The notes beneath the pieces were generated by a model. It had not been told where the DNA came from and made no database searches. It was given only the letters and a program-made list of their open reading frames with translations. Below are positions 1 to 64,000 of a stretch of 64,000 bases of DNA, piece by piece; positions within the stretch are counted from its first letter, which is position 1; each line of letters opens with the position of its first letter. The translations under genes and the position numbers were made by a program. The stretch lies in the sequence record LR756502.1; one strand, 5' to 3'.

Positions 1-1
1 T

Positions 2-259
2 AAGAAAGGAACCGAACCATATATTGAATGGGTGGTCGCGAATCATCAACAGACCACAAAGGGTAATATTAGTTTTAGAAAACTTGGATCTCTCTATACA
101 AATGTATTTCTATCTAATATAATTATACCTGAGGATGAATTTAATAAAGTTTATGATATTGAGAATAGATTAAAACAATACTTCGATTCTGTTACAATAA
201 GATATTCTCATAATAGATCTTGTATCTATATTAATCTCTGTAATCAAAAGGACATATAA
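2..259 (+). CDS. hypothetical protein, 5'-truncated by window edge
   Basis: Frame is open from base 2 (KKGTEPYIEWVVANH...); stop abuts ATG 259. Confidence 0.6.
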   Translation, partial: KKGTEPYIEWVVANHQQTTKGNISFRKLGSLYTNVFLSNIIIPEDEFNKVYDIENRLKQYFDSVTIRYSHNRSCIYINLCNQKDI

Positions 260-552
260 TGAAATACTTAAATACATATAAATTATTTGAGAGTATCTCC
301 AAATATCCTGATGGGTTTGGTCGGTATTTAGATAACGATGATATACAAGATTCTCTTCAATATGATATAGGTGACATGGTTTGGGTTAGAGATTGGAGTG
401 ATGTGCCATGTCAGGTTATGGATATAAAGGTTGGTGTGGATGTGTCTGGTAGTCCACACAATGAAATATTAGTATACTTTTACTATGTTAGAAATTCAGA
501 GACAGAAGAAATAGAAAGGTTTAGATCATTTAAATTAAGTGAAATAGAATGA
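259..552 (+). CDS. N-tagged hypothetical protein (SH3-like YDIGDMVWV segment)
   Basis: Starts MKYLNTYKLFES; ATGA overlap with next gene. Confidence 0.75.
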   Translation: MKYLNTYKLFESISKYPDGFGRYLDNDDIQDSLQYDIGDMVWVRDWSDVPCQVMDIKVGVDVSGSPHNEILVYFYYVRNSETEEIERFRSFKLSEIE

Positions 553-1091
553 AGTACTTAAAGACATACTCCTTATATAAAATACTTGAGAGCACTTTAA
601 CAGATGTTAATTTTCCAAATGCTGAGGAAAAAATAAAAGACATATTGTCATATTTGATTGATGATGAGTTTTCTATAGATGTTGACTCTTATGAATTGGG
701 TGAGTTCCAAAGGCTGCCATCCAGAATTTTATTAAACATACCAGAGTCTATAACTCAAAACATGGAATGGGATCCACTACCAATTCTAGTTATTATTATT
801 GAATATTTTGATAATCAAGTGGAAACACAAAGAACATTCACAATTGATGAAATTGACCAACACATAAAAGAGTTAATTAATCAAATGAGTGATGATTATA
901 CATTTTTTCAATATTGGAAGTCTTATTCAGAGAGTACTAATTTAAATTTAAAATTAATTGGTGATTATTCTAAATGGTGTTCAAATATTGATAAGGTGTC
1001 TGAAGGTGATGATTGTGAGTTAAACTACATAAGACTAGAATTTATAAAAAATACTAATCTAGTGTCAAAATCCACAAATTCCATCCAATAA
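549..1091 (+). CDS. N-tagged member of DLxDxGF paralog family
   Basis: MKYLKTYSLYKILES; IKDILSYLIDDEFSIDV; FTIDEIDQHIKELINQM. Confidence 0.75.
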   Translation: MKYLKTYSLYKILESTLTDVNFPNAEEKIKDILSYLIDDEFSIDVDSYELGEFQRLPSRILLNIPESITQNMEWDPLPILVIIIEYFDNQVETQRTFTIDEIDQHIKELINQMSDDYTFFQYWKSYSESTNLNLKLIGDYSKWCSNIDKVSEGDDCELNYIRLEFIKNTNLVSKSTNSIQ

Positions 1092-1620
1092 CAATAACTG
1101 AGTGTATTGTCTCTGGTATTGCCATTCCCGGAAAAAATTTTAATGCTATTAACGGACCAACAACCATAGCAACTGCAAATGTTGTATGTGTCTGCCATTC
1201 TTTATATTGTAGGTGCTTTCTATTAAGATGAGCAAATAAGAAAACTATTAGTGGGTAAGCGAAGAAGTAAAGATACGCAGTGACATTATGAATATCGTGT
1301 GTCATATCTACTACTCCGGTGATAAATAAAAATGTGGATGTTAGTATAAATCCTAACTTTAGAAAGTTTGTATATCTTTCATGTAAACGTGTGTGATGTT
1401 TTATAAAAAGCATTACATTTATAAGAATAGAGACTGATAATATAGCGACACAGCTATTCCATATCCATCCTAGTTTCTTATCAACTCCCCAGAATGAAAG
1501 TTGAATATCTGTAAGCTTAAACTCAGTAACATTATAGCATAGTATGAATACTCCAATGAAAAGAAATATTGAAATGATGGTCTGCCACCTTCTAAACTTT
1601 TTAATATCAGAAATATCCAT
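1054..1620 (-). CDS. multi-pass membrane protein (DUF998-like)
   Basis: Five to six hydrophobic helices, HNVTAYLYF segment; family name from recall only. Confidence 0.55.
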   Translation of the reverse strand: MDISDIKKFRRWQTIISIFLFIGVFILCYNVTEFKLTDIQLSFWGVDKKLGWIWNSCVAILSVSILINVMLFIKHHTRLHERYTNFLKLGFILTSTFLFITGVVDMTHDIHNVTAYLYFFAYPLIVFLFAHLNRKHLQYKEWQTHTTFAVAMVVGPLIALKFFPGMAIPETIHSVIVIGWNLWILTLD

Positions 1621-1694
1621 ATACCTTGTTATACTTAAATTTAGTATTTATGTTACATACAAATATACTGATTTTAATTTAAACAATAAAACAA

Positions 1695-1703
1695 TAATAT
1701 ATA
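1695..1703 (+). promoter_or_regulatory. putative late promoter TAATATATA (example of a recurrent element)
   Basis: Same 9-mer lies 4-25 nt upstream of many ATGs (11822, 16540, 18281, 19231, 22532, 24771, 43370, 44910). Confidence 0.6.
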
Positions 1704-1707
1704 GTAT

Positions 1708-2268
1708 ATGATAATTAAAAGGTATAATGAATTTGTATTTGAGAATAAATCACCATTACTAGTTCTGCAAGATAATATTGATCGAGAGTTGATAGATATA
1801 ATACAATCGATAATACCTAGTGGTAAAATATTAGAAATATCTTGTGGAAACGGAGCGGACTCTATTGAGTTGGATAGATTAGGATATGATGTAACTGCTA
1901 CAGATTCAAATAAAGATTATGTTGAAAAGGCTGGTGAGTTTGTTAGGAGTCTTCATCATGATACAAGAGATGAGTTTCCGTTTGATGATGAACAATTTGA
2001 CCTAGTCTATTCAAGATTAGGATTACATTACTTCACACAAGATGAGTTGGTGAGTATATTTGATGAGATATCAAGAATAACAAAAAGATACTTAGTATTT
2101 ACGGTTAAACTTGTAAATGATATTCAAACAGGTAAGGTTATTTTTGACCAGAAATTCTGGCAGGATCTAACAAGTAGAAACTTTGTAATAGTATCATCTA
2201 AGGTTAAAACTGGTATATTATATGATAATGAGTCTAAGTGGCTAGAAGTTGTGGCAAAAAAGAAATAA
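1708..2268 (+). CDS. class I SAM-dependent methyltransferase, N-tagged
   Basis: Motif I ILEISCGNG; DTRDEFPFDDEQFDLVYSRLGLHYF. Confidence 0.85.
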   Translation: MIIKRYNEFVFENKSPLLVLQDNIDRELIDIIQSIIPSGKILEISCGNGADSIELDRLGYDVTATDSNKDYVEKAGEFVRSLHHDTRDEFPFDDEQFDLVYSRLGLHYFTQDELVSIFDEISRITKRYLVFTVKLVNDIQTGKVIFDQKFWQDLTSRNFVIVSSKVKTGILYDNESKWLEVVAKKK

Positions 2269-2270
2269 CT

Positions 2271-3062
2271 ATGGTATCAATTAAAAGATTTGGTCAACTA
2301 AACGAAAATAATATGTGGTATAAAACTATACCAGAGATTCTGTCTTGGATTAAATCAAAGTCCGATAAGTACTTCGTATGGATTGATACGGAAACGACCG
2401 GGTTACCAAGTGATCCAAATGAGATACAACTCACCCAAGTATCTGCAATAGTAACCAAATATAACTTTGAATCTAATACATTCGATGAGGTTGATACATA
2501 TAATAAAAAGATAAAGCTAACTGATACCTCATTGAGAGATATTAATAACCCATCGTATAGGATTAAAAAAGTTCTATCATTTAATCATTATGGTGAGAAG
2601 GGTGTTAAATATAGTGACGAAAAGGAAACACTACAAGACTTCTTTATTTGGTTAGGTAAGTATAATAATCCGATGTTGGTTATACAGAATGCTAAGTTTG
2701 ATATGAGGTATTTGAATACAAGGAATCCAATTGTGAAGTTTGATAATGAGGTTATGGATACAAAGATGATAATACAACTGTATTACTTACCTTTACTACA
2801 AACCTTATCTAAATCTGATGAGGTGTATGCAGAACTTGTTAATAAAATAGGAACATCTGATAGAGATGGTGGTTTAATCTCATCTTCAATGAGTAAGGTT
2901 GGTCCGGCTCTTGGTATTAATATGTCTGGATATCATGATGCTCTAACAGATTGTAGAATAACTATTAAAATGTTTCAAAAGATTATTGATTTATTAAAGA
3001 AAAATGAGGATATTGATATTAGTAAATATCAATCTGATAGGATAAGGACAATTAGAGGATGA
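2271..3062 (+). CDS. DEDDh (DnaQ-like) 3'-5' exonuclease, N-tagged
   Basis: IDTETTG, QNAKFD, HDALTDC; start moved to ATG 2271 (MVSIKRFGQLNE) after the upstream stop. Confidence 0.85.
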   Translation: MVSIKRFGQLNENNMWYKTIPEILSWIKSKSDKYFVWIDTETTGLPSDPNEIQLTQVSAIVTKYNFESNTFDEVDTYNKKIKLTDTSLRDINNPSYRIKKVLSFNHYGEKGVKYSDEKETLQDFFIWLGKYNNPMLVIQNAKFDMRYLNTRNPIVKFDNEVMDTKMIIQLYYLPLLQTLSKSDEVYAELVNKIGTSDRDGGLISSSMSKVGPALGINMSGYHDALTDCRITIKMFQKIIDLLKKNEDIDISKYQSDRIRTIRG

Positions 3063-3619
3063 GATATCTAAAGCAATATATAATATTTGAGACACTTGAT
3101 GATAAAATCTCAACTTCCTTTATTAGTACTAAGGGTATAATAGAGGATATATATAACATATGTGATGATTTGAGAGATGATGGTCTAGATGCTCACATTT
3201 ACCCTGGTCCAAATGATAGTATAGGAATTAAAATGCTTGGTCTTGAGAGGAATGGAATGGGGGGTGGTCATGTTACTAAGATACAGGTCACATTTACTTC
3301 ACAGAATATGGATAGATTCGAGGATGGTTTTAAGGTATCAGAGATACAAGATACTTGTAATAGGTTATTGGTTTACCTAAATAGTGAGAATTTTATTTGT
3401 AGTGATGTTAGTTACATAACAAGTGCTAAATATCATGCTGCTAGAATTTCAATGAATAGGTCAACAATCACAGGAAGAGAGCAGTCCAAAAAATTTGATG
3501 ATTTTTTTAATCATTTCTTGAAACAAGACCAAAGAGCTACAAAGAAGGTCGATAGTATAAATTCGTTCGGTTCTTGTATGTATAGAGTATCTCTATCATT
3601 CGTACCTACCCTAAATTAG
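3059..3619 (+). CDS. N-tagged DLxDxGF paralog
   Basis: MRYLKQYIIFET; ICDDLRDDGLDAHI; FKVSEIQDTCNRLLVYL. Confidence 0.75.
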   Translation: MRYLKQYIIFETLDDKISTSFISTKGIIEDIYNICDDLRDDGLDAHIYPGPNDSIGIKMLGLERNGMGGGHVTKIQVTFTSQNMDRFEDGFKVSEIQDTCNRLLVYLNSENFICSDVSYITSAKYHAARISMNRSTITGREQSKKFDDFFNHFLKQDQRATKKVDSINSFGSCMYRVSLSFVPTLN

Positions 3620-4258
3620 ATTGATGAAGTTTTCTCCAGTGTATTCATTCTTCATGTGAAATCTTAAGTACCCATATCTGTGTTGACTATCTAGTTCTAT
3701 AAAATATTTTTTACTACCAATATCCAATATGAAAATATCAGGAATAGTATTAGCAGAATCCTTGAATTTTGCTTGCAACTTTTCCTCTACCATTCTCCAT
3801 AGAATATCCTTAACATAGTATTGCGCTCTTGTGCACATATAATCCAAGTGATGATATTTTTGACCAAGTTCAAACTCTCTTTGTTTAGCCAGAATAAATG
3901 TTAGTTTCTCGTCTCTTGTTTTTAGTTCAACTCTATTTTGGCTAATGCCATATCCTTTCCAATCATGATTCCAGCTAATCTCATATTGGTGTGTATTTTT
4001 TTTATCATTTCTGTGATAGAAGTAAATTATGTGTCTACCTCTATCATTCTTTGGAATCTCTTTAACAACCTCATCAATAAAATCAGACTTTTCTTTTTGG
4101 CGAATTGATGCCCTAGAACATGTCCTTAACCACAAGTCATGTAACTCATCGATAGTCCAGTCTTTGAATTTTCTTTTGAATTTTCCAAAAAAGATATCTT
4201 GACCATCTGTTGGTAAACGCCCGAAATTTTTGCCATATGTGATAAAATTAGCCTTCAT
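3611..4258 (-). CDS. hypothetical protein (internal RDEKLTFIL motif)
   Basis: Long ORF; TATATTTG element just upstream of ATG 4258. Confidence 0.7.
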   Translation of the reverse strand: MKANFITYGKNFGRLPTDGQDIFFGKFKRKFKDWTIDELHDLWLRTCSRASIRQKEKSDFIDEVVKEIPKNDRGRHIIYFYHRNDKKNTHQYEISWNHDWKGYGISQNRVELKTRDEKLTFILAKQREFELGQKYHHLDYMCTRAQYYVKDILWRMVEEKLQAKFKDSANTIPDIFILDIGSKKYFIELDSQHRYGYLRFHMKNEYTGENFINLI

Positions 4259-4310
4259 ATTACAAATATACAAATTATTTATCATATCATAAAATAAATA
4301 TATAATGTCT

Positions 4311-5060
4311 ATGAAGTATCTAAAAACTAATGAGGGTTTATTTTCAAAGGATGAAATTCCTAAGAATCTTATTGATGATATTGAAAAGGAAATTGAAAAG
4401 AACTACTCAGTGACAGTTTCTGGTATTAAAACAGCTGATATAGTACACAGTGTAACTTTTAAAACAAAGACACCTATTGGTGATGTTGATTTGGTTCTAA
4501 ATCTTGAAAAGCCATATAATAAGGGCAAACTAAGGTCCGCTATAATTGGTAATAATATAATATTTGAATTTTTTCAGGATGGTAAAAGAAGATTTGATTG
4601 GAATTACGAATTAAAACAGTTAAGAGGTGACCAGCTATCTGTTGTTTTAGTTAATATAACTAAATCTATAGATCATATTGTGAATAGAGTTACTCGGGAT
4701 AGAGATAGGAAAACAGAACATGAATCCTTCTATAATATAATAAGTGTTGATGAGATTAAGGATTTATGTGGTGATCTATATGATCTTATTGGTGAATTTA
4801 CTGTTGAGAAAGCTGGTCGGGAATATTTGGTTAAGTTTAGTAATGTTACTGGTATAGTTGCAACAACTGTAAACAATAACGCCAGAAATATCACGAGTTC
4901 AATTAGACCAAATGATAGGATGCTTAAACTTTTAATTGAATTGAACTCTCTATATAAAAGACTTCTTAATGGGTATAAACTAACCATGCTTTTTTCAATT
5001 GTACCTAATAATTTTCCAGTCTCAAAATCTTTGGTTATTACTATATCTAAAGCTAAATAA
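4311..5060 (+). CDS. N-tagged hypothetical protein
   Basis: MKYLKTNEG; AAATATATA upstream. Confidence 0.7.
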   Translation: MKYLKTNEGLFSKDEIPKNLIDDIEKEIEKNYSVTVSGIKTADIVHSVTFKTKTPIGDVDLVLNLEKPYNKGKLRSAIIGNNIIFEFFQDGKRRFDWNYELKQLRGDQLSVVLVNITKSIDHIVNRVTRDRDRKTEHESFYNIISVDEIKDLCGDLYDLIGEFTVEKAGREYLVKFSNVTGIVATTVNNNARNITSSIRPNDRMLKLLIELNSLYKRLLNGYKLTMLFSIVPNNFPVSKSLVITISKAK

Positions 5061-5073
5061 AAAATAATTATAT

Positions 5074-5319
5074 ATGGGAATAGATGAATTAAAAAGTGAG
5101 TTACCAAGAGCTATGAATGAGCAGGACTTTACCTTTATCGGTGATGGTCTTGTTATAGTTGAGGAATTTATTCGCAATTTTTTGTTAGCAAATGGATATG
5201 AATTGGTTACACTTATAATGCAGGAGATAACTGGTTCTAGAAGAACTCTAAGAATATGGATCAGTAGTAATTCAGTTGGTACTTATATAGAACTTACGGT
5301 ACATGATGCTCTAGTCTAG
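5074..5319 (+). CDS. hypothetical protein
   Basis: Tiles between neighbouring genes. Confidence 0.6.
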   Translation: MGIDELKSELPRAMNEQDFTFIGDGLVIVEEFIRNFLLANGYELVTLIMQEITGSRRTLRIWISSNSVGTYIELTVHDALV

Positions 5320-5631
5320 TATATTGTCTATTCTAATCTCTCTAATTCTTGAAGTCCTGTCTGATAGTATGTCTTGATACTCATTGTATCTTATTGGTAT
5401 AACTGCTTCTGTTGGTCTTTCTCCAATATAAACAATATATTTAATGTATATTGTTTTATCTTTATTTGGAATAGAAACAACTCTATTGTCAGTAACTTCA
5501 ACTCGATAGTCAAATCTTTTGAGTGTGTGACGCATCGCTTTCAGGAAGTGACTTCTAATCATATCAATTATTACTGAGTCATCAATTTTTTCCAACTTAG
5601 AAACAAATTGATTTGGTATTATTGAGAACAT
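5311..5631 (-). CDS. C-tagged hypothetical protein
   Basis: Ends IREIRIDNILD. Confidence 0.7.
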   Translation of the reverse strand: MFSIIPNQFVSKLEKIDDSVIIDMIRSHFLKAMRHTLKRFDYRVEVTDNRVVSIPNKDKTIYIKYIVYIGERPTEAVIPIRYNEYQDILSDRTSRIREIRIDNILD

Positions 5632-5860
5632 CTTCTATACTGTCTTGTCTTATTTGGGTTGGTGTCTTGATGAACCTATCAGTTGCATATCTACTTATGA
5701 ATCCTCTATCACTCATCAGTTCAACTATAACGACTGGGAAATTTGGATACTTTTTATAGCATCTTATGACTATGTATGCTGTGTTTGGTCTAATCGCTTT
5801 AAATTTTCGATAAGTGAATATTTCATCCCCTTCATTAAAGAATGGATACTCTCTATTCAT
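5597..5860 (-). CDS. C-tagged hypothetical protein (SH3-like FNEGDEI start)
   Basis: IRQDSIEDVLN near the C-terminus; start MNREYPF inferred. Confidence 0.6.
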   Translation of the reverse strand: MNREYPFFNEGDEIFTYRKFKAIRPNTAYIVIRCYKKYPNFPVVIVELMSDRGFISRYATDRFIKTPTQIRQDSIEDVLNNTKSICF

Positions 5861-5906
5861 ACAACTGGACTCTCTGGAAGAGTCCTTGTTAAAAATCAAC
5901 ATGAAA

Positions 5907-6125
5907 TTATTTACGTGAAAGAATTTTAGGCTTCCATCCATTCTCAGGGGATGCGGGAATGATTACTTCAATTACTCCAAGTTCTTCTAGAAAAGAGGAA
6001 ACATATTTACCAATTTCTTTACCTTGGTTTATTCTATTCATACCTTCGATGATTACAAAGTTGTATGAGTTTGGTGTTTCTAATAGGTTAGCTAGAACCT
6101 CATCGTGAATTTTTATTTTTTGCAT
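5907..6125 (-). CDS. hypothetical protein
   Basis: Start MQKIKIH inferred; TATATTTG upstream. Confidence 0.6.
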   Translation of the reverse strand: MQKIKIHDEVLANLLETPNSYNFVIIEGMNRINQGKEIGKYVSSFLEELGVIEVIIPASPENGWKPKILSRK

Positions 6126-6186
6126 TTTTAGTTTTATTTTATACAAATATAATTAAAATAAATTACCAGCAAAAATTTTATTATAT

Positions 6187-6969
6187 TTATTTTTCAACTA
6201 GATATAATTCTATATTATCGTGGAATTGCCCCAACACCGATACAAAATTATACTTTATATCGAATCCATCTTCATTAATTTTCCTCCTTATTTCCTTAAG
6301 TATCAAACTAGTTGATGTCACCAATAACCTCGACAGTTCTATATTTGAGCAAAGTGATCTTATTACTTCTGTATTTTCACCACTACCATGGACTATTATT
6401 TTAGTCCCATTGGATAGTTTTGGTAGTAAGTTTAAAGGTACGTTTGCTTCTTTAAGCAGTGTGAATAGTCTATTACATCCTGATATTATCTTATTTCTAT
6501 AAATTATTTCTGGCTCATCAACTAATCCAATATCAATCATTATCATTGTTGATAAGCTTGATGTCCAAATTTTTGGCTTGTATTCACTTAGATGTGATAT
6601 GGCGTCAAATAGGTCAATGTAGAACTCTCTCAATAAATTTAAATCACCATCTATAAATTTGAAAAGGTTACCACTACCACTGGTCATCGGTGGTAGTCCA
6701 ATGTTCCTATATGACTCTATATTTACTGATTCATAATTATAACTACCACTATCTATTTTTATAACCTTTGACTTTATCGTATATTGACCAATAGAATTAA
6801 TATTTTTATCTATTTGTGAGGATGTATCTCCTAGTTTATTTCGGTAGTAATCATATATCACAACTTCATACCCACTATCGATAACAGATGCCATTGTATC
6901 CATTATCATTGTGTTTATATCATCAACATTAGTTGATTCAAATATAATATAATCTTTGAGATGTTTCAC
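6187..6969 (-). CDS. N-tagged DLxDxGF-like paralog (GTG start)
   Basis: MKHLKDYIIFES; TAATATATA 4 nt upstream; IMDTMASVIDSGYEVVI. Confidence 0.75.
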   Translation of the reverse strand: MKHLKDYIIFESTNVDDINTMIMDTMASVIDSGYEVVIYDYYRNKLGDTSSQIDKNINSIGQYTIKSKVIKIDSGSYNYESVNIESYRNIGLPPMTSGSGNLFKFIDGDLNLLREFYIDLFDAISHLSEYKPKIWTSSLSTMIMIDIGLVDEPEIIYRNKIISGCNRLFTLLKEANVPLNLLPKLSNGTKIIVHGSGENTEVIRSLCSNIELSRLLVTSTSLILKEIRRKINEDGFDIKYNFVSVLGQFHDNIELYLVEK

Positions 6970-6988
6970 AAACTATATATTAATTTAA

Positions 6989-7582
6989 TTAATGTATTCC
7001 AATTTTATTTAACTTGTTTAATCTCTTATCTTGTTTAGATGTGAAGTCTGGGTATATATTTTTATTATCAGAGAAGTTTTGCACCAATTCGGATATTTTA
7101 TACTCATTAGTTAATCCTGATGACATATGGATAAGCTTATTCAGAAGTACCCATTTAAAAAGACCATCTTCCTCAACAACCTTGACCTCCTTATATAGGA
7201 TATTTACCCAATTTTTATTAAATTCCCAGCTTGTCTCATCTCCTGAGAATGTGCCAGTTAGTAAAACAATTAGTCCAATAACAAATAATACCCAAAGTAA
7301 AATATTTATAGGGTTATTGACTTCGTAGACTATTGTACTACTTGGTAGTGTTTTCTGAGCGGACTTAAATGATATACATTTTATTTCACCTTCATCTTTA
7401 TATAGATATGTATATGATGTGTCATTACCAACAACAATATTATTCTGTCCAAGTACATGTATGGTATTATATCTATTATCAAAGCTACCAGCCATTATAA
7501 ATGATACTATTGTTATTATGAGTGTTATCGTCTTACCAATGTTATTTCTAATTAATTCAGAGGCGTATTTTAGGTATATCAT
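6989..7582 (-). CDS. two-TM membrane protein, C-tagged
   Basis: Two hydrophobic helices; ends KRLNKLNKIGIH; TATATTTG upstream. Confidence 0.7.
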   Translation of the reverse strand: MIYLKYASELIRNNIGKTITLIITIVSFIMAGSFDNRYNTIHVLGQNNIVVGNDTSYTYLYKDEGEIKCISFKSAQKTLPSSTIVYEVNNPINILLWVLFVIGLIVLLTGTFSGDETSWEFNKNWVNILYKEVKVVEEDGLFKWVLLNKLIHMSSGLTNEYKISELVQNFSDNKNIYPDFTSKQDKRLNKLNKIGIH

Positions 7583-7766
7583 ATAATTTAATTTTTACAA
7601 ATATAGAAAATAATAATTTGTCTATGCTATTTATTTTAAGTAAATTTGCAAATGAAAAGGAGATTAGGTAAAATAATAATTTTCGTTGTTATTAAAAGAA
7701 AAGGTGGTAGAGTATCTCTAATCTTACTTAAGATGTTGGTTTATACTTTCAACTCAATGAAACATT

Positions 7767-7798
7767 AAAAACCCACTACGATATCGTAGTGGGTTTTT
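7767..7798. terminator. bidirectional intrinsic terminator
   Basis: AAAAACCCACTACGA-TA-TCGTAGTGGGTTTTT perfect hairpin. Confidence 0.85.
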
Positions 7799-7800
7799 TA

Positions 7801-8070
7801 TTAGAATTTATACTCTTCAATAATATCATAATCCAATAAGAATCTTATTGTTTCTTTTGGTACAATCCTTTGAAATTTGGATTCTCCCTTATCAGTAAAA
7901 CTTTCGATTTCTTCGGTACCACCTGCAAATAATACTTGCTTAACACCCTCTTGAATCATGTGTTTTTCGAAGTGACTTACCTTTGATGTCTCTAGAGATG
8001 CCAATGATGATTTTTTGATCCTGTAGTTTCTTTCGTTACCACATAGGCTCCAGTTTGTTGTTTTTTCCAT
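7801..8070 (-). CDS. hypothetical protein
   Basis: ORF ends at the terminator; AAACAAA-N14-TATAA upstream. Confidence 0.6.
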   Translation of the reverse strand: MEKTTNWSLCGNERNYRIKKSSLASLETSKVSHFEKHMIQEGVKQVLFAGGTEEIESFTDKGESKFQRIVPKETIRFLLDYDIIEEYKF

Positions 8071-8199
8071 AGTAATTTTTTTGTTTTTTCTGGATTTTTA
8101 GACCCAGTAGTAATTTGCAGTTTTTTCTGTTTCTCTCTCTGTATGTTTGTTTTATTTATATAGTGGATAAACAATTTGTTTTATTTTAATAAAAAGTAT

Positions 8200-8607
8200 A
8201 TGAATCTAATAAGAGTTGTTGGTGATATTGTTGATATCAGTCCTGTTTTTAATGATGTTGAGATTATATGGGTGACTGTTGAGAGGGAGATTACTGGCAT
8301 TTCATCAACCAACCCATCTATGTGGTTCATGTATAATGACTGGATATATCTAATGGTTTGTGATTATAATTTTAAAATTTTGGAGCAGTATGAGGATTGG
8401 AGTAACTTTGATGGAAGTGACTTTGATAGATATGATCCAGGAGAGAAGGAATTTAAATTCCTTTTAGGATTAAACCCAACATACTTTAAGGCATCACCTG
8501 AAGAAATATATAAAAGTGATTTAGGTCAATATTGTCAATTTGAGTTAGACTTCCTGTTTAAGTGGAGTAGGGATAGGAAGATAAGAGATATACTAGCCAA
8601 AGACTGA
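8200..8607 (+). CDS. C-tagged hypothetical protein
   Basis: Ends SRDRKIRDILAKD; start ATG 8200 inferred. Confidence 0.7.
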   Translation: MNLIRVVGDIVDISPVFNDVEIIWVTVEREITGISSTNPSMWFMYNDWIYLMVCDYNFKILEQYEDWSNFDGSDFDRYDPGEKEFKFLLGLNPTYFKASPEEIYKSDLGQYCQFELDFLFKWSRDRKIRDILAKD

Positions 8608-8610
8608 GAA

Positions 8611-8793
8611 TTACTTTGGTATTCTGAACTTTAGAAGTGGTTTGCCGTTTATTGTGATGTCACCCTTTTCATTTTTACCAATCTTCTTAACAAGAATTTT
8701 CTTATTCTTAAATCGACCACCAAGGATGGTATCTCCAACTTTTATTGGGACTTTGATCATTTCAAATAAAGCGAATGGTTTTATAAACTTCAT
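8611..8793 (-). CDS. small basic N-tagged protein
   Basis: MKFIKPFALFEM; TAATATATA upstream. Confidence 0.7.
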   Translation of the reverse strand: MKFIKPFALFEMIKVPIKVGDTILGGRFKNKKILVKKIGKNEKGDITINGKPLLKFRIPK

Positions 8794-8807
8794 TAGTTAT
8801 ATATTAA

Positions 8808-9146
8808 CTAAAAAAGTTGGATTAGTATAATTAAGCAACAAAGACCAAGTGATATAATTGTCTTAATGGTCATTGTTTCACCAAGTACAAACTTCGATAG
8901 TACTGCGAATACTATTATACCTGTACAAAATCCAACAAACCTAAGAGGCCAGCTTTTCCCATCAAATACTTCCATCCCTGCTCTAGTACCAAGTATCCAA
9001 AGATATGTTATCGGTACTGCTGTTAATAGAAGAAACCATGTATTGTTAGCGAACCAATCCCATTTATACTGTCCATATGTCTGAAACCATATAAGTGTTT
9101 GTGCTAGTATGAATATCGATATAAATGTCAACATCTTATTTCTCAT
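8808..9146 (-). CDS. small four-TM membrane protein (DMT/SMR-like)
   Basis: Four hydrophobic helices in 112 aa; VLSKFVLGETMTIK segment. Confidence 0.55.
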   Translation of the reverse strand: MRNKMLTFISIFILAQTLIWFQTYGQYKWDWFANNTWFLLLTAVPITYLWILGTRAGMEVFDGKSWPLRFVGFCTGIIVFAVLSKFVLGETMTIKTIISLGLCCLIILIQLF

Positions 9147-9171
9147 TTTATTAGTAGTTATTGGTAAAGGA

Positions 9172-9414
9172 TTAGTCTATAATGTCATCGATAATGATAT
9201 CACGCTTATCCTCTTTTTTGATCTCCATTACCGGTTCAAATGTATGTAGTATAAATCTGCCACTATCCCAATCAAATCCATTAAATCCGGATCTTACTCG
9301 AACAGTTGGGGTGCCACCCATACTACCCTTTCTAACTACTTCAACACAAACCTCATTCTCATATTGACGAGGATCCATGTTATTTAACATCTCTCTTAAC
9401 TCCTTTACTTTCAT
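9172..9414 (-). CDS. C-tagged hypothetical protein
   Basis: Ends KRDIIIDDIID; ATGA-coupled to rnr. Confidence 0.7.
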   Translation of the reverse strand: MKVKELREMLNNMDPRQYENEVCVEVVRKGSMGGTPTVRVRSGFNGFDWDSGRFILHTFEPVMEIKKEDKRDIIIDDIID

Positions 9415-11351
9415 GATATTATAAAATCTATTGTTTTCTTATCAAGGTTTATAGACTTAACACTAACCATAATCTCATCTCCTAATCTTATAACATTGCC
9501 AGACTCATTACCAATAGCTGAATAGACTGACATATTTATTGTATACTTTTCGGTTTGTGATATATCACCAACTCTAATCATTCCCTCACATTTGTTCTCT
9601 ATTACTTCCACATATACACCCCAATCAGTTATACCTGATACTATACCCTTGAAGGATTGTCCTATCTTATCTTGTAAATATTCTGCTTGTTTATATTTTA
9701 TAGAATCTCTTTGTGCTTTTGATGCTGCTAATTCTCTTACATTTATCTTCTGACATGAATCTTCTAAAGAAGTATCGAACTTAACATTACCTTCTAACTT
9801 CTCAGTTAGTTCTCGGTGACATATACAATCAGCATATCTTCTAATTGGTGATGTAAAGTGTGTGTAAAATTGGAAGCCTAGTCCATAGTGCCCTATGTTC
9901 TTTGATGTATATATTGCCTTTGACATACATCGAGTTACCAATGTCTCAATCATATTTTCCTCGGTTTTATCTTTTATCTCATCAAGTAGATTATTCAAAG
10001 AATTCTTTACATTCTCTTTTGAGATGTCTATGTTATATCCAAAGTTAGTACAAACATTTTTAAGAGCTTCTAACTTATCATCATTTGGTGTGTCGTGTAC
10101 TCGGTATATTGAATTAGAATTATTTTTAGATAGTAGTATAGAAACCTCTTGGTTTGCTAAAAGCATAAACTCCTCAATTAGTTTATTAGCATCTCTTTGA
10201 TATTTAAAGTATACATCAAGTGGTTTACCATTTTCATCCAATTTGAATCGTACCTCAGCACCATCCATTTTCAATGAACCTGTTCTTCTGTTTCTAATAT
10301 TCTTTGCTACCTTATCTAATGTTAAAACACCTCTTGTTATATCATGAGCTTTTGTAAAGTCCATATTTAATCCAGCATCTTCAACCAGTATTCTTCCTAT
10401 TTCGGAGTTTGATTTGCCAACAGATTCAATAACTGCTTGTGCTTGCTCATATGAAAATCTATGGTTAGAGTGTATAACAGTTCTTCCAAACCATCTATCT
10501 AAAACATCTCCACTCTCATTCATTTTAAGAATAACTGAGTAACATAATTTATCTTCATGTGGTCGTAGTGAACAAACTCCGTTAGATAGTCTTTTTGGTA
10601 ACATTGGAACACATCTATCAACTAGATAAACAGATGTAGATCTATTGATTGCTTCCTGATCAATTAGTGATCCTGGTTTAACAAAGTGTGTAACGTCCGC
10701 GATATGAACACCAACTTCAATATATCCGTCTTTTACTTCAATAGATAATGCATCATCAAAATCCTGAGCGTCTACCGGATCTATAGTGAATGTTAGAACA
10801 TTCCTCATATCTCTTCTCTTTGAGACTTCTTCCTCAGAAACCTCAAATGGTATGAGTTCCGCCTCTGCCTCAACTCCTTTAGGGAATTCAATTGGTAGTC
10901 CATATTCATACATGATGGAATTCATTTCGGTGTTATTATTTCCAATCTCACCAAGTACTTGAATTATTTCACCAGATGGTGATTTTGTCCCTGGTTTCCA
11001 CCTCTTGAAGTTTATAACAACTTTCTGTTTATCTTTAGCTCCGCAAGTTTTTTCTTCTGGTATGAAGAAATCTACTGGGCATTTTGAGTTGTCTGGTATT
11101 ACAAATGTAATATCATTATTTCTATGAACTGTTCCAACAAATTGTGTTTTGAATCTAGATAATACTTCTTCGACTTTTCCTTCTTTTTTTCCTTCTCTAA
11201 TTAATATAGAGATCCTTACTGTATCTAGATGTAAGGCGTTTAATGTGTTTTTTCTAAAGACAAATACTTCATTCGTATCATCTATTTTAACGTAAGAGCT
11301 TCCATTCATTAAAAACTGGATTTGTCCTACTTTTTCATTTTCATTTATCAT
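9411..11351 (-). CDS. rnr: ribonuclease R (RNB family)
   Basis: CSD/OB N-terminus, TIDPVDAQDFDDA catalytic motif, HFTSPIRRYAD, C-terminal S1 domain. Confidence 0.95.
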   Translation of the reverse strand: MINENEKVGQIQFLMNGSSYVKIDDTNEVFVFRKNTLNALHLDTVRISILIREGKKEGKVEEVLSRFKTQFVGTVHRNNDITFVIPDNSKCPVDFFIPEEKTCGAKDKQKVVINFKRWKPGTKSPSGEIIQVLGEIGNNNTEMNSIMYEYGLPIEFPKGVEAEAELIPFEVSEEEVSKRRDMRNVLTFTIDPVDAQDFDDALSIEVKDGYIEVGVHIADVTHFVKPGSLIDQEAINRSTSVYLVDRCVPMLPKRLSNGVCSLRPHEDKLCYSVILKMNESGDVLDRWFGRTVIHSNHRFSYEQAQAVIESVGKSNSEIGRILVEDAGLNMDFTKAHDITRGVLTLDKVAKNIRNRRTGSLKMDGAEVRFKLDENGKPLDVYFKYQRDANKLIEEFMLLANQEVSILLSKNNSNSIYRVHDTPNDDKLEALKNVCTNFGYNIDISKENVKNSLNNLLDEIKDKTEENMIETLVTRCMSKAIYTSKNIGHYGLGFQFYTHFTSPIRRYADCICHRELTEKLEGNVKFDTSLEDSCQKINVRELAASKAQRDSIKYKQAEYLQDKIGQSFKGIVSGITDWGVYVEVIENKCEGMIRVGDISQTEKYTINMSVYSAIGNESGNVIRLGDEIMVSVKSINLDKKTIDFIIS

Positions 11352-11386
11352 TTATAATTCTTATATGTTTTACTGCGATATAAAGT

Positions 11387-11800
11387 TTAGTTCTTACTTA
11401 TTATTAGGTTATAGAATTCCTCCTCAAATACTATATTACTTGGTATCTCCGACGAATTAAACATTTCGGCCATTTCCTTAGGTGTATAATTGTTTAAGTT
11501 TGTTCCTGTTCCAGAGTATGCTATATAGAAATCCATATCAATATTATCTATTGCGTAGATATATAATTCCTTTATTTGTTCAATTATATACTCTTTTGAT
11601 ATACTTGGGTGTTTATATTTTGTTAAATCCTTTGTAACAATAGCATATGTATTGCCTTGGTGTCCTCCTTTACCATACTTTGCTCCAAAGTTAATAGCAT
11701 GTAGTGCCGAACCTTTACCGTGTCTAAATTGTGTATTGGCACCAAAAACATATATTCCGTTAATTGGTAATTTTGATATTACTCCTTTATAAGTTCTCAT
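11387..11800 (-). CDS. phage protein of the VFGxN-xxHG family (A1S_2505-like)
   Basis: IYVFGANTQFRHGKGSALHA...FGAKYG...GNTYAIVTK; family name from recall. Confidence 0.6.
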   Translation of the reverse strand: MRTYKGVISKLPINGIYVFGANTQFRHGKGSALHAINFGAKYGKGGHQGNTYAIVTKDLTKYKHPSISKEYIIEQIKELYIYAIDNIDMDFYIAYSGTGTNLNNYTPKEMAEMFNSSEIPSNIVFEEEFYNLIISKN

Positions 11801-11835
11801 GATATAAATATAGTGAAAATTTAATATATACTAAA

Positions 11836-12219
11836 ATGAAACATTTAGAATCATATAAGATATTTGAGTCAATTGATGAATTAGAGCATTACAATCCAAG
11901 TAAATCTAGTCAATTTAGGGCGGAGATAAAAGATCTTCTAGCCAATATAATTGATGATGGGTTTGATGTTAATGTAATATGTGTTGGAAACGATGGATAT
12001 TTCTCCATAAAGAAACCACTAAATCCTAATTTTGAGATGTTTAACATAAGTGATGTTAGGGAAGATGTTGTTAGACTAATTGATTTTATGTCAGATAGAT
12101 ATGATTTTCATATACAAGTAGACTCTAATAAATTAATCGATTTATCGTTTTTTTTGAGTGAATTTGAGGTAGGAAGAATCGTATCAATCGTAACTTTACA
12201 CCTGTGTAAAAAATATTAG
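11836..12219 (+). CDS. N-tagged DLxDxGF paralog
   Basis: MKHLESYKIFES; IKDLLANIIDDGFDV; FNISDVREDVVRLIDFM. Confidence 0.8.
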   Translation: MKHLESYKIFESIDELEHYNPSKSSQFRAEIKDLLANIIDDGFDVNVICVGNDGYFSIKKPLNPNFEMFNISDVREDVVRLIDFMSDRYDFHIQVDSNKLIDLSFFLSEFEVGRIVSIVTLHLCKKY

Positions 12220-12244
12220 TGTATATATTAAGGACATCATGATC

Positions 12245-12829
12245 TTACATGATTTTATTGATAATTTTATTGAACCAATTGTTTCTTTGGACGGTCTTTC
12301 CTTCATTTAAAAATCCATCCATCCAGTCTTCTATATGTTTTGGTGGTTTTGGTTGTGTCCTTTCAAAAGTTATATCAATACATAGTATGTGAGATTTTGT
12401 TAGTCCACTCAAAGATATAGATTCAATTTGTGAAATCCATGTTGATCCATCTTTTGGATTGTCTCGGTCCTTTAAATCAACCGGTGGAATATATATAAAG
12501 TCACCTTTAGTGACTTGTCTATTATACTTATCATTTTCAAATCGTATGGAAATTCCTTTAGTTGAAATATTTTTACTATCCGATATATAAGAGATTAGAA
12601 AACATAAGCTATCTCTTATATCCGAAAATACATGCATTCCGCTGTATTTGTAACTGTAAAGATCAATAGCACCGACACCACCTCTGAATCTATCAGATGG
12701 TGATATCCTAACATTATATAAGTCTTGACTCATAGAGCCTATCGAGGTCTCTATATAATATCCATTATCTGATAAATCCAGGAGACAATCCTTTATTGAT
12801 CCAAAAATACTTATATCTAGTTCTGTCAT
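12245..12829 (-). CDS. DLxDxGF paralog without N-tag
   Basis: IKDCLLDLSDNGYYIE; FSDIRDSLCFLISYI. Confidence 0.7.
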   Translation of the reverse strand: MTELDISIFGSIKDCLLDLSDNGYYIETSIGSMSQDLYNVRISPSDRFRGGVGAIDLYSYKYSGMHVFSDIRDSLCFLISYISDSKNISTKGISIRFENDKYNRQVTKGDFIYIPPVDLKDRDNPKDGSTWISQIESISLSGLTKSHILCIDITFERTQPKPPKHIEDWMDGFLNEGKTVQRNNWFNKIINKIM

Positions 12830-13026
12830 AGTACAATTATTTCACCAAGGTTGTGGGACTTCACCATCCATTTAAAATTATGCTTATCTAGTATCTTCAC
12901 GACTTTATCTCTCATAGCGTTTGAATTGCCTATAATTATATACAATGGTGTCTCGTGTCTTAGGACAAAATCCTCGACCATACTATCAACATCAACATGT
13001 TTAACTCCGTGTAAATCCAATATCAT
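12826..13026 (-). CDS. stand-alone Smr-like domain protein
   Basis: LDLHG motif and IIIGNS loop in 66 aa; TATATTTG upstream. Confidence 0.65.
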   Translation of the reverse strand: MILDLHGVKHVDVDSMVEDFVLRHETPLYIIIGNSNAMRDKVVKILDKHNFKWMVKSHNLGEIIVL

Positions 13027-13102
13027 TATTTACAAATATAATAAATATATTTTTATAATACAACAAATTTTCATTCGATCATATAAAAAGAAAAAATATG
13101 TT

Positions 13103-13285
13103 ATGAGCGAAATGTCATCAATGTCACCAATGCAAGAAGCACCAGACCCAAGATGGGTTAATGAGAGATACCTTTTGGATATTATCAAAAAACAATTAGG
13201 TATAACAGATGAAGATATGAGAAATATCTCAATTGTAAAATCTAAGGTTAGAGAAGCTAATATTGATAAAGTTTTAGATAAATAA
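13103..13285 (+). CDS. small C-tagged protein
   Basis: Ends VREANIDKVLDK; start MSEMSS inferred within the longer track ORF. Confidence 0.6.
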   Translation: MSEMSSMSPMQEAPDPRWVNERYLLDIIKKQLGITDEDMRNISIVKSKVREANIDKVLDK

Positions 13286-13316
13286 AACTTTTATAATTTT
13301 TTGCAATATAAAAAGT

Positions 13317-13404
13317 GTTGGGTGGTTAAATCGACAAAGTTGCTTTATTGGTAAAATGCATCAGTCTTACCAGGACAAGGAGTAAAACATCCATATCATC
13401 TAAC
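13317..13404 (+). ncRNA. candidate small structured RNA
   Basis: Ends pair (GTTGGGTGGT/ATCATCTAAC); internal hairpin TGGTAA/TTACCA; promoter-like motif before, terminator after. Confidence 0.35.
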
Positions 13405-13405
13405 T

Positions 13406-13434
13406 AAAAACCTCTCTAATCGAGAGGTTTTTTT
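13406..13434. terminator. bidirectional intrinsic terminator
   Basis: AAAAACCTCTC-TAATC-GAGAGGTTTTT. Confidence 0.8.
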
Positions 13435-13450
13435 ATTTTTAAGTATTTCA

Positions 13451-13846
13451 TTAGAATCTATGGAATTTAATATCTATTATACACTTATCAGTATCTCGAT
13501 GGTAGTGCATTGACTTATAAACTATCCAAGACGATCCAATATTACCAATATTACCAATTGTTCTTGAAAAGAATCCATGCTTAACACATCTAATACCATA
13601 TACAGATTCTAATTGTTTAATTTTCTCTGAAATTTCCTGATCATAGAATGATTCTAATTCCTTAGGACTTAATCTCTCAGGTATTTTAATACTTAGTTGA
13701 ACAGTATCTTCTTCAAATTCTGTTGTTACTTCAAAGTCATCATATGATACTTTAATATCATCGAAGACGTCCATTATTTTAGTTTGAGTGTCTTGTTTCC
13801 TATTCTTAGGATAATTAAATGATTCGAAAGTTTTAACGTGTCTCAT
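13451..13846 (-). CDS. N-tagged hypothetical protein
   Basis: MRHVKTFESF; TAATATATA upstream. Confidence 0.75.
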   Translation of the reverse strand: MRHVKTFESFNYPKNRKQDTQTKIMDVFDDIKVSYDDFEVTTEFEEDTVQLSIKIPERLSPKELESFYDQEISEKIKQLESVYGIRCVKHGFFSRTIGNIGNIGSSWIVYKSMHYHRDTDKCIIDIKFHRF

Positions 13847-13872
13847 ACTTTATATATTAAAACCTCTATCTA

Positions 13873-14262
13873 TTATTTAGCTTTTGTATCTATGAATTTG
13901 GATAACCCTTTTACAATATAAACAGGAATATCAACGAATATACTTGAGAATATAACTGTAAAAAACAACGATCTTAAATTACTCGTGATATAGTCAATTG
14001 TTAATGAGTGTTTATCAAGTACATGAAAAAATGTAAATACTATCATAGTTATTAAAGCGGCAAACCACATAGCATTCGGTTTCCACCACTTTTTTGAAGA
14101 TAGGTCACTGAACCAGTCTAATAGAGATGTGTGTGTCATTCCATAAAATGCAGTTGATAGTATAATTATATAAGTCCAATTAAGTCCAATACAAAAAGCG
14201 ACCAATTCTGGCTGGAGTCCTTGTTGCCATACAACATCCCATAGTCCAATGTTTTTATCCAT
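13873..14262 (-). CDS. three-TM membrane protein (holin-like topology)
   Basis: Three hydrophobic helices, basic C-terminal tail. Confidence 0.55.
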   Translation of the reverse strand: MDKNIGLWDVVWQQGLQPELVAFCIGLNWTYIIILSTAFYGMTHTSLLDWFSDLSSKKWWKPNAMWFAALITMIVFTFFHVLDKHSLTIDYITSNLRSLFFTVIFSSIFVDIPVYIVKGLSKFIDTKAK

Positions 14263-14277
14263 TTAGTATATATAATA

Positions 14278-14309
14278 TTTGGTATATTGATATATTATTA
14301 CTATATTTG
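14278..14309 (+). promoter_or_regulatory. Bacteroidota-type primary-sigma promoter (TTTG-N20-TATATTTG)
   Basis: TTTG 14278-14281, 20-bp spacer, TATATTTG 14302-14309; matches -33/-7 consensus. Confidence 0.7.
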
Positions 14310-14353
14310 TGTTAAGGTATTTAATTTATACCGAAACCAAAATAACAAATAAG

Positions 14354-14582
14354 CCTATATAAGTCACTTACGGCAAATGAGTGGTGAAAATTAGGATAAC
14401 CTTTGCCGAGGTTATAGGGATAATAAACCTGTTGGTCCCGCAGTAGATTTCAGTGACCCGTCATACTGTTACAATCGAACTAAAAGACGTGTGATAGAGA
14501 ATGAAGAGAATGCGAACTCAGACTTCTTGATAAAATTGACTGGGATATGTGTCTGTCGCAAGACGCAAACCCAGTCAATTTT
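14354..14582 (+). ncRNA. candidate structured ncRNA or 5' leader with kissing loops
   Basis: Hairpin loops CGGCAAA and TTTGCCG are complementary; GCAA tetraloop; 13-bp terminal stem followed by T-run; no ORF. Confidence 0.55.
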
Positions 14583-14608
14583 TATTTTAAACAATTAAAA
14601 ATATAAAA

Positions 14609-14851
14609 ATGAACAAGGACGAATTACTACAAGTGATTAATACAGATTTGGGTTACAATTTTGAGTCTGATTTATATGGATTTAATATGTTAACACGAAC
14701 AAGGTATACTAATGTTAATAGTATACCAGCTGCTTATTTTGCATCTCTGGACAAGACAAAGTTATATAAGATTACATGTGAGGATGTATCGGTTAGTGAT
14801 CTTCCCAATCAAGAGTTAGAAACTTTTAATGAAATAGAAATACAAGACTAA
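14609..14851 (+). CDS. hypothetical protein
   Basis: First ORF of a coupled three-gene run. Confidence 0.65.
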   Translation: MNKDELLQVINTDLGYNFESDLYGFNMLTRTRYTNVNSIPAAYFASLDKTKLYKITCEDVSVSDLPNQELETFNEIEIQD

Positions 14852-15225
14852 TGAGTAAAGAAAAAGTAAAATGGATGGACAAACCAGAGGATCATAATTA
14901 TCCTGCGGCTGAGTCCTATTTGTCTTTGTTATTTGATAAAGATGATGTTAATCAATTAATATCTAGGTTAGATAAAGCTGATATATCTGAGTTCAAGGCT
15001 AAAGATATCTTCAGAGCATCCAAACTATCACTTTTAGGTATAAGTAATTCTCACGTTGATAAGAATATCGAGAAGATAGAAAATGAAAAAGAATTATCGC
15101 CAATTTTATTGGTTCGGGATTCAAAGACAAGAACTGTTATTATCGCAGATGGTTACCACCGAATGTGTGCTGTCTATCACTATGATGAGGATTGTTTGAT
15201 CCCATGTAAAATTGTTAGTATATGA
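14851..15225 (+). CDS. ParB/Srx-like domain protein
   Basis: PILLVRD...IIADGYHR motif. Confidence 0.7.
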   Translation: MSKEKVKWMDKPEDHNYPAAESYLSLLFDKDDVNQLISRLDKADISEFKAKDIFRASKLSLLGISNSHVDKNIEKIENEKELSPILLVRDSKTRTVIIADGYHRMCAVYHYDEDCLIPCKIVSI

Positions 15226-15509
15226 TAATTAAAACAAAGTTCAAATGTAAATCAAATTGTAAGACTTCACCGAGAATGGGTACATCTGCTACGTTTTCAG
15301 ATAAATTTATTGAGGGTAAATACTATGACGTTGAATATGAGACATGGTCATTTGATGATGGATATAGGTTAAATAATGGTTGGAAAAGCTATTTAGTGGT
15401 TGATGAGAATGGTTTAAAAGAAAAAATGTCAAGAGTAACGTTTAGAGCTATTTTCTATACAGAGATTGATGATATTAGAAATGAAACTATTAATGATATT
15501 CTAAAGTAA
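15222..15509 (+). CDS. C-tagged hypothetical protein
   Basis: Ends IRNETINDILK. Confidence 0.7.
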   Translation: MIIKTKFKCKSNCKTSPRMGTSATFSDKFIEGKYYDVEYETWSFDDGYRLNNGWKSYLVVDENGLKEKMSRVTFRAIFYTEIDDIRNETINDILK

Positions 15510-15542
15510 CTTAAAAATTTATTAAAATTACGATGGTTGTGG

Positions 15543-15980
15543 TTAATAACGATGAGCAAATTCTCTTGGTGGAACAAACTCGATTGATATATCGTCAATT
15601 GATTCAGTTGGGAGGTTATTTACTATACCAATATCTCTAACTGGTGTTTCAACTCCAGTAAAATCCACACTATACCAAGTGGATGCCTCATACCCCTTCA
15701 AATGATAGTATATTGATTTTATCCACATCTTATCATCAAGTTGAGCAATTAATTCATTTACCGAATCCTTAATATCATTGATATTAAATCCTAGTTTTGA
15801 TGATCTACCATACTCCATTCCTGGATTCAATATTCGTATATTTAAATTGAAGGAGATGTTGCTAAAAATAACATCAAACCCATTATCTAAAATATCTGAT
15901 AAGGCATCCTTACATAGTGGCCCGAGTTCGTATTCATCGCCAACTTCAACGAAGTCTTCAAATATTTTTAGGTATTTCAT
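15543..15980 (-). CDS. N-tagged DLxDxGF paralog
   Basis: MKYLKIFEDF; CKDALSDILDNGFDV; FNINDIKDSVNELIAQL. Confidence 0.8.
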   Translation of the reverse strand: MKYLKIFEDFVEVGDEYELGPLCKDALSDILDNGFDVIFSNISFNLNIRILNPGMEYGRSSKLGFNINDIKDSVNELIAQLDDKMWIKSIYYHLKGYEASTWYSVDFTGVETPVRDIGIVNNLPTESIDDISIEFVPPREFAHRY

Positions 15981-16017
15981 GTTAAACTATATATTAAATT
16001 AATAGTATAACTAATAC

Positions 16018-16542
16018 ATGAAGAAAACACTATTTATTAATCTATTTGGTGGACCAGGAACAGGAAAGTCCACACTATGTGCATCAATATTCACTGAGTT
16101 AAAAATAAGAGGTGTTGATTGTGAAATGGCCTTGGAATATGCCAAGGATGTTGTTTGGGAGGAAAGTTTTACCAAACTTAAGAATCAGATTTATATTTTT
16201 GGTAAACAACACTCACGTATACATCGACTAATAGGTAAGGTTGATGTTGTTATTACCGATTCTCCTTTAATAAACTCTATTGTATATGACCTAACCGAGA
16301 ATACACACTTGAAGAGTTTGGTTCTTTATGAGTTTGGTAAACTAAATAGCATCAATTACTTCTTGACTAGAGGTACCGATTATAATCCAAATGGGAGAAC
16401 TCAGACAATCGAAGATGCTCTGAAGGTAGATATGAAGTATAAAGAGTTGTTAGACGATAACAACATACCATATCACGAAATAAAAATTGGATCGGATAAC
16501 TCCAAAATTATCGCCGATGAAATTATTAGGATGATTTCTTAA
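16018..16542 (+). CDS. P-loop nucleoside/nucleotide kinase-like ATPase (AAA_28/NadR-like)
   Basis: GGPGTGKST Walker A; VVITDSP; RTQT. Confidence 0.8.
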   Translation: MKKTLFINLFGGPGTGKSTLCASIFTELKIRGVDCEMALEYAKDVVWEESFTKLKNQIYIFGKQHSRIHRLIGKVDVVITDSPLINSIVYDLTENTHLKSLVLYEFGKLNSINYFLTRGTDYNPNGRTQTIEDALKVDMKYKELLDDNNIPYHEIKIGSDNSKIIADEIIRMIS

Positions 16543-16552
16543 TATATAATTA

Positions 16553-16939
16553 ATGAGGTTTCTTAGGAGTTTTAATGAATCGGTCAACTTCTCAATTATC
16601 AGGGATATATTGCTAGACTTAACAGATGATGGGTTTAAATTTGATGTGAAGTGGATGCCAATTCAGTTTTTTAAAAAGGAAATAGCTAGTGGAAAAAATT
16701 ACAAACCACTGGATATTGTTGTCACTCTATCTCGGAGTGAGTTTACAAAAAGCGATATTAAGGGAACAATTGATAGATTGTCTGGATATATGGAAAGTGA
16801 GGGATATCTAATAGATGATGGTTTTGGTGGTGGTCGAGATTTGGATGGAAAAATCGGTCAAATTAAAAAATTCATGACAGTAACTATTAGGTATGAATTC
16901 TCACCACTTAGTTTGATGAAAGCAAAATCGAAATTCTAA
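16553..16939 (+). CDS. N-tagged DLxDxGF paralog
   Basis: MRFLRSFNES; IRDILLDLTDDGFKFDV; FTKSDIKGTIDRLSGYM. Confidence 0.8.
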   Translation: MRFLRSFNESVNFSIIRDILLDLTDDGFKFDVKWMPIQFFKKEIASGKNYKPLDIVVTLSRSEFTKSDIKGTIDRLSGYMESEGYLIDDGFGGGRDLDGKIGQIKKFMTVTIRYEFSPLSLMKAKSKF

Positions 16940-16942
16940 AAT

Positions 16943-17197
16943 ATGTTTAAATTCAAAGTTGGTGATAGAGTTGTAAATATAAGAGTTGGTGTGTATAAGT
17001 ATGAGCCTATTGAAGTTATTTTGCTTGAAGAAACAGAAGAAGTGACCTTTTATAGTCATAGATATTATATAAAATATCTAAATGTTTATAATGTTCAAAA
17101 TACTAATATGACTCAGTGGGTTCATGAAGATGATTTAGACTTTGATAAATCATATTATAGGGATACCATAATAGATGAAATAATTAATCTCCAATAA
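16943..17197 (+). CDS. C-tagged protein with SH3-like FKVGDRV start
   Basis: Ends YRDTIIDEIINLQ. Confidence 0.7.
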   Translation: MFKFKVGDRVVNIRVGVYKYEPIEVILLEETEEVTFYSHRYYIKYLNVYNVQNTNMTQWVHEDDLDFDKSYYRDTIIDEIINLQ

Positions 17198-17260
17198 TAT
17201 CCCACGTCTTAGATTACCAAATCTTTCACCCCCACCTATCCCACTTCTGGAGAAGCATCT

Positions 17261-17800
17261 TTACCTGAAACGGTAAGACCAAGGTTGATCACGTTCATTT
17301 GGCACTACCTCACCAATTATATCATCCGACCCAACTAGCTTATAAACCTTTTTTATTTCCTTTAATACTTGTTCAGCATTCATTTTCTTAGGTTCATATT
17401 GCATAGCCTGGTCAGCTAAATACTTTCTATTCTTAATATTAAGATATCCTATACTCTTACCAACTCGCCTCTTATATACTTCAAGTGTAGGCCATTTTGT
17501 TTTAATCTTCTTAAGTGAATTTATCTTAGACATTATTACCTTAGATTCGACATCAGTAATATCGGTTTTATTAAAATGTATATTTTCTAGAGTGTCAATT
17601 AAAACATCCAAATTAGCATAAATGTCTAATAATTGTGGAAGTACTTGTTCTTTTACTTTTCTTGGATCCAAAAATTGAGTTACTGTAAATGCAATAACGG
17701 TGATTGGTATTGATAGTATTGTTTTAAGTATTTTACCGATAAACTCTTCGTTTATGGACTCACTTGCTGAGTAGGATTCGAATTTTTTAAGATGTTTCAT
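17261..17800 (-). CDS. N-tagged hypothetical protein
   Basis: MKHLKKFESY...INEE followed by a hydrophobic helix. Confidence 0.75.
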   Translation of the reverse strand: MKHLKKFESYSASESINEEFIGKILKTILSIPITVIAFTVTQFLDPRKVKEQVLPQLLDIYANLDVLIDTLENIHFNKTDITDVESKVIMSKINSLKKIKTKWPTLEVYKRRVGKSIGYLNIKNRKYLADQAMQYEPKKMNAEQVLKEIKKVYKLVGSDDIIGEVVPNERDQPWSYRFR

Positions 17801-17817
17801 TTTAATATATATTAAAA
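17800..17817. promoter_or_regulatory. palindromic bidirectional TAATATATA element
   Basis: TTTTAATATATATTAAAA is an 18-bp palindrome filling the 17-bp gap between divergent ATGs. Confidence 0.6.
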
Positions 17818-18276
17818 ATGAGACATATTAAATCATATAAAATATTTGAATCATCATCACGAAATTCATTTCCAACAGATCCAGAAAGATCTCAAATATG
17901 GAGTGATATAGAGGATATACTTACTCCGGTTAGTGACGATGGTGTCTTATGTACTAAAATCCAGAATTTCAGCCCAACAGATATATTGTCTCTTTCCTCA
18001 ATTCTAATAAAGAAAGATTGGAGTGTTGTTAAGGATAGAGATATGAGACATTTTGGAGTAAGTTATATTAAGGATGAGTTAAATCATCTTTGTAGTAGAT
18101 TTCCTGATATTATAAAAAAGATACATATATTTAGAAGTTTCGGTAAAGGTCCAACTACTTATACTCCGGAGGAATTTATAATAGAATCACCAGTTGGTAA
18201 TACCTTTCTTGTTGCTATAACTCTTAAAATTAGAAAGGATGGTGCTGCAGAAAATTCGGGGATTGACTTATCATAA
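17818..18276 (+). CDS. N-tagged DLxDxGF paralog
   Basis: MRHIKSYKIFES; IEDILTPVSDDGV. Confidence 0.75.
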   Translation: MRHIKSYKIFESSSRNSFPTDPERSQIWSDIEDILTPVSDDGVLCTKIQNFSPTDILSLSSILIKKDWSVVKDRDMRHFGVSYIKDELNHLCSRFPDIIKKIHIFRSFGKGPTTYTPEEFIIESPVGNTFLVAITLKIRKDGAAENSGIDLS

Positions 18277-18293
18277 ACAATAATATATAAGAA

Positions 18294-18539
18294 ATGAAAC
18301 ACTTAAAGAACTATAAATCATTTAACGAGGATGCTACCGCTAATGCTTCAACCGCTGGGATGGGTGGTGTGTCTCCTGCTCAACCAGGTGTACTACCAGG
18401 AACAACCGGTGTATCTGGATCTGGTGATGTGACATTTACATTCAAAAGGATCAAAGAGGTAAGAAAGAAGGGCGATGTCACTGAAGTGTCCGATCTAAGA
18501 GATTTGAAACCAGCTAATATCAATAAAGTTGATCAATAA
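18294..18539 (+). CDS. N-tagged small Gly/Ala-rich protein
   Basis: MKHLKNYKSFNEDATANA; TAATATATA upstream; terminator after. Confidence 0.75.
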   Translation: MKHLKNYKSFNEDATANASTAGMGGVSPAQPGVLPGTTGVSGSGDVTFTFKRIKEVRKKGDVTEVSDLRDLKPANINKVDQ

Positions 18540-18567
18540 AAAAGAGTTTGATTTCTCAAACTCTTTT
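18540..18567. terminator. bidirectional intrinsic terminator
   Basis: AAAAGAGTTTGA-TTTC-TCAAACTCTTTT. Confidence 0.85.
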
Positions 18568-18705
18568 ATTGCCTGTATTTACCTGTCTAGAATGTCTGCG
18601 AGTAAATACATTTAGTCCTTAACCTCTACGAGGAAACATAGTTAGTATTAGCAGAATAACCTATGTGGATAATGTCAAATTTTATACTTTTAATTTATAA
18701 AAAGT

Positions 18706-19218
18706 TTATTTATTCTTTATCAATTGTATTTGATTTCCTATTCGTTTAGTTGACCAATTTATATTCTTAGTCTCTTTATCAACCCACCTGTTAAACATTT
18801 TTGTTCTTCTACTTGGATTAGACAGCCACTGCTTCGGTGTTGTTAATATACTGTCTAAGTATGTTGCTAGAAAATATACGAATTGGTTTGATGTTATGAG
18901 ATCTATTATCCAACCAGGCGTTGATGATTTGTCTTCACTTCCAAAAAATTTAATTTTATTAACCTTTGGATTTTTTTCTATGAAGTCCTTAATAATATCC
19001 GTAATTGTTCTCATTGTTTTGAATGGATTGCTTCTATCTAGATTTCGGAAGTCCCATCCACCATCATCATTCATTGACCTAAACTCTACATTAACTGACC
19101 CTTCTTTACCTGAGAAGCTAACCAAATATATAATATCATCGATATCAAATTCATAGTCACATGATCCAATGTACTTCCATTCAATTGAATGTGACTCATA
19201 TGTTTGTAGGTATTTCAT
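18706..19218 (-). CDS. N-tagged hypothetical protein
   Basis: MKYLQTYES; AAATATATA upstream. Confidence 0.75.
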   Translation of the reverse strand: MKYLQTYESHSIEWKYIGSCDYEFDIDDIIYLVSFSGKEGSVNVEFRSMNDDGGWDFRNLDRSNPFKTMRTITDIIKDFIEKNPKVNKIKFFGSEDKSSTPGWIIDLITSNQFVYFLATYLDSILTTPKQWLSNPSRRTKMFNRWVDKETKNINWSTKRIGNQIQLIKNK

Positions 19219-19247
19219 AAACTATATATTTAATATATAATCTCATA

Positions 19248-19748
19248 ATGAAATACATTAAACTATTTGAAGCTTTTGAGGAATCATTTCAACCTGATGA
19301 TATAAATGTTAATATTACATCAACTGTTGTTGATATATTGCAAGATCATATAGATGATGGGTTATTGGATATAGAGTGTTTTACAGTTGGATATAAAACA
19401 CTTAGAGATGCTGGTGCAACTCATACAGATAATTCTATATCATTATTCATTTTACCACATTATCATGAACACATTGAATATAAAAAAAACAAAACACTGG
19501 ATATGGAGTCTCTAATACCATATCTAAAAAGAGTTGTGGAGTATGTTGAATCTGAGGGTAGAAAGGTTGTAATTAGCCTACAATATAGGAATTATTATAA
19601 AGTCCCCGCTAGTAGCTACGATGATATTGGAATGCAACTTACGCCTTCAGTTAAGGAAATAAATTTAGATAGAGTTGAGGATATACCAGATACACATGAA
19701 TATGAATCCATTGTTATGTCATTTTCAAAGAAAGAAACTAGTAAATAG
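19248..19748 (+). CDS. N-tagged DLxDxGF paralog
   Basis: MKYIKLFEAFEES; VVDILQDHIDDGLLDI. Confidence 0.75.
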   Translation: MKYIKLFEAFEESFQPDDINVNITSTVVDILQDHIDDGLLDIECFTVGYKTLRDAGATHTDNSISLFILPHYHEHIEYKKNKTLDMESLIPYLKRVVEYVESEGRKVVISLQYRNYYKVPASSYDDIGMQLTPSVKEINLDRVEDIPDTHEYESIVMSFSKKETSK

Positions 19749-19980
19749 TTGAATCTCTAAGATGTTTGCTTATTCTATCATATCCAATATCTTGTAGAGC
19801 CACTCTAACATTCTGAGGTATGTTGTTCTTCATCCAAATTGGGGATATTATTTTACCATCTATTAGTTTATCAAAGTCTTCTTCGGTAATTTTTATTCTA
19901 TCATTGTTGTTTTCAACAAATCCGGTCTGACAAAGTCTTTTAAAGTCTTCATCATTTAGTAATATTCTTATTTCTCTCAT
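19738..19980 (-). CDS. hypothetical protein
   Basis: ATGA-coupled to the MazG-like gene. Confidence 0.65.
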   Translation of the reverse strand: MREIRILLNDEDFKRLCQTGFVENNNDRIKITEEDFDKLIDGKIISPIWMKNNIPQNVRVALQDIGYDRISKHLRDSTIY

Positions 19981-20225
19981 CTTGATTCTCTTGTTCCGTC
20001 TTTAAATGCTCTTTTGGTTGCCTCTTTCATTTTAAGTAGGTCATCTAGTTTTAGATTATACTTTGAGCAATATCCCTCAATTGCTCCTATTAGGTCTGAT
20101 AACTCTACGAGAAGCATAACCTTATTTCCTTGTTGAAGAGCATCTTCACATTCAAGGAACTCTTCTCTTATTTTTGAAAATTCTCCGAATTCTCCTCTTT
20201 CAATCTCATTAATGTGATATCCCAT
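19977..20225 (-). CDS. MazG-like all-alpha NTP pyrophosphatase domain
   Basis: KIREEFLECEDA...LLVELSDLIGAIE (ExxE...ExxD pattern). Confidence 0.65.
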   Translation of the reverse strand: MGYHINEIERGEFGEFSKIREEFLECEDALQQGNKVMLLVELSDLIGAIEGYCSKYNLKLDDLLKMKEATKRAFKDGTRESR

Positions 20226-20767
20226 TATTTTATCATGTTTTTAACTATTGACATTCTTGGTTCTGCTAGACCAGTAGCATATATCCAATCAAGGTATTCA
20301 CAACTTCTGATTCCATAAGATCCTATTTCTATACCATTATACTCCAAATCATACCCTTGTTCTGTTTCTAATATATTAACTGTTCTGCCTAATTCTTCTT
20401 CATAGAAATCCTTACAAATGTTTAATACATCAATTAGTGATGATTTACTAACATCATCGGTTATAATTAACTCGTTCTTAATAAAATATTTGGTATGTGT
20501 TTGGTCAAATACCTCGTCTCTGTAACATGGAGTCACTGTTTGATATTTTCCATTTGGAAGGAATCCCTTCAAATATAGATACAGAAAGCTTTGTTCTCCT
20601 GAGGCAACGAGTACTTTATCTTTACCTACAATTTCCCAGTCTCCTTTACCATCTGGTTTTGTTATCGCTGATATAGCCTTTGTTACTGTCCAAGGAGATT
20701 CTATTCTTTTGAATCCTTTTGATTCATAGAATTGTATTGAGTTATTTATTCTGTTATAGTCTATCAT
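20225..20767 (-). CDS. stand-alone class II aminoacyl-tRNA synthetase-like catalytic domain
   Basis: Motif 2-like PCYRDE...YFIKNEL; GIEIGSYG; motif 3-like GLAEPR; only 180 aa. Confidence 0.7.
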   Translation of the reverse strand: MIDYNRINNSIQFYESKGFKRIESPWTVTKAISAITKPDGKGDWEIVGKDKVLVASGEQSFLYLYLKGFLPNGKYQTVTPCYRDEVFDQTHTKYFIKNELIITDDVSKSSLIDVLNICKDFYEEELGRTVNILETEQGYDLEYNGIEIGSYGIRSCEYLDWIYATGLAEPRMSIVKNMIK

Positions 20768-20768
20768 A

Positions 20769-20837
20769 TTACAGGAATGGACATACTATCATTAATATTG
20801 GCATTATAAATAGTATAATCATTGTTAAATTTTCCAT
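20769..20837 (-). CDS. 22-aa hydrophobic micro-protein (not in track)
   Basis: MENLTMIILFIMPILMIVCPFL; fills the gap, stop 1 nt before the next ATG. Confidence 0.35.
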   Translation of the reverse strand: MENLTMIILFIMPILMIVCPFL

Positions 20838-20848
20838 TAAATCTTCTC

Positions 20849-21268
20849 TCATGATATTATATTTTCTATTTTATTATTACGAACTATGTCTTGTGGAATT
20901 TTTCCTTTGTTAAAATCACCTATTCTTGAATATAATATTCTTCTACTTTCATAGTACTCCTCTATCAAAGAGTTGAATGCATTTATATAGTCTGGAAGTG
21001 ACTTGTCGTTTTTACAAGTATATTTAATTATAATATGATCGTCTTGTCGAAAGACGAGTTTTGTTGAGGCCAATAATATATTTATATCGATATAATGAAG
21101 TCCATCAACATCAACTAAATACATTAAACCACTTTCAGATCCATATCCCTTAAATCTTACAGGATATTCTCTTTCAATCTCACGATAGTCTCTTCTAGTT
21201 GGGTCTTTATACAAAGACTTCAATTTATCTCCTATAAAATTATCTATTTCTTCAAATGTCATATACAT
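20849..21268 (-). CDS. C-tagged hypothetical protein
   Basis: Ends VRNNKIENIIS. Confidence 0.7.
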   Translation of the reverse strand: MYMTFEEIDNFIGDKLKSLYKDPTRRDYREIEREYPVRFKGYGSESGLMYLVDVDGLHYIDINILLASTKLVFRQDDHIIIKYTCKNDKSLPDYINAFNSLIEEYYESRRILYSRIGDFNKGKIPQDIVRNNKIENIIS

Positions 21269-21552
21269 TAGTTTGTTAGTTTATCATTATCAATTAAAAG
21301 AATTTTACTTTTCATTTCTGAAAGTATTTTCGTAAGGAAATCAATTATTGGTTGTTTATCAATTAAGTATTCGGGGTAACTTTCACAATCGGTTTTAATA
21401 TCTTCTAAGTGTTCTGCGATATAATTCTTTCTAACGAAGAAAGAAAATCCTCTATCTGAGTGCTTATATGATGCCAATTCATAGAGAGTTTTTAATTCCT
21501 CCTGGTTGAGACTATATTGTTGTATTGTATCAATGGTAAGATCCTTCATCAT
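21268..21552 (-). CDS. hypothetical protein
   Basis: Translationally coupled in a minus-strand run. Confidence 0.65.
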   Translation of the reverse strand: MMKDLTIDTIQQYSLNQEELKTLYELASYKHSDRGFSFFVRKNYIAEHLEDIKTDCESYPEYLIDKQPIIDFLTKILSEMKSKILLIDNDKLTN

Positions 21553-22001
21553 TTTAGGTTTGGTAGATTATTTTTAGTAAACTCTTCGGCGTCTTCTCTT
21601 CTCCAAGTTGTTTTTCCTCTATTAATAAATGTGGTCGAATATGGTGACCGTACTATAATCTTGAATGGTAGTTTGCAATTGTTTTTTATCCACTCCGATA
21701 TATCTGGTATACTCTTTGGTATAAACCAATATTGGTATTCTTCTGACTCGGGAATCATAATATCATATTTTTCATGTAGTGCTTCAATAGCACACTCTTT
21801 CGAAGATAGAAAGTATTTAGCTCTCCAATAATTTGCTGGACTTCCGGTTACTTTCTCAAACATTTCCCAAAATAGTTTGTTATACTCTTGGGCTCTTTCC
21901 CGATGTTGTTTATCATCACAATCAAATTTGCCCTTACGAACATTAATACCATCCGCATAGTATCTTATCTTAAAGATATTATAGTCACTTGATTTTTTCA
22001 T
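21549..22001 (-). CDS. hypothetical protein
   Basis: Coupled run. Confidence 0.65.
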   Translation of the reverse strand: MKKSSDYNIFKIRYYADGINVRKGKFDCDDKQHRERAQEYNKLFWEMFEKVTGSPANYWRAKYFLSSKECAIEALHEKYDIMIPESEEYQYWFIPKSIPDISEWIKNNCKLPFKIIVRSPYSTTFINRGKTTWRREDAEEFTKNNLPNLK

Positions 22002-22004
22002 GAA

Positions 22005-22271
22005 TTAAGAATAGATTTTTGGCATAATCTTTCTAACATCTGCTCGAACATACCCATATGCATGTCTGATATCTTCTGCTTTATCTGGATAGTCAATCGA
22101 GACAGCTTCCTGTAATACATCTAAAATATCATCCACCATCTGAGACAAGTTGTCCATCATATCCTCTGAAATTTTTGAACCATAAGGAGATACACATAAA
22201 ATGGCTTCTTTTAATAGTTCTGTATTCTTGTCTTTGATATCTTTGATTTCTTTTTCTGTTTTCATTTTCAT
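22005..22271 (-). CDS. hypothetical protein
   Basis: Coupled run. Confidence 0.65.
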   Translation of the reverse strand: MKMKTEKEIKDIKDKNTELLKEAILCVSPYGSKISEDMMDNLSQMVDDILDVLQEAVSIDYPDKAEDIRHAYGYVRADVRKIMPKIYS

Positions 22272-22274
22272 TTT

Positions 22275-22505
22275 TTAAATTATTTCTGATATTACTAAAT
22301 CTCTTTTCGTTGCTATAAATTCATTTTCAGTGAGTTCCACTCTGGTGAATGATGCCCACATTACCCATTTGTTTTTTATTTCTAATTGTGCTGGATTAAA
22401 TAGGGTAGACTCCCTCTCATCAGTTGCCTCGTATAGATGATTATTTAATAACCCAATATCTGGTCTTGATAATCCATCATACCTATATAATATTTTCTTC
22501 ATCAC
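22275..22505 (-). CDS. C-tagged hypothetical protein
   Basis: Ends KRDLVISEII; TATATTTG upstream heads the run. Confidence 0.65.
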   Translation of the reverse strand: MMKKILYRYDGLSRPDIGLLNNHLYEATDERESTLFNPAQLEIKNKWVMWASFTRVELTENEFIATKRDLVISEII

Positions 22506-22544
22506 TATTTAATTTTAACAAATATATGAATTAATATATAGAAA

Positions 22545-23540
22545 GTGAAGAAATTTTCAAAAATTTTCGAAAATAGGGATGAACTCCTATTAAAACTAGG
22601 AGCATCCGAAGAAGAAGTAAGGGACATATGTTCCGAGTTGATTGATGAGGGTTATAAATTATCGATGTCATCCATGTATATAGGACTGAATGGTCATATT
22701 TATAAAGATCCAAATGAGACATCTAAATATTATCCATCTATCGAAATTGATTTGTATAGAGATTTAATATCTGATAAAGATACTGGTGAACATTTTGAAA
22801 AATATAATGATGTTAGAAATTGGAATGGTGGAGTTTATTTTGAGGGAAACATCAATATTCTAAAAACAATATATGAAATTTGTTATCGATTCGAATCAAC
22901 ATTCAAATCTGATAAGGCTGAGGTATTTTTCTCGATCAGGAGTATAAATGAAATAAACGTCCGAATTACATTTGATATAGAGTATAGTATATCTCCTATA
23001 GACTTTGAAGAGGTGAAAAAATATATAATAAAAAATAATATTGATGATCTTACATCTGGTTTGGATTATAGAATAAAAGATAGGAATTGGTCTGGGAACA
23101 AGATGTCTACCACGATTAAGTTATGTACATCGGATAGTGGTAAATATTATCCAGAAGATATCCATAGAATTGGAGATTTCAAGGACATCAGAACACCATC
23201 CTTGAAATACTTGAACATTAAGTTAAAAACACATGACATGACTAACCTTCTTGATTTAAAAAAGTTATCACTTGAATATTCTGAGTATATTTATGACTTT
23301 TGTAAAAAAACAAATAATACTATTACCAAAAAATCCTTTGAAAATCCGGGCGCTGGTCCATACTTTCGTATAATCTCTGGCGATGGTAAGCCTTTAATAG
23401 AGTTTAGATATACATTTCAACTTGAGCACAGTATTAATGTTATTGTTTCAAGGGGATTGTTTAAGAATAAATCTCAAGATATTGGTATTTATAGTATTAG
23501 TTTGGATATTACATTTTTCAAAGATCAATATTCTAAGTAA
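22545..23540 (+). CDS. N-tagged DLxDxGF paralog (GTG start)
   Basis: MKKFSKIFEN; VRDICSELIDEGYKLS; TAATATATA upstream. Confidence 0.75.
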   Translation: MKKFSKIFENRDELLLKLGASEEEVRDICSELIDEGYKLSMSSMYIGLNGHIYKDPNETSKYYPSIEIDLYRDLISDKDTGEHFEKYNDVRNWNGGVYFEGNINILKTIYEICYRFESTFKSDKAEVFFSIRSINEINVRITFDIEYSISPIDFEEVKKYIIKNNIDDLTSGLDYRIKDRNWSGNKMSTTIKLCTSDSGKYYPEDIHRIGDFKDIRTPSLKYLNIKLKTHDMTNLLDLKKLSLEYSEYIYDFCKKTNNTITKKSFENPGAGPYFRIISGDGKPLIEFRYTFQLEHSINVIVSRGLFKNKSQDIGIYSISLDITFFKDQYSK

Positions 23541-23577
23541 GTTTTGAAAAATAGGTAAAATTTATTATATTTACAAA

Positions 23578-23868
23578 ATGAAAGAGAAGGCCATCGTAAA
23601 GAAAACAAGTGAAATATTGGATGTTGAAGAGCATTGGTCAGTAAAAATGATGAGTGTCACAATTGAACTACCGGATGAATTGAAAGATGTATTTAAAGAA
23701 CCGATTGATGTTTTCGGTCATAAGATTGAGTATAAAGATAAATATACTAAATCCAACAAGGAAGGGGATCACTATATTTTATCGGATGGTAAAGAATATA
23801 TGGGTCATGATTTAATTGTTGGTATTGATAATATTCGTGACTATAAGGTAAATAAACTAATAGACTAG
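23578..23868 (+). CDS. C-tagged hypothetical protein
   Basis: Ends IRDYKVNKLID. Confidence 0.7.
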   Translation: MKEKAIVKKTSEILDVEEHWSVKMMSVTIELPDELKDVFKEPIDVFGHKIEYKDKYTKSNKEGDHYILSDGKEYMGHDLIVGIDNIRDYKVNKLID

Positions 23869-24749
23869 TTAAGTTTGGGTAATATTCTTATTATTATTGC
23901 TTGTGATTCGTAGAAATTAGTGTCCTTATCCTTAAATCTATAAGTACCAGATATATTACCCGCCCAATTAGGGGCACCAATATGAATGAGAACTTTAACA
24001 CCATAGTCCTCCAAGTGAGATTTTATATCTTCCATTTCTGATAGTATATTAGCAACATCTTTGTCTACTTCTATAAAATTCATAAATGATGTCATGTGAT
24101 TTTTGCCAAGATTTTTGCCAGTTGATATAGCTATTGTGTATATTGGCATATTAGCTCCTAGAATATTTTCTGCTGCTATTGCATAATCATTTGCATTATC
24201 AAATATGTTTGAAAAAATATCTTTAATATTTTCTATTTTTAGATTGCTATAATGTTCCATTTTAATACAAAGTTTTGCCCAATTAAAAAGATCACTTAAT
24301 TCATAATAGATTTTCTTCAAAACATCTATTTCCCCATTAGTGGACATTGTTAGAGGAATTGATATATCATGTCCACCAAAAACATCAGATGTGCTGAGAT
24401 ATAGTATTGGTGATTTACCACCAACTACTGTAAATTCGATATCTAGACAAGGATTATGTTCCTCATTTATAATCTTAGATATAAAGTTAAAATTTTTAAT
24501 ATCTGTACTAACTTTTTCCTCAAGAAACTCACGATTTATATTATCGATACCCCATCGAATTATTGGAGTGTATTTATCATTGAAAAAAAACACCAAATGA
24601 TTTGTGGTATATAGTGAGTAATCAAGCTTACCAAACTCACATCCTTCGTCTTCGTCTATAAGATCAGTAAAGTATTCTAAAGCATCATCATCGCTATAAC
24701 CTTCATTATCAAACCTATCAAACGATTCTATTATTCTTCTCTTACCCAT
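23865..24749 (-). CDS. hypothetical protein with tag-like start and two DLxD-like segments
   Basis: IIESFDRFDNE; YFTDLIDEDEG and IKDIFSNIFDN. Confidence 0.7.
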   Translation of the reverse strand: MGKRRIIESFDRFDNEGYSDDDALEYFTDLIDEDEGCEFGKLDYSLYTTNHLVFFFNDKYTPIIRWGIDNINREFLEEKVSTDIKNFNFISKIINEEHNPCLDIEFTVVGGKSPILYLSTSDVFGGHDISIPLTMSTNGEIDVLKKIYYELSDLFNWAKLCIKMEHYSNLKIENIKDIFSNIFDNANDYAIAAENILGANMPIYTIAISTGKNLGKNHMTSFMNFIEVDKDVANILSEMEDIKSHLEDYGVKVLIHIGAPNWAGNISGTYRFKDKDTNFYESQAIIIRILPKLN

Positions 24750-24788
24750 ATTAATTATATATTAAAAACTTAATATATAATTAATATG
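24747..24788. repeat. perfect 19-bp inverted repeat containing both divergent start codons and two TAATATATA elements
   Basis: CATATTAATTATATATTAA-AAAC-TTAATATATAATTAATATG. Confidence 0.85.
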
Positions 24789-25487
24789 AAACATTTGAGT
24801 AAATATAATGAGTTTTCTATCAATGAGGGCAAGATATCACAAGCTGTCTTAAGTGGACTATTATCAATAACTGGGACTCTTAGTAAATTGTCAAAAAAGA
24901 TAACTGGTAAATATATACCAATTAAATTCAAAGATAAGAAAAAAGAGAGAGAAGTAAATAGAGACATTATTAAGCTTTTAGACTATACTCTTTTTGACAT
25001 GATGAAATACTACTTTAATAAAAAATATAAACAAGAGGCTGATAAAACTAGCTTTACTGAGTTAATTAAAAAGAGAAGTGGTGTCGATATGTATGATTTA
25101 ATTTCTAGGTTAGAATCAAATATGAAAATAGAGAACATTGAACTATCTACTGATAGTGATATTAGGAAAAAACAGGAGGATCTATATAATGTTGGAATTG
25201 AGACAATTAAGAAATATAAATCTATATTTAAGAAAATAGATGATAGTATTAAAGAGACTCAGTATTTACTTCAAGAACTAACTATTATAATGAGTGGGTT
25301 GGATCCAAGGATTAACAGGACTGCTGGTGAGACTTTAGATAATCTTCATAGTGGTTTAGATAGATTAGATAGGTTAACAGAACCAAAAGATATGAATGAT
25401 ATCCTTGACAAGGCTTCAAAATATGGAATCGAATCTCTTACTGATCAAGAGAAGGATGATTTGGATAAGCACTCAAAGTCAATATAA
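24786..25487 (+). CDS. N-tagged protein with C-terminal DUF6576-like helix pair
   Basis: MKHLSKYNEFSINE; NDILDKASKYGIESLTDQEKDDLDKHS. Confidence 0.75.
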   Translation: MKHLSKYNEFSINEGKISQAVLSGLLSITGTLSKLSKKITGKYIPIKFKDKKKEREVNRDIIKLLDYTLFDMMKYYFNKKYKQEADKTSFTELIKKRSGVDMYDLISRLESNMKIENIELSTDSDIRKKQEDLYNVGIETIKKYKSIFKKIDDSIKETQYLLQELTIIMSGLDPRINRTAGETLDNLHSGLDRLDRLTEPKDMNDILDKASKYGIESLTDQEKDDLDKHSKSI

Positions 25488-25517
25488 AAAAACCCCAGTC
25501 AATTGACTGGGGTTTTT
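25488..25517. terminator. bidirectional intrinsic terminator
   Basis: AAAAACCCCAGTC-AATT-GACTGGGGTTTTT. Confidence 0.85.
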
Positions 25518-25526
25518 ATTTACTGA

Positions 25527-26021
25527 TTAAATAGTATTTAATCCTGGGATATCTAAGATATCTAATATCTCGATATCGAACTCTAAATTTTTACCAGCTA
25601 ATGGATGATTTCCATCAACTAAAACATATTCAGAGTTTATTTCTTTTACAGTAACTGATATATCTTGACCTTGAGCATTTGCGTTCAATACTTGTCCAAC
25701 TTGAACTTCTTTTGGTACATTATCTGCTGGAACCTTAACAATTAAGTCTTCTCTAACAAGACCATATGCACTTTCTGCTGCTATCTTTATAGTTGCTTTA
25801 TATCCAATTGGTTTGTTTAGAACAGATGATTCAAATGCTGGTATTACTTGACTTGCTCCCATTTTGAATTGGAAAGATGCTCTACCTATTGAAGTATCAA
25901 ATATTTGACCATCTTCTAATCTACCTGTGTAGTTTAGAACTGCTGTTTTGCCATTAGATAATAATTTTTCTTCTACTACTGGTGTAGCTATTTTGCCTGT
26001 TTTTTTATTTCCTTTTGCCAT
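25527..26021 (-). CDS. FKBP-type peptidyl-prolyl isomerase (SlyD/SlpA-like)
   Basis: YTGRLEDGQIFDTS, QVIPAFE, DGNHPLAGKNLEFDIEI. Confidence 0.92.
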   Translation of the reverse strand: MAKGNKKTGKIATPVVEEKLLSNGKTAVLNYTGRLEDGQIFDTSIGRASFQFKMGASQVIPAFESSVLNKPIGYKATIKIAAESAYGLVREDLIVKVPADNVPKEVQVGQVLNANAQGQDISVTVKEINSEYVLVDGNHPLAGKNLEFDIEILDILDIPGLNTI

Positions 26022-26083
26022 TTTAAAATTTATTTTTATAAAACTTATATTAAATTAATCTATCTAAGTTTTTTTTAATAAAA

Positions 26084-26109
26084 AAAATCCTCCAAAGAAG
26101 GAGGATTTT
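26084..26109. terminator. intrinsic terminator after HU
   Basis: AAAATCCTCC-AAAGAA-GGAGGATTTT. Confidence 0.8.
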
Positions 26110-26129
26110 AATTTATTTTGAATTTTTAT

Positions 26130-26405
26130 TTAAGAGTTAACTGCTTCAGAAAGTTTAGATCCTGCTTTGAATTTAGCAACTGTTCTTGCTGCAATTTCTA
26201 AGTCTGCTCCAGTTTTTGGATTGCGACCTTTGCGAGCCTCACGTCTGGAAGTACCAAAAGTACCGAATCCTACTAGTGTAACTTTATCTCCTTTTGATAA
26301 GGCATTTTGTACTGCATTTACAAATGCGTCAACTACTCTATTGCTATCAGCTTTTGATAGACCAGTACTTTCAGCGATTTCATTGATTAAATCTGATTTG
26401 TTCAT
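26130..26405 (-). CDS. hup: HU DNA-binding protein
   Basis: MNKSDLI...VTLVGFGTF...RKGRNPKTG...FKAGSKL. Confidence 0.95.
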   Translation of the reverse strand: MNKSDLINEIAESTGLSKADSNRVVDAFVNAVQNALSKGDKVTLVGFGTFGTSRREARKGRNPKTGADLEIAARTVAKFKAGSKLSEAVNS

Positions 26406-26562
26406 TATTTTCAATTTGTTTTTTTATTGAGTGTTTATACTCAATTAACTATTATATAACATATAAATCAAAGGTTTCAAAAGTTTAGAAAAAACTGAAT
26501 TTTTTTTCTATATAGAATATGACTTTTCATATATAATTTTTGTATATTTGTTAAAATTAAAA

Positions 26563-26760
26563 ATGCCTAGAACAAGCACTGTGATATGTTTGCGTTGGAT
26601 ATCAAGCGGATCCATAGAGCACTTTACCAACTTAGGTAAAATGTATCGGAAATATGATGCTAAAAAATTGGGAGTTAGTAGATTTACATTGAATAAGAAG
26701 GAACTATATGGTGGATATCAAAATGATATAGTTGAAATAGTTAAATCATTTATTCAGTAA
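26563..26760 (+). CDS. hypothetical protein
   Basis: TATATTTG at 26543-26550; ATG 26563. Confidence 0.6.
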   Translation: MPRTSTVICLRWISSGSIEHFTNLGKMYRKYDAKKLGVSRFTLNKKELYGGYQNDIVEIVKSFIQ

Positions 26761-26874
26761 TTACTTGCCTTGTCCAGCATAAAGCTTCTGATAATTCTTT
26801 GAATTTTTAGATCTAGATGATTTCTTTTTACTGTGTATTCCTTTTCTCTTCTTCTTAGTTGGTTTGAATCTCAT
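26761..26874 (-). CDS. 37-aa highly basic peptide (not in track)
   Basis: MRFKPTKKKRKGIHSKKKSSRSKNSKNYQKLYAGQGK; own TAATATATA element at 26894-26902. Confidence 0.65.
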   Translation of the reverse strand: MRFKPTKKKRKGIHSKKKSSRSKNSKNYQKLYAGQGK

Positions 26875-26903
26875 TGTGGTTATTTATTTTTACTATATAT
26901 TAA

Positions 26904-27284
26904 ATGAAATATATATTTATCCTATTGTTTTTTATGATAACGGGCTTATGTCTATCTAACGACACTACTTTCATATACAAACAAAATAGTGGATATACTT
27001 CACCTACATCAACTCAAATTTTTTTAGAGAGTATATTTAATGTTTATGGTAAAGATGGTTCTATTATTATCGAATTTATATTTACAGATTATACTTATTG
27101 GTGTGGTAACCCAGATATGAAAATTGAGATAATTGACTATAACACACATGAGTTATTATTCAAGCAGGATTGCTTTGATTTACCAAGATGGTCTTCTATA
27201 AGAATTAAGCAAGGTCATTATCTTGTTAAGGTATCTGTTATAAAATCACACAAGACTCAAATATATATATTGGATATCTATTAA
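26904..27284 (+). CDS. secreted/periplasmic hypothetical protein
   Basis: Signal-peptide-like MKYIFILLFFMITGLCLS. Confidence 0.6.
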   Translation: MKYIFILLFFMITGLCLSNDTTFIYKQNSGYTSPTSTQIFLESIFNVYGKDGSIIIEFIFTDYTYWCGNPDMKIEIIDYNTHELLFKQDCFDLPRWSSIRIKQGHYLVKVSVIKSHKTQIYILDIY

Positions 27285-27293
27285 GAGATAGAC

Positions 27294-27830
27294 TTACTTA
27301 GTTAAAAAGTTAAAGAATTTTCTTACTTTTGATTGTTTTTTCTTACCTAAGACTACACTAACATGTCTATAGTTTATATTAATGTAATTATTAATTCTAC
27401 TAAGCCTATCACACCCGGTGAATCCTTGTTTTATGCCAACCTTTATATTAGCAGAGGTCGCATCCTTAAATAGTACGTAAGATTTGTTTGGACCAATATA
27501 ATCTGGTAAAGATGATTGGTATGGTCCAAACTTTGAGTAATCTGATTTATTATTCTCAGACCTTATAAAATATAAAGCAACTTTTACAATTTCATAATCA
27601 GGAATTTGTTCAAGTATTTGATTCATCTTATTAAGTACTATTTCAAGATTAACATATCCCGAAATGCCATTACCTTCATTCTTGCGTATACCTATAACTA
27701 CTCCTTCATTATCTCTTTCCTCCACCGAAGTAATCATCCAAGGATAGTCATCATTTATATCAGCAACCATATCACCAACTAGACTAGCAATATTCATATC
27801 AGACTCATTAAACTTCTTTAGATATTTCAC
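27294..27830 (-). CDS. N-tagged hypothetical protein (GTG start)
   Basis: MKYLKKFNES; MVADINDDYP. Confidence 0.7.
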   Translation of the reverse strand: MKYLKKFNESDMNIASLVGDMVADINDDYPWMITSVEERDNEGVVIGIRKNEGNGISGYVNLEIVLNKMNQILEQIPDYEIVKVALYFIRSENNKSDYSKFGPYQSSLPDYIGPNKSYVLFKDATSANIKVGIKQGFTGCDRLSRINNYININYRHVSVVLGKKKQSKVRKFFNFLTK

Positions 27831-28426
27831 TGGGTTATATTAGATTTTTTCCAAACAAAAAAAGTTGATTTATCTTTCTGTACTTCGATATAACCTTCTT
27901 CCCTATACTGAGAACTCACAAGCTTGCAATTGAATATGTGGCCTTTGTATTTTGAGCTAAGACCTGGATACGATTGTGATTTATTATCATATCCAATATC
28001 CTTCTTTTCTTCCAATTGATATTTCCCAACATCTATTCCCAATTCTTCTTTTATTCCCCTAATTGCTGAAACTAAAGGATTCTCACCAGATTTCATCTTT
28101 TCAGATACAGATGCTAACATCTTTCTTTTCCTTACCCTACCATCATTGAATACTTGTCTATCTTCAGTAAGAAGATATTTATTTCCATCTTCATTATAAA
28201 ATATATTAATGCCAACAAATTCAATGTATCTAACTAGTTGACCATCCTCCTCAACTATTATACATTCACTATTTGTTAATTCATCCAAAAGATTCTCAAC
28301 TGATTTGGCTTCTCCTTTACCCCATGTCTCATGTGGTATTCCATATTCTCCTAATTTTGTAATTAGATCCTCAGTTGTTTTTATTTCATTTGAACTGAAG
28401 TATTCATATAACTTTAGATGTTTCAT
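27827..28426 (-). CDS. Nudix-fold protein, N-tagged
   Basis: MKHLKLYEYF; degenerate Nudix box GENPLVSAIRGIKEELG. Confidence 0.65.
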   Translation of the reverse strand: MKHLKLYEYFSSNEIKTTEDLITKLGEYGIPHETWGKGEAKSVENLLDELTNSECIIVEEDGQLVRYIEFVGINIFYNEDGNKYLLTEDRQVFNDGRVRKRKMLASVSEKMKSGENPLVSAIRGIKEELGIDVGKYQLEEKKDIGYDNKSQSYPGLSSKYKGHIFNCKLVSSQYREEGYIEVQKDKSTFFVWKKSNITQ

Positions 28427-29146
28427 ATTTTGTATATATTAAACTTTCTATTATTTTTTGATAAAAAGTGTGTGCGTGAATCTTTTAGTGAATATAAAAA
28501 GACAATAGAAAGTAATCTCCTTGGTGTTGATTACTTATATGCTGGTGATGTTATTAAGTCACTTGATAGAAAGGTATATTCTGAAATTAAGTCTAGTCCA
28601 CTTACCTCACCAACATTTATAATTAATTGTATTAAGCAGATATATAAGGATAGCTTTGATAGTATAAAACAAAAGTCAATTGATTTGGTAATACCAACTA
28701 CCACAGGCGAACAACTTGATGTAGTTTATCTGAAATCAAAAATAGATTCTTTTTTTGGATCAAGTAAATATATATTCTCTTCAAAAGAAACTAATAAATT
28801 TATTGGCATAAATAAACCTCTTGATAAAACACGAGGACTACCAGACTACTTTTATCCTATGAAATCCAAATTTGTTTCTGGATCAGATATATACTTCTCA
28901 CCAGAGGTTGAGGAGGAAGATGGTATATATTTTATGTATGTTACTAATAATGCTTTTCAGAGTATGGTATATGTTTTACAAAACATGGAATATGAAATGG
29001 TGGAAAATGATCCGGAGAATGGTGTTATATCTTGGACACATAGTATTACATATCAATTATATGATTGTAAATTTTCTTCTGTTAGGGTTGTAATAAAAAA
29101 TGTATCTAAAATAAGAGATGAAAAAATAAATCAGATATTGTCATGA
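28418..29146 (+). CDS. C-tagged hypothetical protein (true start uncertain, probably downstream)
   Basis: Ends IRDEKINQILS. Confidence 0.65.
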   Translation: MFHILYILNFLLFFDKKCVRESFSEYKKTIESNLLGVDYLYAGDVIKSLDRKVYSEIKSSPLTSPTFIINCIKQIYKDSFDSIKQKSIDLVIPTTTGEQLDVVYLKSKIDSFFGSSKYIFSSKETNKFIGINKPLDKTRGLPDYFYPMKSKFVSGSDIYFSPEVEEEDGIYFMYVTNNAFQSMVYVLQNMEYEMVENDPENGVISWTHSITYQLYDCKFSSVRVVIKNVSKIRDEKINQILS

Positions 29147-29535
29147 TGAAGATTGATATATCAAATGTTGGTAATGGGCATGAATTAAGTGACTATGAGA
29201 TGAATGTTCTCAAGACATCACATTTACGTAGTCGTCTTGATGATATTAACTATAATATGAAAAGTGAATTTAATTACCTTATAGTATCTATGAGTGTGTA
29301 TAATGCTATTGAGTGTAATCCTAGATTTAAACCATCATATACTGAGAAGGTATTTGATGGTCCACACTATATTGGTATGTTTGGAACATTTGAATGTTAT
29401 GTTGATTTATTACTACCATCAAACATGGTTTTAATGCAATATGATAAGCGGATTGCTAGGGATAAAAAAATTGATACTATTCTCAACGATGTTGATGTTG
29501 TAACTGAAGTTGAAGTTACTATTAACGGATTATAG
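29143..29535 (+). CDS. hypothetical protein with near-terminal RDKKIDTIL motif
   Basis: ATGA-coupled to the upstream gene. Confidence 0.7.
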   Translation: MMKIDISNVGNGHELSDYEMNVLKTSHLRSRLDDINYNMKSEFNYLIVSMSVYNAIECNPRFKPSYTEKVFDGPHYIGMFGTFECYVDLLLPSNMVLMQYDKRIARDKKIDTILNDVDVVTEVEVTINGL

Positions 29536-29536
29536 T

Positions 29537-29806
29537 CTATTCTTCATCTTCAACATATCCATAACTATCATAACCATCCCACTTTTTAACAAAGTCTGGT
29601 ATCTCTCTGTGATACTCCACTTCAATTCCAAAATGCTCAAATAACCAAGTCATATATTCTGATCTAAACTCACCATCATTTTCGTGAATACCACCAATAA
29701 CTTCATTATTTTGGTCCCAGAATATTTGACCATAACTAGTACTACAATAGTTTAATACATTTTTTAGTATGAGATTTTCAAGTGTTAATTTTTTTAAATG
29801 TTTCAT
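29537..29806 (-). CDS. hypothetical protein with tag-like start
   Basis: MKHLKKLTLEN begins 1 nt after the DHH gene stop. Confidence 0.65.
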   Translation of the reverse strand: MKHLKKLTLENLILKNVLNYCSTSYGQIFWDQNNEVIGGIHENDGEFRSEYMTWLFEHFGIEVEYHREIPDFVKKWDGYDSYGYVEDEE

Positions 29807-29807
29807 G

Positions 29808-32084
29808 TTATGATGTGTGTTTTGATGGATCATAAGGCTCTACCCAATAGTCTAACCAAGATTCCATTTCTTCGTTTCTAATTTGTTCAGCTTCTTCCTC
29901 ATCAACACCATCCTCATCCATTATCATTTGAGTATCTCTCAAACCATGAAGTCCCTCATAGCTATCATATTCTTCTTGAGCAGCACCATATGCTCTGCTC
30001 TCAGCTTGTTCTTTAGTTCCAGTAAAAACCTCACCTGTGAAGTTTGCACCACCGAATCCACCACCAAGTCCAGCAAATATTGCCCACTTACTAATTTCTT
30101 CCTCATCTGATGCTTCTTTCCAAGAACTAGGAACCATAGGGCCAGTATCTTTATCTGATGCTTCTTTCCAAGAACTAGGAACCATAGGGCCAGTATCTTC
30201 ATCGCTATCACTATCAAAATTTATACCAATGGCTTCGTTTAATTGTTTAAAAGATTCAAACTTAGCTATTATCCTTTTATTTGTATTATCAATAGTCATT
30301 AAGCTTTTTCTATCAGTCCTCATTCCTTTATCAGATCCTGCTTTTATAAAATCTTCCTTTGAAACTGTTGTTGGGTGTCCTTCTTTACTAACTAGTTGGT
30401 ACTCGAAGCTTTCATTTGTATCTTGACCAAGTAATTGAACTCCTTTTGTATCATACTCAACTTCACCACCTTTATTCGCAATATCTATTTTCTGCTTTAG
30501 TGCATTAATAAATTCTTTTGCTATAGATTTTAAAACCTCAGTATATTTGTCTGTGTCATATGCTATCTTAAGCATTTGTTTATTATATTTCATGAAGTTA
30601 ATTCCAGATATATTAGTAATTGATGGGTGTCCACCACTGTTTCTAATTATTAGCTCCCAAACAGGTATTTTTAAATTTTTCAATATCTGTAGGTCACTAT
30701 CTTTCATATTTGAGTGAAGTGTATTCATTGAATCCTCAAGTCCTGATTCTCCTTTGATATCTACTTTAACTATATCCTTACCTTCTTTCTTAAATACACA
30801 ATCAGCATAGAATGCTTGTAGGTCACTGAACTTAAACCCAACACCTTCATATCCTTCACCTTCTGCTTTTTGCATTTGTTTCCAGTCTTGTGATGTTTCA
30901 AATTCATTTTTAATTGATTCTAATGATATATAAAACTTGCTAAGTAATGGTTCATGTTTAGCCAATACCTCTTTTGATATTTCACCAAGGTTAATATCTT
31001 TAAGTTTCTTCTCTTTAAAAGGATTACAAGATACTTGTATAAGGCCCATTGGCCAAACTATAGCTATGAAATTTGCTTCTGGAAAATTCTTAAATGGAAC
31101 ATATCTATCGTAGGATCCTGGCTTGAAAAGTGCTCCCCCACCATATTGTGATATTATATTATAGTCTTCATCATAGTGAACTCCTTTACCAATTTTAGAA
31201 CCACTCTTTGATAGAAACTGATGTCTTCTGTTTGTTGGGTCGTAGTCACTAGCTTCTCCAGTTTCTGGATCCTCTATGAATCTATAAGTCTTCATCTTTT
31301 CGATGTAGCTTGCTAGATTTTCAGCTATTTCTTCCGGTTTTGCTAGAACACCCGATCTATCACTGGTTCTAGCTTCATTAACATAATGTCTAATATTATT
31401 AAACATAGAATATAAACTCGCTGTTGAGTCCAAAACTAAGCACTCTAGTATATTTTTATTTATATGATCTCTCTTACCATCGAGAGATGTAACAGTTATC
31501 CTTTTGTTTTTATATGCTAGTATAAGTCTATTAACAACAAATCCCATCATAAATCTATTCTTTGCTGCAGAATCTTCTCTTTTGTATTTGAATAGAGAGT
31601 TTTGAACATCCTCTGGTTTTATATCATATGTTAGGAAATTTGCAGAGTCAACAGTTCTTATTAATTCGATATCTTGTGGTGTGAATATATCACTATATGA
31701 TATCTCACCAGATATTGTCTCTACATTTGATCTAGCTGGTTTGAAATATGTTGACTTTGTGTCATCTGCTCCTGATTGTTTATCGTGATGATCTGTTGCA
31801 ATTGTAAACATTGGTTTAGAGTGAGCAAAGTCAACAAGACATGCTAAGTTGCCTGGCTTTTTGTTCTTAACCGCATACTCTAACCCACCATATTGAATTA
31901 TATGACAATCAACAGTTTCTATCTGATAGTATGTTCTAAGAAATTCTTTTAATGCCAATGCTGATGCGACACCATCCAAGTCTTTATGAAACCATATTTC
32001 CATAGACTTATGTTCAGCTGCTATTTTTTTAAGATTTTTAAATCCTACTTCTTCATTTATAAATTGTCCATATTTTCTTAGCAT
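29808..32084 (-). CDS. DHH-family phosphoesterase-like multidomain protein, N-tagged
   Basis: FHKDLDGVAS, VDFAH, TDHHD motifs; acidic C-terminal module. Confidence 0.75.
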   Translation of the reverse strand: MLRKYGQFINEEVGFKNLKKIAAEHKSMEIWFHKDLDGVASALALKEFLRTYYQIETVDCHIIQYGGLEYAVKNKKPGNLACLVDFAHSKPMFTIATDHHDKQSGADDTKSTYFKPARSNVETISGEISYSDIFTPQDIELIRTVDSANFLTYDIKPEDVQNSLFKYKREDSAAKNRFMMGFVVNRLILAYKNKRITVTSLDGKRDHINKNILECLVLDSTASLYSMFNNIRHYVNEARTSDRSGVLAKPEEIAENLASYIEKMKTYRFIEDPETGEASDYDPTNRRHQFLSKSGSKIGKGVHYDEDYNIISQYGGGALFKPGSYDRYVPFKNFPEANFIAIVWPMGLIQVSCNPFKEKKLKDINLGEISKEVLAKHEPLLSKFYISLESIKNEFETSQDWKQMQKAEGEGYEGVGFKFSDLQAFYADCVFKKEGKDIVKVDIKGESGLEDSMNTLHSNMKDSDLQILKNLKIPVWELIIRNSGGHPSITNISGINFMKYNKQMLKIAYDTDKYTEVLKSIAKEFINALKQKIDIANKGGEVEYDTKGVQLLGQDTNESFEYQLVSKEGHPTTVSKEDFIKAGSDKGMRTDRKSLMTIDNTNKRIIAKFESFKQLNEAIGINFDSDSDEDTGPMVPSSWKEASDKDTGPMVPSSWKEASDEEEISKWAIFAGLGGGFGGANFTGEVFTGTKEQAESRAYGAAQEEYDSYEGLHGLRDTQMIMDEDGVDEEEAEQIRNEEMESWLDYWVEPYDPSKHTS
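30105..30199. repeat. exact 47-bp direct repeat, 48-bp period, in frame
   Basis: Encodes DTGPMVPSSWKEASD twice. Confidence 0.9.
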
Positions 32085-32560
32085 GTTACTGTATAATTTT
32101 CGTCGCTTTTTCTATATATTAAAATTTTAATCTGACTTCCAAATCGTCCATTATCTCTAACTTCAATTTTTTCTTTACACATAAATAGATTATAATCCTC
32201 CAATCTACTGGATAAAAGGCCTATACACCCCTTATAGATGTTTGTGTCTGTTAATTCTACTGTTATTTTATTTACAAATTCTATATCATCTATTTTAATT
32301 ACTCTAGAATGCATTTCTGGTCTTGATATATTTACTGATAAATATGGTATAAGATCAAACTCAAAACTCCCAGGCATCAAAAGGTCAGTGATGTTCTGTT
32401 TAGTAACTTTTTTTCTGTCAATTGAAAATTTCTTTTTAAAATCAACAGATATTTTCCAACCCTCATCTTCCAGGTCATAGAAACATTCTTTTATCTCTTC
32501 TTCTGTAATACCCATTTGAGTATTCTCTTCAAGATCTTCAAAATATTTTAGATATCTCAT
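32078..32560 (-). CDS. N-tagged DLxDxGF paralog
   Basis: MRYLKYFEDLEE; IKECFYDLEDEGWKISV. Confidence 0.75.
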   Translation of the reverse strand: MRYLKYFEDLEENTQMGITEEEIKECFYDLEDEGWKISVDFKKKFSIDRKKVTKQNITDLLMPGSFEFDLIPYLSVNISRPEMHSRVIKIDDIEFVNKITVELTDTNIYKGCIGLLSSRLEDYNLFMCKEKIEVRDNGRFGSQIKILIYRKSDENYTVTC

Positions 32561-33951
32561 TGTTTTTTTGGTATTGGTTTTCCAAAGGCTTTAATAACTC
32601 CTTTATCAGTTCCTTTTTCACCTTCTTCTTGAAATTTAACATCAAAGAAATTATCATCATCTCCAACTATTTTAACATCAGAGTCCATTGTTGCGTATGG
32701 TCCTAGCTTACCGGATCTGAATACACCACCATACATATCTCCATTCATGTACCCGTTCATAACATAACATCCTGTTAGTGTTGCTGACTCTACTCTACAG
32801 TTTAATACCTTTGAGTTATTAACTTCTGAATTCTCAACACCACATTTTGTTATTTGTGAATTTGTTATTTGACATCCAGTAAAGTATGAATCATCTATAA
32901 TTCCTTCAATTTTACAATTAACAAATTCATATCCACTTATGTTTGATGTTGATTTAATATTAGCATCAACTACTTCCATTCTCTGTGTTGATGTTACATA
33001 GTTTATTAAACACTCTTTTAAGTCTGAAGTACCATCTATTAGATTGTATAGTTTATTGTATACCTTTGAGTAGTATGCTGATATTGTATCATAGTTATTA
33101 TCCTGATCTATTTGGATCTGTATGGTTGGAAACTCAACTATGAAGTTATCATACTTTGAAAAATTCTTGAACAATGAAATATGCTCCTCCAAGTACTGTT
33201 CCAATCTATCAGCGTCTTCGGCATCAAATGGTACATCAATACAATCATAAACATTTATGATAAATCTATCCATAAAGTATAGTAATTGACCTATACTTTG
33301 CTCATAGTTTTTACCACCAATATATCTAAACTCCAGCCTCTGGCTTTCCTTCTCATTATTTATATTAACAAAATTTATACCATAGTACTTATCACTTGGT
33401 AGTCTCATATTGTTTTTTATTGTATCAATTGGGATATTGAAAAAGTCATATTCTTTATAGGGTATAATCTTTTTTACAGACTTAGCATACACATTATCTT
33501 TTCTGGATGGATAGTATCTGTATATTTCATCCTCATCGGTTCTAAGTATCAATTTAAGTAAGTTTAAATCATTTAGATTCTTCTCACCATCAAAGGATAT
33601 ATTGAAGTGTATTGATGATTTCTCACTTGTATATCCATGTTTCTGTATAAATTTAGCAATCTTAACTAGGTAATACTTAGCGTCATAATAACCCAATGGT
33701 CCTGTCACCAACTCAACCATATTAGCTCCACCGGAAAGATCCGGTTCAATTTTGAAGTTCTTATCATCTGGTATAAAGTCTGAGTGATATTGTCTAAATC
33801 CCCAAACCTTAACTGGTGCTAAATCCTGATTCAATAATTCCAATGTTTTATAGAAAGATAAATCCTTCATATAGAACTCGAACTCAAATCCAATTTTCGC
33901 ATTTTTTAATTTTCCTGACTGGTTTAGAAATTTTTCAGAATATTTCTTCAT
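32557..33951 (-). CDS. putative amidoligase (COOH-NH2 ligase type) with C-terminal beta-helix-like repeats
   Basis: IGFEFEF, IEPDLSGG..VELVTGP, SIHFNIS, KYYGINF, RLEFRYIGG; five-residue periodic tail. Confidence 0.75.
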   Translation of the reverse strand: MKKYSEKFLNQSGKLKNAKIGFEFEFYMKDLSFYKTLELLNQDLAPVKVWGFRQYHSDFIPDDKNFKIEPDLSGGANMVELVTGPLGYYDAKYYLVKIAKFIQKHGYTSEKSSIHFNISFDGEKNLNDLNLLKLILRTDEDEIYRYYPSRKDNVYAKSVKKIIPYKEYDFFNIPIDTIKNNMRLPSDKYYGINFVNINNEKESQRLEFRYIGGKNYEQSIGQLLYFMDRFIINVYDCIDVPFDAEDADRLEQYLEEHISLFKNFSKYDNFIVEFPTIQIQIDQDNNYDTISAYYSKVYNKLYNLIDGTSDLKECLINYVTSTQRMEVVDANIKSTSNISGYEFVNCKIEGIIDDSYFTGCQITNSQITKCGVENSEVNNSKVLNCRVESATLTGCYVMNGYMNGDMYGGVFRSGKLGPYATMDSDVKIVGDDDNFFDVKFQEEGEKGTDKGVIKAFGKPIPKKQ

Positions 33952-33989
33952 GAAGTATATATTAATTTGGTTAATTCGATTTAAATAAA

Positions 33990-34634
33990 TTAAAATTTAT
34001 TTCCAGAACCACCGCCACCAAAGTTACCGCCTCCTAGGCTTTTTACTCCAAAAATATAAATATCACTTCCGATATCATCACATATGTATTTGTTAATATT
34101 ATCATCAGATACGGTAAATTCTTCTCCATCCTTATGTCCTTTATTGACAATTATATAATCAATTGATGATAGGAATTTCCCTTCATAGATTATGTAGGTT
34201 TTTGTTTCCTCATAAATATCCAGATCAGATAGTTTTACATTTGTTGATCCAGAGAATTTTTTACCAGTAGCAAACACACCACTTTCAAAAAATTTAGTAT
34301 CATACCATATTTCACTAACACCATCTGGTATGGTAACACAATTATGTGTTACTGTGTGTGAGCTTTTACCACTCCCCTCCCTCGTGTCCCACGATGCTGA
34401 TATTATACCATCTGTGCTTATATTTAGGTCGAATCCCTCACCATCTGCACTTAGTGAGTATTGTTTGAATGGTGTACTTGATATAACCTCAGTATCATGT
34501 AGATTAGCCTTATCATGATCTTCTATCATACCATAAATGCCAGCAGCACCAATAGCACCAATAGCACCACCTACTAAGGCATTTCTAAAGCTTATTTCTT
34601 CATTATGTTGCTTGTATGTTTTAATATTTCTCAT
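33990..34634 (-). CDS. N-tagged single-TM protein with Gly-rich C-terminus
   Basis: MRNIKTYKQHNEE; ALVGGAIGAIGAAGIYGMI; ends GGGNFGGGGSGNKF. Confidence 0.7.
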   Translation of the reverse strand: MRNIKTYKQHNEEISFRNALVGGAIGAIGAAGIYGMIEDHDKANLHDTEVISSTPFKQYSLSADGEGFDLNISTDGIISASWDTREGSGKSSHTVTHNCVTIPDGVSEIWYDTKFFESGVFATGKKFSGSTNVKLSDLDIYEETKTYIIYEGKFLSSIDYIIVNKGHKDGEEFTVSDDNINKYICDDIGSDIYIFGVKSLGGGNFGGGGSGNKF

Positions 34635-34695
34635 TGTGATATATATTAATTTGTAAAATAAAAATTATGATCAAATTTTTAATATATATAGTACT

Positions 34696-36024
34696 ATGAG
34701 AATTACCGATTTCAAAAAGTTTGAAGCAATATCACCATCTCAGTTCAGACCATACATGAATGTGTGGACTGAGGATCCATTATTGAGAGATAGGTATAAA
34801 GATATTTTCGAAACATATAAGAAAAAGTTTAGTGGTGATAAGAATGCTTATAGAATATACTTACCCTTGGTTGAGGAAATTAAAAAGTCTGAAACTGAAA
34901 TTGAAATTACTGGTTTTTTAGATAAGGCTGGTTATGATATTATTGATTATATTGCCGGTCAAGCAAAATTTAGAGGAGCTAGAAATCCTAAAAGAATAGG
35001 TCAGGTAATAACTGGTCTTGAGAGAAATGCTACACCGGAAGAGAAGTTAGCTCTTAAGGACTTGATGAAAAAGTTCATTGAGGATCCAAATAGAAAGCAA
35101 GGAGCAGCTTCAAAATACTTGGTTTGTATATCAAGACATCCTTATGATATTGCTGGTGCTGATACTAATAGAAAGTGGGAAAATTGCATGACATTGGGTA
35201 CTGAGAATGGAAATCATCACTATCTTATACATGATGTTAAAGAGGGATCATTAGTTGGATACTTAATAGAGAAGGATGATAAGAATATTAAAGACCCAAT
35301 TGCTAATTGTGCGATTAAACCATATTTAAATGTTGATGATGAGTCTGATGTTATTTTAGTAAGAGATCCAAAAACATACCCACAACCATATCCAGATTTT
35401 GAAAGAACTGTTACAAATTGGTTGGATGAGGTTAATGGTGGTAAGCAAGGTATTTATTGTTTGAATTCAAAATTATATAATGATAATAGACTTAATAATA
35501 AGATAGTTACTGTTAGGGATATGAATCCAGAAATAATAAAAAAGATTGCTAAAGTTTATGGAATTAAGCTTAGAAACTTAATAATAAATGATGATATGAG
35601 TATCGATGTAAAGGGTGATGTTGATTTATCGGATAGGGTACTGACTAAATTTCCATTGGTGTTTAATCGAGTATTTGGTAATTTTAGAGCCACTGATAAT
35701 AATTTAACAACATTGGAAGGATCTCCTTGTATTGTTGATGGTGACTTTTTGGTTTATAATAATAAGTTAGAATCTTTGAAAGGTGGTCCTACTAAGGTTG
35801 GTGGTGAGTATTCAATATCCACTAATAATTTAAAGTCTTTGGATCATTGCCCTACTGAAGTAGGTTCTCATTTTGATATGTCATTTAATAAAAATTTATC
35901 TCACATTAGAAGAGCTGATGTTACTTGTCAGATTGGTGATAAATTTGTAAACAGAGGAGCGGATGACACCGACTCATATACCTATGAAGGAATGAAATAC
36001 CTTCGTAATTTCAAAAATTTCTAG
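34696..36024 (+). CDS. N-tagged protein with C-terminal leucine-rich solenoid repeats
   Basis: Repeats NNLTTLEGSP/NKLESLKGGP/NNLKSLDHCP with ~22-aa period; ends MKYLRNFKNF. Confidence 0.75.
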   Translation: MRITDFKKFEAISPSQFRPYMNVWTEDPLLRDRYKDIFETYKKKFSGDKNAYRIYLPLVEEIKKSETEIEITGFLDKAGYDIIDYIAGQAKFRGARNPKRIGQVITGLERNATPEEKLALKDLMKKFIEDPNRKQGAASKYLVCISRHPYDIAGADTNRKWENCMTLGTENGNHHYLIHDVKEGSLVGYLIEKDDKNIKDPIANCAIKPYLNVDDESDVILVRDPKTYPQPYPDFERTVTNWLDEVNGGKQGIYCLNSKLYNDNRLNNKIVTVRDMNPEIIKKIAKVYGIKLRNLIINDDMSIDVKGDVDLSDRVLTKFPLVFNRVFGNFRATDNNLTTLEGSPCIVDGDFLVYNNKLESLKGGPTKVGGEYSISTNNLKSLDHCPTEVGSHFDMSFNKNLSHIRRADVTCQIGDKFVNRGADDTDSYTYEGMKYLRNFKNF

Positions 36025-36101
36025 GGTTCCTATAAATAAAAGGAGGAAAGGATATTGTTTTTATATATATTTTTAATTACTAAAAAAATTAAAGTATATC
36101 T

Positions 36102-36491
36102 GTGGAGTTTTTCTGTGTCTATTGTAAAACAAGAAAGAAGTTCGATAAATTTGTAAAAATAAATCGAGTTAAGAATAAATACATAATTGATATTAAGAAG
36201 ATAGTTGACGAAGAGGAAGTTGACTTTAATGACGACCGAACATATTTAAAGATATTAATTTTTAACAAAATCCAACAAGCAATAGACAAGAAAAAGGACA
36301 TATACTACATACCCGATTTCGATAATGAATTCTCAATAGAAAAACTTCTTAACCTTAAAAAAATACTCGGTGAGAATAACTTCAATGTTCTAATATTTTA
36401 TAATGAATTTAGAAGAAGTCCAGAAGTAATTGATGATGTCTTCAGTAATTTATCAAAGTTTTCCAACTCACAAATCATTAGAGATTACTAA
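36102..36491 (+). CDS. hypothetical protein (GTG start)
   Basis: Fills the gap before the structural cluster. Confidence 0.6.
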   Translation: MEFFCVYCKTRKKFDKFVKINRVKNKYIIDIKKIVDEEEVDFNDDRTYLKILIFNKIQQAIDKKKDIYYIPDFDNEFSIEKLLNLKKILGENNFNVLIFYNEFRRSPEVIDDVFSNLSKFSNSQIIRDY

Positions 36492-36524
36492 TCTTTTAAT
36501 ATATACAAAAAAGATTATTAATAA

Positions 36525-38399
36525 ATGTCTCAATTAAATGCTTCTCCTTTAGGATTAACACTTGACACTTTAAGTAATGCTAAATCTGGAGTAGCTGGAT
36601 ATGGTGAAGGTGTTGATATACCATCGAGATTTAATAATCCAAATAGTAATACTATTGTTTTTACCCCTTGGCCTGAAGGTCCAATGGATGATAAAGGAGT
36701 TCCCGCTAAAAGAAGAAGTATACATAGTGATGATATCTATGATGTTAGATTAAAAAACATTATAGATATAAGCGATAGTCTATTTACAATTGATAAATCC
36801 GGTAATACTATTTTTCCTACTAAATTAAAAGCTATGGATTTTGCATACTTAAAAAATGTTGGTGTATTTCCAAATAATAGATTAATGATTGCTAGAAGAT
36901 ATGCTGCTCCGGTAGTGGATGATCCTACTTCTATTAAACAAAGTCCAATATCAACAATGATATCTTGGGTACCTGATGGTGAAGATTTTTTGAAGTTTGA
37001 TTTTGGTGAGGGTTGGGAGGATGCTGAGGCTGACTTTACTGAGATATTTAACAGTGTTGGTAAGGACGCGATGGGTTCGATGGGTGAGAAGTTGGGTGGA
37101 TATCTTGGTGGAGGTGGAGGAGCTATACCACTTCCTGGATTTTCTGAGGGACTTCAAAGAAAACTAATGGTTAAGCTTGGTCTTGCTGCTGAGGGATCTG
37201 ATGATTATATACCATCAGGTGAACCTAATTTAATAAAGCAAGCCAAGATTAGAAAGCTAATTGGTCCTGGTAAAGCTGGATCATCTCTTGATGCCTCTGT
37301 TTCTATTAAGATGGTTTGTGAGTGGGAACAAAAATTCCTTGCTGGAATTGATCCAAGTATTGCTTGGATGGATATTCTAAACACTGTTTTAAAGTTCGGG
37401 ACATCTCCAGCTAAATTTTACTTGGGTAAAGGTGGTGGTGCAAATATGGATAAGGTTAGAAAGTTTATTGAAGATATGACCAATAAGCCACTTGAGACAC
37501 TAACAAGGATACTAACCGAATTGGCATCAAGTATTGGTGATATTATTAAAACAATAGTTAATGCATTAAATGGAGAAGAGGATAAAAAAGAGGATAATTC
37601 TGATAAATTAGATAACACTAAATTGACCGAGATACTAAAAACTGGGTTAACAAGTGTACTAAAGACAGTTGCTAAGAAATATCAGATTAGACTAATTGGT
37701 GTTATTAATGCATTGACTGGTGCTGCTTCTACACCTTGGCATATTACAATTGGTAATCCAATGAGACCAATATTTTGTAGTGGTGATATGTTGGTTGAAA
37801 AGGTTGATGTAACATTAGGAACTGAATTGGCTTTTAATGATTTACCATCAACAATAAAGGCGGAGTTTACATTAAAGAATGCTAGACCACTTGGGATGGA
37901 TGAGATATTATCTAAGTTTAATGTTGGATATATGAGAACTGTTACAGTTAAAAAAGACTTATATACTTCTCAAGTGGATTCTGATTTTATATCACCTGAT
38001 GATCAAACAGCACCTAGAAGTGGTACTCAGAGCCCATCAATAACAAGTATAGGTGGTCAAAGTGTTCAAAATGCGAACTTTGAAAGTGGAGGTGGTGTTT
38101 CAAATATAGATAGTGGATCTCCAGGCACTGGGTTCTCTGGCACCGGTACATCTGGTGAATCTAGAGCAGGTAACGAAAGTGATGCTATAAATCCAGATGC
38201 TAATTCAACCGATCCTTTAACATCGGAGACTCCCGTTCCTGAGTCTAAATATACATATACTGTTAATTCTGCTGGTCCACAGAAATGGGTTGTTGCTACT
38301 GATAGCAATGGAACTGTCGTGTATACCGGAAACAAGAGTTTTACCGCTACTCCATCTCAACTAATAGATGAGGCGAAAATATCTTTAAATGATAAATAA
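36525..38399 (+). CDS. putative baseplate/tail-tube-associated structural protein
   Basis: Heads the baseplate cluster; beta-rich PWHITIGNP...AEFTLKNARP segment; TAATATATA upstream. Confidence 0.5.
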   Translation: MSQLNASPLGLTLDTLSNAKSGVAGYGEGVDIPSRFNNPNSNTIVFTPWPEGPMDDKGVPAKRRSIHSDDIYDVRLKNIIDISDSLFTIDKSGNTIFPTKLKAMDFAYLKNVGVFPNNRLMIARRYAAPVVDDPTSIKQSPISTMISWVPDGEDFLKFDFGEGWEDAEADFTEIFNSVGKDAMGSMGEKLGGYLGGGGGAIPLPGFSEGLQRKLMVKLGLAAEGSDDYIPSGEPNLIKQAKIRKLIGPGKAGSSLDASVSIKMVCEWEQKFLAGIDPSIAWMDILNTVLKFGTSPAKFYLGKGGGANMDKVRKFIEDMTNKPLETLTRILTELASSIGDIIKTIVNALNGEEDKKEDNSDKLDNTKLTEILKTGLTSVLKTVAKKYQIRLIGVINALTGAASTPWHITIGNPMRPIFCSGDMLVEKVDVTLGTELAFNDLPSTIKAEFTLKNARPLGMDEILSKFNVGYMRTVTVKKDLYTSQVDSDFISPDDQTAPRSGTQSPSITSIGGQSVQNANFESGGGVSNIDSGSPGTGFSGTGTSGESRAGNESDAINPDANSTDPLTSETPVPESKYTYTVNSAGPQKWVVATDSNGTVVYTGNKSFTATPSQLIDEAKISLNDK

Positions 38400-38402
38400 A
38401 TT

Positions 38403-38861
38403 ATGAAAATATACGACATAGATAAGTTAAAGAAAGGTAGTGATGGTAATTATGACCTAACTCAACTTACATTCAAGAGTAGGATTGATGTTACTTTTTA
38501 TCAGTATGAGGTTCAGAGAGGTGAGGAGATGAGAATTGACTTGGTATGTGAATCTATCTATGGTACTGATGAGTATATAGATATAATAATGCATATTAAT
38601 AATATTGATAACCCATTAAATATTAAAGAGGGGGTTATATTAAAATATCCATCTTCGACTGATATAAATCTATTTAGAATCGAAGAGGAAAAACCAAATA
38701 GTGTTCAAAATAAAATTGTCAATACTAATAAGACTACCAGGAAAGACTCTAGTAGGGAGAAGTATGTTAAGCAGGGATATTCTTTACCACCAGTTGTTTT
38801 GGATAAGCCAACTGATCCGGTTCGAATTGATGGCAATAATATAATTATTGGAGGTCAGTAA
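38403..38861 (+). CDS. gp53-like baseplate wedge protein (LysM-like)
   Basis: YEVQRGEEMRIDLVCESIYG...IMHINNIDNPLNIKEG; adjacent to the hub gene. Confidence 0.7.
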   Translation: MKIYDIDKLKKGSDGNYDLTQLTFKSRIDVTFYQYEVQRGEEMRIDLVCESIYGTDEYIDIIMHINNIDNPLNIKEGVILKYPSSTDINLFRIEEEKPNSVQNKIVNTNKTTRKDSSREKYVKQGYSLPPVVLDKPTDPVRIDGNNIIIGGQ

Positions 38862-38898
38862 TTAATAACAGGACAATATCTATTTTAATAAATAGATT

Positions 38899-41550
38899 AT
38901 GAGAAAAATTTCAGATCCTTGGTATATAAATAATGGTGGTTCTATAACAATAGACTACTTTGATATTGATAACAATCAATTGATGAGTACATCAGAGGAT
39001 TGGGAAAATAGAGTTGATAAAAAAACAGTCACTATTTCTGGTGACTTAAAGGATTTATCCGAGACTAACTATGGTGGTCGAATGTCCTTCACGATTAGAG
39101 GACTTTTTACAAAATTATTTGATGAGAAAAAAGGTGGTGGTGAGCAAACATATGCTAAAACTGTAACTGATACACAAATAGTTGATGGTATAATATCCAA
39201 TTGGGCTGCTATAACAAAGCAAGGTGATTTATTAAAATTATGTGATCCAAATGATAAAACCTGTTCATTGGTTGATTATAAAAGTCCTCTTAATGTAACA
39301 CCATCATTAGACACAAACCCACCGATACAGGTATCTGCAACACAAAGTAATGCAACACAAAGCTTTGTTGTTGGTCCAACTCAATCAGAGCCACCAATAA
39401 CAGATCCAAATCAACCAATTGCTCAAGAGACTTCCAAGGAGGAGGTTATCGGTTCCAATACCAATAAGTCTCAAAAAAATGTAGATGCTAAATTTCCTGG
39501 TCTGACCAATGTATTCTCACCCGGAATTAAGTTAGATCCTATTAAATTTGAAGTACCATCTGGTCAAAGGGATAAGAATGAGTTTATAAAAGGTCTTGGT
39601 TATATACCGTTTATTTGGTATAATGGGTATCAGATAAATTATGGTGATATAAAATATTTCTCCTTGTACCATGATGGTATTATACCAAAGTGTAAGATAA
39701 CATTTAATGATACAATGAATATCATAAAGTCAAAGGGGTTTCCTCTAGATGATACTAAAGTTCAGGTTTTTATAAATGCTAAATCAAAAAATCTAAAGTC
39801 AATACACTTGGAATTTAAAGTGCAGAACTTTCAAGATAATGGTGGTAGTGTATATACTATATTCGGTACTATTAACATCCCTGAGTTATACCTAAAGAAG
39901 TATAAATCATATCCGTCAAAAACTAGTTATGAGGCCATACAAGATGTTTGTAGAGAAATGAACATTGGATTCAACTCAAATATTGATAACAGTGATGATA
40001 AAATGACTTGGTTAAATGGTGGTAATAAAAACTTTCAGCTACTTGATGATATTATTTTAAATTCATATAAATCAGATAATTCATTTTTAATAGGATATAT
40101 TGATTACTACTATAACTTTAACTATGTTGATATTGAAAAGGAGTTAGGTAGGAATACAAAAAATGATGTTGGTATTGATACAGGTGGTGTATCTGCTGAG
40201 ATTGTTAGTGATGAGGATGATAGAATAATACCTCTTGCTTTATCTAATGACCGTTCATTTGAGAGTAGTTGTATGTTCTTCAATAAGTATAAAGTTAGAA
40301 ATGACTCAACATCGATTTCATTAAGGAAGGGATATATGACAAAGGTTAAATTCTATGAAGATGTTGATAAAGACTTTTTAGTATTTGATGTTGACTCAAT
40401 AACAAGTGATGGTACTAAGACAGTTATATTAAAGGGGTCTCCACAAGATGAGAAATATTTTAATGACAACTATTCAACTGTTTGGATGGGTAAGATAGAT
40501 AAGGATAATTCACATAAAAATTTTAATTATTCAACTGTTCAGAATAGAATGAACATTGATGATTTGGTTAAGATATCAGTTGAGATTGAATTGCCTAGTC
40601 CAAATTTTAATTTATATAAGTTTCAAAAAGTTCACTTTTCATTTGTAAACCCTTCATCTACCTTGACATCTGGTATAACACAAGAAAGGTTGATTGGTGA
40701 TTGGATGATAATTGACATTAGTTTCGTGTATACTAACCGCGTTATGAAGCAAGTGATAAAAGCAATTAAGAGAGAATTAAGTTTGGGTCCAGATGAAACA
40801 CCAACTGGATCAACAAGTGCGAAAGAGTTGGGTGAGATTAATGATAATCCAAATACTGAGTCATCAAATGCGGATCAAACACAAACCCCAGGTGGTACTT
40901 CATCAAATGCTACTGAAAATAAGACCAGAGAAAAGGGGTCCGATATATTAGAACCAATTTTATCAGCATTTGATCATTGGGGTATAACAAATAAGTATTA
41001 TAAGATAGCCATAATAGCTAATATGAAGAAGGAGTGTGGACTTATCCCTAAGGAAGAAAACCTAACTGGATACGCTAATACTAAAAATGATAGAATACGT
41101 AAGATTTTCGGAAGAAGAATGAGTGGATATAGTGAAGAGGAATTGACTGCATTAAAAAAGAATACTCCGAAATTTGCTGAAGCTATATATGGTGTTGACT
41201 CTGGAATGGGACTTGGTAATGATGTTCCTGGTGATGGTTGGAAGTATAGAGGAAGAGGTTATATACAATTGACTGGTAAATCACTATATAAAAAGTTTGG
41301 TGAGTATTCAAAGATTGATATAATGGTTGATCCGGATCTTCTACTAACTGATAGATTTAAGTCTGCTATAGTAGCGGTTGGGTACCTTAAGTATCTTATA
41401 AAGATGGAGAATTTTACCGACCAAGGAATGGCTGATAGAGCAGTAACACAAGCTATTGGTGGTAGAGGTTTGAATTTAGATAAAGGATATGGATCTGAAA
41501 TACTTGCAATAGTTAATAATTATTCTAAAGATTTTGGTGATATATCATAA
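38899..41550 (+). CDS. baseplate hub-like protein fused to a GH19 (chitinase/lysozyme-like) domain
   Basis: Central beta-rich hub-like region; C-terminal KEC...KEENL...YRGRGYIQLTGKSLY. Confidence 0.7.
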   Translation: MRKISDPWYINNGGSITIDYFDIDNNQLMSTSEDWENRVDKKTVTISGDLKDLSETNYGGRMSFTIRGLFTKLFDEKKGGGEQTYAKTVTDTQIVDGIISNWAAITKQGDLLKLCDPNDKTCSLVDYKSPLNVTPSLDTNPPIQVSATQSNATQSFVVGPTQSEPPITDPNQPIAQETSKEEVIGSNTNKSQKNVDAKFPGLTNVFSPGIKLDPIKFEVPSGQRDKNEFIKGLGYIPFIWYNGYQINYGDIKYFSLYHDGIIPKCKITFNDTMNIIKSKGFPLDDTKVQVFINAKSKNLKSIHLEFKVQNFQDNGGSVYTIFGTINIPELYLKKYKSYPSKTSYEAIQDVCREMNIGFNSNIDNSDDKMTWLNGGNKNFQLLDDIILNSYKSDNSFLIGYIDYYYNFNYVDIEKELGRNTKNDVGIDTGGVSAEIVSDEDDRIIPLALSNDRSFESSCMFFNKYKVRNDSTSISLRKGYMTKVKFYEDVDKDFLVFDVDSITSDGTKTVILKGSPQDEKYFNDNYSTVWMGKIDKDNSHKNFNYSTVQNRMNIDDLVKISVEIELPSPNFNLYKFQKVHFSFVNPSSTLTSGITQERLIGDWMIIDISFVYTNRVMKQVIKAIKRELSLGPDETPTGSTSAKELGEINDNPNTESSNADQTQTPGGTSSNATENKTREKGSDILEPILSAFDHWGITNKYYKIAIIANMKKECGLIPKEENLTGYANTKNDRIRKIFGRRMSGYSEEELTALKKNTPKFAEAIYGVDSGMGLGNDVPGDGWKYRGRGYIQLTGKSLYKKFGEYSKIDIMVDPDLLLTDRFKSAIVAVGYLKYLIKMENFTDQGMADRAVTQAIGGRGLNLDKGYGSEILAIVNNYSKDFGDIS

Positions 41551-41592
41551 GAATATATGAATTCTTAATATATAAGAAAATTAAATTGGTGA

Positions 41593-43347
41593 ATGCCTGA
41601 TAAATTAAATCAATTCTTTGAGGACCTAAATAGTAAGAGTCCCTCTGGCAAGAGTACTGGAGGTGTTCATAGAACATCTGGAGACTCTGGTAGGTCACCA
41701 GCTTCTCCATCTCCTGGTAGTAAGCCTGGGTTTACACCAAATGAACTTTATAATAATCCAAGTGCTGGTGATGCTACAGTAAAGTGGGAGGGTAATATAA
41801 CAGAACAGACTGGTATACCGGTTGATACCAATGATAGATTTAATCTAGACAGTGGATGGACTGAGGATAAAGGACCAATGCCAACAAGAAACTTCTATAA
41901 TTTATTTGATGATAGTTCAACTGACTTCTTTAAACATGGATTACATATCGATGGTAGAACTCCACTAAAAGTTGACAAGGATACATTACATACATCGGAC
42001 GGTGCTGATGCGTCACCTCAGAATCCATTTAGATTAGGATCATTTGTTGAGACTCCGTATGAGAATAATGATCCTGTTATGTTTGGATTTGAAATTGTCA
42101 TACACGGAGCGACATCACCTCTATTCAATGGTGGGGTTGAAGATTTTATAAATCAATTTGGTTTTCTAAAGGAGGTTGGTAGTAGGAGAAACATAATATC
42201 AAACTTTAAGCAGCAGTTTTTCAAATTTTTCAAAAGTAATACTCCTATATCAAGTACTGGTACAGATATTCCATCTGATAGATTTTATCTTGCTTACTAT
42301 TTGAAGAAAGTTTCCGGGTTGGAAAATTTATCAGAGTCAAATACAAGTGAGAAATCAAAATCATTTGTGGACTATAAAAAGGATTTAATAAAATTACAAT
42401 TTACTGAAGATGTTTCATTAAGTATTGGATCGATGGCATACTTGTATAAGTTATTATATTGGTCGAGAATAAATGGTAAGAATATAATACCTCAAAATCT
42501 TTTAAGATTTGATTGTGATATAATTGTTACTGAGATTAGAAATTTCAAGAGAGTTAAAAAGTCACTTGGTGGCGCTAGTGGTGTTGAGATACTAAAGGAA
42601 AACCTATCAAGGTATGTTTATAGTTTATATGAATGTCAGATGTTTTTTGATAAGATGCCTCATGATAGTGAGGTTGATATGGGTACTGCTCCTAAAGTAT
42701 TTGAAAACTATGAGATGTCATTTAATTATAAATTTTCTAGTATGAGATTTGAGAAGTGGGTACCTAAGTATGTGACGGATGGATCTGTAAATGGTAAACC
42801 AGATCCTAAGTATAGTGGAGGTGGTCAATATTCATATTTAACAAATGATAGAATGGATCCATATGAAGTAAAAACAAGTGAGACAAATAACACAACTGCT
42901 ACTGGTACCAATATAACATCAAGTGCTTCTCAGCCGGATCCTGTTTCATTTGGATCATTTAATGTATCTCAGAAGACAACAACTGGTGGTAGAGATGCAC
43001 AGAATCCGGGTAATAATGAGGCTGCTCCAAAGGAATTATCAAACATGGATAAATTTAAAGCGTCGTCAAAAACGGCAGCTAAAAATTTAGCTAAGTCGGT
43101 TGAAAAGGCTGCTGTTAGTCAAGTTAATGCTATGATAAATGTAAGAGCTAGGCTATTAAATAACTCAATTGATAAAATAAGAAACTCAATGGGAATTGGT
43201 AGAATGAGTTCACCTGCCAACATCTACAAACCAGCAAATGGAGCAGCTGGTGCTAATTCTAGATTTTTCTATGATGTGCAGAATGGACTTAGAGACTTCT
43301 TAGGTGAATCATTAGGTGGTGCACTTGATGCATTTGGTAAGAAGTAA
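41593..43347 (+). CDS. putative tail/baseplate structural protein
   Basis: Lies between the hub and gp5-like genes; TAATATATA upstream; tube-like FDCDIIVTEIR...Y.LYECQMFF. Confidence 0.5.
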   Translation: MPDKLNQFFEDLNSKSPSGKSTGGVHRTSGDSGRSPASPSPGSKPGFTPNELYNNPSAGDATVKWEGNITEQTGIPVDTNDRFNLDSGWTEDKGPMPTRNFYNLFDDSSTDFFKHGLHIDGRTPLKVDKDTLHTSDGADASPQNPFRLGSFVETPYENNDPVMFGFEIVIHGATSPLFNGGVEDFINQFGFLKEVGSRRNIISNFKQQFFKFFKSNTPISSTGTDIPSDRFYLAYYLKKVSGLENLSESNTSEKSKSFVDYKKDLIKLQFTEDVSLSIGSMAYLYKLLYWSRINGKNIIPQNLLRFDCDIIVTEIRNFKRVKKSLGGASGVEILKENLSRYVYSLYECQMFFDKMPHDSEVDMGTAPKVFENYEMSFNYKFSSMRFEKWVPKYVTDGSVNGKPDPKYSGGGQYSYLTNDRMDPYEVKTSETNNTTATGTNITSSASQPDPVSFGSFNVSQKTTTGGRDAQNPGNNEAAPKELSNMDKFKASSKTAAKNLAKSVEKAAVSQVNAMINVRARLLNNSIDKIRNSMGIGRMSSPANIYKPANGAAGANSRFFYDVQNGLRDFLGESLGGALDAFGKK

Positions 43348-43386
43348 TTTTCATAGGACAGATTTCTTTTAATATATAATCACAAT

Positions 43387-44901
43387 ATGTATATAGATAG
43401 AACCAGAACTTATATTGGTGTTGTTGAGGATAATGTCGATCCAAAGAAACTTGGTAGATGTAAGGTTAGAGTGTTGGATATATTTGATGAAATGCCTGTT
43501 GAGGATATACCCTTTGCTTCCCCTTGGAAAGACTTAAATGGTAATCAGTTCAATGTTCCTGAGAAGGGTAAAGTTGTTACTGTTGTTTTTGATCAAGGTA
43601 ATATCTACAAACCAGAATATATTTTTTCTGACCATTATAATATAAATCTAGAAAATAAACTGAAATCTCTTTCAGGTGCTGATTATACTTCAATGAAGGC
43701 GGCTATTTTTGATCATAAGACTCAAATTTATGTTAATGATAGTGAGGGGTTAATGATAGACCATAAGTATAATAACATGAATATAACCGAAGGGTCAATT
43801 AATCTAAACCTAAAGGATAATAACGGGTTAGTTAATATTGGTGATGCTACTGCTGGTCAACAAGCTATTCTTGGTAATCATTGGATGGATTGGTTTGATG
43901 AGTTTGTTGATAACTTACTTGGTAATTCTGCGGGTCCATTTCTTGGAAATATGGGTGCTCCTGTTGTTCCAAATCCAGCCTTCATAGCTGTTTTGCAAAA
44001 GTATAAGGCAATAAGAGATCCTATTTTATTATCACATCACGTAAATATTGTTGATAATGATAAGGTTAGCACTGTTAAGATGACTAAGAGAGAAGATGAT
44101 TCTCAGTCAGGTGATACTTGGAAGTCAACTGTTAAGAAGAATGAGGTAACTACAAAGGGAGCTGATAGCTTTAAGCCAAAAGATGGTCCGAAAAAGGAGT
44201 ATGATGATTCATATGTTGCTCCATCAACTGATGGTCAGCCAGATAATGTGCCAAGGGATAATAATAATCCCCCTAATGATCCATTATCTTCACCAACATC
44301 CAATGCTAAGATAGATAAGTTAATTAGATATTTAAAATCAAAAAAGTATAATGTTTATGAAAAGACTGGTGTGTTAAACATTGTTGGTATGAGGAAAAAG
44401 GATGATGGTAAAATTACAAATAAATTTGATGATGAAATATATGTTTTCTATAAGAGTGAGAAGGGAAATTGGGAATTGGTTGAGTATTCTATAACAACTA
44501 CACCTGGTTATAAACCAAAGACAAGTGCTCTTCCTGATAAGGTTGCTATTCTAACACTTGGTCAATATGTCGATCAGTATAAGTTAGGATTTCATCAAAA
44601 TAAACCAGAACATAAGTGTCTTAAATTTGCAACAAGTGTTGTTCATCGAAATGATAAAAGTGGTCAATATAATTATAGCGCCATAACCGCACAAGGTGGA
44701 TTTGGTATAAACATACATAGGTCAAGTGCTAATGGATCATCCGAGAATGTATATAATTATTCGGAGGGTTGTCAGGTATTTAAAAACGTAAATCAATTTA
44801 AGCAATTTATATCACTATGTGAGAACCAAGAGTCACTTAGTAAGAAGAACACATTTACGTATACACTTTGTAAGAAGAGTGAATTTGATAGTTTTTCATA
44901 A
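43387..44901 (+). CDS. gp5/VgrG-like spike protein: OB fold plus C-terminal YkuD-like peptidoglycan enzyme domain
   Basis: YIGVVEDNVDPKKLGRCKVRV...VPEKGKVVTVVF; C-terminal GINIH...SEGCQV. Confidence 0.8.
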   Translation: MYIDRTRTYIGVVEDNVDPKKLGRCKVRVLDIFDEMPVEDIPFASPWKDLNGNQFNVPEKGKVVTVVFDQGNIYKPEYIFSDHYNINLENKLKSLSGADYTSMKAAIFDHKTQIYVNDSEGLMIDHKYNNMNITEGSINLNLKDNNGLVNIGDATAGQQAILGNHWMDWFDEFVDNLLGNSAGPFLGNMGAPVVPNPAFIAVLQKYKAIRDPILLSHHVNIVDNDKVSTVKMTKREDDSQSGDTWKSTVKKNEVTTKGADSFKPKDGPKKEYDDSYVAPSTDGQPDNVPRDNNNPPNDPLSSPTSNAKIDKLIRYLKSKKYNVYEKTGVLNIVGMRKKDDGKITNKFDDEIYVFYKSEKGNWELVEYSITTTPGYKPKTSALPDKVAILTLGQYVDQYKLGFHQNKPEHKCLKFATSVVHRNDKSGQYNYSAITAQGGFGINIHRSSANGSSENVYNYSEGCQVFKNVNQFKQFISLCENQESLSKKNTFTYTLCKKSEFDSFS

Positions 44902-44938
44902 ATTATTTTTAATATATAATAAAAAATAATACTTTACA

Positions 44939-45208
44939 ATGTTAAATCCTAAATATCTGATAACTATATCTTATCAACAAAGTGTTTTGAGTGGAAACCA
45001 ATTGGTTTGGATTGGTACCGCAAGTGGTTCAACACAATCAATTCCTGCATACAGCACACCTTGGTATGTGGCTTCTATGCCAGAAGTAGGAATATCAGCA
45101 ACTGGATCTACATATGTTTTAGCATTAGCGAGTTTAATGGTTATAGCAACCGCATCAACAACAATTGATAGTGGTACTCCACCATTAAATACCATAAGAA
45201 CTTGGTAA
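44939..45208 (+). CDS. small Ser/Thr/Ala-rich late protein
   Basis: Own TAATATATA at 44910; terminator after. Confidence 0.6.
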   Translation: MLNPKYLITISYQQSVLSGNQLVWIGTASGSTQSIPAYSTPWYVASMPEVGISATGSTYVLALASLMVIATASTTIDSGTPPLNTIRTW

Positions 45209-45215
45209 AACAAAT

Positions 45216-45241
45216 AAAACCCAGTCTATTGACTGGGTTTT
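45216..45241. terminator. bidirectional intrinsic terminator
   Basis: AAAACCCAGTC-TATT-GACTGGGTTTT. Confidence 0.85.
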
Positions 45242-45245
45242 ATTT

Positions 45246-45926
45246 TTAGTATAATAGTATAATTTTACCTTTTTGAATATCTCTAAATGATGCTTGTTTG
45301 CCGGTTATGTGATCAACAACAAGGTTATCTTTTACCCGATATGTTCTTCTTTTATTACCCCTACAACCAGTTCCAACTTGACCACTTCTGTTTTCATAGA
45401 CATCTTTATTGAATCTAATTTCTTCAACTGTTTTGAGTTTATCATAGAGTCTTTCCCAGGCAGCTTTTTCATTCTTAGCCTGATCTCTACTATCTTCTGA
45501 CCTAACTTGTGTACCAGTTGGTATGTGAGTTAATACACAACAGCTTGATACTTTATTAACATTCTGTCCACCTTTGCCACGACTTCTGGTAAATTGTCTA
45601 CGAACATCATTTCTGTTTAGTTTATATTCAAATACTTTAGTTGGATCTATTATAGCGACTGTTATTATAGAGGTTTGTGTTCTGTTATTCCTTTCGGTTG
45701 GTGGTATTCTAACAAAGCAGTGTGAACCACTTTCATTTTTAAAATACTTATCTATCCCAACTCCTTGTAGTCATATAGAAGCGTATCCTTCTATTATTTC
45801 TTTTACTTGGTAGTTTAGGTTATTTAATTTAGCAGACCTGATATAAATATCCATTAAGTCTTTTACTAAAAGTTTACTATCGTTGCCGCCTTCAGCAGCT
45901 CTTATTTCTATGATTATTTCTTTCAT
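45246..45926 (-). CDS. prfA: class I peptide chain release factor, RF1-type (PxT, GGQ), lacking domain 1, with in-frame TGA at codon 52 (45771-45773); readthrough gene or pseudogene
   Basis: Manual translation: MKEIIIEIRAAEGG...GYASI*LQG...ESGSHCFVRIPPTE...TQTS...RSRGKGGQNVNK...THIPTG...KRRTY...VDHITG; 226 codons in one frame. Confidence 0.9.
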
Positions 45927-45994
45927 GATTATTAGTTATTTTTTGTTATTAATTAAAATTGGCATTCTAATTAATAACACTAATAATTATGTAT

Positions 45995-46192
45995 TCAGAA
46001 TCCTCTGAACTTCTTTATGGTGTTGTTTGTTTTCATTGATTGTTCGGAGTCAATTAACTTCATCCACTCTTGGAACTTTTTGAATTCTTCTGGGCTTAAC
46101 TTCTCAGCAATAGCAATTGCTAACTCATTTGTGAGTCTGCAGTTTCTAGATACCGAAACCATTTGTGGTAATATTTCTCTATAATGTCCCAT
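45995..46192 (-). CDS. hypothetical protein upstream of the release factor
   Basis: TATATTTG 3 nt before ATG; ends in TGA. Confidence 0.65.
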   Translation of the reverse strand: MGHYREILPQMVSVSRNCRLTNELAIAIAEKLSPEEFKKFQEWMKLIDSEQSMKTNNTIKKFRGF

Positions 46193-46262
46193 AATACAAA
46201 TATATATAAAATTTTTTAATAGAAGTCTTATTATATATTAAAAAAATTTTATATATAAGTCT

Positions 46263-46919
46263 ATGAAGTATTTAAGATTATATGAAGAGTTTAATCAAGA
46301 CTTAATTGATAAATTGGTAGAGGATACAAGAAATACTGGTGAAAAAAACGGTGTTAAAATTGTATTTGAGGATACAATGACAATTCCTTACGCTATAAGC
46401 GGAATGCCTGTTAGTGGATATTTTATCGATTATGGTAATCCCACACTAGCGGTTGCTATGGGTAAGCCTACCGAAGAGTGGGTTATGATACTAGCTCATG
46501 AATCCTCTCATATGGATCAGTGGATTGAGAAGTCACCATACTGGACAAACTCTTTTATAAACGGAAGGGAAGCGGTTGATTATATTGACGAATGGATATC
46601 TGGTAAAGATTTTAGTGATGAAGAATTAGATAAGATAACAAAAGCTTCAATAGGTGTTGAGTTGGATTGTGAGAAAAGAACCATTGAGAAGGCAAAACAA
46701 TACAAATTACCAATAGATGTAAAAGAGGAAACTCAGAAAGCGAATTCATATATTCTTTTTTATACTTTGGTTAAGAGTACACGAAAGTGGAATGTTGCTG
46801 GTAAGGCTCCTTATCAAGTAAAAGAAGTTTGGTCACAAATGCCTACTACATTTGATATGGATTACTATGTAGTTCCGGAAAATCTAAAAGAGTTATACTT
46901 AAAATACTGCTTCAAATAA
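46263..46919 (+). CDS. zincin-like metallopeptidase, N-tagged
   Basis: MKYLRLYEEF; LAHESSH (HExxH); downstream ELDCE. Confidence 0.7.
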   Translation: MKYLRLYEEFNQDLIDKLVEDTRNTGEKNGVKIVFEDTMTIPYAISGMPVSGYFIDYGNPTLAVAMGKPTEEWVMILAHESSHMDQWIEKSPYWTNSFINGREAVDYIDEWISGKDFSDEELDKITKASIGVELDCEKRTIEKAKQYKLPIDVKEETQKANSYILFYTLVKSTRKWNVAGKAPYQVKEVWSQMPTTFDMDYYVVPENLKELYLKYCFK

Positions 46920-46925
46920 TAAATT

Positions 46926-47339
46926 ATGAAATATATTAACACATATAAGTTGTTTGAGAATAGTGAATCATCCGATGAGACATATAAAATAGTATCCGAG
47001 CAACTGTTTTATGAATTAGATGATAAATTTAGATTTGGACCAGGTGTGTTCTTTCCATTGAAAGTTCGTTTAGAGTATAGAAATGATAGTTATGATTTGA
47101 CTATTGCTTTAGCTGGTGGTTGGATTAGAAGAATGTCCGATGATGATATTAAGTGGTTGCGTGATAAGGTTTATGATATAAATAAAGAATATGAATCCAA
47201 TGGAAACTTCTATGCTGCTTTTATGGGTGATGGTGGTGGAAATGGTAGAATCGTATTTGAAATGATGAATGAAGATTTTCCGAGGAGTTCTATGGATTAT
47301 ATGAATCATCCTATTGGTCCTTATCCTGATCGAGGATAA
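46926..47339 (+). CDS. N-tagged hypothetical protein
   Basis: MKYINTYKLFENSES. Confidence 0.7.
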   Translation: MKYINTYKLFENSESSDETYKIVSEQLFYELDDKFRFGPGVFFPLKVRLEYRNDSYDLTIALAGGWIRRMSDDDIKWLRDKVYDINKEYESNGNFYAAFMGDGGGNGRIVFEMMNEDFPRSSMDYMNHPIGPYPDRG

Positions 47340-47526
47340 TATCCAATTTTTTATTTCTTATCTCTGAAATTATTTTAATATAGTTTTCCTCAAATATACT
47401 TTCTATATTAACAAATGATATATTTGCCTTTATATCTTCCACAAACTCTCTTGAGATTCCTATATTAATTCCCTTATATAAAAGGAGGCCCTCCTTATCA
47501 AAGGTTACATTTTCCTGCCAACTCAT
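47311..47526 (-). CDS. C-tagged hypothetical protein
   Basis: IRNKKLDIILD; ATGA-coupled to uvsW. Confidence 0.65.
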   Translation of the reverse strand: MSWQENVTFDKEGLLLYKGINIGISREFVEDIKANISFVNIESIFEENYIKIISEIRNKKLDIILDQDKDQ

Positions 47527-49133
47527 AGATTTATCTTAGTTATTTTATATGGGTATTGTCTTTTTATATAAAAACTTTCTCTTTCTTTAAAGTGTCTAAA
47601 TAATATATTTGACATTTCCTTTGATGAGAATACATCCACCAAATCGAATATATTTGCTTTTTTCTTATCATCATGAAGTCGAAGAGCTCTACCAATAGAC
47701 TGTATAATAATTTGCTCAGATTTAAATGAGTCGGCAAATATTATATTGAATATCGCATTAATACTAACTCCGGTTGATAATGTTCCAAAACTTGCAATAA
47801 GAACTTTAACTCTACCATCCGTTTTCTCCATCTCCTTCTTAATTTCCTCTCTTTTCTTACCACTTATCCCACCATCTATATAATAGAAATCTTTATCTGG
47901 ACATTCCTTTTGTAACTTAGATAGTATCTTCTGACCATATTCAATTGTGTGAAATAAAACAAGTGTATTTGAATCACACTTATCGACTATCTTTTTTATA
48001 AAATCTAACCTTGGTTCGGATTGATGAATATATGCTTTTTCTAAATCGAACGCATCTTTACCACTACCACCTCTCCTAACAATAGTCATTCTATCATCAA
48101 ACTCAACGTCATTGTGATTCATTATAACAACTTTAATATCCATAGGTGTTATAATTCCCTTCTCTTTTAATTCAGTTGCTGAAACTTCTGTTATCTTCGG
48201 TCCAAGAACAGATTGTATTGTTAGTATCTCACAAGAGTCATCTGGTGGGAATGTACCAGATACTCCAAATCTTGAGTACGCATGTCCGAATGATCTTTTT
48301 AATATATCTGTTATTGTTTTGGCCTTTGCTCCATGTGCCTCATCTGTAGCTATTGTGTGAAACTGTTGAAAGAATTCTTTAGGCCACTTCTCTAATGATT
48401 GGTAGGTACCGATATAGACATTTGCATTTTGGGTACCTGAGAACTTTCTAGGTCTATCAGACATAACCTCTTCTACTCTAACATCACATGGTTTATGTTC
48501 ACCACTTAGGATATGATCTGATTGCTTTTCTCTCATCTCAACTAGATTATTAGTACCATAGTTATATTCTATTATGTTATCATAGAATTGTGTAACTAGA
48601 GTAATTGATGGGACTATAATAAGGAATTTAGCAGTTGTATCGGTGTTTTTGAGAGTATAAAACATAACAATTGATATGATAAGTGATTTACCACCTGAAG
48701 TAGCAACCTCAGCCATACAATATCTATTTTTAAGAATTTTATAAGCGGCTTCTATTTGGTGATCATATGGCATAAAGGATATCCATTCGCCTTGTTTATT
48801 TCTTACTTTATGTTCTTTGAAAAACTCCTTGCAAAAGTTTTGTACTTTCTCTAGAGTAACATCTCGGTTTAGAGGAAAGTCATCTTTGTTTTCTAGTACA
48901 AAAGGAACATCTATTTCCTTACATCCTCTAACACATTCTTTCCATAGTCCTAGGTTTATCTTACCGTTTCTAAAGTAGGTTTGTTGTCCATTCCACACAC
49001 CCATCTTAAATGCGGGCATATATCTATATCCTTTAACATGACGAGTTAACCATAGATTAATCTGATGATACTCTATTCTAGTAGCATCAGATACAATCAA
49101 TTCTTCTGTTTTCTTATCATATTTAAACTTCAT
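47523..49133 (-). CDS. uvsW: UvsW-like SF2 DNA helicase
   Basis: ATSGGKS, TDEAH, GVSGT, GTLSTGVSI, QSIGRALR; start MKFKYDK inferred. Confidence 0.9.
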   Translation of the reverse strand: MKFKYDKKTEELIVSDATRIEYHQINLWLTRHVKGYRYMPAFKMGVWNGQQTYFRNGKINLGLWKECVRGCKEIDVPFVLENKDDFPLNRDVTLEKVQNFCKEFFKEHKVRNKQGEWISFMPYDHQIEAAYKILKNRYCMAEVATSGGKSLIISIVMFYTLKNTDTTAKFLIIVPSITLVTQFYDNIIEYNYGTNNLVEMREKQSDHILSGEHKPCDVRVEEVMSDRPRKFSGTQNANVYIGTYQSLEKWPKEFFQQFHTIATDEAHGAKAKTITDILKRSFGHAYSRFGVSGTFPPDDSCEILTIQSVLGPKITEVSATELKEKGIITPMDIKVVIMNHNDVEFDDRMTIVRRGGSGKDAFDLEKAYIHQSEPRLDFIKKIVDKCDSNTLVLFHTIEYGQKILSKLQKECPDKDFYYIDGGISGKKREEIKKEMEKTDGRVKVLIASFGTLSTGVSINAIFNIIFADSFKSEQIIIQSIGRALRLHDDKKKANIFDLVDVFSSKEMSNILFRHFKERESFYIKRQYPYKITKINL

Positions 49134-49242
49134 CTCATTATTATATATAAAATAGTCTTTATGTTTTATTATGTGGTTTTTATGTGGTTTTTTACAGAGG
49201 GACATGATGAACAAAGATATATAATAAAAAATAACACTAATT

Positions 49243-49599
49243 ATGGGATTAAAATCATTCTTACAAAAATTCGGTCTTTTCAAAGAGGTTACACCAGTAG
49301 CTGATCAATGTTCTATACCAGAAGTAAAAGCTGAGGCCCCATCAGTTGAGGTTGTAAAGGCTGAAGCAACAAAGGTAATTGAAGACAGATTAGCTGAAGT
49401 AGCAAAAGAAAGAAAAGAAGAAGCTAAGGTTGTTGTAAAAGAAGAACCTAAAGTTACTGCTAAAGAAATAAAGGCTAAACTAAAAAAGGTTCAACCGGTT
49501 GAAGTTAATCCAACTCCCACTAAGAAAGTTGTTAAGGCTAAGGCACCTGTTAAGGCTAAGTCACCTGTTAAGGTTGCTAAACCTGCTAAGAAAAAGTAA
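49243..49599 (+). CDS. Lys/Ala/Pro/Val-rich protein with histone H1-like tail
   Basis: KKVVKAKAPVKAKSPVKVAKPAKKK. Confidence 0.7.
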   Translation: MGLKSFLQKFGLFKEVTPVADQCSIPEVKAEAPSVEVVKAEATKVIEDRLAEVAKERKEEAKVVVKEEPKVTAKEIKAKLKKVQPVEVNPTPTKKVVKAKAPVKAKSPVKVAKPAKKK

Positions 49600-49621
49600 A
49601 AAGTTTTAGAAAAAATATATT

Positions 49622-49650
49622 AAAACCACTTATGTAATTAAGTGGTTTTT
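49622..49650. terminator. bidirectional intrinsic terminator
   Basis: AAAACCACTTA-TGTAAT-TAAGTGGTTTT. Confidence 0.8.
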
Positions 49651-50091
49651 TTATTTTCCTAGTACTTCATCTATCTTATTATTTCTTATTTCAATATGAT
49701 CCTTTTGGAAGTTCCCTCTTATGACGTATCTTGTTGTTGATGATGTTGGGTAAGAATGATGATGTGACTCCTCTAACCAAACATTATAGAATATAAAGTA
49801 GTCATTCTCTGTCATCTTTAACACACCATCAATAAGATCTGATATATTATCAAATTTCATAGTACTACATGTTAAAGCCTTAGATTCAAATTCAAATGTT
49901 GGGGAATCTGTTATGAAGTAAATTCTATGTTCCACTTTTGAAAGAATGTAGTATATCTCATCCTCGGTGAGGATTCCCGTTTCTGATGGTGAAAAGGATT
50001 GGATTTGATTTAATAATGAGTGCTTTCTAGATACTTCTAGAATAAGTCTTTGTATTCTTTCCTCTTTGGAAAGAGCCATTAGGTTTATCAT
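49651..50091 (-). CDS. C-tagged hypothetical protein downstream of clpP
   Basis: Ends IRNNKIDEVLGK. Confidence 0.7.
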   Translation of the reverse strand: MINLMALSKEERIQRLILEVSRKHSLLNQIQSFSPSETGILTEDEIYYILSKVEHRIYFITDSPTFEFESKALTCSTMKFDNISDLIDGVLKMTENDYFIFYNVWLEESHHHSYPTSSTTRYVIRGNFQKDHIEIRNNKIDEVLGK

Positions 50092-50094
50092 TTA

Positions 50095-50763
50095 TTACTT
50101 TCTTTTTATTATGACCTCATCAATCATTCCATATTTTCTAGCTTCTTCAGCATTCATCCAATAATCTCTATCGCTGTCCTTATGTACTCTATCATATGCT
50201 TGTCCGGTCTTTTCAGATATTAGTTCATATAGTTCTTTCTTAAGTGAGTTTATCTCCCTAGCTTCTATTTCCATATCTGATGCTTGTTGAAATCCAGCAT
50301 ATCCGAGTGGTTGATGAATCATTGTTCTGCTTCTTTTAAGCGCCTTCCTTTTACCTTTAGTACCGGAACAAAGTAAAACCGCCGCCATAGATGCTGCTAA
50401 CCCTGTATTTATTGTAACTATGTCTGGCTTGACGAAGTCCATTATATCGAGTAATCCAAGTCCAGAATATACTGATCCACCGGGTGAATCTATGTATATT
50501 TTAATATCTTTTTCTGGATCAGCATTTTCTAGATAAAGAAGTTGTGCCTTTATTATGTTACATATCTCTGAGTCCATTTCAGTTGCTAGAAATATTATTC
50601 TACTATCAAGTAGTTTTGAGTAAACATCAACCACTACACCATCTACTGAGTCGTCTATTATATGTAGTGTGTTATTTTGTTTTTGTATTTTTCTAAAATA
50701 CCCATCAACATAAGTACTACTTATGCCTTGTTTATTTGCAAATTTTCTAAAGTCATTACTCAT
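50095..50763 (-). CDS. clpP: ATP-dependent Clp protease proteolytic subunit
   Basis: YIDSPGGSVYSG, GLAASMAAVLL, MIHQPLG, DRDYWMNAEEA..YGMID. Confidence 0.95.
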   Translation of the reverse strand: MSNDFRKFANKQGISSTYVDGYFRKIQKQNNTLHIIDDSVDGVVVDVYSKLLDSRIIFLATEMDSEICNIIKAQLLYLENADPEKDIKIYIDSPGGSVYSGLGLLDIMDFVKPDIVTINTGLAASMAAVLLCSGTKGKRKALKRSRTMIHQPLGYAGFQQASDMEIEAREINSLKKELYELISEKTGQAYDRVHKDSDRDYWMNAEEARKYGMIDEVIIKRK

Positions 50764-50865
50764 AGATATAATTTCTATTTTTAGTTTTATTGTAATTAAC
50801 TTATAAAGTTTAATCAATAATGTCGGTATTGGAAATTAATATATAATAAAAAATAATATTAAAGC

Positions 50866-51180
50866 ATGAGAACTAAAATTGAAATCAGTGGTTATGAGAT
50901 CGAAATCGAGGAAATCGATGGTGTTATAACAGTAAAAGCTGAAAAAGATGGTGAGACTGTTGAAGAATTCACATTGGAATTAGCTGAAGAAGGTCAAGAA
51001 GATGAAGAGTCTTTGAGAACTTTTGGTGAAGAAGGTCAAGAAGAGGAAGACTTCTCTGGTGAAGAAGGTCAGGAAGAAGGTCAAGAAGAAGAAGAAGGTC
51101 AAGAAGAAGAAGGTCAAGAAGAGGATGAAGAAGAGTCTAAATTAGAGTCTTTCCAATCTTTCATAAATAAAAAGAAGTAA
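50866..51180 (+). CDS. highly acidic EEGQE-repeat protein
   Basis: GAAGAAGGTCAA repeats; ends KLESFQSFINKKK. Confidence 0.75.
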   Translation: MRTKIEISGYEIEIEEIDGVITVKAEKDGETVEEFTLELAEEGQEDEESLRTFGEEGQEEEDFSGEEGQEEGQEEEEGQEEEGQEEDEEESKLESFQSFINKKK

Positions 51181-51186
51181 TTCTGA

Positions 51187-52269
51187 ATGGATATATTAAG
51201 GTTTGATCAATTTATTCGAGAGAGTAAGGATTCTGATTATTTACTTTATTATGCCTTTGACTGGGATGATAATATATTAAGAATGACTACTGTAATCCAT
51301 ATGGAGAAAAAGGAAGGAGATTCTTGGATACCAGTTGATGTATCAACAGCTGAATTTGCTGTTGTCAGAAATGATATTGAAAATTATAGAACATCAGAAG
51401 ATGCCTTTTGTGAGTTCAGAGATTCTGGACCAAGAGGAGAAGATGCATTTCTAATCGATGTTAAGGATGCTATATCTAAAAATAGATTTGGTCCGGCATG
51501 GGATGACTTTATTGAGTGTTTAACACATGGATCAATATTCGCTATTATTACGGCAAGAGGTCACGAGATACCAGCTATGAGAAGAGGAGTTGAGTATATA
51601 ATTGATGATGTTTTAACTATTGAACAACAAGAGCAAATGTATAACTACCTTCTTAAGTATACTTATCTATATAAAGATGAAGAGAATGATCAAGAAAGAA
51701 TCTTAAAAGGAAGAACAAGTGAAAATATCGTAGTTAAAAAATATTTAGATCAATGTGACTTTGTTGGAGTTTCTGCTCCATCAAGAGGAGGATCACCTGC
51801 AAGTCCTGAGAAATCAAAAGAGATTGCTTTATTGGAATTTAAAGATAAAGTAAATAAGCTAGCGGCTTCTATTGGACTTGATGCTAAGATAGGATTCTCT
51901 GATGATGATGTTAAAAATGTTAAGCATATAGAGGATCTTGTTGATAATTTAAATAAAGAGAGATTTCCAAATATTATAGAATTTGTGGTTAAGAACACTA
52001 AAAACCCAAATGACATAACTAAGAAAGTTAGAGTTATGGAAGGAACTAATCAAGGATCTGGATTAGAATCATCTGTTTTATCTTGTACGCAATTTGGTAA
52101 TATGACTGGTAGGTTATATCCATCTGATAAGGAGACTAGACAAGATGATTACTTGAATCAAAGTAAGCGACAGGTAAAATATTTATCTGGTGTATCAAAA
52201 GACTTACAAAAAGAAGTTAAGAGAAGTAGAAAGAAGAAAAAGATAATTACAAAAAAACCCTCTGAGTAG
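51187..52269 (+). CDS. HAD-superfamily phosphatase-like protein, N-tagged
   Basis: FDWDDNI (DxD), ITARGH, GFSDDD. Confidence 0.75.
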   Translation: MDILRFDQFIRESKDSDYLLYYAFDWDDNILRMTTVIHMEKKEGDSWIPVDVSTAEFAVVRNDIENYRTSEDAFCEFRDSGPRGEDAFLIDVKDAISKNRFGPAWDDFIECLTHGSIFAIITARGHEIPAMRRGVEYIIDDVLTIEQQEQMYNYLLKYTYLYKDEENDQERILKGRTSENIVVKKYLDQCDFVGVSAPSRGGSPASPEKSKEIALLEFKDKVNKLAASIGLDAKIGFSDDDVKNVKHIEDLVDNLNKERFPNIIEFVVKNTKNPNDITKKVRVMEGTNQGSGLESSVLSCTQFGNMTGRLYPSDKETRQDDYLNQSKRQVKYLSGVSKDLQKEVKRSRKKKKIITKKPSE

Positions 52270-52278
52270 AGGGTTTTT
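52253..52278. terminator. bidirectional intrinsic terminator
   Basis: AAAAACCCTCT-GAGT-AGAGGGTTTTT. Confidence 0.8.
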
Positions 52279-52281
52279 GTT

Positions 52282-52467
52282 TTATATGATATCCGCATCA
52301 ACTACTAGTATATATAATATCTTACCTTTATATCCAACACAATAGTCTCTACTGGAAAAATTAATTACCGATATCTCTTCTCCAATAATATTTGAATACC
52401 AAAATTTTGGAAAGCTACATTTTTTGATCCTTATTTTTAATTTTGCAACTTCTACTATCTCTTCCAT
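52282..52467 (-). CDS. hypothetical protein
   Basis: Coupled to the metallophosphoesterase stop. Confidence 0.55.
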   Translation of the reverse strand: MEEIVEVAKLKIRIKKCSFPKFWYSNIIGEEISVINFSSRDYCVGYKGKILYILVVDADII

Positions 52468-53195
52468 TATAATTGAGTAAATTTATTTACACTAAGACAA
52501 ACAAACTCAGCATTGCTGTGTAAGAATCTGTAGTTATTATGGAAGTGACCATAATACCAACCTTTTAGGTTATTCTTACCATTCAACATTAATATATTTG
52601 CCATTTCAGTAATTCTATCTCTTTCTAGTCTTAGGTCACTTAGTAGCTCTGCATCATTTTTAGCATACCCATAAACTAAGCTATTTAATGTTTTTGGTTC
52701 ACAAAAATTTGGAGCTGTGTGAGTTATTACTCTATCGATTTGCTCGAACTCTTGTAACTTATCAACATCTAAGTGGAATACCTCATCAACCCACCAAGAA
52801 GCTCTTAAACTCATCATTCTTGGTATTCTATCAATACTAACCGCACCACCAACAAATAGAATTTTTTCAAAGTCTATTTCAATAACAGTGTAGTCTGGTA
52901 TAAATGTAATTCTATTTAGAATTTGCTTTTCATTCATAAAATTATCTGCCTTAAACCAATCAGGCATATCATGGTTTCCTCTTATAATATATAAGTCACA
53001 CTCATAAGTGTTCAATATCTCATTTAGTTTTGTTAACTTTTCAATTTCAACTTCATGTGCATCAAACCCAACTCCAAAATCACCAACTTGTATATAGGCA
53101 ATATTTTTCTCATCATAGTGAACAACGTGGTTCGCTATGATGCTCCAATATCCGTGGATATCTCCTAATAAATATTTCTTATTGTATATTTTCAC
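52467..53195 (-). CDS. calcineurin-like metallophosphoesterase
   Basis: GDIHG, GDFG, RGNHD, THTAP, GHFH. Confidence 0.9.
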   Translation of the reverse strand: MKIYNKKYLLGDIHGYWSIIANHVVHYDEKNIAYIQVGDFGVGFDAHEVEIEKLTKLNEILNTYECDLYIIRGNHDMPDWFKADNFMNEKQILNRITFIPDYTVIEIDFEKILFVGGAVSIDRIPRMMSLRASWWVDEVFHLDVDKLQEFEQIDRVITHTAPNFCEPKTLNSLVYGYAKNDAELLSDLRLERDRITEMANILMLNGKNNLKGWYYGHFHNNYRFLHSNAEFVCLSVNKFTQL

Positions 53196-53571
53196 TTAAA
53201 ATTTGACTTATTTTACTATCTCTTATCTTTTGAGAGTTATTATTATACCATATAATTTCTTTTGTTGGTAACCATTCTTTAAAATATGACTTACTTAACA
53301 AATCTTTATGTGAGTAAGACTCACCAGATGATGCAACTACCGCCACCACTCTTACCTTGGTTAAGGTGCCTGCCTCTCCTATCTCTTCTATCTCAATTGT
53401 AAATTTTCTATAATTGGCCTCAGCCTCTATTATACCAAATCTACCAGTTCCACTAGATAGTATCTTTTTTGTTTTCTGCTTTATTCTCCTACTATTTACT
53501 TTATAAGATACTAAATATCCAGCTATAACACCGATAGTAAGAACTAATAATATTGTTAAATATCCTATCAT
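53179..53571 (-). CDS. N-terminal TM protein, C-tagged
   Basis: Hydrophobic N-terminus; IRDSKISQILS. Confidence 0.7.
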   Translation of the reverse strand: MIGYLTILLVLTIGVIAGYLVSYKVNSRRIKQKTKKILSSGTGRFGIIEAEANYRKFTIEIEEIGEAGTLTKVRVVAVVASSGESYSHKDLLSKSYFKEWLPTKEIIWYNNNSQKIRDSKISQILSENIQ

Positions 53572-53942
53572 TTTCTATCTCCTCCTAAAACATCATCAAT
53601 TTTTTGATCTCTCTTTTCTTGTCTAGTATCATTTGATCCAAACTCCCACTTATCTTTAAATTCCTGTATGAATGATACACCTTCTTCTTTTGTTTTAACC
53701 TTACGACCAAATGTTGATATATTATCATATGACGACATACAAGATAATCTACAACAACAAATGTGTGGTGTCAAATTAAATGAGGACCCATCAGGTACAC
53801 TTGATATAACATAGTATGTCCATGTTACTTTCTCTGTATCAAATATACCATAAACTGAGAAATCAACATCTATACTATTTTTTGGATCTTCTAATTTAAA
53901 TTCCTTTAAGTTTGTTTTGTATAAAAATCTTCCTTTTTTCAT
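53568..53942 (-). CDS. C-tagged hypothetical protein
   Basis: KRDQKIDDVLG; TATATTTG upstream. Confidence 0.7.
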   Translation of the reverse strand: MKKGRFLYKTNLKEFKLEDPKNSIDVDFSVYGIFDTEKVTWTYYVISSVPDGSSFNLTPHICCCRLSCMSSYDNISTFGRKVKTKEEGVSFIQEFKDKWEFGSNDTRQEKRDQKIDDVLGGDRK

Positions 53943-54028
53943 GTGACTTAGCTTAATTTAAACAAATATACAAAATATTCTACACATTATAAAAATAAAC
54001 AAAGGATTTGTTTGCGTGTATAAAGGTT

Positions 54029-55207
54029 ATGGATAAAGTTTATATTAAAGGTCTTGTTCAAAACATATTAAATAAAGAGTTTAGTTCACCTGGAAGGAGA
54101 AAGATAATCGATTTTACTGACAGACTTAATGTTTGCTGTCCATTTTGTGGTGATGGTAAGTCTGAATACAAGAAGAGGGGTAACCTATACTTCAATAAGC
54201 TACTATACATATGTTTTAACTGTGATAAGAAGACATCATTTGATAGAATGTGTAAAGAGTTTAATGAAGTTATTGATCCTGATAAAAAATTGGAGATAAT
54301 ACAACACTTGGATAGTGTTGTTACATATGCTGACTATGAAGATGACTTTGTAAATGCTAAATTTGATAATCTTATTGATCTTGCTCAACTAGAGGTTGTA
54401 TTTAATAACAACACCACACCTATATCTGATTTCAAACCTATACAGGCTAATGGTGGTGTTTATAAATATCTTGTTGGTCGTGGCATATCACCCGAATTAC
54501 ATAAGAATATTTATCAAGCTAAGTACTGGAAGAATGAGGATGAGAGTGAGTGGATAATTGTTATGTTAAATAGAAAGGGTAATAAGGTATTGGGTGCTCA
54601 AGCTCGTAATCTTAAAGAGGGTCGTAGAAGATTTTTCAAGATATATAATTATGAGGCATTGTATAAGTGGGTACATGGTGATGAAATAGAATTTGATATT
54701 AATGAGATGGTTGTCTATAATAAGCTTTCGTATTATTTTAATATACTAAACGTAAACTTTGAGAAGACGATAACGGTCTTTGAAGGTTATATTGATTCAC
54801 TATTTTATCCAAATGCGATAGGACTTGTCGGTGTTAATACCGATTCAAAGTTTCTTGAAACAAATAATTTGGAATTACAATATTTTTTCGATAATGATGA
54901 GGCTGGTTATAAGAAAACTGAACAGAAATTGAAGGAGGGATTTACTGTATTCCTTTGGAAAAAGCTTTTTGATGATATAGTTGAAAAGAAAAAATCTGAT
55001 GATCCATTTAAATTAATGTATCGAATAAGTAAAGTTAAAGATCTTGGTAAATTATCTGAACTTGTTCCTGGTCCATATAAGAAACTAGAGCTTAATAAGT
55101 TCTTTAGTAGAGATGTAATGGATATAAAGTATATACCTAAGTTTAGAAAGAAAAAGAAGGTTGATGAAAAGGATTATGGTAAAGAGTTTAAGTCTTTCTT
55201 GGACTAA
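54029..55207 (+). CDS. T4 gp61-like DNA primase
   Basis: Zn finger CPFCGD...CFNC; TOPRIM FEGYIDS and FFDNDEAG. Confidence 0.88.
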   Translation: MDKVYIKGLVQNILNKEFSSPGRRKIIDFTDRLNVCCPFCGDGKSEYKKRGNLYFNKLLYICFNCDKKTSFDRMCKEFNEVIDPDKKLEIIQHLDSVVTYADYEDDFVNAKFDNLIDLAQLEVVFNNNTTPISDFKPIQANGGVYKYLVGRGISPELHKNIYQAKYWKNEDESEWIIVMLNRKGNKVLGAQARNLKEGRRRFFKIYNYEALYKWVHGDEIEFDINEMVVYNKLSYYFNILNVNFEKTITVFEGYIDSLFYPNAIGLVGVNTDSKFLETNNLELQYFFDNDEAGYKKTEQKLKEGFTVFLWKKLFDDIVEKKKSDDPFKLMYRISKVKDLGKLSELVPGPYKKLELNKFFSRDVMDIKYIPKFRKKKKVDEKDYGKEFKSFLD

Positions 55208-55509
55208 ATAAAAAGTCTTCTTACTTTAAGATTTGGGTTCTTGATGTGTAAGTAGTCAATGAATGGCATCGCTCCTCTTTCATTGTTGCAATCCTTACAA
55301 CAAACTATTAAATTTACTTGACAATTATTACCACCATCCGATATTGGAATTATATGGTCTGATGTTGCGTTGTTGTTTGTTAGCTTATCTCCACAGTATA
55401 TGCATTTGGAGTTTATATTACTTTTTACAAAATCTTTGGCGTAACCACTAGTTCTTCTTTTAACATTCTTACCATTATACTTTAGTCCGACTATGACAAT
55501 GTTTTCCAT
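55204..55509 (-). CDS. HNH endonuclease
   Basis: CIYCG...DHIIPISDGGNN...NLIVCCKDCNNERG; start MENIV inferred (track extension overlaps the next gene). Confidence 0.85.
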   Translation of the reverse strand: MENIVIVGLKYNGKNVKRRTSGYAKDFVKSNINSKCIYCGDKLTNNNATSDHIIPISDGGNNCQVNLIVCCKDCNNERGAMPFIDYLHIKNPNLKVRRLFI

Positions 55510-55750
55510 TATCTTATATTTCTTTCTAAGAATCTCACATGATTTGTAGTTTTTGTTCATTCCTATAGCTAATCTAATTAGCCATTTCCATCTAAAGTAA
55601 GTTGTTTTATCAACAGAAACAAAGTGTGAGTGCTCTGATATGTAAAGGAATTTTAATATTTTAATCAATCTCATTAACATTATATATTCAAAAAGTCTCC
55701 TTCCATGATTTTGGTTTCTGGAATTAATATATAAAAGAAAAATTACCACT

Positions 55751-56092
55751 ATGGCAAACGAGAAAAAAGAAGTAACTCCTGTACCAGTTAAGACCAACAT
55801 ATTTAAAGATGGTTTCTTTGGATGGAATAACTTCAAATGGATCATCACTGAGATTCGTGATATCTATTCAAATAAGGACTCATATTTCTCTAAGAAGAGA
55901 ATTGAATCAGGTATAGCATTTATTATAGCTCAATGGGGAATGATATTCTTCTTATTGAAGAGATATGATAGTATGACCATGTCTGACTTTTTATTTTGGG
56001 CTGGTGTTGAATTCGCAGTTTCTGGATATATCATTAATAAGATACAACAGGAGAAAAAAGATGAGGCATCTGTTGACCCTCCGGTTCAATAG
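55751..56092 (+). CDS. two-TM membrane protein (holin-like topology)
   Basis: Two hydrophobic segments; TAATATATA upstream; terminator after. Confidence 0.6.
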   Translation: MANEKKEVTPVPVKTNIFKDGFFGWNNFKWIITEIRDIYSNKDSYFSKKRIESGIAFIIAQWGMIFFLLKRYDSMTMSDFLFWAGVEFAVSGYIINKIQQEKKDEASVDPPVQ

Positions 56093-56102
56093 TAACTAAA
56101 TA

Positions 56103-56132
56103 AAAAAACCCACTCAAATGAGTGGGTTTTTT
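56103..56132. terminator. bidirectional intrinsic terminator
   Basis: AAAAAACCCACTCA-AA-TGAGTGGGTTTTTT. Confidence 0.85.
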
Positions 56133-56642
56133 TTATTTTCCAAAACTCTTAAAAGTTCTTGTTCTTCTATAACTTTTTGATTCAGATGTTAATTCTTCTT
56201 CTCCTCTTCTCTGATATCTTTCCTCATCTTCTCTTTCACTGAAATCTTTTTCATCATCCAAAACAGGAGTCTCATTATCAAAATCTGGAGCCTCATCTGA
56301 TATATCATTACCACCTTCAGAACTTAAATATTCAACAACCTCATCAGCTGTTTTAAATTTCTTTCTATCAACGTGATACATTTCTGTTTCAGAGAAAAAG
56401 TTTATTACCTTTCCATTATACTCAACTGAATTATCAACTACTTCAGCTCCTAATTTGTCAGCTAACTCAGCTAACATTCTATTGCCTTTATATTGGTGAC
56501 CTTCCTCCTCGGAATAATCTGATTCATCAGATATTTCACCCTGAACTTCGTCTTTAACTTCGTCTTGAATTTCACCCTCTGGGAAATCAAAATCCTCGTT
56601 GATTTTTTTAATATATTGGTTGTATTTCTTAATAATTGCCAT
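56133..56642 (-). CDS. N-tagged acidic protein
   Basis: MAIIKKYNQYIKKINE; ends RTRTFKSFGK. Confidence 0.75.
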   Translation of the reverse strand: MAIIKKYNQYIKKINEDFDFPEGEIQDEVKDEVQGEISDESDYSEEEGHQYKGNRMLAELADKLGAEVVDNSVEYNGKVINFFSETEMYHVDRKKFKTADEVVEYLSSEGGNDISDEAPDFDNETPVLDDEKDFSEREDEERYQRRGEEELTSESKSYRRTRTFKSFGK

Positions 56643-56687
56643 GTTTAATACTTTCTTTTTGTATAGATATATATTAAAATTAAATAT

Positions 56688-57167
56688 CTATTTTTCTTTC
56701 AGTTCTTCACATATATAGTCTAAAAAGTTATCAAGTTCATATTCTATACCACCACAAAATTCAAAAACATCATATGTTGAATTTTTATAAACCTTTTCAA
56801 AGTCGGCTACTGTATCACCATTTGGATATACTATTATTTTCCCTTCTAATATTCCCTCTGATATTTCTCCATTCTCCCACTCAATTGCGGGGACATATAG
56901 TGTACCTATGTGATGGATCTCATCACCATAGTCTTCTGTTAATCTATATTCAAACTTGAAATATCCTGAGTCATCCTCAAATACTTGATCATTTTCTAAA
57001 TATTTAATCTTGTTATGTATCTCATCCTCTTTATGTGATGAGTGTGAGTCTAGAAATTCCTTCTCTAATGAGGTTAGAGAGTCAACTCCATATTTTGAAA
57101 TTTTATCCAAAATATCGTCTTGTCTTTCTTGGGATCCATATCCCTCATATCTCATTAGATGTTTCAT
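56688..57167 (-). CDS. N-tagged protein with DUF6576-like segment
   Basis: MKHLMRYEGY; DDILDKISKYGVDSLTSLEKEFLDSHS. Confidence 0.75.
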   Translation of the reverse strand: MKHLMRYEGYGSQERQDDILDKISKYGVDSLTSLEKEFLDSHSSHKEDEIHNKIKYLENDQVFEDDSGYFKFEYRLTEDYGDEIHHIGTLYVPAIEWENGEISEGILEGKIIVYPNGDTVADFEKVYKNSTYDVFEFCGGIEYELDNFLDYICEELKEK

Positions 57168-57169
57168 AT

Positions 57170-57535
57170 TTAACTATTTATAATTCCATTGGTTGTTCCA
57201 ATATATGGCCCAACATTTATCATCTTTTCCTTTATCGATTTATAGACTTCATTTTGATATCCACTGGTTTGGTATATACAGACATATGAATTGTTAATTT
57301 GGTCAATTTCAAAATCTTCGAATTCTATATCATTTAAAATGTTATTTATTTTTCTTTCCCTTTCATATGATTTTTTTGAATCAGTGTAATTATCAACAAA
57401 GCAGAATATCATACCACCACTACCATCTTTTGGATGTGATAAAACCTTTTGAAAGTCTAATCCAAAATAGAACTTCATTGTCACTCCACTATCTTTATCT
57501 ATATGCTCATCAACCAATACCATCGAATATATCAT
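57170..57535 (-). CDS. hypothetical protein (internal RERKINNIL motif)
   Basis: Coupled run. Confidence 0.65.
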   Translation of the reverse strand: MIYSMVLVDEHIDKDSGVTMKFYFGLDFQKVLSHPKDGSGGMIFCFVDNYTDSKKSYERERKINNILNDIEFEDFEIDQINNSYVCIYQTSGYQNEVYKSIKEKMINVGPYIGTTNGIINS

Positions 57536-57740
57536 CTATTTTTTTATCCCTAGACTCTGACTTATATAATTCTAGTTGTCTTTCATTAAAAAGTTCATCA
57601 TTCTCAAATCTGTATTTATAGTCAATAAATGCTGAATTTGACATTTTTAGTAATTTATAAGCACCTTTACCTATCTTATTATCTGCTAACCTAGCATCTA
57701 AGTATAGAATATAGTATGGGTATATCTTATCTAATTTCAT
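57510..57740 (-). CDS. C-tagged hypothetical protein
   Basis: Ends SRDKKIDDIFDGIG; start MKLDKIY inferred. Confidence 0.65.
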   Translation of the reverse strand: MKLDKIYPYYILYLDARLADNKIGKGAYKLLKMSNSAFIDYKYRFENDELFNERQLELYKSESRDKKIDDIFDGIG

Positions 57741-57766
57741 ATTATATATATTGATTATTAATATAT

Positions 57767-58486
57767 ATGAATATGAAAAAGATATCATTTATTTTAGAGG
57801 CTCAGAATAGAGTTCATGGTGGTGGTAATCCATTTTCCAATGGTCATAGGAGCAGAGCAAATAAAGATGGATTTTTAAAAAGTCACTTTATGTTAGATCT
57901 TGATGAGATCATCTATGACCAAGATAATAAGATAATAGCTCTTGTTGAAAAGAAATATAAAGCAGATTCTGTTAAATTAGGTAATATACTTAAACAACCA
58001 ACAATACAAAAAGGAGTTTTGTTACATCTATCCAATATTCTTAAATGTAAGCTATTTGTTAATATAACAAGCGAGGATAAATATTATAGGATAGATAGTT
58101 TGACTGATTATAAAGAGTTTAGTTCAGAATCATTTGCGGAATCTAGTTCAAAATATCTTAAATATAACTCAGATGATATGATATATGTTGAGTATAAAAA
58201 ATCAGGTCAAAATTTTGTAATCAAAGCTATTACTAGAAGATTGGCAGATAATATAGATATTAATGGATTACTATCCTTAATGTCACAGAAATTAAATGTT
58301 CCAATAATTAAAGTTGATGATAATAGTGATGTGATAAAGTTCTATAAATCAACTGGACCTGGTGGGGTTTTTGTTGGTAAAGTTGAGTCTATACAAGATC
58401 CAAGTAGTTTAGTTGATGATTCTAAAAGAAGACAGCTAGAGGACGATTGGGAATCAATTTATAGAAAATTAGGAATCTGGGACTAG
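57767..58486 (+). CDS. hypothetical protein, possible PD-(D/E)xK nuclease fold
   Basis: LDLDEII...IALVEKK; tag-like KKISFILEA; TAATATATA upstream. Confidence 0.5.
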   Translation: MNMKKISFILEAQNRVHGGGNPFSNGHRSRANKDGFLKSHFMLDLDEIIYDQDNKIIALVEKKYKADSVKLGNILKQPTIQKGVLLHLSNILKCKLFVNITSEDKYYRIDSLTDYKEFSSESFAESSSKYLKYNSDDMIYVEYKKSGQNFVIKAITRRLADNIDINGLLSLMSQKLNVPIIKVDDNSDVIKFYKSTGPGGVFVGKVESIQDPSSLVDDSKRRQLEDDWESIYRKLGIWD

Positions 58487-59907
58487 AAACCACTACCCCC
58501 GAATATATCCATCACAACACTTAGTCTTGCTGTTATTTGTGGCATTCCCAAAGGTTCAATAATTGAATTTACTGGTGATAAAATAGCTTTCAAAAACTGA
58601 GTATCATAATCTATTTCTGGGGCAAATTCATGTGGATAAGACCCTCTTATATAGGCAAATGTATCATTTATAGACTTGTCCTTGCAACAAAAATATTTTA
58701 TCTTTGTCCCTGATTTTATAAATTCATATTTCTGTTGTAATCCTTTATCTTTATTTAAGAGATAGTTGTAGTATGCTGATGATTTAACTGCAAAATGCGC
58801 ACCACTTACAAATCCAAGTGGTAGTGTCTTGTCATTTGTTATCTTTGTCTCATAGTTTGAACAAGATGATTGCATACATATATCATCAATATTGGCAAGT
58901 TCGAATTCCTTTCTTAGATTCTTGACCAATTTTAGTAAGTCTTTAATATTGAATGTGTCAGGATTTGTAAACAGATACTTAACAATATGTACAATCTTCT
59001 CTCTCGCGAATAGAGGAGTTGATGATCTTACAAGCTCTACACCTTTTGGGTAGATATATGTAAGCTTTTCATATGGAATTCCATCCTCGTAGGTTATGTG
59101 ACAGATATACTTTTTCTTAGCAATGTTAATCATTGACTCTGATATTCTTTCTAATTCAAAGTCCTCCTTATTTTCAACTCCAAACCCAGCAGCATAGTCT
59201 TCTAGTGATTTCTTGAAATATCCACCATATCGATAGAAGTCTAATCCTTGTATATAGTCTAATTCATTTGACCAATTCCAAACCAATTCACATTTTATCT
59301 CTCCGGATTTGATAAGCTTACTAAGCTCTCTATTTTTTACAAAAAATCCATCAATTATAATAACATCATGTTCTTTTGATAGAAGTTCCTTCAACTCATC
59401 TATTTTATTAGCTTCACCAACACAATTTTTATTATCAAAAGACTCTTTTTCTTTTGATAATATAATAAATTTCTTATCAATCGAGTCTAAATAAGTTCTA
59501 TTGAATTTTAGGTTCTTCCAAGTCGAATGATCTATTGCTGGTTTGAATGAAACGAAAAGAGAATCGGTATCCGCATATATAGACACATGCTCTGTTCTAG
59601 GTACTTGTGTTACGTTAGTAACACATACTTTATCATGTAACTCCGTGTCAAGATGCCATTGGTCATACCAATAGTCCTCATTAACCTTGTCCATGGTCTT
59701 TGTTAAATCTCTTCCTTGTGCAGTTATTGTACCAGCAACGTGGTTATTAAATAATATAAAATACTGTGTAGCGAATGCTCCATATGATCCGTTAAGTACA
59801 AGTTTTAATGCCAACTGCATTGCATTGTAGTAATCAACTTCCTTTTTAAGATCGGAAGCTTTATTTTTCAGTAAGGCTATTTTTTTGATTTTCTCATCCC
59901 TTGTCAT
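58483..59907 (-). CDS. family B DNA polymerase, C-terminal subunit of a split gp43-like enzyme
   Basis: Motif B KLVLNGSYG and motif C YADTDS present; no exonuclease domain or motif A; KKKY and KGVELVRSSTP. Confidence 0.9.
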   Translation of the reverse strand: MTRDEKIKKIALLKNKASDLKKEVDYYNAMQLALKLVLNGSYGAFATQYFILFNNHVAGTITAQGRDLTKTMDKVNEDYWYDQWHLDTELHDKVCVTNVTQVPRTEHVSIYADTDSLFVSFKPAIDHSTWKNLKFNRTYLDSIDKKFIILSKEKESFDNKNCVGEANKIDELKELLSKEHDVIIIDGFFVKNRELSKLIKSGEIKCELVWNWSNELDYIQGLDFYRYGGYFKKSLEDYAAGFGVENKEDFELERISESMINIAKKKYICHITYEDGIPYEKLTYIYPKGVELVRSSTPLFAREKIVHIVKYLFTNPDTFNIKDLLKLVKNLRKEFELANIDDICMQSSCSNYETKITNDKTLPLGFVSGAHFAVKSSAYYNYLLNKDKGLQQKYEFIKSGTKIKYFCCKDKSINDTFAYIRGSYPHEFAPEIDYDTQFLKAILSPVNSIIEPLGMPQITARLSVVMDIFGGSGF

Positions 59908-59937
59908 CTACATTTATAGGGGAATAGTAAAAAAAGT

Positions 59938-60711
59938 TTAACTCTGAGCAGCGGTTAATGCTTTTACTTGGGTTATTAGCGATTCGAGTCTATCAACAAT
60001 TGCTCCTGCTTGGTCACCGGTATAAGATCCTGGTAGAATTGTTGACCAAGGGTCTCCAGCTGATCCAGCAGAGTTTAGTTTATTACCCATTGTTCCAGCT
60101 GTATTGAAATCTGCAGCGAGTGCTTCCCAAACAGCTCTTGCTAAGTTTTCCGGTGATAAATCGGTAAATGGTGTTAGTGTGGCTGTTATATCAGCTGTCG
60201 CTGTTATTGAATTTGACATACTACCAGTTCCGCTCATAAGAGCTATTGCATTTCCTAAAGCTGTTATTGATGCTACAAAGTTTCCACTGCCTGCAAGTGT
60301 TATAGAAGCTTCCAATTTACCACTAATTGACGCTGAGAATGTTCCTGATCCTTGAATAAGTGCAACTGCTGATAAAACTAAGGACAAGTTTGCGATGGAT
60401 ATGAACCCACCGCCAGTTAGACCAGCTTCCGCATTCAATCCACCCGCCAAATTAGCAGATGCTGAACCAACACCACTTACTAATGTAAATGATCCAAGAC
60501 CGCCACTAACCTGAGCCATATTCCAACTGTATGGTGCTCTGTATCCGGTTGGTGTCCCGGATGATCTATTCATGTAGTTTGATCCACCGGTTGCTCCAGA
60601 GAACATAGATCTCCTTGATCCTGTTTTAATTTCGGCATTATTATATACTGTAGGGCTTGTGAATGTCCTACCTGGGTGTTTATTTACTACAGAGTAATTT
60701 CCTATAAGCAT
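59938..60711 (-). CDS. Gly/Ala/Ser-rich virion structural/fibre-associated protein
   Basis: Low-complexity G/A/S beta repeats; ends a structural cassette. Confidence 0.55.
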   Translation of the reverse strand: MLIGNYSVVNKHPGRTFTSPTVYNNAEIKTGSRRSMFSGATGGSNYMNRSSGTPTGYRAPYSWNMAQVSGGLGSFTLVSGVGSASANLAGGLNAEAGLTGGGFISIANLSLVLSAVALIQGSGTFSASISGKLEASITLAGSGNFVASITALGNAIALMSGTGSMSNSITATADITATLTPFTDLSPENLARAVWEALAADFNTAGTMGNKLNSAGSAGDPWSTILPGSYTGDQAGAIVDRLESLITQVKALTAAQS

Positions 60712-60726
60712 TCATAAGTATATTTT

Positions 60727-61620
60727 TTATCCCCAAGCAAAATCTATATGTCCAAAAAATGAAGAGTTGATTGGTGTTGCTGCTCCATTATATAGTAAAA
60801 AATGTATGTTTGCTCCATCATATACTCTAGGTAAAGAAGGAACTTGATTCATAAAATCTCTTTCTGCTGCAACACCAATTGTTGTCATTGGTAATGTAAA
60901 TAATGGCTTACAAAACATCAATGCGAATTCACCTGATACATATGATGCTGATAACTGAAAGCTGGTAATATATCTAATACCAGCATCACCTGTTTGCAAT
61001 GGTATAAATGGTCCATATTTACCAACACCTGTACCGGAGTATAAAATAAGACCATTAGCGCCTGCTGTTTTACATGTCGGTAGAGTTGCTGGTGTTACCC
61101 TTGATGCAGACCCAACAGAATTAACATAGGTTAGTGTAATTGTTGGTACGCCTGCTCCCATTGGGGTTGCGTTTGTGTTAACCATGTAAACTTGCACACC
61201 AGCACCATCAGTATATCTTGGCAAAGATGCTGTAACGACTATCTGTGAGGTGATACCTATAACATTTGTTACTCTAACATATGCTAATAGATCCACCGCC
61301 ATAATTACCGCAGGCATTGTTGTTACTGCTGCAGAAAATGCAGAAGCGTTTACAATATGTTTTGTTTCTGAACCAGTATCACCACCAGTATAAATACCAG
61401 ATGCTGACGCAGTTGATTGTGATAAACCAGTCATTGAGTTTGTTACACCTCTATTATAAAGGTCATCAGCTGTTGGATTTCCAGCACCTCTGGATAATGA
61501 GAACCACTCACCAGCAACTGCTGGTGTTGTTGGTAGAAAGTTTTTATTCCAATCTACCCTCCAAAATTTTCCATTTGTTGATGTTTTATTTATAAAATCA
61601 TCCATTGAGCTAAATCCCAT
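60727..61620 (-). CDS. putative virion structural protein, paralog of the next gene
   Basis: Shares YVNSVG..SR, GPFIPLQTGDAGIRYI, LMFCKPL with 61639-62493. Confidence 0.6.
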   Translation of the reverse strand: MGFSSMDDFINKTSTNGKFWRVDWNKNFLPTTPAVAGEWFSLSRGAGNPTADDLYNRGVTNSMTGLSQSTASASGIYTGGDTGSETKHIVNASAFSAAVTTMPAVIMAVDLLAYVRVTNVIGITSQIVVTASLPRYTDGAGVQVYMVNTNATPMGAGVPTITLTYVNSVGSASRVTPATLPTCKTAGANGLILYSGTGVGKYGPFIPLQTGDAGIRYITSFQLSASYVSGEFALMFCKPLFTLPMTTIGVAAERDFMNQVPSLPRVYDGANIHFLLYNGAATPINSSFFGHIDFAWG

Positions 61621-61638
61621 GTTATTGTTTAATTTTTT

Positions 61639-62493
61639 TTAAGTCCATATCGTTTTTATGGTTCCGTGTAATGATGTTGCTGCTAAGCTTCCGTTTGGAA
61701 GGCATATAAAATTTAAATAAGAGTCTGGCTTTATTTCTGGAAGAGACAAAGCATTATTTACCAAGAAATCTTTTTCAACAGGAGCTGTTATTTCTAATAT
61801 TTGTGTAGATGCTATTGGTTTTACAAGCACTAATGTAAATAGTCCAACATCAACACCACCCATAGTAACTGATTGTATAGATTTCACACCACTGTCACCG
61901 GCTTGTAATGGTAAGAATGGACCAACCATATCAACTGTAGCTCCTTCCGTGGTGACAATATTACCGGTTATTGATGTTGTATTTTGTGATGCTGTTCCGG
62001 TAACTCTACCAGCGACATCATCTTGGTTTGTATATTTAACTGTAAATGTTTGACCACCTGTTCTACCCGCAACTGATATCGCCATTATCTGAACTCCTTT
62101 ACCATCACTCCATCTTAGTAATGGAGTTGATGTTGTTAGTATTTGCTCATCAGTGGTTCCCTCATCTATAAATGGATAGTACATTAGATAGTCTAATAGT
62201 AATATTCTCATTGGTAATGCGGTAGCTGTATTTGATATAACTGTTAATTCCTTAAGAAAGGTTTTGCTTGATGTCAACCCGGTGTTGTGATATAGTCCAA
62301 CGTCAGAACTTTTAAAATTAACAGACACTAGTGGGGTTGATGCGTAATATTGTGGAATAGGATTGCCTGGAGTAACTGATAGATCATACCAAACCCTCGC
62401 TGGAGTTACACCTGTTGGTGATTTTCTCCAGGACCCGATTGATGTTTTCCCATCTGTTTCAATTGCATCTACAAGTTCTTTTAAATTCCTCAC
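61639..62493 (-). CDS. putative virion structural protein (GTG start)
   Basis: YTNQDDVAGR, GPFLPLQAGDSGVKSI, LVLVKPI. Confidence 0.6.
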   Translation of the reverse strand: MRNLKELVDAIETDGKTSIGSWRKSPTGVTPARVWYDLSVTPGNPIPQYYASTPLVSVNFKSSDVGLYHNTGLTSSKTFLKELTVISNTATALPMRILLLDYLMYYPFIDEGTTDEQILTTSTPLLRWSDGKGVQIMAISVAGRTGGQTFTVKYTNQDDVAGRVTGTASQNTTSITGNIVTTEGATVDMVGPFLPLQAGDSGVKSIQSVTMGGVDVGLFTLVLVKPIASTQILEITAPVEKDFLVNNALSLPEIKPDSYLNFICLPNGSLAATSLHGTIKTIWT

Positions 62494-62499
62494 TAATTA

Positions 62500-62655
62500 T
62501 TACTTAACTTTATTTACTGAAGAAGATCCATAAGTTATTGCTGATATCTCGGCGATAATTGGAGCTTTACAGTTACAAGCTTTTATTGGCTCTGCTATTC
62601 CTGGTAGAATAATAACAGCCAAATTACATTTACTACATCTATAAGTCTGTTGCAT
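62500..62655 (-). CDS. 51-aa Cys-rich (CxxC...CxC) protein (not in track)
   Basis: MQQTYRCSKCNLAVIILPGIAEPIKACNCKAPIIAEISAITYGSSSVNKVK; fills the gap in the cassette. Confidence 0.65.
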   Translation of the reverse strand: MQQTYRCSKCNLAVIILPGIAEPIKACNCKAPIIAEISAITYGSSSVNKVK

Positions 62656-62782
62656 AAAATTTTATATTTGTTTTTCCTTCTTCTTCTAGTTGCTTAAAGT
62701 AAGCAAATGCCTCTTTAATATCTAGAAATAAAACGACTGGTTTTACATCATCGTCTCTATCAATTATACAATGTACCACCAT
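62639..62782 (-). CDS. 47-aa hypothetical protein (not in track)
   Basis: MVVHCIIDRDDDVKPVVLFLDIKEAFAYFKQLEEEGKTNIKFYATDL; ATG 1 nt after the upstream stop. Confidence 0.55.
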   Translation of the reverse strand: MVVHCIIDRDDDVKPVVLFLDIKEAFAYFKQLEEEGKTNIKFYATDL

Positions 62783-62783
62783 A

Positions 62784-63194
62784 CTAGTCTTCTTGAATTT
62801 GTAATGCTGCCGCAGAAAACTGTGGCTGAATTAGATTCGTCACTGTTAGTGATGAGTTTAGTTGACCAGAATATAATATCTGTGTTGCTCCCGAACTTGA
62901 TAGACCGATTGCTACATAGGTTAATACATTTGTGCCTCCTGTTGATTGTGGGAACTGTATAAGAGCTGCGTTTTGAGCAGTATTACCAGATACTGACCAC
63001 CCTACGACACTTCTTACAACCTCTACTCTTGAGTAGGATCCATAATTTGCTTCAAATGAGCTTTGATCACCAGAGTCAGTTGGGTCCGCTGTGTGTAGCG
63101 AAACGTATAGGTTTGGTGAAGCATTCCAGGTGAAAGGAGTTGCCTTAAATGTATAATTAAGGAAATCGGTTTCAGTTGTGTTACTTTTTGACAT
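62784..63194 (-). CDS. phage tail-fibre-associated structural protein
   Basis: LYVSLHTADP...EANYGSYSRV...IQFPQSTGG...LYSGQL. Confidence 0.65.
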   Translation of the reverse strand: MSKSNTTETDFLNYTFKATPFTWNASPNLYVSLHTADPTDSGDQSSFEANYGSYSRVEVVRSVVGWSVSGNTAQNAALIQFPQSTGGTNVLTYVAIGLSSSGATQILYSGQLNSSLTVTNLIQPQFSAAALQIQED

Positions 63195-63250
63195 AAATTA
63201 ATCTTCTTTTTTATTATATATTATATATGACTTATTCATTTTGTTTAGAT

Positions 63251-64000
63251 TTAGGTATATGCTATACTAGATAAAGTTGCCCCAGAGTATGTTAATGTTT
63301 TTGTTAATGATATTCCACCCGGAGTATTTCCAGACAGAACTATACTTGTAATGTTATCTCCTGTATAATTAAGTGTCTTTATTATTGAATATGTACCAAA
63401 TGTATATGTAATTGTTGTTAGATTACTTCCTGTGTAACTAAACGAATAATCATATGATTTCAAATTTTTCGAAACGGATTCATATGTTTCTACAAAAGAT
63501 CCTGATCCGGTTGCTCCCTGAATACCTTGAATACCTTGACTTCCTGTTGCTCCTGCTGATCCTGTTGATCCTTGAATACCTTGACTTCCTGTTGCTCCTG
63601 CTGGTCCTGTTGCTCCAGTTTCTCCCTGAATACCTTGACTCCCAGTAGCACCTACTGGTCCAGTTGATCCGGTTGCTCCTTGAACACCTTGACTTCCTGT
63701 TGCTCCTTGAACACCTTGACTTCCTGTTGCTCCTTGACTACCAGTAACACCAACTACCAAACCCATACTTGAATATATTGATGATGTTGCTGCATTTAAT
63801 TGACTAACATTTACCGCATCAAGATTGTTAGATCCGGTTGCCAAATTTATAATCTTATTATTACCATGATCAACCAATCCATCAAATCTACTTGCGCTAC
63901 CTTGTACCCATAAAGCATAGTTATTTGTTATAGTCATATTTGGTCCAGTTGTTGCTGCTCCTGTTATTGCTAGTGTTGCTGCATTTGTTATAACTGATGC
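63251..64000 (-). CDS. collagen-like fibre protein, 5'-truncated by window edge
   Basis: Frame open to base 64000; YadA-neck-like KIINLATG...DAVNVSQL; 28 G-X-Y triplets. Confidence 0.85.
63500..63751 (-). repeat. collagen G-X-Y tandem repeat (9/27-bp periodicity)
   Basis: [12 protein letters not shown] repeated. Confidence 0.9.

Follow-up and report, generated by a model that had tools for sequence, protein, structure and literature searches.

A putative stop-codon gate in an RF1-like release factor gene of a Mahaphage genome and its phage relatives

In the window analysed here, a stretch of 64,000 nucleotides from the 642-kb "Mahaphage" genome LR756502, we identified an RF1-like release factor (RF) gene that runs on the minus strand from an ATG (45926-45924) to a TAA (45248-45246) (Table 1). 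An earlier note, written from the sequence alone, had reported a 226-codon RF frame with one TGA at codon 52; checking base by base confirmed this reading, added the strand and found the codon-52 TGA to be the only internal stop. The RF hallmarks named in that note (EIRAAEGG, ESGxH..RIPPTE, GGQ, THIPTG and RTY..DH) are all present in the translation. EIRAAEGG lies at codons 7-14, as part of an EIRAAEGGND stretch in the N-terminal segment whose GGND we take to be the homologue of the tip of RF1 helix alpha5, which reads U1 of the stop codon, and the motifs ESGSH..RIPPTE, THIPTG and RTYRVKDNLVVDH fall in the same frame. The 51-residue piece upstream of the TGA matched the Pfam PCRF model independently of the piece downstream (E = 5e-7), and the 174-residue downstream piece matched PCRF (model positions 164-194) as well as the RF-1 domain.

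The RF gene is convergent with an 89-codon ORF (44939-45208), and between the two lies an inverted repeat, AAAACCCAGTC-TATT-GACTGGGTTTT, which is likely to be a bidirectional terminator because T/A runs flank it on both strands; it was not listed by a scan for consensus-type terminators. Directly upstream of the RF gene, a 65-codon ORF may be co-transcribed with it, and is not kept beside the gene in relatives. Neighbouring genes code for a baseplate spike protein and a DEAD/ResIII helicase, alongside ORFs without assignment.

Table 1. Features at the RF1-like locus, in window coordinates
Feature	Position	Strand	Description and basis
Whole RF1-like gene	45246..45926	-	226 codons + TAA, one internal TGA; translation, Pfam, NCBIfam, PDB sequence search
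N-terminal segment, codons 1-51	45774..45926	-	upstream of gate; PCRF model positions 100-142
GGND element within EIRAAEGGND	45879-45890	-	N-terminal segment
Gate TGA, codon 52	45771..45773	-	"position C" in family; context AUA UGA CUA, +4 C
C-terminal segment, codons 53-226	45249..45770	-	remaining decoding domain, GGQ domain, domain 4; Pfam RF-1 E 3e-25
PPT tripeptide, CCA CCA ACC	45696..45704	-	PxT-type RF1 "anticodon" motif; alignment to T. thermophilus RF1 P184-V-T186
GGQ catalytic motif, GGT GGA CAG	45564..45572	-	direct reading; invariant G67 G68 Q69 in family alignment
Inverted repeat	45216..45241	.	direct reading
65-codon ORF directly upstream of RF gene	45995..46192	-	ORF listing; no Pfam match

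In agreement with the RF1-type assignment of the earlier note, the C-terminal piece scored 131 bits against the NCBIfam RF1 model, 95 against RF2 and 59 against PrfH, and the two pieces (30.6 and 130.8 bits) stay below the RF1 equivalog cutoff of 400 (NF001859/TIGR00019). RF1 also ranked first in both a PDB sequence search and a fold search, with the structure predicted for an intact homologue (L102) rather than for the read-through window protein; residues 19-38 of this model, the alpha5 region, have low confidence, probably from poor alignment of the N-terminal pieces. Domain 1 (~100 residues) is missing, the match opening at position 104 of 347 in the RF1 model, and the protein has 226 codons against about 350-360 aa for a full-length RF1. 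The protein does not fit ArfB, since a PCRF decoding domain is present and the ArfB model covers only 32 residues around GGQ. At the positions of T. thermophilus RF1 Gln181, His193 and Thr194, the alignment places V, Q and T; in most of the family, position 181 is Q and position 193 is either Q or H. Judged by its sequence, the product is a class I release factor paralog, RF1-like and without domain 1, and the PxT motif is the one feature that suggests a specificity limited to UAA and UAG.

The likeness to PrfH suggested previously stands in part. Both proteins lack domain 1, keep GGQ and are about 200-230 aa long. In contrast, the window protein scores 58.7 bits against the PrfH model (TIGR03072), far below its cutoff of 166.65, and the PrfH fold match is weaker than that to RF1 (TMq 0.45 versus 0.76). 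PrfH pairs with RtcB2, whereas no RtcB gene is found near the RF gene and no conserved partner gene exists across the 77 loci of the family described below. No recoding gate is described in the PrfH literature that we found. Among the 77 loci, RNA-ligase-like and phosphatase-like neighbours, identified by eye, occur in only about five each.

The note had also observed that no Met follows the TGA, and the ORF listing makes this stronger: downstream of the TGA, no ATG, GTG or TTG in the same frame opens an ORF of at least 30 codons. The full factor can therefore be made only by decoding of the in-frame UGA, and we propose that termination there would yield a short product of 51 residues, without PxT and GGQ. 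At this site there is no CUU and no Shine-Dalgarno (SD) sequence, and the frame continues unshifted. No readthrough-stimulating RNA structure was found in the 121 nt around the gate: their folding z-score is only -1.7, and a downstream hairpin is absent.

We surveyed 77 distinct relatives of the gene. The window gene shares the features that define this family, namely an RF without domain 1, an EIRAAEGGxD(A/S)KLLV N-terminus, an HRWQRVPPTE-type decoding loop and a stop gate. In 70 of the 77, a gate follows the N-terminal GGxD element and precedes PxT, 30-47 codons after the EIR motif and at about codons 35-53 of the gene. In 35 relatives, from low-GC phages, it consists of one or two in-frame stops per gene, nearly all TGA, at four nearby positions; the position of the window gate, position C, is common to most of this low-GC readthrough clade. 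Another 35, mainly from higher-GC phages, have a prfB-like +1 frameshift site, mostly laid out as an SD-like GGAGG, 3 nt, CUU, then UGA, UAG or UAA and a C. All but one of these frameshift gates are on CTT (34/35), GGAGG stands 3 nt upstream in most, the stop is TGA in 27, TAG in six and TAA in two, and a C follows it at +4 in 23. Among close relatives that share the PPT and Q of the decoding site, otherwise identical frameshift sites use UGA, UAG or UAA, so pure cross-sensing of RF2 is not the sole logic that the gate may follow. Only three of the 77 relatives have no gate. Some relatives in the low-GC clade (P0033, P0052 and P0080) carry ordinary sense codons at every gate position, showing that the gate is dispensable. 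Two further irregularities were seen, an apparent +1 shift on AAA TGA A in L126 and one base missing before GGQ in both L030 and L031. A scan of genome contigs gave mostly canonical RF1 and RF2 among the matches listed, and says little on carriage by prophages or cells.

In a tree of the family, the readthrough type forms a derived clade, with the frameshift type at the base; the window sequence belongs to an 11-member, all-readthrough clade (support 98/98). The gate thus persisted over more than one substitution per site and through a change of mechanism. LR756501, LR745206 and many IMG/VR, ENA, JGI and NCBI contigs have TGA at the homologous codon, and relatives also have TGAs at two or three other conserved positions. 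Whether relatives keep TGA or TGG at the gate codon had been put forward as a check: most of the low-GC relatives have TGA, and one close relative (L213, 73% identical) has TGG, which fits insertion of Trp. Between relatives, dN/dS is 0.06-0.26 upstream of the stop and 0.07-0.20 downstream, well below 1 on both sides and indicative of purifying selection on both halves, and amino-acid identity in the N-terminal segment is 57-100%. By these comparisons, the interrupted architecture, found in dozens of independent assemblies, goes far beyond chance, and the gate is best read as ancestral to this family of phage genes and kept by selection.

The nucleotides that follow the in-frame gates are also biased. 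At +4, none of 49 gates has a T, against 38 of 121 genuine TGA stops (p = 4e-7), and 18 of the 49 have a C, against five of the 121 (p = 1.5e-7), these statistics being computed on phylogenetically related sequences, which overstates their independence. Where a Leu codon follows the position-C gate, it is CTN in 16 of 16 cases, although TTR makes up 51% of genomic Leu codons. Readthrough gates are thus biased to the leakiest stop contexts, which points to selection for weak termination.

Over the 642 kb, no suppressor tRNA with a UCA anticodon was found by ARAGORN, at default and relaxed thresholds, or by Rfam; an ARAGORN run that allowed introns (ps85) produced spurious hits by the hundred and was used only within the tRNA arrays. 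Matches to the Rfam tRNA-Sec model were Ser tRNAs (anticodons GCU and UGA; two in L013) and the CCA tRNA. Glu-like tRNAs with an 8-nt anticodon loop, CUUUUCAG, contain UCA, and were set aside as unrelated since their 2+4+2 layout fits a quadruplet UUUC anticodon and not a UGA reader. A Glu-like tRNA with this loop adjoins a GOLLD RNA. The tRNA-Trp(CCA) of the phage is unusual in another respect: 27:43, the top pair of its anticodon stem, is unpaired in the three Mahaphages checked (LR756502, LR745206 and LR756501), in all four Trp tRNA genes compared with three of 60 other tRNAs. The mismatch is A·C or C·C, and C27·C43 in LR756502, whose tRNA-Trp, at positions 373501-373572 of that genome, was detected only below the default ARAGORN threshold and scores 31 bits on the Rfam tRNA-Sec model (gathering score 47). 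Like the phage genes, the tRNA-Trp of Blastocrithidia, Condylostoma and some bacteria combines a CCA anticodon with a 4-bp anticodon stem, and unpairing of 27:43 raises UGA readthrough about 2.5-fold in E. coli (PMC13092985). The C·C variant is rare and unstable in simulation (PMC13092985), which counts against the phage tRNA of LR756502 as a UGA reader.

We consider it probable, at roughly two chances in three, that the gene encodes a functional, stop-gated, domain-1-less RF1-like factor whose UGA is read through as Trp, with the phage tRNA-Trp probably tipping the balance. At codon 52, a ribosome would encounter a UGA whose context (UGA-C) makes for weak termination. Should host RF2 win, the 51-residue fragment would be released; should a tRNA win, a residue, most likely Trp, would be inserted and the full 226-residue factor made. 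Output would then be set by the balance between RF2 activity and the UGA-reading tRNA in the infected cell, and the phage-encoded tRNA-Trp(CCA) with its unpaired 27:43 would probably shift this towards readthrough. Higher-GC relatives would use mostly prfB-type +1 frameshifting, which the low-GC lineage appears to have replaced by one or two in-frame UGAs. Bacteroidia ribosomes ignore SD sequences, and frameshifting on prfB of F. johnsoniae reaches only about 7% (PMC10798248). For the genomes larger than 634 kb, Bacteroidetes are the predicted hosts (PMC7162821), and the low-GC lineage is likewise predicted to infect Bacteroidota. From comparative sequence data we infer readthrough itself, the insertion of Trp, a driving role of the phage tRNA in it, a function of the gate as sensor or timer, and the choice of stop codons that the factor reads. 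Several points weigh against this explanation. With ordinary near-cognate reading, a single UGA could yield less than 1%, maybe too little for a stoichiometric translation factor, and the homeostatic logic of an RF1-type factor behind an RF2-specific codon is not obvious. In L076 and L079, both a UGA and a UAG need readthrough, and a Trp tRNA is not expected to read UAG.

One challenge to a readthrough gate is an error of assembly or sequencing, or a gene that has lately become a pseudogene, which would account for a single internal stop and a standard gene call that is broken. The comparative data already refute this reading, and we give it next to no weight: the recurrence of this TGA at one codon in assemblies made independently from many samples, the further TGAs in relatives, the low dN/dS on both sides and the homologous frameshift gates all speak against it, and neither of the outcomes that the earlier note had named as refuting its reading was borne out. 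A phage that uses genetic code 4 (TGA = Trp), or switches to it late, with the RF1 gene as one recoded gene as in Jade phages, would be in keeping with the unusual tRNA-Trp, with the RF1 genes known from TGA-recoded phages (Borges preprint 10.1101/2021.08.26.457843; PMC10746230) and with the code-4 translations that public gene callers give for many relatives, which place W at the gate. The genome itself largely refutes it for LR756502. Under code 11, coding density is 87-95% in 13 of 13 pieces of the 642 kb, and no block scanned improves with TGA as sense. As the note had assumed, TGA is otherwise a stop, ending 152 of 934 genes (TAA 615, TAG 167). In a screen that required at least 35 codons on each side of a TGA, the RF gene was the only convincing case of a mid-gene TGA; the other 30 candidates looked like antisense frames, frames of low complexity or extensions that run upstream through intergenic sequence. 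The flanks of the 35 readthrough-type loci gain nothing with TGA as sense (coverage 0.82 versus 0.83), no UCA-anticodon tRNA is present, and the RF1 gene of Jade phages is itself in standard code (10.1101/2021.08.26.457843). We consider code 4 highly improbable.

Two further alternatives accept the gate and differ from readthrough by a tRNA in what it does. If the gene is truly autoregulated in the manner of prfB, the gate codon would be read by its own product, with a broadened or omnipotent specificity that includes UGA, and the gate would exert negative feedback on the activity of the phage factor instead of sensing host RF2. The precedent lies in prfB logic (PMC12421855). The presence of UGA, UAG and UAA in the same sites of genes with the same PPT and Q motifs would be explained most economically by a factor that reads all three, and the V at RF1 Gln181 and the Q at His193 make the window protein a non-textbook RF1 decoder. 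Moreover, some members (L084, L096, L103 and L126) have SPT in place of PPT; in the tripeptide-swap work of Ito et al. in 2000, S at the first position reportedly relaxed second-base reading. However, a PxT with Pro first is the RF1 signature, and HMM, sequence and fold comparisons all place RF1 above RF2, so we rate autoregulation as rather unlikely. A plain attenuator, in which the stop or frameshift site senses nothing and only keeps a potentially toxic RF very low, seems less likely still. Over-expressed RF2 is toxic in B. subtilis, and RF1 mildly so (PMC12421855); the gate tolerates any of the three stop codons and is missing in some relatives. Nevertheless, the frameshift relatives keep the full prfB-type enhancing signal (SD-like at 3 nt, CUU and +4 C), which would be superfluous for an attenuator, while the readthrough gates favour the leakiest contexts, the gate was retained over long divergence and across the change of mechanism, and low expression could be reached more simply through a weak promoter or start site.

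Returning to readthrough of a gated RF1-like gene, one of its closest parallels is prfB. Both are class I RF genes with an early stop whose output depends on termination efficiency there, and the higher-GC relatives reproduce the prfB signal nearly letter for letter (GGAGG, 3 nt, CTT TGA C and +1 continuation). The window gene differs in using in-frame readthrough rather than a +1 frameshift, in a PPT like that of RF1 rather than the SPF of RF2, and in placing the gate in domain 2 of a protein without domain 1, compared with codon ~26 of domain 1 in prfB. The frameshift stops of the relatives also include TAG (six) and TAA (two), whereas TAG occurs in none of 8,164 prfB motifs in a survey from 2025 that covered over 12,000 genomes and detected no programmed frameshift in prfA, a gene for which none is known (PMC12421855). 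Before the sequence of prfB was available, RF genes had been predicted to be controlled by an early in-frame UGA, with readthrough increasing as termination slows (PMC5009743). The 2016 review by Atkins et al. knew of no RF2 gene with in-frame readthrough, and a UAG/RF1 counterpart was also unknown (PMC5009743). The window gene departs from that prediction in being a phage RF1-like gene, yet one with UGA, the RF2 codon.

Viral precedents also differ. The release factor of a giant amoeba virus belongs to the eukaryotic or archaeal type and is not known to be homologous to the bacterial type. Its expression needs stop readthrough and, separately, frameshifting, as described where PMC5009743 cites it (ref. 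349). Both mechanisms thus occur in one gene with a eukaryotic host, whereas in the phage family they occur in different members and the factor is of the bacterial type. The code-change module of Jade phages comprises a suppressor tRNA-UCA, TrpRS and RF1, is itself in standard code and serves many recoded late genes (10.1101/2021.08.26.457843). It shares with the Mahaphage a phage RF1-type factor and a phage tRNA that possibly reads UGA as Trp; in the Mahaphage, however, the RF gene alone has an in-frame TGA, the tRNA anticodon stays CCA and TGA remains a stop.

Tentatively, and as something possible rather than probable, we suggest a wider interpretation: that these genes form a previously undescribed RF1-type family of huge phages wired to stop decoding, that the Mahaphage tRNA-Trp opens the gate, and that infection creates a leaky-UGA state on the way towards TGA = Trp. 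Stop gating has been documented before only in the bacterial RF2 gene and one giant-virus gene, and prfB is the sole gene behind the textbook case of RF autoregulation by recoding; the phage family would add both missing cases. If the interpretation is true, the family would hold the first in-frame UGA readthrough gate known from nature in an RF gene of bacterial type. Its +1 frameshift sites, some of them on the RF1-specific UAG, would likewise be the first of prfB style in a gene of RF1 type. The RF1-like factor would then take over termination at UAA and UAG, including the back-up stops after many UGA-terminated phage genes, and the leaky-UGA infected cell would be an observable intermediate between the standard code and TGA = Trp recoding. 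Together with the 4-bp-stem tRNA-Trp, the gated gene may show an early step of stop reassignment in a standard-code genome. The family offers natural variants by the dozen, which differ in stop codon (UGA, UAG or UAA), in mechanism (frameshift or readthrough) and in the number of gates (one or two), and with which it can be tested what gated termination factors sense, how their signals suit hosts that ignore SD sequences and how phages handle termination. Gene callers either split the RF gene or silently use code 4, and these genes are therefore misannotated in public databases.

Full-length protein cannot be made from the RF1-like gene without decoding a stop codon. The earlier note had proposed a hidden RF1-type gene requiring readthrough of an in-frame UGA, and our analysis confirmed this: the 226-codon frame carries TGA at codon 52, and RF1 ranked first in NCBIfam (30.6 + 130.8 bits, ahead of RF2 at 95 and PrfH at 58.7). 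Every score was under its cutoff, because the match begins at position 104 of the 347-position RF1 model, domain 1 being absent as predicted. In a PDB sequence search, Thermus thermophilus RF1 was the top match (90.6 bits), followed by PrfH (63) and RF2 (58); aligned with it, the window protein carries V in place of Gln181 and Q in place of His193. As had also been claimed, the GGQ part lacks a start of its own: the ORF listing held no ORF of at least 30 codons past the TGA in the same frame, and therefore no in-frame ATG, GTG or TTG for re-initiation. The gene neighbours a baseplate-spike protein and a DEAD/ResIII helicase; RtcB was not found among its neighbours.

Features of the RF1-like gene, its relatives and candidate tRNAs
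Feature	Position or locus	Strand	Basis or remark
RF1-like gene, single 226-codon frame	ATG at 45926 to TAA 45246-45248	minus	translation
In-frame TGA, codon 52 (ATA TGA CTA)	45771-45773	minus	lone break in frame
N piece, 51 residues	upstream of TGA	minus	Pfam PCRF positions 100-142
C piece, 174 residues	downstream of TGA	minus	PCRF 164-194 and RF-1 domain, E 3e-25
PPT	45696-45704	minus	direct sequence
GGQ	45564-45572	minus	direct sequence
Inverted repeat, T/A runs either side	45216-45241		between RF1-like gene and convergent ORF
Two in-frame TGAs	LR756501 (735 kb)		one at the window's codon
Two in-frame TGAs	LR745206 (634 kb)		one at the window's codon
One in-frame TGA	LR756504 (636 kb)		elsewhere than the window's codon
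Zero in-frame TGAs	LR756511
tRNA-Trp(CCA), inside array of LR756502	L013:23501-23572		below ARAGORN default threshold
Two tRNA-Trp(CCA), LR745206	L129:4297-4369 and 4448-4519		27:43 unpaired in both
tRNA-Trp(CCA), LR756501, sole copy in homologous array	L210:1505-1576		A27·C43
Loci with KxDG or HCxAGxxR ORF	L109, L074, L081, L088, L093; L068, L090, L106, L108, L117		by eye
More loci with KxDG or HCxAGxxR ORF	L099, L101, L114, L120, L125		by eye

For structure prediction we took L102, a 226-aa relative with an uninterrupted gene that shares about 40% identity with the two pieces of the window protein, and used an alignment of the unmodified pieces. The model had a mean pLDDT of 85.7 and a pTM of 0.74, with low confidence at residues 19-38. 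Its top 19 PDB matches were all ribosome-bound bacterial RF1 or mitochondrial mtRF1/mtRF1a, the best being a bacterial RF1 (TMq 0.76, 35% identity); RF2 reached 0.73 and PrfH 0.45.

The window is identical to positions 62001-126000 of LR756502.1, an uncultured phage of 642,428 bp that we take to be among the largest genomes described by Al-Shayeb et al. 2020. That paper places genomes above 634 kb in the Mahaphage clade, with Bacteroidetes as predicted hosts (PMC7162821). The whole record was examined in 13 pieces; code 11 coverage was 87-95% throughout, and in none of the 13 was a region bettered by reading TGA or TAG as sense. Stop usage was TAA 615, TAG 167 and TGA 152, and among 30 frames with a mid-frame TGA (at least 35 codons from either frame end) the release factor gene was the only convincing one. 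Therefore, this phage uses TGA as a normal stop, as had been stated, and the release factor gene is the exception. TGA stops are spread unevenly by region: pieces L006 and L013 (50 kb) and L018 (42 kb) have 20-32 each, the others 3-14. A second in-frame stop within three codons followed 48% of genuine TGA stops versus 31% of TAA/TAG stops (p=4e-4). This would be expected if UGA is leaky during infection and may, tentatively, be linked to the gate; overlapping ATGA gene junctions could also contribute.

By gate, we mean the stop codon or +1 frameshift site between the N-terminal GGxD element and the PxT motif. In interrupted homologues from huge phages of the same collection, the interrupting stop was always TGA. 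Two IMG/VR scans added about 90 loci, each typed by searching all three frames for the N-terminal EIRAAEGGxD motif and comparing its frame with that of the C-terminal match. The 77 distinct sequences comprised 35 with in-frame stops, 35 needing a +1 shift, three uninterrupted and four unscorable. Readthrough-type sequences carry one TGA (21), two TGAs (12) or TGA plus TAG (2); these stops cluster at four positions, 30 to 45 codons past the EIR motif. The relatives L076 and L079 (also L077) have a TGA at one gate position and, where the window's gene has its gate, an in-frame TAG; therefore, two different stops would need readthrough. Two loci from different samples (L030 and L031) have two in-frame TGAs and lack one A right before the GGQ codons (GGAAGGGTGGCCAG, locus position ~3190), for which a third recoding event, pseudogenization and a homopolymer error common to both are possible explanations.

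The protein database contains 419 relatives at E ≤ 1e-20, and W stands at the window's gate position in 46 of 59 full-length calls. The earlier note had suggested asking whether relatives carry TGA or TGG here: where DNA was readable it was mostly TGA (five proteins on six contigs), showing that the gene callers had used code 4; in one close relative (L213/P0004, 73% identical) the codon is truly TGG. Pairwise dN/dS, likewise suggested, was 0.06-0.26 upstream and 0.07-0.20 downstream of the stop, with dS almost saturated in the more distant pairs. The conserved TGA and low dN/dS on both sides exclude an assembly error or pseudogene. Public entries of 225-229 aa with W at the gate (P0003, P0008, P0009, P0015, P0067, P0076 and others) exist because gene callers put code 4 on low-GC contigs; other entries comprise a C-terminal fragment of 155-169 aa. 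Both kinds of entry are artefacts that the gate causes in annotation, and the pieces or code-4 translations are labelled "peptide chain release factor 1". In one pair (L001 and L056), protein identity is complete over the first 50 codons (dS 0.07) but only 65% over the remainder (dS 1.4), which points to recombination inside the gene, close to the gate.

In higher-GC relatives, the N-terminal motif lies in the -1 frame relative to the remainder of the gene; its frame ends ...CGG AGG GGT CTT TGA C..., and the rest of the protein follows in the +1 frame, uninterrupted by other stops. The site matches the prfB signal in its essentials, with an SD-like GGAGG, a 3-nt spacer, CUU, a stop and then C, but it sits in domain 2 of a protein without domain 1. 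The shift-site stop was TGA in 27, TAG in six and TAA in two (n=35), and the TAG/TAA sites are interspersed with TGA forms in the tree, with the PPT and Q decoding motifs unchanged. A maximum-likelihood tree places the frameshift type at the base as a paraphyletic set (GC mostly 0.40-0.65) and gathers the readthrough types into a derived group (support 92/63; GC mostly 0.24-0.45); the window's gene belongs to a clade of 11 in which every member is of the readthrough type (98/98). CTT TAG C shift sites occupy the window's gate position in two low-GC members. These comparisons show that the gated arrangement is under selection; since the gate outlasted more than one substitution per site and a change of mechanism, selection probably acts on the gate itself. 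Frameshifting at Flavobacterium johnsoniae prfB is only about 7%, and Bacteroidota ribosomes work without SD pairing (PMC10798248), so a switch from frameshifting to readthrough in the low-GC lineage would fit the predicted hosts. At some loci of both gate types, the gene adjoins an ORF with a KxDG (RNA-ligase-like) or HCxAGxxR (phosphatase-like) motif, a hint of an RNA-repair context for part of the family. RF1 genes in Patescibacteria MAGs (L137, L140, L151, L152, L157, L165 and L173) also apparently lack domain 1, having only 51-76 open codons upstream of the match, no internal stop, and canonical GTGGDEA and HRVQR motifs.

The base following 49 gate stops was A in 27, C in 18, G in four and T in none, compared with A 59, T 38, G 19 and C 5 for 121 genuine LR756502 TGA stops (T, p=4e-7; C, p=1.5e-7; counts phylogenetically non-independent). 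UGA-C is the weakest bacterial termination context. The Leu codon following the window's gate position was CTN in 16 of 16 cases (CTG in nine); among the phage's own Leu codons, CTG makes up about 2% and TTR 51%. The window's gate stop lies in a weak termination context, and in-frame gate stops show signs of tuning for leakiness. Nothing convincing was found by way of RNA structure accompanying the gate.

Prince et al. 2025 reported prfA without a programmed frameshift and TAG in 0 of 8,164 prfB motifs (PMC12421855). According to Atkins et al. 2016, in-frame UGA readthrough had been expected as a design for RF2 yet never turned up, and a UAG/RF1-gene counterpart is not known either (PMC5009743); a passage there mentions a giant amoeba virus release factor gene requiring readthrough and frameshifting. 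RF1 in TGA-recoded Jade phages is written in standard code (Borges et al., 10.1101/2021.08.26.457843), whereas the window's gene holds an in-frame TGA. Al-Shayeb et al. listed RF1 and RF2 among huge-phage genes, with the interruption unmentioned (PMC7162821). The literature searched held no further reports of phage release factor recoding, and within it this gated family and its gates appear undescribed. They extend a known principle, recoding-controlled release factor expression.

We propose that output of the factor would be set by competition between RF2 and a UGA-reading tRNA, so that the gate would act as a sensor or timer. Of the earlier interpretation, the RF1-type gene with its UGA gate stands, and cross-sensing of host RF2 through that gate becomes one of three readings of why the RF2 codon would be the main gate on an RF1-type factor. 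Alternatively, the factor itself may read more than UAA/UAG; such true autoregulation would account for the exchange of UGA, UAG and UAA gates between near relatives. The gate might also simply attenuate a harmful protein.

As to the tRNA in this proposed competition, three arrays in LR756502 contain about 50 tRNA genes, none with a UCA anticodon, and the phage supplies a predicted, unusual tRNA-Trp(CCA). Its acceptor and T stems pair perfectly, its loop reads CUCCAAA, and its central part shares 88% identity with phage tRNA-Trp genes already annotated; in the anticodon stem, CAGGU/ACCUC, C27 and C43 do not pair. Two further Mahaphages, LR745206 and LR756501, carry tRNA-Trp(CCA) in homologous arrays. 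Of the two copies in the LR745206 array, one has A27·C43 and the other C27·C43 plus a second mismatch. Position 27:43 is unpaired in 4/4 Trp genes versus 3/60 other tRNAs of the same arrays (hypergeometric probability about 5e-5). A 2026 study reported 27:43 unpairing in tRNA-Trp(CCA) as the basis of UGA = Trp reading in several eukaryotes and some bacteria, and a gain in UGA readthrough of about 2.5-fold from this change in E. coli; it described the C·C variant as rare, and as unstable in simulation (PMC13092985). The TGG in L213 would fit Trp at the gate. In stop-free relatives, residues at gate positions vary (Y/C/V; D/Q/I/K; R/Q/H/K/E/S/L/T/C); therefore, these positions tolerate a range of residues, and mere descent from Trp codons does not account for the stops. 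Outside the window, LR756502 carries a full-length GOLLD RNA (Rfam RF02032, 275 bits; L014:34685-35091, record 434685-435091). It is flanked by two Glu-like tRNA genes (L014:34082-34155 and 35101-35174) with 8-nt anticodon loops (CUUUUCAG), which may either decode a quadruplet (GAAA) or be tRNA-like elements with no decoding role.
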